49,603 nt of DNA, taken from the NCBI RefSeq assembly GCF_001194135.2, contig NC_069000.1, positions 13,786,856 through 13,836,458 of the forward strand. The letters are read 5' to 3'. Below are positions 1 through 49,603 of the stretch, piece by piece; the first letter of the stretch is position 1, and every line of letters begins with the position of its first letter. A program made the position numbers and the translations under genes. The notes under the pieces are model-generated. The model saw only the letters and a list, made by a program, of their open reading frames with translations. It did no database searches and had not been told where the DNA came from. The stretch is from Octopus bimaculoides. Its lineage: Eukaryota.

Positions 1-93
1 TATATATATATATGTCTATATATATATATGTCTATATATATATATGTCTATATATATATATGTATATATATATATATGTATATATATATATAA

Positions 94-137
<44 letters not shown>

Positions 138-164
138 CATGTGTATGTGTCTATATATATATGT

Positions 165-540
165 GGAGGCGCAATGGCCCAGTGGTTAGGGCAGTGGACT
201 TGCGGTCATAGGATTGTGGTTTCGATTCCCAGACAGGGCTTTTTGAGTGTTGAGCGAAAACACCTGAAGTTCCATGTGGCTCCGGCAGAGGATGGTGGTG
301 AACCCTGCTGTACTCTTTCACCACAACTTTCTCTCACTTTTTCTTTCTGTTTCTGTTGTACCTGTATTTCAAAGGGCCAACCTTGTCACACTCTGTGTGA
401 CACTGAATTTCCCTGAGAACTACGTTAAGGGTACACATGTCTGTGGAGTGCTCAGCCACTTGCACATTAATTTCACAAGTAGGCTGTTCCGTAGATCAGA
501 TCAACTGGAACCCTCGTCGTCGTAACTGACGGAGTGCTAA
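165..540 (+). mobile_element. tRNA-derived SINE, near full length
   Basis: Pol III A-box TGGCCCAGTGG (175-185) and B-box-like GGTTTCGATTCC (218-229) in a tRNA-like head, then a GC-richer body, embedded in (TA)n. A degraded relative at about 21995-22215 shares CCTTGTCACAC..TGTCAC..TGAGAA. Confidence 0.75.
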
Positions 541-864
541 CCATCCATATATATATATATGTATGTGTATATATNNNNNNNNNNNNNNNNNNNNNNNNNN
601 NNNNNNNNNNNNNNNNNNNNNNNNNNNNNNNNNNNNNNNNNNNNNNNNNNNNNNNNNNNNNNNNNNNNNNNNNNNNNNNNNNNNNNNNNNNNNNNNNNNN
701 NNNNNNNNNNNNNNNNNNNNNNNNNNNNNNNNNNNNNNNNNNNNNNNNNNNNNNNNNNNNNNNNNNNNNNNNNNNNNNNNNNNNNNNNNNNNNNNNNNNN
801 NNNNNNNNNNNNNNNNNNNNNNNNNNNNNNNNNNNNNNNNNNNNNNNNNNNNNNNNNNNNNNNN

Positions 865-895
<31 letters not shown>

Positions 896-1404
896 CTGTA
901 GGAGTATCCAATTATTATTACACTAGTGTTTTTTCATTGCATGGCTATTATATTACCAAGTGCAATAAATGGGTGCGGGTAAAAAGTTATTTTACCATTA
1001 ATTTATATAGCAATAAGAAAATGGAAGGGATTAATAGGTGGTGTTCATCAACTTGCAGACATTGTATTGTGTCAATTTACTTGTTTATTTGTTTACTAAA
1101 AGGACAATAATAACAATATACAAACATTTTTATAATTACTGATATGACATAATTTGTCACATGTGTTTGTATGTTGTTATTCTTGTCCTTTTAGTAAACA
1201 AATAAACATGTAAATTGACAAAATACGTCTGCAAGTTGATTCTTACTTCTACATTATTCTAATGCCTCAGATTTAATATCTTGAGCACTTCAAAGTGAAG
1301 TCTATGTATTGGAGAAAATAGCTACACCAGGCTCCAATCTGATTTGGCAGAGTTTCTACAGCTGGATGTAATCATATATATATAGAGAAAGAGAGAGAGA
1401 GACG

Positions 1405-1714
1405 CATAGGCATGGCTGTGTGGTAAGAAGCTTGCTTTTCAACCACATGGTGGCAGATTCAGTCCTACAGCATGGGATCTTGGGCAAGTGTCTTCTATAG
1501 TCTCAGGCTGACCAGAGCCTTGTGAGTGGAATTGGTGGCCAGAAACTGAAAGAAGCCCATCAGTGGTTGTGTGGTAAGTAGCTTGCTTACCAACCACATG
1601 GTTCCAGGTTCAATCCCACTGCATGGCACATTGGGCAAATGTCTTCTACTATAGCCTTGAGCCAACCAAAGCCTTGTGAGTGGATTTGGTTGACGGAAAC
1701 TGAAAGAAGCCCGT
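1405..1714 (+). mobile_element. Two tandem tRNA-derived SINE heads
   Basis: Two consecutive ~155-bp similar units (GGCTGTGTGGTAAGAAGCTTGCT..AACCACATGG.. and GGTTGTGTGGTAAGTAGCTTGCT..AACCACATGG..), each ending in GAAACTGAAAGAAGCCC. The same family recurs at about 39270-39390 (-), 41798-41940 (-) and 43585-43696 (+). Confidence 0.75.
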
Positions 1715-1908
1715 ATGATTGTATGATTTCAAGCTCAAATTCACAGCCTCCACATCAGACTATGGTTGGTAGAGAGAACATGCTGAGACTTTTGTCCTGC
1801 AGTGGACTGAACAGAGGCAATCTATTCCAATCCAATAGACATACACTCACACACACACACACAGATTACATATATATGCATATATAATATATATATACAT
1901 ATATATGC

Positions 1909-1948
<40 letters not shown>

Positions 1949-2072
1949 CATACACACATACCGCAACCATCCATACATATAGGCATATTATTTATGGTCA
2001 AACTATTTAAGCCAAGCCAGCATGGAAAATGGAAGTGAAATGATGATGAAACATGATATATATTTATATGTA

Positions 2073-2127
<55 letters not shown>

Positions 2128-2130
<3 letters not shown>

Positions 2131-2330
2131 CAGCACAGAATTTTGTCAGTGAACAGGTCGCGGTCTCAAAGCGACGAAAATATTTTGACAAATTAAATTT
2201 AGATGTTGAAGTGAATCTAACGGATTTTGTGTGTTATTTCAAATGGCTTATAAACACCTTCCACACTGCAATTGTTTTCGTTCCAGCACACGATCTCAGA
2301 TCAGGTCACTTGCTATGCAAGTGCATCTCC
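2128..2330. repeat. Dispersed repeat, copy 1 (inverted partner at 23342-23485)
   Basis: 2128-2273 is the reverse complement of 23342-23485 at roughly 90% identity by eye. Confidence 0.85.
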
Positions 2331-2331
2331 G

Positions 2332-2365
<34 letters not shown>

Positions 2366-2399
2366 AGGTCCTGGAACATAACCAGTATGTCAGTCTCTC

Positions 2400-3620
2400 T
2401 ATGCAGGGTACTGACATAAAACTACAGCACTTAATGACAATCATGCAATGTATATGCAGTGAGTTTGCTCCAGAGAAAATGTCAAACCAACAGGAAAACA
2501 TAATTCCATGAGATAAGAAGATTTTAATAGCACGATGAACAAAAATATCAAATCATCTAAATGGGTCTCTAAAAAATAGTGAGGAATCCTGTCTTAAACA
2601 AGCACTGTCTGAAGTTGAAAGTGAACTAGAGCACAGCCTGTGAAATGGAGAGTGCTGAAAAAAGAAGCCTCAGCTGTAAAAAATGTAAGGACAAACTTTG
2701 CTATAGATTTACAAAAGAGTTGCTTATGTAGAGTACAAGATAGAGTCATTGTTCAAAGGAAATGGCTCACTGACTGCAAACTCCCAAAGGATAAGTGAAA
2801 TACTGAATATGCAATACAAAAGTGTTTTTATATCTCTGTTGGGACACTTGCAAATAAATATGCTGAACAAGTTCTTTGATGCTACAGTTCTATACAAATG
2901 AATGGCAATTATCAAGATAGAGGAATCTAATACGATATCAACCAAGTGCAAAGAGGCCTTAGCAAGATCACTGCAGATTCTCTTCCAAGGCTACCTTGCA
3001 AGTGGTAGACTACTTGAACATTAAAGAGGAGCATAATATATCCTATTCATAAAGGAGGAAGCAGAGAAGATGCTAAAAATTATAGGCCTATCACTGTAGC
3101 CTCATGTCAACAAATTCATGGAACAAATTGTGAGGAGGAAGTTGATCAGTTCCTCAAAGATAATAACTTGCTCCTTGACAGCCAGCCTAGCTTCCACTCA
3201 GAAAAAAGCTGCTTTACATAGCTTCTGCATCATTATGACTGAATACTGAAACAACTTATAAATCACTCAAACATGGATGTGGTATATCTCAACCTTGCAA
3301 AGGCCTTTGATAAGATTGATCATGGGATCATACATCACAAACAGTGAAGACTCTGCACGGTTGGAAAACTGAGAGAGTGGTTACATGACTTCTGAAAAGA
3401 CAGAAACCAGTGGAGCCCTCTTCAGGGTAGCATGAACAGGGAGTGAAATGTCTCAGGGAGCTGTCTTGGTCTACTGTTGTTTATGATGCCCCTCTCAGAC
3501 ATACCATCTGACATACCCAACTCTTACAAGCTATGCCAAGGACACAAAAGTAGATCAAGCAGTCAAGAATCCTCTTCTAACGTTAATCTTCTACTAAAAG
3601 ACCAAGTCATATGTACACAG
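2400..3620 (+). mobile_element. Degenerate CR1-like non-LTR retrotransposon, reverse transcriptase region
   Basis: Interrupted translation contains PIHKGGSREDAKNYRPI (about 3042-3092) and MDVVYLNLAKAFDKIDHGI (about 3273-3330). These match the K..NYRPISL and D.VYLDF.KAFD.V.H motifs of CR1/L2 RT domains 1-3. Multiple stops and frameshifts. Confidence 0.85.
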
Positions 3621-3929
3621 CAAAAAGTACACTGGACAGCTACAAACATTTATAATGTTGCTTGAGACGCATCTGATGTGCTGTTGAAACAGCTATAGAT
3701 TTGATTATCACATTATAAGCAATGTTTGTTGCTTTCGATATGGGACACACTGTACTTGATGCATTGATGAATAAAATTTATTGATCAATTGTCAAGTCAT
3801 CTGTATTTTCTATACAAACCATGCTTATGTTAGAGACTGACTAACCGTGTTTTACTTCAATCACTCAACTAATTGACATATATATTGTATACATAGATAT
3901 GTATATTTTAAAGATTTATATATATATGA

Positions 3930-4100
3930 TTGACCGTTGACTGAACACTATTCAATTTTTTTTCTCCGTGTTTTTCTCCTTGTCTCCGTATTCTTTCTGT
4001 TGAAGAGCGTAGCTCGAAACGTCAAAGACTTTCCGTATTCCCGAGCGTCATACTAATATATACTTTTTGTTATTTACACCACCTGTCCTCGTCTGTTGTT
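3930..4100 (+). mobile_element. Penelope-like element terminal fragment with hammerhead-like motif
   Basis: CTGTTGA-A-GAGC-GTA-GCTC-GAAAC-GTC-AAA-GAC at 3997-4029 resembles the CTGANGA..stem..GAAACGT signature of Penelope-like element repeats. Confidence 0.5.
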
Positions 4101-4117
4101 ATTATTTGTATATTCTC

Positions 4118-4167
<50 letters not shown>

Positions 4168-4938
4168 CGTGGCTGTAATCTTTTCCAAAAAACATGTCTC
4201 TCTTTCTCTCTCAATGGGGAAGTATTTCATTGCCTGGAAACAGGTTGGCATCAGAATGGACATCTGGTCTTAGAAAATCTGTCTCAATAAGCTGCATCTG
4301 ACCCTTACAAAACCATGGGAAAATGTATGTTAAAAAGACGATGTCGATGTTTATGATATTTATATGCATGTCTGTATTTGTGTATGTCTATTGTGTCCGT
4401 GAGGAAATTTGTATGTGTATGTCTATCCTTTGCTTTCCCTCTTTCTTTTGTATGTGGTATCACTATTCTATGCTGCCACCACAGGGCTGAATCTCAGTTT
4501 TTTTACAATTATTCCTCTCCTTCTTGTTCCTCATTGATAAGCTCTGTTCTATTTAGTCTTTATTGTTTCTTTCTTCCTTATTGTCATCTGTTTCCTTCTT
4601 TCCTTCCCACTCTCCCCGCTCCCACCTCTGTGGCTATCTATTTCCCTCTCTCCCTTCTTTTCCGTCCCTCCCTCTCTCTGTTTAGCAGAAAACTCAATTA
4701 ATGTAGGACTAATACAGAGAGTCAAATTCTGTGGATGCAATTTCAAAATTATGGTCAGTGCCAAATGTAGTCTTTTATTCTAGAGTTTGTTATAGATGTT
4801 ATTGCCTCATCAGTGTCGTGGAAAAGGAAGTCTTTCCACGTGCTCACATTTTGATCTGGTTAACTAACGGGATTTACTCCATTGAAATTGATTCCATCAT
4901 ATTTGCATAGCTTCCAGATTCTTGCAGGAAGAAAGTCA

Positions 4939-4940
4939 TT

Positions 4941-4974
<34 letters not shown>

Positions 4975-5150
4975 CCATCATCCTTTAACATCTGTTTTCC
5001 GTGCTGGCATGGGCTGGACAGTTTGATCAGAGCTGGTAAGCTGGAGAGCTGCACTATGGTTCCAGTCTGATTTAGCTTGGTTTCTATGGCTGGATGCCCT
5101 TCCTAACACCAACCACTTTACAGCATGTGCTGAATACTTTTATTGAGGCA
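4939..5150 (-). mobile_element. (GAT)n-tailed retroposon (RTE-type 3' end) SINE-like copy
   Basis: A (CAT)n tract followed by TTTAAC.TC.GTTTTCC.TGCT.GCATGG is shared with copies at 41485-41760, 43110-43350 and 42170-42230, and in the opposite orientation at about 2010-2050, 45225-45275 and 47650-47700. Confidence 0.7.
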
Positions 5151-5243
5151 CCTCCATAGTGTTATTCAATATTGTTAAAACCTAGATAGTTTAACCTCCC
5201 TATAATGACCTCTGCAGAAATTCACTTTTACAATGAAGACAAC

Positions 5244-5815
5244 AAATGCACCAGACGGTTTCCAAAAAAATCATTTACCAAGGAAACCCAAACCAGTGAA
5301 ATAGCTAGCACCAGAAGATGGAAGCTTCTAAACGTTGATTGGACAGCATGGAATTGACAAAAAATGAACAGTTCTTCACTACCCAATCCTGAACATGACA
5401 TTCAATGTGCACATCAATCTTGAGTTTTTCAATGCTGTAAAGTTCATCAAATATGTTATGAAGGGCTCTGATATCATATTTGCACTCACACAGCAAAACT
5501 GCTGCGATGAAGTTCCCAATTCCAGTAAAATCAATGCATTAGAAGTAATGCAACTTTCTGGCACTTTTGTTCCTTTCTTATTAATGAAAATACTCCATAT
5601 CCAACCACTTGTTGTCCGCTTGGAAAATAGATAATGGGTTTACTTCACTCTAGCAATTGTTACACAGAAAGCACAAAATTTGAAGTCCACAAATCTTATA
5701 GCCTGCATATTTCAACTTGTACTAATACGACCCCTTTGAAGAAAGCGTTGTTGTACCATCAGCTTTCATTTTACTATAAATGGAACAACAAATAATGGAA
5801 TCAAAGAAAACAAAG
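5244..5815 (+). mobile_element. Degenerate Helitron Rep/helicase fragment
   Basis: Reads KCTRRFPKK..KETQTSE, then TFNVHINLEFFNAVKFIKYVMKGSD (5395 ORF; cf. Helitron FNAHINVE.C.SV.SIKY..KY..KG.D), then HIQPLVVRLEN and ALLYHQL..YY.W. These are in the order expected for Helitron Rep, with frameshifts. Confidence 0.8.
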
Positions 5816-5971
5816 TGCTTTTGGTGAAAACCAATTTCACATAAGTTTTGATTATGTCATTAGAAGAGACTATACTGCCAATCAGCATAAATGCTTCTTT
5901 CTCTGATTTTTCCCTATAAAGTGCAAGTTTTAAATTCATTTCAAGTCACCATCATTTCAAATCATCAATTA

Positions 5972-6091
5972 TGAAGTTTGCATCACTTATAGAGAGACAT
6001 GCTTTAAACTTGGGTTGCAACATAGTCTGAAGTTTGCATCACTTATAGAGAAACATGTTTTAAATTTGGGTTGCAACATAGTCTGAAGTTT
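5972..6091. repeat. 56-bp tandem duplication (2 units plus an 8-bp remnant)
   Basis: 5972-6027 and 6028-6083 differ at about 3 positions; TGAAGTTT starts again at 6084. Confidence 0.9.
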
Positions 6092-6643
6092 CTGTATCTC
6101 AAGCATCCAAGGGTCTTAGTGTTCTTTTCACCACATGGTTAAAATACTGTTAACCATTCAATGCACTTAGCTTTAGCTCAAGTATGACAATGATCTTGCC
6201 TGAGGATTTCAGTCATCAACCTCAACAGATATACCCCAGCAGGAAAATAGGGTATACAGATGAAATGTATAACGTAACCAAAGGTCAGAGTGTATTAGTA
6301 AGCAACTTAATCAGAATCACTCAATTGGCCTTCCTTTGGATGTGGTCTGTGATAACTATGTGAGTAGTATCAGTGCTATATCAGATATGAGAGCAGAACT
6401 CTATTGTCAAGTTCAGCTAAGCTTTAAAGAAAAGTACTAGATTGGGGAGCTGAAATATCTTCTTGCTTGATAATACAAAGGCATTCACAAATCTAATATG
6501 ATTTATATAGTAAATATTTTTGTCATATAAAGGACTATTTGCAATGTATTATTTGAGACATTTTGAATTCCCATCTAGTTTTTATTAGTGAAAATTGAGA
6601 CTTTAAAACTTATGTCTAATTTTTTGTTTGTTTTATTTTTCAG

Positions 6644-7458
6644 ATAATGTTAAATATGGTCTTGGGCCGCTCACAGAAGATAGTACGCAAACAGTAGCCC
6701 CAATTCTACAAGATGCTGCAACTCAAACAATTGAAACCAAGCCTGAATATGTTGAGCCAACCAGATTCCGAGATGTGGGAACAGTTCCACGCACACCAAG
6801 TGTTACAAAGCCGATTACTCAGGATGCTGCAACTATGACAGCAAGTGTGAGAACCAAAGATATTTCCATCAGTGCCAAGTTACAAACACACGACATTGCA
6901 GTGGCAGCTGATTTCAAATTACCTGAACGACCACCTGTTGCTCAAACAATCAGAAAAATGGAAATGAGTTCTAAATCAGTCTGTCACAAACGCAACACTG
7001 CAACATCACCTGTCAGATTTTACGAATATATGAAACCAGCTGTTATAACACATGAAGTGTCTGTTGGTCCGAGCCTTAGAACGCGTACTTTTGGTGTCGG
7101 TGAATACTATTTCCGGACTCATGAAATTGGAATGCAAACAGACAGAGATATCCCAGACATCATAGAACCCTCTAGACGACTATTTGATGAAACTCCTCTA
7201 ATGAATCGGCTTACAGTTGCAGCAGGAAGAAAAAGAAAATCACAATCAACGGATGAAGTTACTAAACTAGAACTTGATACTTTGGTTGCTGATAAACATA
7301 GAATTGAAGCTGAGACTAATTTATATAAAATGGAGAAAAAACGAATAGAGGCTCAACTGGCTTACTATGGTGTAGACTCTCAAAGAGTGGAAGCACAGAA
7401 ACGATATCATCAGCTTAAGATAAAGAAATTAGAACGAGAAATGGCTTTACGAGAATGA
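6644..7458 (+). CDS. Terminal coding exon (~271 aa) of an uncharacterised protein: TQT-motif-rich disordered region, basic NLS-like RKRK and C-terminal coiled coil
   Basis: 815 nt open frame in otherwise ORF-poor AT-rich DNA. Strong acceptor TTTTTGTTTGTTTTATTTTTCAG ends at 6643 (phase 1, G|AT=Asp); TGA at 7456-7458; AATAAA at 7536 and 7559. The TTG start in the ORF track lies in the polypyrimidine tract and is not real. Upstream exons not identified. Confidence 0.85.
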
Positions 7459-7535
7459 AAAATATACCAGAAAATTTCTGCCAAAGGCAATTCTGGTTAT
7501 GAATTATTTTTTAAACAATAATTTAATGCAACTTT

Positions 7536-7564
7536 AATAAAAAGAAAAAAGAAGAAAGAATAAA
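7536..7564 (+). promoter_or_regulatory. Putative polyadenylation signals of the TQT-rich exon
   Basis: AATAAA at 7536-7541 and 7559-7564, 80-100 nt after the stop, followed by T-rich sequence. Common by chance in AT-rich DNA. Confidence 0.45.
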
Positions 7565-10500
7565 AATTAAGATATTTGGTTCAAAATTGATGAATATAGC
7601 TTATTTCATTCTGTAAGTAACATACAAAGACAATTTGATCTCAAATTACATTGTTTTTCTTTTTACTTTCTCTCATTAAGATCACATAGTTATAACCTAA
7701 GTAATTTTATTAAACCTATACAAATTATAACTAAGTTAAAATTAAATACAAGTAGTTGGAAATTAAAAGTGATTGCTTTACTAGACTTGCTTATTAATAA
7801 TTTTTAGAAGTATAAAGTTATTTAAACGTTCCTTCGAGATATTCATTGGTTTTTACATCATTGAAATATATTGAATGAATCATTTCATTTTTTAAAAATC
7901 GAAATAATTTATAAAACAGATATCTCTACTGAAATGCTATATGTTATATAATAGACTACAAAGTAATTATGGAATAAATAAAAATTAGAATCCAAAGAAA
8001 CTAGTGTTGTTCTGCACTAGCTGGTAAAATTAAATTAATATAATTTATAAAATAGGACAGTTTGTTTGTATGCTGTAAGGAGATATAAGTTTTGAACAGA
8101 GCTCTTCAGTTATTTTCATAAAATGTTTATACTAAGAAATCTTTTCTATATACAATTCCCATGTGCAATGGATAATATTAAAATTTAATGCTTATATCTC
8201 TCTTTTGATCAGACCTTGTCGTCACTGATAAAAAGAAATAAGTTATAATAATTTATCCTTGCTTCATCACCCCCCCCCCCCAGATTTACTCTGTGTATAT
8301 ACATCAATATACGCATCAATAGTATTAGCAATTAAAATTTCTTTAATGGCCTCAAATTAGCCATATTTAGAATAATATAATTATGATTTTGAAAGATATT
8401 GATCAAAATTGCAAGGTTTAAACACAGATATTCTTACCCTATTTATATAAATCTAATTAATTGTTAATTAATTGTTATATTTCTGTGTTTATTCAGTTTT
8501 TATTTTGTTGATTTATAAACACTTGAAGTCAACTATTGGTCTGCTATTTTTGAACCAATTTAATCCAATCTAAAATAAACATATAGTAATTTCAAAAGAC
8601 ATCTTATATTTGAAATATCTCTTCTTAAACTATTTGATGCAAGATTTTATTATTTGTGTCAATTTAAAACAACTACTTGAAATACCTATTCAATCAATTG
8701 TTATTTAAAATCAGGGAAGATTGCAAAATCCTTGTTATGAATTACAATTAAAACTAATAAACTGATTTTACGAACATTAAATATTCAAATTAGTGTTTCA
8801 ACATTGTCAATTTTGGACCATTTCTCGATTTTATCTTTCACCCTTTCGTTAACCAAATCCACAAATTTGTTTATGAAAATATTGAACCAGTGATAAATAT
8901 TTAAAATGCTGTTGTTTTTATTTTGTATTGAAACTGTTTGTGAGGCTATTTCTTTGTCATTTATTTCACAACCCAAAAAATTAGCTAAGGCATTCTTGAT
9001 AGGAGAAGAAAATATCATTCTACCTACTAAATTTATTACAACTTTTAATTGATAATTTAAATTATCTATTAGCTTTAAAATAGTTGTTAATATATAAGAA
9101 ATTGTTTGATAAATTGCTGAAAAGATTTTGTGGCCATTTTGATTGCTTATTTTTCTGCTGATTCTCCTTTTTCCTCATTTATTATTGTCAAGTAAATATC
9201 CAAACCATTATCAAATTATACCAACCATAAAAACTGCTGCATTACCATGTAGCAAACCTTTCTTTAGACATTTCTGTCTACCCACAATTACATTCAAAAT
9301 AAGTTCACCAATTCTAAATTAGGAAAACTTTGATAATGTTGATAAAAACTACCAGTATTTTAAAGTTAGTAATTTAAAAGAATTTCATGATATATTATAC
9401 TGCCAACCAAAATATTTCGACAAGTTTTTCTGTATTCTAAGTTGAAAGATTTTAAAAAGGGAACTTATCTTTAATTATATTTATTTTTCAATATGGTTAT
9501 GGTTTTGCAATATTTACTGAAAATATAATCAGATATAGGATATAGTGGCCTTACCAGTAATCTATGGAGGACCTTTATAAGCAAAAACTTCCCTATCATA
9601 AATAGAGTTAATGATTAGGCAAGTTGCATCCCTAATGATTTCTTATATTAACAAAAGGCCTATTGGCCTATTATTTTTTTTTTTGTAGTGGAGGATTATA
9701 GCTGATTATGTTACAGGTACCTAATTTGTTGATGGGAATAATAATTATATGATCCTGGTGGAATAGATCAATTTAAGTAACAAACAAAATCACTCATGAA
9801 GGATGCAATTTAACTAATTATAAGTATCATTAATAAAGAATGATTTTCTTAAGCATAAAGAAGCATTTTAATTTCTACTTACTATCCATATTTACATTAC
9901 ATATGAAATATTAACATATCATTATAAACTGAGAAATAAAGTAATTATGTTTAAGTACTAATGATACTTCGTAGTAGTAACAGTATTATAGAGAGATCCA
10001 ATGCAATTACTTTCTAAGTGTCTAGTTATGGGGCATTTTAGAACTCCCTCTTTACAATCAAGTAACATTGCTATTCTCAAAATATCTCACAAGGATTTCA
10101 ATATATATATATATTGATCTTTTTCGCTTTAAGCGCCCAAGCAGCAAATATGTACAAAAGACATATCATTACCAATTATTATTTTCCTGTGTAAATATCA
10201 TTACCATTCAAATGACTTAATATTTCATGTTGTTTCCTATATATAAATGATAAAATCAATGCATATATATACAAATGTTCCTGGATAAACATTTTTAATG
10301 CTAAAGTAATTTCAGTAGAAAAATTCCCATTTGTTTCTTTACCTTTAAATGTTTATTTTAAGTGAAAAATCGAATTATACAGAAAGTTTTTATGTTTAAT
10401 ATTAGTCAGTATATTCCTTAGTTTTCCATGAGAAAAATTAAAAAACAACTTCAATATCTGTAATATATTTTAAGTATCAAAATGATAAAGTGTTTGTTGT

Positions 10501-12495
10501 TCAGTTAATGTAATCTGATTAGTAAAAACAAAATATTAAATTTATTCACACACAGTATACATGTATATACACTACTATAAATTAAAAAAATAATAATTGT
10601 AGAAGAATAGATATTCTGAATTACTCTGTGGCTTTAGACGTTAGAATTTTGACTTTCATTATTTTTAACAATGTTATGATATCCTGCCATCAACATTGTA
10701 ACAGTAATACATAGGGAGGGATGCTCCTCCTTGTGATGTATAGACATTCTCTTTCTCTGCCTCCCCTTCCTCCAACACCCACACTACTATCATTGTTATA
10801 TAGTTAGATTGAGACAAAAACATACAAACTAGAAAAGAATTCTGGTTTTATGAATACTAATGAACAAAACAATCTAATTACACAGAAATATTTTTAATCC
10901 CCAATAAAGTTTCAGAATGGCATTGTATAATACTGGATTTATTGATATCAAAGCATATTGTGATTGTTTAAGTGTTGTCAATGTGGTTGTGAAAATACTG
11001 AGAAAATTTATGAAAAATACTGATAAAAATAAAATAGATCAAGACATTTGCAGTTGGCATGAAAGACACTAAGTTATCAGGCCAGACGAATTTTAATAAA
11101 ATTCTTGTGAATTTGAAAAGTTTACAAATCTTGTAAATAGTATCAATAGAATAGATAAAAATCATTATAGTGCATAATATATATATATATTGTCATTGTT
11201 ATATTGTTGTTGTGGACTAGCTAGAAATATAGTTTCAGTTAAAAATCTCATTAGAAAATGAAAAATTGTAATGAAAAAAAAAATGTGAAATTCAAAGATA
11301 GGAATATCAAATGATTAAAACCTCATCACTCCTGAAGAAAATCTCTTATTCGAAAATATATAAATATATCTAGAAATCATTTCCATAAATATATTAATGC
11401 TTTATTCTCTGCATTCCATATAGAGAATATGAAATGATCTGGTTTTTGGTAAAATATATACAGTACTCATTAGTCAACGTTTAAATTGTTTCTACCAAAT
11501 CATTTTTGAAATGCAAATAGTGAAAATAAATATCACTTTATGCATCATACTAAATAAAGCACAGTGGCTGGCTGTAACACACTAAGGTACTGTGCTGAAC
11601 TGCTGGATTCAGTGTCTTGAGTTCAAACCCTTTTACAGCCATTATGATATCCCTTAGAAATAATTTGTTCCCTCTAGAAATTTGAAGAAACAATTAAAAG
11701 TTACCACATGGCACCAGCATGAATCAGTTCAGTTAAAAAAAATAATCATATGTTTTGGTGAGCTATGAGAAGAAATGTGTAATGTTTAGAACAGGGTTTC
11801 TCACCGTATAAATATTGGATCTTGTTTCTTGAAATATCAAATTCTTTTTCTTTTAGGACAATATATATACCGAGGATGCTGAAATTTGTATCCCTCAGTC
11901 ACTATGAAAGGTTGATGTAGCTCAAGTTTCACATTTTAAGGTTTAGGGAAAGAACAGTAAAATCATTTGTTCTTAGTTATAAAAAAAAATAATTAAGTTC
12001 TAGTAATTTTAACGTGGATCAGTAGACATACAGTCTGTGATATTTAATTTAAGAATTCCCTAGCAAGGCCTTAAAGGAAATCTAATTAAATATAAAGGGA
12101 AGTAATTACATAGTTAAGTAATTTTTTGGATTTGTACATTGAAATCTTTCAGAAATATATGCAAAACAGAAAATAAGATATAACAGTATAAAGTTCTAAT
12201 GTCATCAAATTTTAAATAATGTATTTTAGAATAATCATTTTAATAATGCAATACCAAAATGTTTAAATATACATTTTCATGCAACACCATTTCAAGTTAT
12301 TTTATTTTAAGCAAAGTGGTTACTTTTTAAGATATTTTTTGTTGAATGAATTGTTTTAATTTTTTCAGAGAGGAATTTTTTTTTTCATTTTGTTTTACTA
12401 ACTGAGTCTAAATATTTCCATATTCAAAATGGTTTTGATGAAATAAATTGAAAGAAATAGCTTGATGCTCATTCATAAAATTGATACAGCTATAC

Positions 12496-12549
<54 letters not shown>

Positions 12550-12641
12550 TTATATGTATGTGTGTATATGTATGTTGTATGTATATATGTGTATATGTAT
12601 ATACGTATAATATGTATGTATTGTTTGTATGTGTATGTATG

Positions 12642-12672
<31 letters not shown>

Positions 12673-13070
12673 GAATATATGATAGTATGTATTGCTTGTG
12701 TGTATACATATTCTGTGTATTTGTATGTATGTATTGCTTTTATATATATATATATGTATGTNNNNNNNNNNATGTATTGCTTTTATATATATATATGTAT
12801 GTGTATGTATAGATATGTATATATATCTATACATACACACGTGTTTGTATTGCTTTTATATATGTTTGTAAGTATTGCTTATATTGCTTGTGTGTGTGTG
12901 TGTGTGCACATGCATATAAAGAAACATGAAATATATGTTTGTTTATATGCATATATAGATATATATATAATGTCACACCATTGTTATGAATGTGTTTGTA
13001 TGTAAGTACATGTATACATGTATGTGTGTGTGTGTATGTATACACATACAACACACACACACACACACAA
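12496..13070. repeat. Compound (TA)n/(TG)n/(TATG)n microsatellite with recurring GTATTGCTT spacers
   Basis: Direct reading. It gives rise to the spurious YIYI/VCVC ORFs at 12462-13090. Confidence 0.95.
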
Positions 13071-15279
13071 ACATGAGAACATAGTTTCAAGTATTGATAG
13101 TTCTTATTAGCAAAAAAAAAAAAAGAAAGAAAATGAATTCTCTGCCTTAATTATGTGTATAGTTATGTACTTCTTCCTTAACTTTGTTAACTGGTTAAAA
13201 TATCCTTTATGTGAAATATTATTTTATGTATCCTAAAACAATTCAGTAAACCCAGAACCTGACAATTGGTCTCAAACTGCATTTAAAACAAACCATTGTA
13301 TGAAAGATTCTGCCTCTGTTATCTGACAGTGGATGCTTCTAAAAAGAATTTGTTTTTATCTGTTATTGCTGTTCTGTTCGTCAATAATCTTAATCACAAT
13401 TACTCATTTTTAATCATTTTCTATAATTTTGTTTTAACATGATATACATAATCCCATTTAACAAAATTATCTGTGAACATTAAATTTTTGCTCATATAAA
13501 ACAAAAGAGAAATACAATCTATAGAAATGAAAAGATCTGATAAATTTCTCACAAGAACTAACTGTATCAGCTGTATATGTAGGCATATTTCTTAACAGCA
13601 CTGTGTCCAACTGCACAATCATTTAATCTTTGGCTTTCTTTACCTATAGATATAACGAAAGACTTTTGTTTTTATTTTGACATGCTTTTTAATAAAGTTG
13701 ATTTCTGGTGCATATTTAGTTAATTTAAGTAGGAGATACTGAAGAAAATATTATGATTATTCTGATAAAGGAAGGGAAAAAAATCTGATAAGATAGATTA
13801 ATATCTATGTGTATATAATTTGAGCAGAATATAGAAATTGGGTTTTAAATAAGAAATGATTTACAGAATTAGTAAAAATTAACAAGCAAAGTTTAGTGTT
13901 ATATGTGTGTATATGTGATTTTACATATGTGTGTGTGAGAGAGATAAAGCACATTCGCTATAAGGTTATGATATTGGACAGTTGGCCAATGGATTTTAGT
14001 TTAAATCTTATTTCAGCTAATGTCTTGAATCCCTGGGCATGGTATTTAACTTTCCTTGATTTAAGTGATCAGCTCTGAAAGTAATTGCTCAATTAAAATT
14101 AAGATGTCCAGATATACATAATTATCTATATGATAGTTTCAGACCATACCACAAATCAAATGAGATATCATCATATATATATACATAGACAATCAAATCA
14201 CCCACTTTGTATATTGAGAAACTTGGTTGACAATATTAGTAAATGGATATCCTTGGTATCTTCCCATGAAGATGTTTTTTATGGGTGCAGCTGAGTATTG
14301 TAAGGAGGCGCTAAGAAATAATGTTTTAGGACATGGAAAAGTTAATGTCAAATAATAGGAACAATAAGAATGTTTTGCTTAATCACAATGATATACAAGA
14401 TAGACATAACCAAAAATACACTGTCAGCTTAAAAGTTGTAGGCTGTGGTTGCTGAATTCCAAGTCAGCATTCATCAAGCTGGCTTGTAGTCTTTCAGAAT
14501 ATTCTAGTGCAACAGGATCTGTTCTGCCCTAACATGTTTATTTAAGAAGATAAGGTGTGATTTAAGGGAGTTTTGGCTGCTAATTGTAGTAGGTCAAGTA
14601 AAACTGAATAAAGGCGCTTTTGTTTTCATGCTGTGGCTTCACATTCTGAACACTCCACATTCCTGTTTAAATTATGTTTCTAGACTCCTTGCTAAAGCAT
14701 GAGTATTATAACATTATATTCATCCTTATGTATAATTCTGTGGCTTCATGCCTATATAAGATACTGTCATATAGGTAATAGGAACTGATATGGTTCTAAT
14801 AACAGTAGAAATATATTTAAAGATATGCTTTCAATATATATATCTTTAAATTAGGCATAATCTAATTTTGCAGCAATAAATGTTATTTTGTCATGAAATC
14901 ATCCCATATTTAATTTAGAATTATAAAGTTTATAATTGTGAAATTTATCAAAATGCAGATTGTTCAAATGGTTCAAAGTTAAATATAGGTTCAACAAAAT
15001 TCTTAATGTGCTTAGTTTTAGAGTAAAGTGGGATCTTTAATTGTTTTAATTCATGTTTCAAAACGAGCATATTATGAAACATTAATTTTAATGATAGCAG
15101 CAATTTTTCTTTAATTTATTCCATACTGTACATATACAAATAATAAACAGCAGTAGATAATATTCTTTAAGTTAGAAAACAAAGTTGTCTTAAAATTATA
15201 TGAATGTGCATATGTATGTCTATGTGTATGTGTGTATGATATGTATGTATACATATACATGCATATGTGTGTGTGTGTG

Positions 15280-15315
<36 letters not shown>

Positions 15316-15479
15316 ATCATCATTTTACATCCAAGCTACACTACCGTGGTCTGGATGGTCTAACCCATTGGAGTCTTGTTGAATTATCCAGTCCATGCCA
15401 ACATGGAAAACAGACAAAGATGAAGATGATGTGTGTGTATATTTGTATGTATAGTTCACATACACACACACATACATGC

Positions 15480-15552
<73 letters not shown>

Positions 15553-15712
15553 GAGTGAGTATGTGTAATTATATATGTGTATGTATGTGTGTATAGGTAG
15601 ATAGATAGATAGATAGATTGTTATTCTTTTAAAGCTAGTTTCAGAATAATAATGTGAGCAGGGTCAAAATTATTCTAAAGCCCCTGTCAACTTGAACTTA
15701 TTTATGCATGTA

Positions 15713-15757
<45 letters not shown>

Positions 15758-15860
15758 ATAATATTAGGGACAAAATCCAAAATTACAGGTAAAAAACTCA
15801 ATTAAAATCAATTTATAAAAAATTAAAATTAAATTGAACCTTATAGATAAAGTATATATA

Positions 15861-15905
<45 letters not shown>

Positions 15906-16303
15906 CACACGCATACACACACACACACACACACACACATATATGTGTGTGTGTGGACTGAGAACTTTCTAATTTCATGAAAGATCTTTTGCAAATAACC
16001 TTGTTGGAAGGATTTTTTGATCAGATCAGTGAAAAAAGAAAAACATACCACTTCATTCATTTGCATACTGTATAAAACAAGAGACGGCTGCTCCAACATT
16101 TGCCATTATTTATAGAGTTGCGCATCTGGGATAGTATTTCCTCTATTTACATCAGGCAATGCAGGAAGTGCTGTTTCTCTCTTTCTGGTGCTGCATGTAT
16201 ATGGTTGGTGTGGATGTTTTTTTGATTTCCTTAGAGCATTACTACATGCACCCCTTTATATATGTCAGTTGGAACACATTCTGTATGGAGTTCTGGTTTA
16301 AGG

Positions 16304-16347
<44 letters not shown>

Positions 16348-16446
16348 CATTAATGTAAATCTGCACATACAAGCATTCATATATATACAAACATGTATGT
16401 GCATTTGCATGTGTGAATGTATCATACTGTTATGGTTGTGTGTACG

Positions 16447-16478
<32 letters not shown>

Positions 16479-18149
16479 CGTATGTGTATACTTATGTAAA
16501 TGTATACATGTGTACAAACGACTGTGTGTGTGTATCAGTGGGTGTGTGATGTATACGATGGAGTTTGAACGTTAAAATGTCATCAAACAAACCAGGGTAC
16601 ATCATAAACAGCAAATGTAAAATCTGAACTTTGACATCCTCTGGTTTAGAGTGTCACTAAATGTGATGGAGAACAGCATTAAAAATTTTTTTAAACACAC
16701 ATAGGCCCTATGGACCTGTATTTTCTACTGGCATTTACTGTTATGTTTCGAAGGTTTGGTTAGTAAGGTTATACTGAAATAATAAATATGCATTATAAGC
16801 CTGTCTTAAAATAACAGTTCAGTAAAATTAGCCGACATTTACCAGTGCCATTTGCAACAGTTGACAAACACTAATCAATCATCCGGGGCCCCATGGTGTA
16901 TGTGTTTTTTTTTTTTATACTGTCTCATCAAAGTGTTCTATAGATAAGCAGCATGTAATTAACATACTGGTAGTTATGTTTTGTGGTATGCCAGTTTGCA
17001 TTGGTCAGACCATTCACAATAAACTTTGAAGTTACATGTACTTTTAAACATTTAAAGGCAAGGCTTCTGGGAAAAGCTCAGGTTGTCACTCTTTTATAAG
17101 CTGCAACATTTCTTGTGAAGATTTGTTCATAAGTCAAACCAAAATTAACATTTGTAACCTAGTGTTATGAAATATTGCCAAATTTTACACAATGAGTACA
17201 GCTCAAAGCCTACATACACATGAAATGTTGCTAGTTTTATAGGTGTGTGCAATTGAGTACACTAAATATGCATTGAATAAAGGGCCTTTGACTGGATGCA
17301 GTCAAAATAATGTTTGAGAAACCAGTGTCAGCACATGTTTAAACAGTCACCATTGATAATATATATTATCTACATATGGGTGAAATAAACATCAGGGATG
17401 ATTTTTCCCCACACAGAAACCGCAGGAGCTACTCAGAGGTAGTACAAACTCATCTAAATCCCATCACAATGTCAGAAACGCTTCTATATGATCACTAGGG
17501 GATCACTAGGGTTACAAGTATTTTACACCTTAGCCTGTACACTTTTCTGAGTGGAAAGCACCTCATCTGTGAATTTCACGTTACTTTCGTTATTATACTT
17601 GTATAAGGTATTGAGGTCTTTCTATAAGTTATTGCCAGCATTGGGACTGAATAAATTGACTTAATAATTTATCATCATTAGACTGACTAGTGAGAGCGGC
17701 TGTTCTAATGACAATAGAGATATTTACAAAAGCTATTACAAATAGCAATCGTCCGAAGATAGTTGTTACTTGAGACTCCCCTCTCATAATTGCTGACTAT
17801 TTGAAAGGAGAGTTTGCTGCAACAACTTAAAAAGTCACATGACCATTCTCCTGGTATTTCAGCTACTTTATGATATGGAGATATTCTATGACTATGTTTG
17901 AGTGGTTCAGCAACTGGTCTACACAGTGGGCTCAAAACCCAGATCCTTCAGTTATGTCTTCCATATACTCTGACTGACCTAAGCCTTGTAAGTGAAATTT
18001 GTTAGAAACTATATTGAAGCTCATAATATATGTATAAGTATATAAATAAGATACGTGTTAGCAAAAAGTTTTGAGCAATGCAGGTGTGGATATAAGCCAA
18101 GTATGTAAGGTGATGTCAATGGATGAAAACAAAAAGAGAAAAGATCTTG

Positions 18150-18407
18150 TATTACCTTACATATTTAATTTGTATTATCTTAGATACTTAATGATCCTTT
18201 AAATATTTCAGGAAAAAATTCCCCTTTTCAAACAGAAGTAAGAAAATAAAGAATTTAAAGCAGGCCATTCTAGTATGTTTCCACAAACTCTAGAATGGCC
18301 TGTTGTTTACAACACATTCCACCATTATTTTCTTCCCTATATTTGAAAAAAAAGGAATCCTTTCTTGAAATGTTATAGGACCGTGAAACAACCTACTTAA
18401 GGTAATA
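18150..18407. mobile_element. Fold-back MITE (~258 bp)
   Basis: Ends TATTACCTTA (18150-18159) and TAAGGTAATA (18398-18407) are reverse complements. Imperfect internal arms (TTCAGGAAAAAATTCCCCTTTTCAAA..AAGAAAATAA versus TTATTTTCTT..TTTGAAAAAAAAGGAATCCTTTCTTGAA). Central perfect 13-bp inverted repeat at 18261-18302. Confidence 0.7.
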
Positions 18408-18610
18408 AATTATCTTTCCTCTCTTTGGTTTTTATTCCTAGACATCACCTAATATATTTGCATAAACTGCTCACCTGCATTGTTCAGAGGAGTTTACAAA
18501 CACTTATTTCATTTACATATGTAACAATGCTTCAAGTAAATTACAGTACTTTTTTACATACATGTATATGTGCATATGTGTATATATGCATGTATATGTG
18601 TGTTTGTATG

Positions 18611-18647
<37 letters not shown>

Positions 18648-18672
18648 GCATATATATATATGNNNNNNNNNN

Positions 18673-18712
<40 letters not shown>

Positions 18713-18951
18713 TTATATATAGGGTGAGGCATGACAGAATTGTTGTATTAAACAAAGAATATTTGTGGTATTTCATTCCACTTTGCTTACATTCCTTCAT
18801 ATCTTGCTCAAATTTGTTGTTCTACCTTACATATTTGGTAAAATAATTGCCAAAGTATTAGGATGAATATAAATAATTAAATTAGGATCAATATAATTAA
18901 TTAAACCCTTTGAAATTGGGCTGTGCTCCAATGACTGAAATTAGCATGATT

Positions 18952-18985
<34 letters not shown>

Positions 18986-19246
18986 GTGTGCGTGTGTATG
19001 AATATATAAAATTTGGTGTCATAAAATCACAAAACAGAACTAAATACACAAAGGAGAGATTTTATAGTTCTGGTATGTAATGTAACTGAAGGGCCTAGAG
19101 ATTCCATGCAATACACTTACCAAAGTTTGATGAGTTGCTTTAGCATGATCTATTAGGCCCTTGAGTCACTGCAGTTCCTCAGCTAATTATTTTAGCACAT
19201 CTGTTGTGGGCATTAAAGATGTGAATTCGATTCTTATATATATACA

Positions 19247-19284
<38 letters not shown>

Positions 19285-19560
19285 GTATGTATGTATGTAT
19301 ATATATATATATATAGGTATGGAATTAGTGCTTTTAATGGTAGTACTCTACAACTGGTTGGATTTAGTATTCAAAGAATACAAACATTGTTGAAATAAAT
19401 TTTGATTCCACATTTATTCAATATTGTATGAAGAAAGCTTAGTCTCATCAGCATACACACATACACATACATACACTTATACATGCAAATACACAAAACA
19501 TTTTTTCAAAAATGATGATTTTTCACTTAAAATCTAAATGACTTTATGTTCTGTTTGTAT

Positions 19561-19994
19561 AATTATAATTATTTTATTAACGCCCTGCGCTCTCTGTGGA
19601 GCATAGGCCATCGACAACTTTTCTTCACTGTTCTCGATTCTGGGCTATCTTTTCTGCTTCTCTCTAGTTGGATCCTTGCTTTTCCAGCTTTGCTTGAACT
19701 GAATGTTCCCAGCTGATAAGAGAGTCTTCTTTGCCCAGGCCCTGTTGGTTTTGAATTGTCATCGATGCTTTTCGTAAACTTTGCTTTTTTTCTAGAGTAG
19801 GGTTGCTGGCCCTACAGAAATCCATTTTTTTTTTACCTCTAGGAAGAGGTGGTCCATATTAGTCTGACCCCTGTCCTTTAGCTTGTCCGTCATGGGAGAC
19901 TCTACCAGGAGCTTGCACTTCACTGGCATAGCCCTCAAGGTCATTGAGGCACATAAGCCACCACTCCACAACAAGGACTGGACCTCGTAGGGGA
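19561..19994 (-). mobile_element. RTE-derived short non-autonomous retroposon (5' UTR-like part joined to 3' end)
   Basis: On the minus strand, a GC-rich RTE-like 5' UTR (GGTGGCTTATGTGCCTCAATGACCTTGAGGGCTATGCC..GGTCAGAC) is followed within about 300 nt by EAEKIAQNREQ*RKVVDGLCS, the typical RTE ORF C-terminus (AQDR..WR.LV.GLC), and a TAA-rich tail. Confidence 0.65.
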
Positions 19995-21100
19995 TAATTA
20001 TAATTACATGAGGCTAATCCATGAAGTTCTTTGTGATTCTAATTCAATTAAATTTCAATGTATGATTTATATGATAGCTTTCTTATTGTAACAATTTTAC
20101 CAAAAATTATGATATGGTTAGTGCCTTAATTAATTCTCAACGTTGTTCTTTATAGTGATTTTTATCAGTTTATATGTATATATATATTTTTAAATACTAC
20201 ATTGTGTGTGTATGTATGCCTGTGTGTATTTATAGCTGGTATGAATATATATAGATAATATCAAAGCATCTGTAAATACATGTATATATTTGTTTGTAAA
20301 TCTATGTATTTATATCTCTAAATACATATGTCCATATGTCTTTTTCCCCAGTTCTTAAGTTATCATGCCATCCAGTGTTCATATTTTCTTTTCTCATTCA
20401 ATGATCTGGCAGTAACAGATAGACTTTGCTTTGCTGATGTGATCTAATAAGACTGGTACATGTCCAGAGTTGTCCTTCTACTGCCAAAGATTAGACTCAT
20501 CACTGCATTTTACTTTAAATTAATTTAAATTTTGAGGTTGATTCCTCATTATCTCTGGACCAGAATTAATTATTACAATAATTTTTTTTGTTTCTCATCA
20601 CTACGGGTGAAATAAGAATTAATTAAAATTTCTTAGTTCATAATATTATTTATGTTAGCACCTATTTAAATATAATTATCTATGTTTGTGCCTACTTCAA
20701 CACACACACATATATATATAATGTATGTATGTATGTATATGTATTTATATATGTATGCATGTTAGCACATACTTTAACACACATATACGTTTGTAATATT
20801 GCTATCTATGTACATGTCTCTGTAAGAACTTATGAGTCTAGGTTTTATCTCCAGGTTAAGTAGCATTAAATACATGCACAATATATCTATCCTGATTAGG
20901 GATCTTTTCCGGAAACAACTGGATGAACTCAAGTGCACAGAATAAAGTACTGCCTAGAGACAGAATTGAACTCCAAAACCACAAGTTTAGCCAGTTGACC
21001 ATTTTGCTTGAGTTTTTGTGTTTCATAGTGCATGTATGCATGAATATGTACATGTTTCTATCTGTATGTGTGAGTACATGATGTGCATGTGTTGTGTGAG

Positions 21101-21143
<43 letters not shown>

Positions 21144-21550
21144 NNNNNNNNNNAAATATATATGCACAAACACAGATGCAATGATAATATTATGCAGCTC
21201 TAATGCAAACTTCATCAATCTAATCTAAGTTCCAGTGTGCTGTACAGTTGTGCAAGATATTAAATGTATATTATTCTAATGTATAGAAAACAATACTCTT
21301 AAGTTCTCTATGGATAAAAAAGATTTTAGTTAATATTTTCAGATAGTTCACTATTTTCTAATAGCTATTACCTGTGTATGCCATATTTTAGAGTTATATA
21401 CACTTTCTCCATGACTATTTTCTACTGGTAATGGATAAAGGTTGAAACAGTTCTTGGGAATAAGGTTGAAGGAGCTGAGTCAAATGAGGACAAGTGTTTT
21501 GGAATGTATACATTCTTTTATTGGTAACCATTCTAAACTGACTAATATGG

Positions 21551-21554
<4 letters not shown>

Positions 21555-21634
<80 letters not shown>

Positions 21635-21744
21635 CATACATATATACATATATATATACATACATATATATATGTGTGTGTATATATATATATATATATA
21701 CATACGTACATATATACATATATATATATACATACATATATATA

Positions 21745-21790
<46 letters not shown>

Positions 21791-21930
21791 CACACACACA
21801 TATATATATATATACATATACACATATATTCATATATATATATATACATATATATACATATACACACATATATGTATATATATATATATATATATATNNN
21901 NNNNNNNATATATATATATATATATATATA
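21555..21930. repeat. Long (TA)n/(CA)n/(TACA)n compound microsatellite
   Basis: Direct reading; contains a 10-N gap. Source of the overlapping YIYI ORFs at 21415-21970. Confidence 0.95.
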
Positions 21931-22622
21931 TAGGACAATATTACCTAATATGTCCTTTCTAACTTTTTAAGAAAGGTCAAAGCTTATGAAAGATGGTGCT
22001 GGCATGGCTGAATGGTAAAGAATTTCATTTTGCAATCAAAAGGTCCTTTTTTCATTACCTCAGAAAAAGCTGGTGGAAACTGTTTGGAAGCCCATCAGAT
22101 GGGCTGTAATGGTCATTTGAAAGGTCAGCCTTGTCACACACTGTCACATTGATTCTCCATGAGAATTAGATTAAGAGTATCCGCATTTGTAGAATACTCG
22201 ACCACTTAGGAATTCAATGAGTAGGCTATTCTGTTGATGTAACTACTGGAATACTCAAAATTGAAACCAGTGGATATTCATTTATATTTATGAAGAAAAA
22301 AAAATTGAAACTAAAAAAAATTGTAAAATAACTTTTAATATTATCAGAGCAAAATGACTTTAAAAAAAACACGGTATAAAAAAGATTGAAATTTATGAAA
22401 TAGTGAAATATGAAAGTAATCTCAGGTTTCACTACTTTCCTTGTTATACATGAACAATGATTAATTCATTTCTTTAAAATTCTATTTGCTATACCAATAT
22501 TGTCAGTTTAGACTGATGAGCAAAAGTGATAAAGAAGTGTTTCGTTTTTTTGGGGGTTTTTTTTGTATTTGGTGTGTGAGATTCTTGGTGTGTTGAAACA
22601 GACTTTGTTTTGTTATATCTAG

Positions 22623-22823
22623 GGAGAATCATTATGCCAATAATAAACACAGTGATAAATGACCACAAAAGGACTTTGACAAATCTAGCTGACTGGTTAA
22701 TTGACAAATCAAACACTCAGTTAGTGAATAGGTTAAATGCTAAACTAATTGACTAATAATAATAAATGAAGTGAGATACAACTAGTGTGTGTGTGTCTTT
22801 TATTTTTGGCATAATGACTCTCT
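22623..22823. mobile_element. MITE-like element with 23-bp terminal inverted repeats
   Basis: GGAGAATCATTATGCCAATAATA (22623-22645) versus the reverse complement of TATTTTTGGCATAATGACTCTCT (22801-22823): 20 of 23 match. A relative lies at about 41190-41480. Confidence 0.65.
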
Positions 22824-23341
22824 GAAGGTACAACAAGATGAAGAAGTAAATGTAAGTCTGAAGATGGAGACAGAAAATAGGAGTGGAAGTATCCACAGTG
22901 AATAAAAGCAGCAGAGAGTAAACTGTGGGTTTGGATCAAAAATGGTTGTTCAAAATGAACAGATAAAAGCAATATTTTTATTAAAATATATTAAAATTGG
23001 AATTTTTAAGATTTTACTTTCATTCTAGATTAATCCAAAAGGTTGTTTAGAGTTTTGATTACATATATATATAGAAACTTGTATTAACATTGTAAGATAT
23101 ATGTGTATGCCCTTTAAATCAAGTTCCAATTGAACAAGACTCTCCTAATAAAGAGACAAGATCTTTTGTTAACATTCAAATTACAATTTTAAATAATATG
23201 ATTTTCTTTCATTAATGTGTTGTCTGTCTTGCATTGCACCACTTATTGGTCAGATTGGAAAAAAATTTAGATCAGTTGTTTCTTATCTTTCTCTGAGATA
23301 TTTCTGAAGCTTATTTCATAAACATTTAATAAAATCATAAT

Positions 23342-23485
23342 AATTGCAGCATGGAAGGTGTTTATAAGCCATTTAAAAACACACAAAAACAGTTAGATTC
23401 ACTTCAACATTTAAATTTAATTTGTCAAAATATTTTCGTCACTTTGAAACTACGACCTGTTCACTGACAAAATTCTGTGCTGCAT
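23342..23485. repeat. Dispersed repeat, copy 2 (inverted relative to 2128-2273)
   Basis: Its reverse complement aligns along its length to 2128-2273; several differences are CpG transitions. Confidence 0.85.
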
Positions 23486-24817
23486 ATTAATGAAATTCAT
23501 TAATATTATAGGTATGTATTTAATAATCAAAGTACAATACCTGTAGTTTCTACCCAAAACATTTTACTTTTCTCTGACAGAAATTATTGCAATAGCACTT
23601 GTTAGACTACTGTGTGAAAGAAGAACCCTGTTTTTATTTTTAGAAAATGCTATCTGTTTTACTCGTCTGTGATGGAAGTCTTAACTAGATTATTTCAACA
23701 AAATTTTTAACTCAAAGATGTTTATATAAAGGCACATTTGTGTTAGATATCTTTCTGTTAATGTAATTCGTTTTTGAATAACATTTAAATGGTTCTTGGT
23801 ATAACACCACGACATTTAGAAAGCTCACTCTTTCTTAGCTGTTGATACGGTGTATTGCAACTCTTACATTCATCATTAGAATTTAGTGGTGTACTGGTGT
23901 CTTTATCTTAAGCAGTGATGAAGTATTTAGTACCTATATGTTGACCTTGTATAGCAAAATTGTATCTTTCACAGTATGAATGATATAGCAATTATTCAAC
24001 TTACTCACTATTTGTTATTTGTGCAGGCTTGTACATAGTCCATATTTCTTTTTGAACATGTATATGTCTACCAAGATATAGAGACACAACATCCCTATGG
24101 TTACATGAGATATCATTGTAGTCTCAGTTCTTTTTGTTTTTATTTTTGTTTTTTTCAAGTTCACTTCTAATTTGCATGATATTTCTTCCTTCACCAGTGA
24201 ATATTTCTTTGCCTAACCTTAGACATACTTGACTTTTAGATATAGTTTGTCTCTATTTTGAGATTATTGGTGATTATTAGTTTCTTATATTCCAGTTGAT
24301 AGAAGTGATTTTCTTAAGCAACTTGTCAAGTATCTGAAAATTTATTACACCTTTCTGAAATTGAAATCTTTTATAATATTCTATACTTAAACTTATTTTA
24401 TTTATTATAATATTGTAGCATATATTTTCATCTATTTTAAGATATTTTTAGATTTCATCATCTAAATCTAAAACCATAAATAGGTTATTGGGAAAAGCAT
24501 TTTTTTTCTCAGTCCCATTAATGTTTGTAGTATTAATAAGAAAAGTGTAGGTAACAGGCTTTCTTCACTATTTTAAAGACTCAATAGTGAATCAAATTTC
24601 TTTTATAAATAAAGTAACAAGGAGTAGGGACTTTAGTGAATTCTTCTATGGTATTCCGTAATTCAGTGATAAGATTTTATCAGAACTGTTTTAAGCCTTC
24701 AGCAGTAGGAATTTAAGATTGTAGTCCTCATGCATAGTGCAATGATTCTAAAAGTGAATGAGGAATTGAATACAAAAAATACTTATACATGTGTACACAT
24801 ACCAAATATATATCTGT

Positions 24818-24852
<35 letters not shown>

Positions 24853-25211
24853 CATATATATATATCATCATCATCATTGTAATCATTTTACATCAACTTT
24901 CCATAATGGATGGGTTGAATAGGTTGTTGCAGTTAGTCAGCACGTATTCAGAGATATTGCTCACCTCTAGATGGGTTAGAGGACTGCATCTTGCTTGTGT
25001 AGAGTCAGAAGAAACTGATGGTGGTCTGTGTGTCTGCAAAGAAATTATACAGTGAAAATCAAGAATTTGGCTAAGTTCACATGACATGGAGGAATAGAAG
25101 AACCTGATGTTTCAGGACTTAACCTTCATCTGAGAGAAAAGAACATTTTCAACCTTCTCTTTCTTCTTTCTGTCTCTCTCTCCTTCTCACCATATATATA
25201 CATTCATACAT

Positions 25212-25268
<57 letters not shown>

Positions 25269-27939
25269 TATATACACAACACATATACATATAAAAATTT
25301 TCTGTTGATCCATTGAGAAGCAATAAATTACAGAACTCAGTATGTAAATGTAGAGTATTCTTTAATGCATTATAACTGAAAGGATCATAACTTTTAGTAC
25401 TCTGAGTTTCACATTTCCACTCTTTCGGTTAATACTCCAAGTCTGTTTTCTCTTGAATTACCTGTTGTTTGAATATATTTTGAAATATTATATGAAGGTT
25501 ATCACAAGCAAACAAAATGCCTGTTCTAATATAAAAGAAAATTAATGAAGTATTTTATAAAACGATAAACATATAATGGTTGTCAATTGTTTTGGTTATT
25601 ATAACAATCATGGAATTCCTAGATAACTTGGACAATAATGCTTTAAGCATTCTCAACGACTTCTATTTAATATTTCTAAGAGCTCTTCCAATATAATCTA
25701 GCAACTTAAGCAGTTTATTTTTCAATAATATGTTTAACTGTTTTAAATTATTAAGTTTTAGTTCATTAATATTTCAGAATTACTTGTAATTGAAATAATA
25801 ATTTCATTGAGGATAAGATTAATAACAACAATTAACATACAAATGTAAAATCTCAAGATTATCAATCTTTGTCAATTGCCTCATTTATTACTCAAACATT
25901 GGCTATAGATTATTTTATATTAAACTTTTTTTTCTAATTTAAGCTTTTTACATTGAATGAGTCAATAAAGTTACATCTTAAATTTCATAGAATGCAACTG
26001 CTATATAGATTTATAGTTTATCATAATAGATTTTATATTTTTGAAGTTTTTTTTTTTTTTTAATTTTAATTGCAACAAAAATTAACTGAAATGTATTTTA
26101 TTTCACTCTCTTATCATGCAATACCTTCATGAGTTAACATTGTTTCAGATTTAGACTTAACCTAAAACATTACACTATTCTCAAACTATGCAATATTTTC
26201 TTGGTGTATTCATTAATTTATTTTGTGATGTTAAACAAATTTATTTTCAATCTGGATAATTTCAACTGATTTGTGATAATTAACACACCAATGAGAAGCT
26301 ATATATAAAATACTTTCATATTATGCCAATCTCATATCATTAATTATTTAACAAGTGTACTATCAAATATTTCATAATATTCTAGTTAATAATTTGCACT
26401 AAGCTACTAAAACATTATTCTACGTTAAATATTTTGTCTGGAATTGGAATCCATAGACTGATGATATGTATACATGTATGTATATAGGTTCACACACACA
26501 TACACACACACAAATTTTGTTATTGTCAATGCACATAGAAAACTAAGGAGATTTCCCTGACATCTTTCATGGCTAGTTGGTCACTCTTCAACTGACAAGC
26601 ACTCATAACCCACTCCACTTGCAAAGAGAACTTCATTATAATTACTATTTAAATCCTTCACAAGTTAGTACTTTGCTGTAACAGCTAGGCTAATTTGCAT
26701 ACTGTACATTAACAGTATAAGTATTTCGTAAATATATTTAGGCACAAACAGTGTGTAGTAAAATAACTACATTGAATTCTTATGTAGTCACACTACAGTT
26801 TGTAACCCTCAGACTGTGGAAAGAAAAACAAGACGCATTCACATTTACATAACCTAAGTATTACAAACTGTAAACTAAATATATTTAATTTAGCTTAGAC
26901 TTTCTAACCCTTTGTGACTGATGCAAAACCAACTTTCACCCAGAAAGTAACCTACATATTCAACAAATACTTCAAAGAAGGCATTCAACAGAACAATCTC
27001 AAGTCCTGATGGAGCCATGAAAGTAACTACATGGCAGAATCAGGTGTCCCTTGATTGTGTCCCCCACCATGCATGCAATGCCAGCCACTGAGCCTTTGGC
27101 ACCGTGAAGCTGCTAGTCATTCATCACTCACAATGTCAGTTTAAGATACGAACTCAGTCCAGAAAGCTCAAGCAAGCAGAATTCACATGACCAAACAGTT
27201 AACTCAGGCCTTTTCAAACATGGCCTACCTTCTTTTCATGAGATGTATGAGGTCTTTGTTTTACCACACATCTCGTAGTGAGCATGAGTTGCTTGGAGAG
27301 GCCCTCATCAACCTGCAAGAGTTGTCAATGAATATTGCACTGGACTTGCTACACAAACTAAGACAGTTGAACATCTGATAGTTAAAACTGTTTCTTTCAC
27401 TTGGACATGGATTCCACATCAGTGCTAGAGGACTCCAGCTAATTGCTGATCTTGAACACAAAGCTGCCAGCCTCCAAACTTCTGTGGTAGACAGGTAAAA
27501 TGTGTGTGTATGTGCATGTGTGTAACTGTTAAAAAATCTGAGTTGCAAAAACAGGCACTAATACATTAAGTAATAGAGTGAGTATCTTATGCATCCATCT
27601 ATATATTTATATACGTCATGTAAATACATGTTCATTTATATATATATTCACAAACACACTTATGTGTGTTGTGTTATATATATATATACTAACATATATA
27701 TGTGGATATATAAATGTCTATGTAAATAGATAATAGATCATGAAAAACTTCAGTAACAATGTTGATGTATTTGGAAGAAACTTGCAACAGCAAATTGAGA
27801 ACACACCAAAGCTAACAGGAAATACTGGAGACAGATTCCTGGCATGACATGGAAAAGTGCATTTTAGTTTGAACCACTTGAAGAAGTTATGCATATATGC
27901 ACACACACACACTGGTACATATGTATATGTTTATATATA

Positions 27940-27970
<31 letters not shown>

Positions 27971-27980
27971 NNNNNNNNNN

Positions 27981-28017
<37 letters not shown>

Positions 28018-28256
28018 CATGTATGAATATGTACATATATAAATATATCAACATCATTATTATCTTTGTGTTGATGCCCACTTTTCCATACCTACATGGA
28101 TCAGACGGAATTAGATAAGACAGATTTTCTATGGCTGCATACTCTTCCTGTCACCAACTCTTATCAAAAAAAGGTTATATTTTCATATCACCAGACATGA
28201 TTTCAAGGAAGATTGGCTAGAATGGCACTACATGCATGACAGTGATACTTGTTTAT

Positions 28257-28308
<52 letters not shown>

Positions 28309-28689
28309 GGGCTCTCTTCAGTTTCATGTGTAAAAACCACTCGTAAGTTTTGTCTTTGCAGAAGACTGTTTATGAATAGCTTATTTGAAAAATGCACCAT
28401 CCAACCTACAATTGTTAGAAATACAAACACCACTTCACAAAAAGTAATTAACTAACTAATGAACAGGCCAGAAAAACATCGCCCAATCAATAAACATGAA
28501 AAGCAAACCAGTGAACAAACACAAGTACAAGATCACACGTAACAAAGGATATAAATACATTCTCATTACCTAGTTGTAGTAGTTCTTGCCTGCAGATTGC
28601 AGTGGCATGAAACTTGAGTTGTGAGACAAACTCACAGTTTTAGTTGCAAAAAACTATGTGTATATATGTGTGTATGATTAATGTAAGTG

Positions 28690-29105
28690 AAGGTATAGCT
28701 GCATGAAGAATTCTGTTTCACAGCCAAGTGGTTTTCAGTTCAATCTCACAGCACATCACCATCAACAAGTATCTTCTACTATCACCCCTAAGCATTGTGA
28801 GTGAATTTGGTTGACAATAACTGAAAGAAACCTATCACACATATATGTGTGTGTCTGTGTTCCTGTATGTATCCATGTAGTGACATCATGTGATGGTTGT
28901 AAACAAGCTTCATCAATACAACTGAGGAAGTTTATTAACAGTCTTCTTTAAAAACGATGTCTGGCCATGGGGAATTATTATTTTGCTTGAAAAAAATTGA
29001 GGGTTGGCAACAGGATGGGTATCCAGATATATAAAATCTGCCTCAGCAAATTCTGCTTGATCCATGCAAACATAGAAAAGTAGATGTTATTTGATGATGA
29101 TGGTC
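28690..29105 (+). mobile_element. Degraded tRNA-derived SINE with (GAT)n-type tail
   Basis: Head resembles the 1405-1714 family (..AAGTATCTTCTACTAT..GTGAGTGAATTTGGTTGAC..AACTGAAAGAAACC); 3' end CATGCAAACATAGAAAAGTAGATGTTA..GATGATGATG. Confidence 0.6.
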
Positions 29106-29487
29106 ATATATATATATATATGTATATATAAATATATGTATGCATGTATACATATATATGTATATGTGTGCACATGTTTATAAATATATAATCATGTGTC
29201 TATGTATGTATGTATGTATATGTGCATGTACATGCATGGGTGTATGTATGTGCCTCTTTGTCATGACATTGTAGGATAGTTATAAATGAGCATCATGGTC
29301 ATACAAGGAGAATCCCTTATTTTCAGTCTTCTATGAAAACTTGTCTGAACATAGGGAAATATTGCCTTGCTTGAAACAGGTGAAAGTTGGTAAAAGAAGG
29401 GCAATCAGTTATAAAGACATGGAAAATTGGATGTTAAAACGATGTTGATGATGATGATTAACATATATATATATATATATTTGTGTG

Positions 29488-29523
<36 letters not shown>

Positions 29524-30165
29524 TAATACACAAGTGCAGAATAAAACAGGTGAGTTTTTGAAAGTGATTTTATAGCATTATGAATTACATATTTTCACAT
29601 GAGTTTCACTAGAAAATTCTGGTATGCCAAGCAATAATTATTGCGTTAACATTTACATTTGGATAATAAGCTGGGAATGCCAGAAGAATATTGTTCATCT
29701 ATTTCAGTGCTACATACCAACATAAGCATATTGAGAGAAGCAAGATAAAATTCTTGTATTTTCTCAATATCAGCCAACCTGTATTGTTAATAATACTAAA
29801 TTGAATTACAATATTCATCTGAAGATCTGATATTTTAACCCTATTATGAAAATGTTTACATAGCATTTTTCATTTAACATACCAGAATTGGCATTTGAAA
29901 CACCTGTAAGATTGTACGATTTATGATGTTATAATAAATTAACTAAATCAAAATCTCCTGATATATATTCTGCACTTAGATATATACTCCGTAAATTATT
30001 CAAATGTATATAGTACTAAGCAGAAATCTGAGGACGTATAACATTTAGTACACAATAAAAAATCTAGATATACGAAGGTTTACATGGAGTCTTAAACATT
30101 GGTTAACTGTTGTGCTATCTGAAACCAAATAGCACTTATTAATGACATACATATATGCATTTATG

Positions 30166-30206
<41 letters not shown>

Positions 30207-30292
30207 TACACACACACATGTATATATGTATGCTTACATATATATGTGTGTGAGGTGTGTAATTACATATATACACACATCCATATATATGT

Positions 30293-30327
<35 letters not shown>

Positions 30328-33300
30328 TATATACACACACATATATACACACACACATAAACATTCATATGTGTATGTAAACATATGCATATTTTTATGC
30401 ATTTAGATACTCATAGGTTGATATAACATAAGCAGACTGATAAATAGCGGTACAAGCACACACACACACACACATACACACACACATATATATATACATT
30501 TACATTTACAGCTATGTGTGAGTTTGTGTATATGTGTGTGTGTATGCATTCTTGCAGTTTCTATCAGTTGATCTTAATTGGTGTTTTTAGCAACATAATC
30601 TACAAAACATTTCTTGTGTCTGTTAACTTTATGGTTCAGAGTTTTAATTTCATACATTTTATATCACATTTATACATCTGTCTTAGCCTTTTACAATTAT
30701 TTATTGATTTTTTTTTTATTGCCAATTTACATTTATCACTGTTTATTAAGTAGCAATTATTATTAGACATCCACTTTGCTATTCCAGAAAAATCAGTGTG
30801 GAATTTTCACTCTCCAGTTTGGCAGCCTAGCAAGCAACTGTCACAATGCCTTTTCATTTGTTTTTCGTTGTCATTGTTGTGGTGGTTGGGGTTGTGAAAG
30901 CTTTGAGGTCTTTTGGGTTTGTTTTTTCTTTTTTTTTTTCTTATGAAATGATTTATTTTTGTGGGAAATGATGGAGTGCATACTTTGGTTTGTGATGAGA
31001 ATATTTAAAAAAAAAAAAGAAAAAACTCATTCAGTTAACAGGAAATTCAAGTGTATAACAGATCTAGAGCAATAATATCTTAAGAAATGAAAATGATTCA
31101 AAATGAACATGAAGTGTAATAAAAAGCACAAACAATATTACCAAAAAAAAAAATTGTTTTATATGTTATCTTTCAAACATTGTCTTATAAACTTTTGCAT
31201 CTTTTTGAGAAANNNNNNNNNNNNNNNNNNNNNNNNNNNNNNNNNNNNNNNNNNNNNNNNNNNNNNNNNNNNNNNNNNNNNNNNNNNNNNNNNNNNNNNN
31301 NNNNNNNNNNNNNNNNNNNNNNNNNNNNNNNNNNNNNNNNNNNNNNNNNNNNNNNNNNNNNNNNNNNNNNNNNNNNNNNNNNNNNNNNNNNNNNNNNNNN
31401 NNNNNNNNNNNNNNNNNNNNNNNNNNNNNNNNNNNNNNNNNNNNNNNNNNNNNNNNNNNNNNNNNNNNNNNNNNNNNNNNNNNNNNNNNNNNNNNNNNNN
31501 NNNNNNNNNNNNNNNNNNNNNNNNNNNNNNNNNNNNNNNNNNNNNNNNNNNNNNNNNNNNNNNNNNNNNNNNNNNNNNNNNNNNNNNNNNNNNNNNNNNN
31601 NNNNNNNNNNNNNNNNNNNNNNNNNNNNNNNNNNNNNNNNGAACTTAGATAATTGAACTTAGATAATATATAATTATCTAATGTAGCAAGCCAGAATGGC
31701 AAAGATTATGGTATGCATTAAATTGAAATTGAAAATTTGTTTCAGAAAAATTTTATCAACTTAAAACATACTAGGTCAGAGAAAACCTGTGTTAGTCTCT
31801 GTAGGCAAAAAAAGTAAAACAACATATAAATATTTTTCAAGTTATACAATTTTTAAGATGATAAGAAATCTTCACTCAGGCAGGTCTCATTGGAAGCATA
31901 ATTGTATTTTGTTTAATAAAATTATCAATCTATTTTTCAAATGATTAACATTTTTTTCTATTATAATTATCAAAATTTCAATGAAATTTTTACATAAAGA
32001 TTGTTTTTATGATGTATTATTAATTATGATGACACTATTTTGTAATTCTGAATAGCAAAAGTTTCTACGACTCATTTGCTATTATAGACATTTTGATTGA
32101 TTGTTTCTTTTCAATAAGCATATTTACTTCATATGTAGATAAGAATAATGATTAAAAACCTAGCGCCTGCCTTAGATGAAATAACTATTGATAATTTCAA
32201 AGTAATATCTAAAGATTTACTCCTACATAAGAATTTGAAACATAAATGTCATTTACTACTAGTAATTATATATATACATATACATGTTGTGTATCTATAT
32301 ATATAGGTTTCTTTTCTATATATCATTTCTTCAAACACAGTCTTTTCTGAAACTTACCTATTTCTAATTTAGCAGATATTTCTTTCAGATGAGGAGAGAA
32401 CTTTTTAGTTGGTTAAATAATTCAAAACAAATAGTGACTTCTTTAACTATGCTCTTCTATATTTAACATTTTTTATTGTGAAATATTTGTTCTGATAAAT
32501 GTTCTTAGTGATAATATTTCCCCCTGAGATTGTTGTATTAACAATAATGAACTCTTTTAGGAAATGACTATCTTATCAAATCAATCCTAAACTTTGTTGT
32601 TTTACCCTACTTTGCAAAGTAGGCTGTGCATTTTTACTATTTGTAATCCAACTGCATGCATTGGTAAAATATTTTTTAATATAACTATTATTGTTATCAT
32701 TATCATTATAATCAGCAAAACATTATCATTGTTGTTATCATTGAGATTGTTTTAATATTGATTATTATTGTATTCAGCATTAGCATCATAGCTATTGTTA
32801 ACATTTTCCTTAGAATCTTGAGATTATATTTTGATTTATGAATTGAGCATGATGGATTTGAAGCTGAAATAACTGAACCTAAGGTGATTATATATATACA
32901 CATAGCAAGCAGTATAGTATAATTTTAACAAAAATATTTTTTCGTTTATTTTTCTATTTTTTGAAAAAAAAGAAACTCTATCAATTTCATTATTCTGCAT
33001 TTGTCAATCTTCATTATTGTCTAATTTATCTAGATCATTTTAAATGGGTATTCAGATTATAAAAAAAAAAAAAATTGGTAATTTAATTTTTAACAGACAA
33101 ATTTCTCTCCCCCTACCGCTTTTTCTTTTCTTTATCTATATGTTCCCACCCCCCATACTACTGAAACCAATTTAATATGTTGCAATTTTTAAAGGTTAGT
33201 TTGTTTTTAATAAATACATTATATTATTATTATTATTATTTATTTTATAAGTAGCTATAATTAAGGTTAAAAAAAATAATGTACCTGCCTTAGGTGAGAC

Positions 33301-33362
33301 AATTATTGATAATTAACTTTACTACTACTATTATTCTACCACTACTATTCTACTACTACTAC

Positions 33363-33397
<35 letters not shown>

Positions 33398-35111
33398 TTA
33401 ATAATACCTCAAGCAATAATATAACTAATACTTTTTACCTCTGCTGCTGGTCCTTTATCAAAAATTTTAAAACATGAAATTAAAAAAACATTAATTAGCA
33501 TAATTTACAAAATGAGTAGAATACATTTGAATTCACATCATCTTTGCAATGGGCCCTTTCATTCTTTTTAAATCTTATCATCAAGACTTGAGCCACATTA
33601 AGAACACTAAATCATTGGAATTGAAATATTTTTTACTCAACGGTTTTATCAATGTACTTAGTCATCTTGTGATTAATAGAAAATGTTTATCATTTACATA
33701 TTTTTGTCTAATTTTTTCTTTCATTTTATTTTAATTGAAATTTCCCAGTTGTTATTTTTTAATATTACCATTTCAACTTGAAGATGTATATCCATTTGTC
33801 ATTGTTAGACAATGAAGGACTATATACTCATTGTAACATGTTAGTATCTAGATGGAATTCTACCATCAATTTTATCTTGTTATCAAAGAAAACTTTGATC
33901 TTTGTTATGTCAACATATTTCTTTATTAAATAGACTAAATGGATTTTGTTTTAATATTAGAGAAAATAGAAAGATATGAAGACGAATACATACAAAAAAA
34001 TCTAATGCTCATATATTAAAGTTTTATCGTTAAAGAATATGAAAGAATATTAAGTTGTAGATTATTTAGATATCATTCCAAAGTGGAGAGAATTTTAAGA
34101 AAAATGCTTAATTTAAAGTATCTTTTCCTAAGTTCTACATTGCTATTATATAGTAAAAATACCATAAAGACAAATTTGGCAAAAAAAAAAAAAAAAAAAA
34201 AAAAAAGAGACAGAGATGAATATTTGTACTGGAGTATGTAGCTTCAAATTTATTGGAGACAGGGAAGTAGAATGTAATGGGAGGGGAATTATCTTACCCA
34301 AAACCATACATGGACCAAGTAAATTGGTTCCAAATGGAAATAAAAACTAGATCATGAGAACATACCACTGCCCCATAGAGTCTAAAACATTGTTACCACA
34401 ATGATGGTACAGCACAATATCCATCATCTTTTAATGAAGGGATAATAAGTATGGGTGCAGACATGCTGTTCCATGTTCATTCTTACTGTGCAACAACTTA
34501 GGCGAGTGTTTTCTTCTGTAGTCCTGACTTAACTTACACCATTGTGAATTAAATTTGGTCAATGGAAACTGCAGAAGCCCATCATGATGTATGTATGTAT
34601 GTATGTATGCATGTATGTATGCATGCATGTATGTCTGTATGTATGTATATAATAATNNNNNNNNNNNNNNNNNNNNNNNNNNNNNNNNNNNNNNNNNNNN
34701 NNNNNNNNNNNNNNNNNNNNNNNNNNNNNNNNNNNNNNNNNNNNNNNNNNNNNNNNNNNNNNNNNNNNNNNNNNNNNNNNNNNNNNNNNNNNNNNNNNNN
34801 NNNNNNNNNNNNNNNNNNNNNNNNNNNNNNNNNNNNNNNNNNNNNNNNNNNNNNNNNNNNNNNNNNNNNNNNNNNNNNNNNNNNNNNNNNNNNNNNNNNN
34901 NNNNNNNNNNNNNNNNNNNNNNNNNNNNNNNNNNNNNNNNNNNNNNNNNNNNNNNNNNNNNNNNNNNNNNNNNNNNNNNNNNNNNNNNNNNNNNNNNNNN
35001 NNNNNNNNNNNNNNNNNNNNNNNNNNNNNNNNNNNNNNNNNNNNNNNNNNNNNNNNNNNNNNNNNNNNNNNNNNNNNNNNNNNNNNNNNNNNNNNNNNNN
35101 NNNNNNNNNNN

Positions 35112-35155
<44 letters not shown>

Positions 35156-35179
35156 GAATATATATGCATATGCATACAT

Positions 35180-35215
<36 letters not shown>

Positions 35216-36409
35216 TTATATACACACATATATACATGTGTGCATTAGTCTTTTTGTTATACCTCTATAAAGTGGTGCACTGAGTTGCATCCCTGTATAT
35301 CAAAAGGTAACTTAGCCATTCAACAAATAGAGATCAATGACAATAAGTACCCGAGTGAAATAGATAGTGGGTTTGATATGATCAAGTTAACCCCTTTGAA
35401 GTGACTCCCTAGCATGGTTGCAGTTCAATTAAGAGAAGCCAGTAAAGAAGTACATAGAAGTGAAAGTAAATATTAATAAACCATATCTTGTAAGAAATCC
35501 TTGTCTACAAGAAAAATGAAATCTACCACTAATGTGCTAGATTAAACCTAATAAGACTTATTGGCATCAACAAAAAACAAATTTTTTTGAATGTTCTCTC
35601 AACTATATGTCAATGAAACATGCTTTACCTTTGGGAGAAACAAAAAAACTAAAAGAAGACGGCTTTTTTTTTTTTTTTTCAAGGAGGGGAGGATCTGTTT
35701 TGTTAAAATTTTGTAAAAATGTTAAAATTTACTTAAAGAATGTTAGTCTTTATTTGTTACTTTTTAACCATCTATGTTTTCTTTGTTATGATGGAAAGTA
35801 TATTTATTCTCCAATTCGGTTGTAAATAACAAATTTCACAGTTAGTCGAATAGATAAAACAAAAAAGAGTATTATTTTGAAAAAAAAAAAAAGACCCACT
35901 AATTCTGTCTGTTTTATTTTGTCCATTGACTTTCATGTTAGCGACTGACTCAACCAGAAAGTCAAATCCATAAANNNNNNNNNNCCTTAAAACAGTCATT
36001 TGTAAAACACTGATTCTTGTATGAGGTACAATAACCATGTGTTTAACATAGCAACCTACTGGTCATAATTTTAAAATTCCTTACTGTCATTGTATCATGC
36101 CACTGAGCAAAGCATCTAACTTTGCTTGCTCCATTTTACCTGTACAAAATCAGGCTCAGAGTTGAGGGGCTAGAAGTAGCCAACCACAAATAAATCCTCC
36201 CACCTATGCAAGTATAGAAAAAATGGATATAACACAAAAAAAATCTGTGGTCCTCTTGTTAAATTGTGTGACGAAAGAATGAGTTTTGTTTCTCTTTCTT
36301 TTTTTTTTTTTGTCTCATACAAAGGATTTTAATTACTGTAAAATATTTTGAGTTAAAATATCTACTTATGAAATGTGTGATATGTAAAGTGTACTGGCAT
36401 AGGCTAGAA

Positions 36410-36572
36410 CAGGCATGGGCAACCTTTTTCGAGAAGCGGGCCGCATGAGACATTGCATGTTATCAAGCGGGCTGCATTACTAAAAAATTCAAGATAATAT
36501 TTCGTTAGACATGCAATTCAGAAAGTCCATCGAGCCACATGGAGCCCATAGGCTGCAGTTTGCCCATGGCTG
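36410..36572. mobile_element. hAT-family MITE (163 bp) with 8-bp target-site duplication
   Basis: TIRs CAGGCATGGGCAA.. and ..TTGCCCATGGCTG. Flanks GGCTAGAA (36402-36409) and GTCTAGAA (36573-36580) fit the NTCTAGAN target typical of Charlie/Buster-type hAT elements. Confidence 0.85.
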
Positions 36573-37329
36573 GTCTAGAAGCAGTGAGGATGGTAATATC
36601 AATAGAGAAACAAAATTATGTGATTTCTAATTACTGTATTAAACTCAGTTTGGAATTCAAATATCATTGGCATCAATTTTGCCTTTAACCCTTTTAGGGG
36701 TCCACGAACTAACCAACAGGTTAATACACTATCTAACCAATACAGGTTAATACAATAACTTCACTCAACTCTCTCTTTATAAAACTTGTCCTTTATAGAA
36801 ATCTCTTTGTTTTCAGATAAATGTTTTTTTGAATTAATCTGTTTAACTGAACATCTAAAGTTAGCATATAGTAGTAATTGTTAATAACTTGCAGATCTAA
36901 AATGTTGAAATTCTTTCTCAGTGGCATTGCCAAATCAACTCATTGTGAAAATTGTTCAGTTTCATTTTAATAAAACTTTACATTTGAAAAGAACAACGTT
37001 ATTATGTCTTAGAATCATTGTCACTAAGCACTTCTTTTACAGACGAGCAAAATATCTTTTAGTCAGACTTCTATCTTCTTTACTTCTTTTCTTCTTTACT
37101 TTTTAAGTTCTTTAAAATTATTCCTTACATTTCACCAAAGTAATACACATACATTCATTTACACACACACGCATGCTCGCATAGACACACACACACACAT
37201 AATTGGCAGTAGTTACAGACTGTCTCAATAGCCAAGAGTTTTGTGCATTGGCACTTATCTAACAAAACTCTCAGCCCTTGAGCCACTTCATAACTTCTTC
37301 CAATTAAATAAAAATATATTTACTCATGT

Positions 37330-37670
37330 TGTGAGCTCTCGCTTCCTGTTCATGCTTCACCACCTCATCCCATGTCTTCCTGGATCTACCTCTTCCAGTT
37401 AGAGAACAGGACTTCTTTATACAGCTGTCTTCATCCATATGCATCACATGACGATACCAGCACAGTCATCTCTCTTGCACACCACATCTGTTGCCACTTT
37501 TGCCCAACTGTTTTCTCTAGATGCTTACACTCTGTTATACATGCACACTGACATTGCACTCCCAACAGAGCATACTAGATTCATTTTTCTCAAGCCTTCT
37601 CATGTCCTCAGCAGTCACAGCCCAGTGAAATATGGGCTGTGACTGCAGAGGACATGCAAAGGCTTGAAAT
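37330..37670 (-). mobile_element. RTE-clade LINE 3' ORF fragment with inverted duplicated end
   Basis: Minus strand reads WAVTAEDMRRLEKNESSMLCW..WYRHVMHMDEDSCIKK..GRSRKTWDEVVK, matching the RTE C-terminal ETW..L...E..MLRW, W.GHV.RM and RP.K.W motifs. The segment 37633-37667 repeats WAVTAEDMQRLE on the plus strand. Confidence 0.8.
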
Positions 37671-38049
37671 AAATCTTTCTTACTACTAACATTTAGGTCC
37701 AAGTTGCTTGAAATAAGAGCTCTTTTAATTATGTGCCATCAGTGAGGCACATTGGCAAGTGTCTTTCATCTTCACTGACAGTGATGTTCTCAGTGATCTT
37801 TGCATTGAGAAATGAACTGTCCTTTACTGCAGCATTCTCAAGAGATGTTAAGTCATGGGGGAGCTGAAAGAAATCAAAATCTTTTAATTGATCTGAAGAG
37901 AGTAATGTATTGATTTCAAATTTTGGCACAAGGCCAGCAATTTCAGGGGAGGGGGTAAGTCGATTACATTGACCCCAATGTTCAACTGGTGCTTATTGTA
38001 GGGTTCTGCTAAGTCAGCTGCTAGACACCATTACTTGTTAATGCCAAGA

Positions 38050-38700
38050 GGAGCAATGCATTCAAGATATGATAAGTGACAGACAGGAAGTATTAGTATA
38101 GTTATATGTCTCTGGACAGCTTCCAGTTGATCGATATTCTAGACAGGATGGGGGATGCAGATTGGAGATGCAAACTGTAAGTGTGGAAGTACCATAGCAG
38201 CAATATACAGCTTTAAATAGATAGCCAGTAAACAACTAGCAATGGTCTCACTGAGTGATGCTCATATACCTTCAACCTTTCCAATGATTTTACAACCGTC
38301 TTTCATCCAATACAGATAATTTTTTATCACAATACATAGGTCATGTTCTCCAGTTTAGCTTTTTAAGCTTTGTGTTGTGAAGGAAGTTGGTTAATTCCAG
38401 GATTTTCTTCTCAAAATGTATAGAGGTGTACACGTCTATAGCCAGTTTGAGTTGCCTATCAGCAATCCATTGCTGCATTGTGTCTAGGTTAGATTGCATG
38501 AAAGCTCTATAGAATATAGGACTTGTTTTATTTCAAAGTACAGCTTAATGTCATCTACATATTTTTACACAGTAACATGCTTCAAGTTGGCATTTGTTTC
38601 TTTAATGTATACAACAAATAACAAGGGACAAAAAACACATTTCTGCAGAACACTAAATTTCCCTGTATAAGGTACAGAATGTTGTCCTAGTATCATGACT
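38050..38700 (-). mobile_element. Degenerate CR1-like LINE reverse transcriptase fragment
   Basis: Minus strand contains SVLQKCVFCPLLFVVYIK (a degenerate GVPQGSVLGPLLF..YIND) and KYVDDIKLYF, with the catalytic YxDD at 38550-38561. Confidence 0.7.
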
Positions 38701-38989
38701 GTGTCTTTTCAACTGAGAATGAAGGACTTCAACCAGTTATAAAGAGTAACCTTCACACTATTGCAGAGAGTTTCACCATATGGCATTATGCTCACAGTAA
38801 TAAACATATTGAAACATATGAAGTTACATTAATCACACAGTTTTTCCAGTTTTCAACTGTTATACTTATTTTTTTTAAATATACTATTCAAAGAGTACAA
38901 AGTCTGCTCAAAATATTATCTATATTTTGAGTATCCATTTAATTTCAAAACTTGTTAAATAGAAATCATATCCTTGGTATTGTTGGTGA

Positions 38990-39233
38990 TAGAGCACTGC
39001 CTTTAGTCGAAGAAATTGACCCCAGGACTTATTCTTTGTAAGCCTAGTACTTATTCTATCGGGGTCTTTTGTCGAACCACTAAGTTACAGGGATGTAAAT
39101 ACATCAACATCGGTTGTCAAGTGATGGCGGGNNNNNNNNNNNNNNNNNNNNGGGGGGGGGGGGGGACAAACACTGACACACAAATGCATATTGACTGCTG
39201 TTTCCAGTAAACATTGGTGCCTTTGTACCATGA

Positions 39234-39268
<35 letters not shown>

Positions 39269-39390
39269 CAACAGGCTTCTTTCAGTTTCTGTCTACCAAA
39301 TCCACTCACAAGGCTTTGGTCGGCCCAAGGCTAAAGTAGAAGATACTTGCCCAAGGTGCCACACAGTGGGACTGAACCTGGAACCACACA
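38990..39390 (-). mobile_element. Full-length tRNA-derived SINE (head, microsatellite linker, body)
   Basis: The head at about 39270-39390 matches the 1405 family in reverse. The body at about 38990-39130 matches 43975-44140 in reverse (TAGAATAAGTACTAGGCT..GACTAAA..GTGCTC). Confidence 0.75.
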
Positions 39391-40044
39391 CTTATTTTTA
39401 TAATAGTGCAAGTATATATATATTTGTTTGTATATGTATCTACTGAGTAGATGTGAAAGCATAGAATAAATAGTCTATATAGCTACAATGTATTTGAATA
39501 TGTTGAAATAAGTATAACAGTTGAAAATTCTAAAAAAGAAAAAAACAATGATTTTTAATTTACCATATTTGATGGCATATAAGACATGATTACTTTTCTC
39601 ATAAAATGTTTTTAAAAAATCACCCCAATCCTAGATGCAAAATTCTGCTAATATTACATGCTTTAATGCACAAAAAACATTTTTTTTCTGAATATGTACT
39701 GCTAAAATCAGGATACACCAAACGAATCTGTGCATTTTCTATGCCATCAAGTATAGTAATATTTCTTTTTTTACATGTTTGCTTTGGACAAAAGGGTTAT
39801 GTTCATAGTGTTGGCATGTACTCCAAGACTGATATGAGTAATGTGGTAAAAGTTCCTCTTGAACAGTTGCTGACAAGAAAAACATGAGCAAGGAAGGAAT
39901 TCTAGAGAGATGATATCTTGAAGAAGAACTGGGAATACTAGTCAATGCACAATCTATTGGAGAGGACACACAAAACATGCGTGATAATATATTCAATGTA
40001 AATGTCATTGAGTCAAAGTTGCATGGTGTAAGGTGTTGCATTCA

Positions 40045-40250
40045 TGACCACAAGATTGTGATTTCAATTCCTGGACCAGACGGTGCATTGTGTTCTTGAG
40101 CCAAACACTTCATCTCATGTTCTGTGATCACTTCAACACCTGATGTGTGGTACACCGTGCACTTGTTCAGGTAATGTCAATTTGATGGAGAGAATGAACT
40201 AATGTGCAGGACATACATTTGATCACAAAAGCAAGTCATTTGCACAGGTT
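40045..40250 (+). mobile_element. Degraded tRNA-derived SINE
   Basis: CATGACCACAAGATTGTGATTTCAATTCCTGGACC.. resembles the B-box region of the 165-540 element. Confidence 0.5.
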
Positions 40251-40874
40251 TTTTCAGCAAGAAATTGCAGAATCATCTTCCTCAGCCTACAAGACATTAC
40301 CATCCATCCATCCATCCATATGTCACTGTGGATTTAAATTGTCTGGTTCAAGTGGGAGAAGTTCAGTTATAATTATGCAATGTCACTGTATACGTAGACA
40401 CTATAAAGTAGAAAATAAAGTTTGAATGAACTTAATCAAAAATGCTATTTCAATCTTTAATGGTAATTATTTCATTTCCCTTATAATACTAATAGCACAT
40501 GTGAGAAATATATATGTATCATAGTTTCTGTTCTGCCTCTTTAAATTTTTTAATATTTCATGCTTTCATGCTTGATTCGTTTAAATAACAGAAAACCACT
40601 CAAAGTGTACTTTCTTTGTGCTTGTAGAGTACAATCATAACAAATTACAAACCCTTTAAGTCTTCTAATTTGAAGATGTTTTTTATTTCGTGAATTCCTT
40701 TCTCAAAAGAAATCCATTACAAACTTTCCATAAAGAGGAAAATTTGAAATAAATATAATAATAATGTACATGACTGTTAAACACTTTGTGTTTAAATTTG
40801 CTTCTGTATAAAAAATGTTTCTGCAATTAAACTTTTATTTTTTTTTTTTTGTATTTCATTTTTATTTCAAATAG

Positions 40875-41022
40875 ATCGCCAATTTGGATCGAAAACGGCA
40901 GCAAAGTGTTTTCTATACACTTTCCTCCGTGAACAACCTATCTGGCACTCCTTGCGATTCTGGAATGCTGCTTTCTTTGATGCAGTCCAATGTGAGCGAG
41001 CAAGAAGACCAGTCTGCACTAG
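40875..41022 (+). CDS. KIAA0513: KIAA0513-like (SBF1/SBF2 domain) protein, first visible coding exon
   Basis: AG|ATCGC..ACTAG|GTAAG, 148 nt, phase 1 in and phase 2 out. Translates (D)[48 protein letters not shown], close to the remembered vertebrate KIAA0513 segment [30 protein letters not shown]. Confidence 0.92.
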
Positions 41023-41189
41023 GTAAGCTTTTATTTTCATTAAAGTATAAACTAAAAATTCATATCTTATCTAAAAATGGAAGTTATAATTCATACCAAA
41101 CACAATGTATAGCACATGATGAATATTTTCAAACATTTTCAGTCACAAATGAACATTAATTATGAGGAACTGTAGAGAATTATAAACAT

Positions 41190-41480
41190 GGTTCTCTTCA
41201 CTTCTTTATTATTTGTTAATTGGTTAGCTATTCAACCAATTAACTAATTGATTGTTTGGTCAACCATTTGGTTAATCTATCAACCAGTTATTTTTGTCAA
41301 AGTCCATTTGTCACCTTTCATGACCTCATGAATGACATGCCCTCTCTACTCCAGGTAGACAAACCTAATTGACCGATTGATTGACCAAATGATTAATCAA
41401 ATAGTTGAAAAGGTAATTGGTTAAATTGTTAACTAGTTGACAAATAAATAATAAAGTGGCATTATTGGCATAATGACCCT
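41190..41480. mobile_element. Fold-back MITE-like element related to 22623-22823
   Basis: Imperfect inverted arms (CACTTCTTTATTATTTGTTAATTGGTTA.. and ..TAACTAGTTGACAAATAAATAATAAAGTG). Shares TTTGTCAAAGTCC and GGCATAATGAC.CTC with the 22.7-kb element. Confidence 0.55.
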
Positions 41481-41482
41481 CC

Positions 41483-41484
<2 letters not shown>

Positions 41485-41528
<44 letters not shown>

Positions 41529-41760
41529 GTTTAACGTCCGTTTTCCATGCTAGCATGGATTGGACAGTTTGAACGGGGTCTGGGAAGTCAGGAGGCTGCA
41601 CCAGGCTCCAGTCTGATCTGGTAGTATTTCTACAGCTGGATGCCCTTCCTTACGCCAACCATTCCATGAGTGTAGTGGGTGCTTTTTACGTGCCACCGGC
41701 ACAGGGGCCAGAGGAGGCTGGCAACAGCCATGATCAGTTGGTGCTTTTTACATGCAACTG
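41485..41760 (-). mobile_element. (GAT)n-tailed SINE-like retroposon
   Basis: Long (CAT)n tract plus CGTTTAACGTCCGTTTTCCATGCTAGCATGG; same family as 4939-5150. Confidence 0.75.
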
Positions 41761-42028
41761 GCACAGAACTTTTGTATATCTATCTATCTATCTATTAGGC
41801 TTCTTTCAGTTTCTGTCTATCACATCCACTCACAAGGTTTTGGTCAGCCTGAAGACATTTGCCCAAAGTGTCATGCAGTGGAACAGAACCTAGAACCATG
41901 TGGTTGGTAAACAAGCTTCTTACGACTCAGCCACACCTGTTGAGCTTTTTCCATTCTATTTTCTGAACATTTTTACTTTGATGATAAATAAGGTGTATAA
42001 AATGTATATTTTGTTTTACTTAAACCAG

Positions 42029-42097
42029 TGAGGAAGCATCGGAAGAGAAGGTAGACGACAGTGAATTTCAGGAAAATGTCACCTTTGGTCAACTTGG
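42029..42097 (+). CDS. KIAA0513: KIAA0513-like coding exon
   Basis: CAG|TGAGG..CTTGG|GTAAAG, 69 nt, phase 2/2. Translates SEEASEEKVDDSEFQENVTFGQLG (cf. DDSLRFNENITFGQLG). Confidence 0.92.
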
Positions 42098-42717
42098 GTA
42101 AAGTATTTAATACAAATTAGTTTGCTTATACACACACACACACTCATATATGTATATTTGTATGACATCATCATTTTTATCATTTTTATAACTGTTTTTC
42201 CATGCTGACATGGGTTGATCAGGAAATTTTGAAGCTGTGTTTTATGGCTATATACCCTTCTGGATACCACTTTTTTTAATTGCTTTATGTGACATGTTGA
42301 GATGTGGTGTATTTATCCTAAAAACTGGAATATACATGGTGTGTGTGTGTGTGTACATACAAGTAATAATTGTACTTAATAAGTACAATGTATGCATACT
42401 GAGGAGGTCTAATAAATCTAGAATATGCATGGAGTTGTCTACCCTGTTTTTCTTGACTCAAATTAATAATTAGAACAATGGTTTTGTTCATTTTGCTGCT
42501 CATGACATGGAATTTTAATTGATGAGATTTTTTAGCTGACTGTATTTAATAGTTTATAAAAATATGTAAATTTCTAATTATTGTAGAGTTATTATGTTTG
42601 GACAATGGTGACAATCCACAATGAATTAGAACTTATTGTTACAAACAGGTTTATTCTGTTTATTGTTTCCATATAACATGGCCTGGTGCTTTATATGTTA
42701 TAACATTTCTCTTGCAG

Positions 42718-42812
42718 GACTTTTACATGCAATATGAAATCATTTGGATTAAGCAGAGAATTGTGTTTTGAATTCCTACGCAAACAGTCTACTATTGCGA
42801 ATCTAAGCAGAG
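42718..42812 (+). CDS. KIAA0513: KIAA0513-like coding exon
   Basis: TTTCTCTTGCAG|GACTT..AGAG|GTAAC, 95 nt, phase 2/1. Translates TFTCNMKSFGLSRELCFEFLRKQSTIANLSR (cf. [29 protein letters not shown]). Confidence 0.92.
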
Positions 42813-42864
42813 GTAACAAAATATTTATTGGTTTTTGAATAATTTTGAAATACCGTAATTAGAA

Positions 42865-43050
42865 GGTGGTGAGCTGGTAGAATCATTAGAGTGTTTGATA
42901 AAATATTTGGTACTCATTTCTTCCAGCATTTTGAGTTCAAATCCTGCCAAGGTCAACTTTGCTTTTTATCCCTTCAGGGTCATTAAAATAAAGTATGGGG
43001 GTCAATGTAATTGATTCGTCCCTTTCTCTTAAAACTGCTGGCCTTGAACA
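42865..43050 (+). mobile_element. Degraded SINE of the 43697-43924 family
   Basis: GGTGAGCTGGTAGAA..GAGTTCAAAT.CTGCCAAGGTC.ACTTTGC.TT..ATCC.TTC.GGGTC is shared with 43697-43924. Confidence 0.7.
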
Positions 43051-43584
43051 TTGAACATTGTAACAAACAGATGCCCTATTCAAGAGTAATTTGGTGAACT
43101 TGATTACTTATCATCAACATCATCATCATCACTTAATGTCCATCATGTTCCATACTAGCATGGGTGGGACGCTTTCACAAGAGCCGGCCAGGCCAAAGCT
43201 TGCACCAGACTGTTTTGGCAGGATTTCTACAACTGGATGCTCTTCCAAATGCCAACCAATTTACAGGGTGTACTGGGTGTTTTTACACAACACCGGTGCA
43301 GGTGTATTTATGTGGCACCAGTACAGGTGCTTTTTGCATGACACCAACACGCATGAGTCCTCGAGGTTAGGAATGCTCAACTGGAGAGGGATGCACAGGA
43401 CAGCCTGAGTGCAAGGACAAAACTACTTAACCACACAGCCATGCCTGCACTTATTTAACATAAAGAACTAATTTTAATTGAATTACAATTTTATTATCAA
43501 ACAAAAATCAAATGTTTTTATGTTTTTAAATGATATACCTTTTAACATGAAAGACAATTAGATCTTAAATTTGATAAATTATCA

Positions 43585-44160
43585 TGGTCCAAGGTTCAGT
43601 CCCACTGCATGGCCCCTTGGGAAAGTGTCTTCTACTATAGCCTCAGGCTGACCAAAGCCTAGTAAATGGATTTGGTACACAGAAACTGAAAGAAGCGGCG
43701 AGCTGGTAGAAACGTTACCCTGCCGGGCGAAATGCTTAGCAGTATTTCATCTGCCGTCACGTTCGGAGTTCAAATTCTGCCAAGGTCGACTTTGCCTTTC
43801 ATCCTTTCGGGGTCGATAAATTAAATACCAGTTACGCACTGGGCTCAATGTAATCGACTTAATCCCTTTGTCTGTCCTTGTTTGTCCCCTCTATATTTAG
43901 CCCCTTGTGGGCAATATAGAAATAAGAAACTGAAAGAAGCCTATCATATATGTGTGCGTCTTTGTGTCCACTTCCACTGCTTGACAACTGGTGTTGGTGT
44001 ATTTACATACCTGTAACTTGGCAGTTTGGCAAATATAACTGATAGAATAAGTACTAGGCTCTAAAAAAAATTAATACTAGGGTTGATACATTCGACTAAA
44101 AATTCTTCAAGGTGGTGCTCCAGTATGGCTGCAGTCTAATGGCTGAAACATATAAAGATA
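43585..44160 (+). mobile_element. Older SINE interrupted by a younger SINE (43697-43924)
   Basis: The 16-bp direct repeat AGAAACTGAAAGAAGC at 43681-43696 and 43925-43940 flanks an inserted CpG-richer SINE; the host SINE body resumes afterwards. Confidence 0.85.
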
Positions 44161-44268
44161 AAAAGAAGAGCCTTATTTTGGATCTTTATAATTCATTCTC
44201 TGCACAATAGTTTCTTTCCCTTTTCTATAAATTAAATAATTCTTATTTTTTCCTCTTCATTTTTTCAG

Positions 44269-44318
44269 AAAAACAAAGGTTGTTGAAAGAAAACATCCTG
44301 CATTCAAAAGATAACTGA
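44269..44318 (+). CDS. KIAA0513: KIAA0513-like final coding exon
   Basis: TTTTTTCAG|AAAAAC..AACTGA, 50 nt, phase 1 matching the preceding donor. Translates (E)KQRLLKENILHSKDN*, similar in length to the vertebrate C-terminus. Lower similarity than the other exons. Confidence 0.8.
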
Positions 44319-44789
44319 ATCCCCAAAATGACCATGGTGCCAAGCAAGTTGTACTAATATATATATATACATATATATATATAATATCTAAGTTCTTCAT
44401 CTTGCTTTTTTTTTATAAAAGAAAATATAGTTATTCAAATACTTCAGTTCTAAAACCTTTCTTCGACCTTCAATCTGTCAAAAAAAAATCTTATCTATCT
44501 TCAGCTTTTTTTCATACTCTCTCTCTTATAATTGTTCTCTTAATGTGAATATTGTTCAGCCACATGGATATTAGTAGCATTTGCAAGTGAATATTGGTAT
44601 TATTCTTGTAGTACATGTAAACCCAAGTTGAAGTCAGTAGCATAGAAATATGATCAAACTTTTCCCTCTTCTATCGGTATTTCCAAATCAGCCAATTGCA
44701 AACACATATGTGTGTGTAAGTCTGTGTTTGTGTTTATGCAAGTGTGTGAGTGCATGTTGATGTGGGTCAGAGCGTGCAAACAGGATAGT

Positions 44790-44817
44790 CTATGTGTATA
44801 ATGTGTGCGTACATATA

Positions 44818-44866
<49 letters not shown>

Positions 44867-45790
44867 TGTATATATGTGTGTGTGTGTGTGTGTGTTTGTT
44901 TATAGATATATATATATATATAATATTTGGCATATATTATATATACTATGTGTAAATATATAATATATATATTTATATAATGTATTCATTATATATATGT
45001 GTATGTGAGTGTGCATGCATATACATTATATACATGTATGTATATATATCCTTAGATATCTATTTATATACATATATATATATATATCTATATATTTAAC
45101 ATAAATATATTTATGTATGGTAAATAAATATATATATAGTAAATATGTATGTATTTATCTATACACATATATTTGCAAATAGTAAAAGATTACTATACAT
45201 GCATATGTATGTTCCTCAGTCAAATCGTCCAACCCATGCTGGCATGGAAGGCGGACGTTAAACGATGATGATGATATATATACCTGTATGTGTGTTGATT
45301 GTATATATGTGTGCATGTACATATATGAGTGTATAACGTATATAAGTGGCATATATACATACATATATACATACATATATATATACACACACACACACAC
45401 ATATGTAATATGTATATATATGTGAAATATGTGTGCATGCGTCTGTCTTTCTATTTGTATGTATGTATGATTATGTATGTACGCATGTATGTATGTATGT
45501 ATGTATGTATATCTTTTTTGACATGTTAAACAGTGTCACTTGTTTGTACTTAGTTAACAAAGCATAGCTGTTCCTTCTGATGATTTTGTCATCCCTCTAT
45601 TATTTTTTGTCTGAGCCTCTCTTTTCTACATTTTACACCTTACTGAATCATCAAACAAAAATGGGAAATATTACAGTAGAAATGACAAATATTTATTGAA
45701 CATCCATATCATAAACTATGTTTATAACATGTATATTTTATATGCATATCTTATGATTCTATTAAAACATATATGTATATATACATACAA

Positions 45791-45849
<59 letters not shown>

Positions 45850-46095
45850 TTTGTGTATATATATATATAATGTATATATCAAATACGTATATAAAATAAC
45901 TGTATACATTTATATATATGTATATATGTAATAGTATATAATATTATATATAATGTATACATAGTGTATTTATATATATAATATACATAATATTATATAT
46001 GCTATGTATATATATATATGTAAATATATATATACACACACAGATATATATGTATATATCTATCTATCTATATATATATATATATATATATATGG
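44790..46095. repeat. Microsatellite-rich block downstream of the KIAA0513-like stop
   Basis: Several (TA)n, (TG)n, (CA)n and (TATG)n tracts, with a retroposon 3' end at about 45225-45275. Confidence 0.85.
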
Positions 46096-47858
46096 AACAC
46101 ATAAAATTAATTGACAGAATTTGTTGTATACAAATATATCTATCGCAATTAGAAATTCATTCATATAAAGTTCTTTCTTGAATTTAGTCCCAATTAGGAA
46201 TTTTGAATTCTTAATGTCATATATGCAAATAATTGTATAACTGAAACTTACTTGCATAAGTTTGTATATCTTAACTGATGTACAAATATTTTTCAAATAT
46301 TTTTTCAAAATTATAACAATGAATATTGATAATGACTTATTTTTCAGTGTTTGTACCAATGCAAGACACCACAATACAAATTGTTCTCTTCTTGTATCTA
46401 TATACTGTTAGTAATAATTTATCATGCAAAACAGCATATGATATCTAATTTAAATATCAAAATGTTTGAGATGAGTTTTTGCTATAAAACTCAAGTATTT
46501 TGAAATATATCGCAACTTTAGAAATGAAATTTTTTTTTTTATATAAATATTTATATCTCACTATATTTTCATTAGTTTATCTCTGACCATCATCCTGTTT
46601 GTGCACGTAGCACCAGACTAGGTTTATACGAGATTCAAATCTGGTCTGAATCTAGCCTGGTACTATGAATGAGATACTTGATGACAATCTGAGATGAAAC
46701 TCCTCAAAACATGGTGTAGACGTAAATATTACATTTCTTTTCATCTCTAAAGATGAAGTCAATAGTCCAAACAAATTTATGACATCCAATTTGTTATGAA
46801 ATTCATAATCTCTTTTGATCATTGGATTAACAAGTTATGAAAAAAAATGCAAAACAAAAAATGATCTCTGGAGATGGATTTTATTTATTTTATTTTATTT
46901 TTTGGCTTTCTTTTGGTTTATTTAAAAGTTACCTTGTTAATAGTGCAAACAACACTATTTTCTTTCAGCTGAGGCAGCTATATGGTGTTAAACTGTGATA
47001 TAACTAGATCTGAAGAAAAGTGTGTGCACATAAGAGTTATGTACATGTCTATACATGCAGTTAAAACTATCTCCAGTTACATGTTTAATAAACATGAAGA
47101 TGTCATTAAACTGGAATGGAGAATATTTATAGAAATAATATCTAAAATATGTAAATATCTTGGTGAGATATATTATATTATATTATATTTATATATTCAG
47201 AATTTCAAAACTCTATTAAATTCTATTTTTTGTTTGTTTGTTTGTTTTGATTTAACCTTGTTTCACTTTCTATTTCCTCCTGACTTACTTAACTGATCAT
47301 TTCTCTAATGGTTTGAGTATCAGCCCAATCTATAAAGATACTGATATTGTAGTTCTGTTTTGTTGATATTTTGATGAGATTCTGAATACAAAGTAATCTA
47401 TGAGGCTAAATGAAAATCAATAGCAGCAGCTAATAGATTGTAATACAACTTAGATTGATTAACCAGCAAATAGATTTTTCAACAGAAATATCTTAAACTT
47501 TATCAAACATGTATGAAATATATACATATTATTTGCACTTTTTAATGATGTTGAAATTATTTCAGAAAAAGGAAAGCTAAGGCATTGCAATTAAACATAA
47601 GCGTAGAACAGTTACATTAGACCAACATTCAGTTTCATAAAACTGATACATGGAACATGGACGTTAAATGATGATGTTGATGATGATGATGATGATGATG
47701 AATTAAGCAATCGGTAGTAAATTGCAAGTCACATGCAGATGTCTTGTGTTTAGTGTGCATTATGCAATTTTAATTACAAATATACACTTCTATGTGTGTT
47801 TTTTTTCTTCAATTATTTAGAATCATCATATGCAGCTCTTTATAGCACATAACAAGTG

Positions 47859-47893
<35 letters not shown>

Positions 47894-49603
47894 ATACACA
47901 CACACATATACAAGCACGCATGCATGCAAACACACACATACGAGTACACACATGCATAGTAAAACTTTTCTTATTAGGAATAGAATCTAAGCAGGAATTT
48001 AAAACTGCCTTATAATTTTATTATCCCACTTCACAGGGGCAAAATAATAATAATAATAAAAATAATAAAATAATAATAATAAAAAAAAAAAATTAGATAA
48101 CAGTATTGATTCTGTGGTTTTATTAGTGACTGTTAGCTGTTGATATATGTCAGTGAGTGAATGTTGTAATAAGTTCAATTTCAACCCATTAGTTATTTGA
48201 TCTTTAAGCAACTATTTAGTTGGTTATGGCAGCATATCTGTAGCTGTTATTGTTACTGTTATTGTTTATTATCATAAATGACTAATTAAAACTGGCTGTG
48301 TCCCCAGATTTCTCAACCGGAGAAATCATTAACAAAGTTGCTGTTTCCATACAAATACTTGTTCAACTTATAAAATAAATTCTGTTTTGTGTCCTTATTC
48401 TCAACATAAACATTTACTAAATTTAATAATTAAAAATGTAAAGAAGAGTAAATATTCCTGTGTTTGATACAGTGAAGGACAACAACAACAACAACATCAG
48501 GTTAATGAGAACGAGCTGAAAACCCTAATTAAATTAGGTGAAAAATTAGACATTTCAAAGAACATTGATTATAAATTAGAATGATAAATTATATGAAAAA
48601 ATTGTTTTATAGTAATAAAAAATATGTTTTACAACTTTTAATCTTTAAAAACCAAATGGAAGAAATTTGTGATATCAATTCAATGCAAAACAGAAAGTAA
48701 TTGTTAAATGGAAGAAAGAGGAATATGTTGTGGAAAAAAAAAAATTGTGTTTAAAGGAAAAGGAAATTTAACAAGAAGAAAGTTCCTGATTTACAAAAAT
48801 GATTTCTGAAAAGCTCAACTTTTTTTTTTTAATAAAGAACATTAAAGCTGAAGATATATAACATTGCTGAAAATTTAATTAAAAAGTGGAACAATCAATG
48901 TTATCTATATTGATGACTGAATACATGAAGTTTGACCAATTTCTCTATATAATTATCCACAGATTTAAAAAGGACATTTCTTTCTTTCTTTTTGTATTTT
49001 TGTTTTTGTTATTATGAAGTCTATTTTAACAGGCTTTCATAAAATTTTTGTTGTTCTGCGAGAGTTATTGACTCTACAGAATGTCATCACTACTTGACCT
49101 TATAAAACACTATTAATGGAAGTGACATGTTGCAATATTGATAGACACTTCAGCCAGATGCTATGGTACCTTGTGGCTCTTAATTCAAATCTTACAAAAA
49201 AACTGGAAATACAATTACATTGATGAAAATATCAGAAAGTGAATGTATGCAACTACAGCACAAATGAAAAAAAAATTAAAAATTAAAAATTAAAAAAATA
49301 AAATAAAATATTTAAAAAATACTTTATCTGTGTGACATTTCTAAAGATATTGAGGATTGAAAAAAATTCTAAAAATAAAAAAATGCTGTAGTAAAAACAG
49401 ATTAAAATATAAAAAAATATTAAAAATTCATATTAAAAAATATGATTGGGTTTAATAAACTGTTTCCATTTAACCCTTTCTCTTGATAAACTAAATCAAT
49501 ATATTAAATTAAATATCACTGGACTAATTCACATATATCCGGAAATGGAAGACTGTTTCTTCTGACCCAGTGCTGGTGGTCAACATTTTTATTATGAAAG
49601 AAA

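What the first reader, a model, noticed from the sequence alone, without database searches (positions are those of the whole stretch)
6676..7143. Orphan exon encoding a multivalent array of LC8 (dynein light chain)-type TQT motifs
Seen: about 10 short, regularly spaced motifs of the form [DE]-x-x-[TVM]-x-[TG] in a Thr/Pro/Ser-rich, likely disordered region: EDSTQT, DAATQT, RDVGTV, DAATMT, KDISIS, HDIAVA, RNTATS, HEVSVG, RTFGVG and EIGMQTD. Two are near-duplicates at DNA level (CAAGATGCTGCAACTCAAACA 6709-6729; CAGGATGCTGCAACTATGACA 6820-6840), suggesting expansion by internal duplication. Established: the LC8/DYNLL hub binds TQT-anchored motifs, and multivalent arrays occur in ASCIZ/ATMIN and KANK-type linkers. 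Inference: an apparently uncharacterised multivalent LC8 client, combining strong and weak sites with RKRK and a dimerising coiled coil; possibly a graded LC8-occupancy sensor. I do not recognise it as ATMIN or KANK.
Basis: partly seen in the sequence, partly recalled or inferred. Interest (0 to 1): 0.7.

Follow-up and report, generated by a model that had tools for sequence, protein, structure and literature searches.

The report
Putative multi-site LC8-binding terminal exon
This is the last coding exon of an unidentified gene in an AT-rich, octopus-like genome; it encodes a floppy tail with one very good and several weaker docking motifs for the dynein light chain LC8, followed by a coiled coil, so it is probably a new but unproven member of a well-known class of LC8 client proteins.

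Summary
All ten listed peptide strings and the DNA near-duplicate are at the stated coordinates. They lie in the only convincing coding feature of the 49.6-kb window, a 3'-terminal exon (6644-7458, +) with a strong acceptor, a coding GC1>GC2>GC3 gradient and AATAAA signals.

I rebuilt an LC8 scoring matrix from 79 published binders and 32 non-binders.
- QDAATQTI scores as a strong site. Its core is that of the 0.4 µM CHICA motif IDAATQTE, and it shares AATQTI with 53BP1.
- QDAATMTA and HEIGMQTD are intermediate.
- TEDSTQTV has a poor context despite its TQT.
- The other six lack an anchor. They resemble the proven non-canonical Pak1 (RDVATSPI) and GCOM1 (REIGVG) sites and the weak KANK1 anchors.

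LC8-type flanks are enriched over shuffles: 8 windows against 1.3 expected. The array is an old duplication of a four-motif cassette. AlphaFold2 predicts residues 1-199 as disordered and 202-269 as helical, with an unbroken heptad register.

No homologue, Pfam family or structure match was found, but the libraries appear blind to cephalopod sequence. LC8 binding, the number of sites, expression and gene identity are untested. The "occupancy sensor" idea has no support. Verdict: a plausible new member of a known kind, of modest interest.

The parts
6613..6643 (+). Polypyrimidine tract and AG splice acceptor (GTCTAATTTTTTGTTTGTTTTATTTTTCAG). The exon starts at 6644 in phase 1: two bases complete a codon begun in the previous exon.
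   Evidence: Read directly. The open frame upstream of 6644 is only the pyrimidine tract, with no in-frame ATG before Met63.
6644..7458 (+). 3'-terminal coding exon. It encodes 270 complete codons (6646-7455) and the TGA stop at 7456-7458.
   Evidence: A 283-codon open frame has a chance expectation of about 1e-5 for the whole window. GC1/GC2/GC3 are 0.53/0.42/0.25, against flanks of 0.24-0.34. It is the longest clean open frame of the window by a factor of more than 2. It has no second copy in the window and no flanking terminal repeats.
6673..6696 (+). Site 1, TEDSTQTV: canonical TQT anchor in a poor context
   Evidence: Combined score 1.2. 97% of binders and 81% of non-binders score at least this high. 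Double acid at -4/-3 and hydrophobic +2 are published non-binder features.
6709..6732 (+). Site 2, QDAATQTI: strong predicted LC8 site
   Evidence: Combined score 22.8, above 89% of known binders and above all 32 non-binders. It shares DAATQT with CHICA IDAATQTE (0.4 µM) and AATQTI with 53BP1 VSAATQTI.
6769..6792 (+). Site 3, RDVGTVPR: non-canonical, Pak1-like (RDVATSPI)
   Evidence: Best flank-only score of the protein, 10.0. Pak1 TPTRDVATSPI is a structurally proven LC8 site that LC8Pred cannot predict.
6820..6843 (+). Site 4, QDAATMTA: TMT anchor, a paralogue of site 2
   Evidence: Combined score 15.8. 65% of binders and 12% of non-binders score at least this high. TMT anchors bind in myosin Va and Drosophila ASCIZ, and one is noted in human ASCIZ.
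6856..6879 (+). Site 5, KDISISAK: anchorless candidate
   Evidence: Flank score 6.35. It cannot be scored by TQT-trained matrices. By analogy only.
6889..6912 (+). Site 6, HDIAVAAD: anchorless candidate
   Evidence: Flank score 3.3. It aligns with HEIGMQTD in the internal repeat. The KANK1 VMA anchor is comparable.
6991..7014 (+). Site 7, RNTATSPV: Pak1-like, with the same ATSP core as RDVATSPI
   Evidence: Flank score 7.5. It aligns with RDVGTVP in the internal repeat. Pak1 motif.
7051..7074 (+). Site 8, HEVSVGPS: GCOM1/GRINL1A-like (REIGVG)
   Evidence: GCOM1 TEVETREIGVG is a proven LC8 site missed by LC8Pred. It aligns with QDAATMT in the internal repeat.
7084..7107 (+). Site 9, RTFGVGEY: VGE anchor, like a predicted KANK1 site and GCOM1
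   Evidence: KANK1 VGE and IGC anchors. Low matrix score. By analogy only.
7120..7143 (+). Site 10, HEIGMQTD: intermediate site of the nNOS/GKAP/53BP1 'IGIQT/VD' type
   Evidence: Combined score 11.9. 82% of binders and 31% of non-binders score at least this high. Compare LSIGIQVD, NNIGIQTM and RHIDIQTD.
6769..6927 (+). Internal repeat, copy A (aa 42-94): four motifs, sites 3-6
   Evidence: Smith-Waterman score 48 against copy B. Shuffle mean is 29.6 and P is about 0.007. No DNA-level similarity is left.
6991..7158 (+). Internal repeat, copy B (aa 116-171): four motifs, sites 7-10
   Evidence: The motifs align one to one: RDVGTVP/RNTATSP, ITQDAATMT/ITHEVSVGP, RTKDISIS/RTRTFGVG, THDIAVAAD/THEIGMQTD.
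7174..7239 (+). Linker with RRLF (7174-7185, like a cyclin RxL docking motif), TP, and the basic patch RKRK (7228-7239, like a nuclear localisation signal)
   Evidence: Read directly. The functional assignments come from my own knowledge of these short motifs and were not tested.
7249..7455 (+). C-terminal helical coiled-coil domain (aa 202-270)
   Evidence: AlphaFold2 helices 202-241 and 245-269, with 10-residue block mean pLDDT of 74-93 over aa 211-270. One heptad register runs unbroken through the domain, with d positions L,I,Y,I,Y,V,H,L. The only PDB sequence hits are weak coiled coils, a myosin rod chimera and FosB, at E 0.5-2.6.
7536..7564 (+). Two AATAAA polyadenylation signals (7536, 7559), 78 and 101 nt after the stop
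5218..5295 (+). Speculative upstream 78-nt cassette exon, phase 1-1 (ctctgcag|AA...CAAACCA|gtgaaa), encoding ..RRFPKKSFTKETQT
   Evidence: FTKETQTS is the best LC8-matrix hit in the six-frame translation of the whole window, at 16.7; its combined score is 24.6. It joins in frame to 6644, giving ...KETQTNNVKYG. The donor site is weak and there are no transcript data.

Best explanation
The span is the core of the 3'-terminal exon (6644-7458) of a protein-coding gene whose earlier exons lie mostly or wholly outside the window. The exon encodes about 190 disordered residues carrying an array of LC8 (DYNLL) docking motifs. A basic patch and a coiled coil of about 70 residues follow.

Proposed mechanism: the coiled coil pairs two chains in parallel and in register. 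LC8 dimers then clamp equivalent motifs on the two chains by beta-strand addition. They would nucleate at the strong QDAATQTI site, and at FTKETQT if the candidate upstream exon is real. The intermediate sites (QDAATMTA, HEIGMQTD) and the weak Pak1-, GCOM1- and KANK1-like sites would then fill cooperatively, helped by linkers of only 3-4 residues. The result would be a stiff 'beads-on-a-string' duplex, as in Nup159, ASCIZ and the KANK1 L2 linker.

Shown here: the exon anatomy, the motif content and its enrichment, the cassette duplication, and the disorder and helix predictions. Inferred: LC8 binding, the number of occupied sites, parallel dimerisation, and any cellular role.
For: - Exon reality.
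- Motif quality, using a matrix rebuilt from the 79 binders and 32 non-binders of Jespersen et al. 2019 (leave-one-out AUC 0.84): QDAATQTI outscores 89% of binders and every non-binder; QDAATMTA and HEIGMQTD are intermediate.
- Flank-only LC8 preferences are enriched, 8 windows vs 1.26 in shuffles.
- The exon holds 4 of the window's 29 matrix hits in 0.45% of its octamers.
- Non-TQT sites have experimentally proven precedents: Pak1 RDVATSPI and GCOM1 REIGVG, TMT anchors, and KANK1 anchors TST, IGC, VNT, VMA and VGE that bind only cooperatively.
- Linker lengths of 3-26 residues fall inside the 1-41 range seen in ASCIZ.
- The motif register is kept between two old cassette copies that no longer resemble each other at DNA level.
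- AlphaFold2 gives pLDDT below 50 for aa 1-199 and confident helices for 202-269, with a continuous heptad register.
- LC8 sites next to coiled coils are a recurrent arrangement.
Against: - There are no binding data, and no complex prediction was possible with these tools.
- Only one site passes as a confident binder.
- TEDSTQTV looks like a non-binder.
- Six sites are invisible to the matrix, and they were partly picked by eye, so they are post hoc.
- Published non-binders with perfect TQT anchors show that the false-positive rate of motif reading is high.
- Expression of the exon is not demonstrated.
- Disorder rests on a single-sequence AlphaFold2 run.
Confidence: 0.55

Rival explanations
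1. The protein is a low-valency LC8 client. Only QDAATQTI, and perhaps QDAATMTA or HEIGMQTD, binds LC8 and helps the coiled coil dimerise, as in Swallow or myosin Va. The other 'motifs' are diverged remnants of the duplicated cassette in a Thr/Val-rich disordered region and do not bind LC8.
For: Only one site is a confident binder, and six score about zero or below. Duplication by itself produces look-alike strings.
Against: Flank-only LC8 preferences are strongly enriched. The anchorless sites match proven Pak1 and GCOM1 sites and the KANK1 anchors. The clusters with 3-4-residue linkers are the geometry in which weak sites are known to be filled cooperatively.
Confidence: 0.25
2. The repeated T-[HQK]-[DE]-hydrophobic-small-[TVIM] unit is a module for a different partner or a beta-forming structural repeat, and the two TQTs are incidental.
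For: The shared core [DE][VIAL][GSA][TIVM] occurs 7 times vs 0.3 expected, independently of the anchor. AlphaFold2 draws low-confidence beta-hairpins at aa 67-76 and 132-151. No LC8 evidence exists beyond sequence.
Against: D/E at -4 and T/V/I at -1 are exactly the LC8 flank rules. DAATQT is identical to a sub-micromolar LC8 motif. No Pfam repeat family or fold match exists. I know of no other hub with this motif; that rests on my own knowledge.
Confidence: 0.1
3. The feature is not a functional exon: an unexpressed or decaying open frame, a retro-copy, or a piece of a mobile element.
For: There are no transcript data and no homologue or annotated protein in any library searched. The introns around it are full of LINE and SINE debris.
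Against: The 283-codon open frame in 31% GC DNA has a chance expectation of about 1e-5. It has a coding GC1>GC2>GC3 gradient, a textbook acceptor and AATAAA signals. It is single-copy in the window with no terminal repeats. The libraries also failed on a LINE reverse-transcriptase control, so their silence is uninformative.
Confidence: 0.07
4. It is the ordinary last exon of an already known, conserved gene, for example a molluscan ASCIZ/ATMIN or another catalogued LC8 client, unrecognisable here only because the conserved domains sit in upstream exons outside the window.
For: Only 6.6 kb lies upstream in the window. ASCIZ keeps its LC8-binding domain in the C-terminal part and is said to be conserved across animals. 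Disordered tails evolve too fast for sequence searches.
Against: ASCIZ arrays run to the very C-terminus, with no coiled coil described. There is no C2H2 pattern on the + strand of the window. The KANK architecture ends in ankyrin repeats, not a coiled coil. There is no Pfam hit at E<=10.
Confidence: 0.12

Closest known systems
Nup159 dynein-light-chain interacting domain (yeast)
   Same: Several LC8 (Dyn2) motifs sit in a disordered stretch that zips two chains into a rigid stack of five LC8 dimers. The array is followed by a C-terminal coiled coil; that detail is my recollection and was not checked here.
   Different: There is no sequence similarity. The Nup159 sites are QT-type and more uniform, and the protein is a nucleoporin with FG repeats. 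Here most sites are non-canonical and the rest of the protein is unknown.
KANK1 L2 linker
   Same: It is a dense array of individually weak, non-canonical anchors (TST, IGC, VNT, VMA, VGE) with short linkers that binds LC8 only cooperatively and becomes a rod. The VGE, VGP, VAA and ISA anchors here are of that style.
   Different: KANK ends in ankyrin repeats and has its coiled coil N-terminal to the linker. Here the protein ends in a coiled coil. KANK1 has at least 15 sites and no strong one, whereas here there is at least one CHICA-grade site.
ASCIZ/ATMIN LC8-binding domain
   Same: It has 7-11 sites of mixed strength, including TMT anchors, and linkers of 1-41 residues in a disordered C-terminal domain.
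   Different: ASCIZ is a zinc-finger transcription factor whose array reaches the C-terminus. No zinc finger is visible here, and a coiled coil follows the array. The sensor function of ASCIZ cannot be transferred.
CHICA/FAM83D and 53BP1 LC8 sites
   Same: QDAATQTI combines CHICA IDAATQTE (0.4 µM) and 53BP1 VSAATQTI. HEIGMQTD resembles 53BP1 NNIGIQTM.
   Different: The match is at motif level only. Those proteins have two or three sites and unrelated domain architectures, and homology is not implied.
Pak1 and GCOM1/GRINL1A non-canonical LC8 sites
   Same: RDVGTVP and RNTATSPV resemble RDVATSPI. HEVSVGP, RTFGVGE and HEIGMQ resemble REIGVG. Both reference sites are experimentally determined and missed by LC8Pred.
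   Different: Those are single sites in otherwise unrelated proteins. The resemblance covers 5-6 of 8 residues and was not tested.

Membership tests
LC8/DYNLL client (TQT-type short linear motif) | Eight-residue motif with a [T/V/I]-Q-[T/V] anchor | tested here: met
   Two TQT anchors (aa 14-16 and 26-28) and one MQT (aa 163-165), plus a TMT variant (aa 63-65).
LC8/DYNLL client (TQT-type short linear motif) | Flanks compatible with binding: polar or Asp at -4, no bulky residue at -2, no internal Pro, no stacked like charges, preferably P/D/E at +2 | tested here: met
   Met for QDAATQTI, which scores above all 32 non-binders. QDAATMTA and HEIGMQTD are intermediate. TEDSTQTV does not meet it.
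LC8/DYNLL client (TQT-type short linear motif) | Motif lies in an intrinsically disordered segment | tested here: met
   AlphaFold2 pLDDT is below 50 for aa 1-199. This is a single-sequence model, so it is a proxy only.
LC8/DYNLL client (TQT-type short linear motif) | Direct binding to the LC8 dimer groove | not testable with these tools
   Complex prediction with LC8 is not available here, and there is no wet-lab assay.
LC8/DYNLL client (TQT-type short linear motif) | Motif conserved in orthologues | not testable with these tools
   No relative was found in any library. A LINE reverse-transcriptase control from the window also found nothing.
Multivalent LC8 duplex scaffold (ASCIZ / Nup159 / KANK1 type) | Three or more functional sites on one chain, separated by short disordered linkers | tested here: inconclusive
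   There are three sites with credible scores and up to ten candidates, with linkers of 3-26 residues. Function of the weak sites is inferred from precedents.
Multivalent LC8 duplex scaffold (ASCIZ / Nup159 / KANK1 type) | Stoichiometry of n LC8 dimers per two chains; beads-on-a-string particles | not testable with these tools
   This needs ITC, SEC-MALS or negative-stain EM.
ASCIZ/ATMIN | N-terminal C2H2 zinc fingers | tested here: inconclusive
   There is no C2H2 pattern on the + strand of the window. However, only 6.6 kb lies upstream of the exon, and earlier exons may lie outside.
ASCIZ/ATMIN | LC8-binding domain forms the extreme C-terminus | tested here: not met
   Here about 105 residues follow the last motif, including a 70-residue coiled coil. 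The last dASCIZ site is at Q383 and its LC8-binding domain ends at residue 388.
KANK | C-terminal ankyrin-repeat domain after the L2 linker | tested here: not met
   The reading frame ends in a coiled coil and a stop at 7456-7458. There is no Pfam ankyrin hit.
bZIP transcription factor | Basic region with N-x2-AA-x2-[CS]-R followed by a leucine zipper | tested here: not met
   No bZIP Pfam hit at E<=10. NRLTVAAGRKRK has the Ala pair out of register, by direct reading. The only support is a weak FosB hit at E=2.6.

The most novel reading that the evidence does not exclude
A lineage-restricted, undescribed LC8 client of very high valency (10-11 sites). Its array grew by duplicating a four-motif cassette that mixes a CHICA-grade TQT site with Pak1-, GCOM1- and KANK1-style anchors, all placed directly before a dimerising coiled coil. 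It would be a natural 'strong nucleator plus cooperative weak sites' rod former, among the most multivalent LC8 partners known.
Probability: 0.3. Interest if true: 0.55.

Novelty: new member of a known kind. Interest (0 to 1): 0.35.

Why it matters
If confirmed, it would add an invertebrate example to the very short list of LC8 partners with more than five sites (ASCIZ, KANK1, Nup159). It combines in one chain every known anchor class: TQT, TMT, IQT-like, Pak1-like TSP and GCOM1-like VG. It also shows a visible duplication history. That makes it a compact natural test bed for two questions: how strong and weak sites cooperate, and how such arrays evolve. As it stands it is a sequence-based prediction in an unidentified gene, so its value is as a candidate for cheap binding tests rather than as a discovery.

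Tried and rejected
- Pfam scan of the exon product at E<=10 gave nothing.
- Word-indexed search of 5.8 billion proteins at E<=0.01, and again at E<=10, gave nothing.
- Full phmmer against 1.84 billion representatives gave nothing.
- PDB sequence search gave only weak coiled-coil noise.
- Foldseek of the AlphaFold2 model against PDB gave nothing below E=2.9.
- Exact-sequence look-ups of three possible ORF starts in public assemblies found none on record.
- A metagenome scan with back-translated peptides gave 109 pattern matches and no relative.
- A control search with the LINE reverse-transcriptase remnant of the same window also found nothing. I therefore treat all these negatives as uninformative about cephalopods, not as proof of orphan status.
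- Pfam on the ten next-best open frames of the window gave nothing above threshold.
- Rfam on the window gave nothing.
- Tandem-repeat finder on the exon found no array; only the A-rich 3' flank scored.
- The mobile-element origin was rejected for lack of terminal repeats or extra copies.
- bZIP, KANK and ASCIZ membership were considered and not supported (see Membership tests).
- MYZAP/GCOM1 orthology was considered because of the REIGVG-like sites. I dropped it because, as I recall and did not check, GCOM1's site follows its coiled coils. Nothing but the short motif matches.
- DNA-level alignment of the two four-motif cassettes found no residual similarity.
Full report
**What is in the sequence**

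The window is AT-rich (22-37% GC in 2-kb bins) and carries N gaps and abundant (TA)n/(CA)n microsatellites. That fits a draft cephalopod-type genome, although the organism was not identified.

The finding lies in a single open frame, 6607-7455. At 283 codons it is more than twice as long as any other non-repetitive open frame in the window.

The sequence GTCTAATTTTTTGTTTGTTTTATTTTTCAG|AT at 6613-6645 is a textbook acceptor. There is no in-frame ATG before residue 63, so the coding exon starts at 6644 in phase 1. The frame ends at TGA 7456-7458, and AATAAA follows at 7536 and 7559.

GC1/GC2/GC3 are 0.53/0.42/0.25, against 0.24-0.34 in the flanks. An open frame of this length is expected about 1e-5 times in the whole window. 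The exon has no second copy in the window and no flanking terminal repeats. I therefore take it as a genuine 3'-terminal coding exon, with the rest of the gene upstream and largely outside the window.

**Check of the observation**

The two 21-mers match at 17/21, and the repeat finder extends them to 24 nt at 79% identity, 111 nt apart.

In composition-preserving shuffles of the first 180 residues:
- TQT is seen 2 times vs 0.11 expected (P=0.004).
- T[QM]T or MQT is seen 4 times vs 0.21 (never reached in 20,000 shuffles).

As a test that does not depend on patterns chosen by eye, I rebuilt a position-specific matrix from the 79 binders and 32 anchor-containing non-binders of Jespersen et al. 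2019, Table S4.
- Using only positions -5 to -1, with no anchor, 8 windows score >=6 against 1.26 in shuffles (0 of 5,000).
- In a six-frame control of the entire window, 29 of 58,599 octamers reach 7.5. Four of them lie in the exon, where about 0.1 is expected.

**Quality of the individual sites**

The combined binder and non-binder score has a leave-one-out AUC of 0.84.

| Site | Combined score | Known binders scoring at least this | Non-binders scoring at least this |
|---|---|---|---|
| QDAATQTI | 22.8 | 11% | 0% |
| QDAATMTA | 15.8 | 65% | 12% |
| HEIGMQTD | 11.9 | 82% | 31% |
| TEDSTQTV | 1.2 | 97% | 81% |

- QDAATQTI shares its DAATQT core with CHICA IDAATQTE, described as one of the tightest known motifs at 0.4 µM. 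Its AATQTI is identical to 53BP1 VSAATQTI.
- QDAATMTA carries a TMT anchor. TMT anchors are validated in myosin Va and Drosophila ASCIZ, and one is noted in human ASCIZ.
- TEDSTQTV has acids at -4 and -3 and Val at +2, which are the features of published TQT non-binders.
- The other six (RDVGTVPR, KDISISAK, HDIAVAAD, RNTATSPV, HEVSVGPS, RTFGVGEY) score about zero or below because they have no Q-type anchor. The proven sites of Pak1 (RDVATSPI, 4.9) and GCOM1 (REIGVGCD, 8.8) also score low. The literature states that LC8Pred cannot predict those two.
- RDVGTVP and RNTATSPV closely resemble the Pak1 site. HEVSVGP and RTFGVGE resemble the GCOM1 site and the IGC and VGE anchors of KANK1.

My grading is one strong site, two intermediate, one doubtful despite its TQT, and six that are possible only through multivalent cooperativity.

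**Internal architecture**

A self-comparison shows that aa 42-94 align with aa 116-171 (score 48; shuffle mean 29.6; P about 0.007). The motifs correspond one to one:
- RDVGTVP / RNTATSP
- ITQDAATMT / ITHEVSVGP
- RTKDISIS / RTRTFGVG
- THDIAVAAD / THEIGMQTD

A shorter third copy also exists: aa 5-32 align with aa 45-71. The array is therefore a duplicated four-motif cassette. DNA similarity between the two large copies has vanished, so the duplication is old. The acidic -4 and beta-branched -1 positions have nevertheless been kept. This is weak, within-protein evidence of constraint.

Linkers between octamers are 4, 12, 9, 4, 3, 26, 12, 3 and 4 residues. That gives three tight clusters: sites 1-2, 4-6 and 8-10. 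These values fall within the 1-41 range documented for ASCIZ.

**The rest of the exon product**

AlphaFold2, run on the single sequence, gives pLDDT below 50 for residues 1-199. It gives helices at 202-241 and 245-269, with 10-residue block mean pLDDT of 74-93 over aa 211-270. One heptad register runs unbroken through both helices, with d positions L,I,Y,I,Y,V,H,L. This fits a continuous coiled coil.

Between the array and the coil lie RRLFDE, TP and RKRK. From my own knowledge, these look like a cyclin RxL docking site, a minimal CDK site and a nuclear localisation signal. None was tested.

**Mechanism proposed**

- The coiled coil holds two chains in register.
- LC8 dimers bind equivalent motifs on both chains, starting at the strong site.
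- Short linkers and the bivalency created by the first LC8 and by the coil let the weak sites fill cooperatively.
- The disordered tail then stiffens into a stacked rod.

This is what is documented for Nup159 (five dimers), ASCIZ (seven to eleven) and KANK1 L2 (at least fifteen sites that do not bind as isolated peptides). In ASCIZ that function depends on its being the transcription factor for the LC8 gene.

**Comparison with known families**

There is no Pfam family, no structure or fold relative, and no homologue in three large protein searches or in a metagenome scan. A control query made from the LINE reverse-transcriptase remnant at 2707-3218 also returned nothing. The libraries available here evidently do not cover this part of the tree, so 'orphan' cannot be concluded.

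- KANK membership fails, because the protein ends in a coiled coil and not in ankyrin repeats.
- ASCIZ membership fails on the position of the array. It is inconclusive on zinc fingers: none are on the + strand, but only 6.6 kb is available upstream.
- bZIP membership fails (and direct reading).

The exon works like the Nup159, ASCIZ and KANK1 class, but it cannot be filed in any of those families.

**A lead outside the given span**

The single best LC8-matrix hit in the six-frame translation of the window is FTKETQTS at 5274-5297 (+), 1.35 kb upstream on the same strand (score 16.7; combined score 24.6). It lies between ctctgcag| and |gtgaaa, which would define a 78-nt phase 1-1 cassette exon (5218-5295). 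That exon would join in frame to 6644, reading ...KKSFTKETQT-N-NVKYG.... The donor site is weak and there are no transcript data, so this remains a hypothesis. If it is real, it adds a second strong nucleating site.

**Verdict**

The feature is most likely a new, unverified member of the known class of multivalent LC8 clients. Its gene identity, expression and binding are all still to be shown. I rate the interest as modest.

Noticed in passing
window 5218-5295 (+): Possible 78-nt phase 1-1 cassette exon encoding ..RRFPKKSFTKETQT. FTKETQTS is the best LC8-matrix hit in the whole six-frame window, and it joins in frame to the terminal exon at 6644.
   Followed up: partly
window 7174-7239 (+): RRLFDE (like a cyclin RxL docking motif), an adjacent TP, and an RKRK basic patch lie between the motif array and the coiled coil. 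This hints at a nuclear or cell-cycle-regulated protein.
   Followed up: no
window 5972-6083 (+): A 56-bp unit is duplicated in tandem at 95% identity in the intron just upstream of the exon.
   Followed up: no
window 2625-3662 (+): Frameshifted remnants of a LINE reverse transcriptase (..YPIHKGGSREDAKNYRPITV..). They gave no Pfam hit and no hit in the protein library, which I used as a coverage control.
   Followed up: partly
window 1413-1714, 39271-39386, 41798-41934, 43583-43696; also 4937-5115 and 41483-41661; also 2128-2276 and 23339-23485: Three interspersed short-repeat families (115-180 bp, 77-92% identity), SINE-like, in both orientations. None touches the exon.
   Followed up: partly
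window about 580-880, 12.7 kb, 18.6 kb, 21 kb, 31.2-31.6 kb, 34.6-35.1 kb: Runs of N (assembly gaps), mostly next to (TA)n/(CA)n microsatellites. Part of the 6.6 kb upstream of the exon is therefore unread.
   Followed up: no
window 7460-49603: No other convincing coding exon, tRNA or Rfam RNA lies in the 42 kb downstream of the exon. The ten longest clean open frames gave no Pfam family above threshold.
   Followed up: partly
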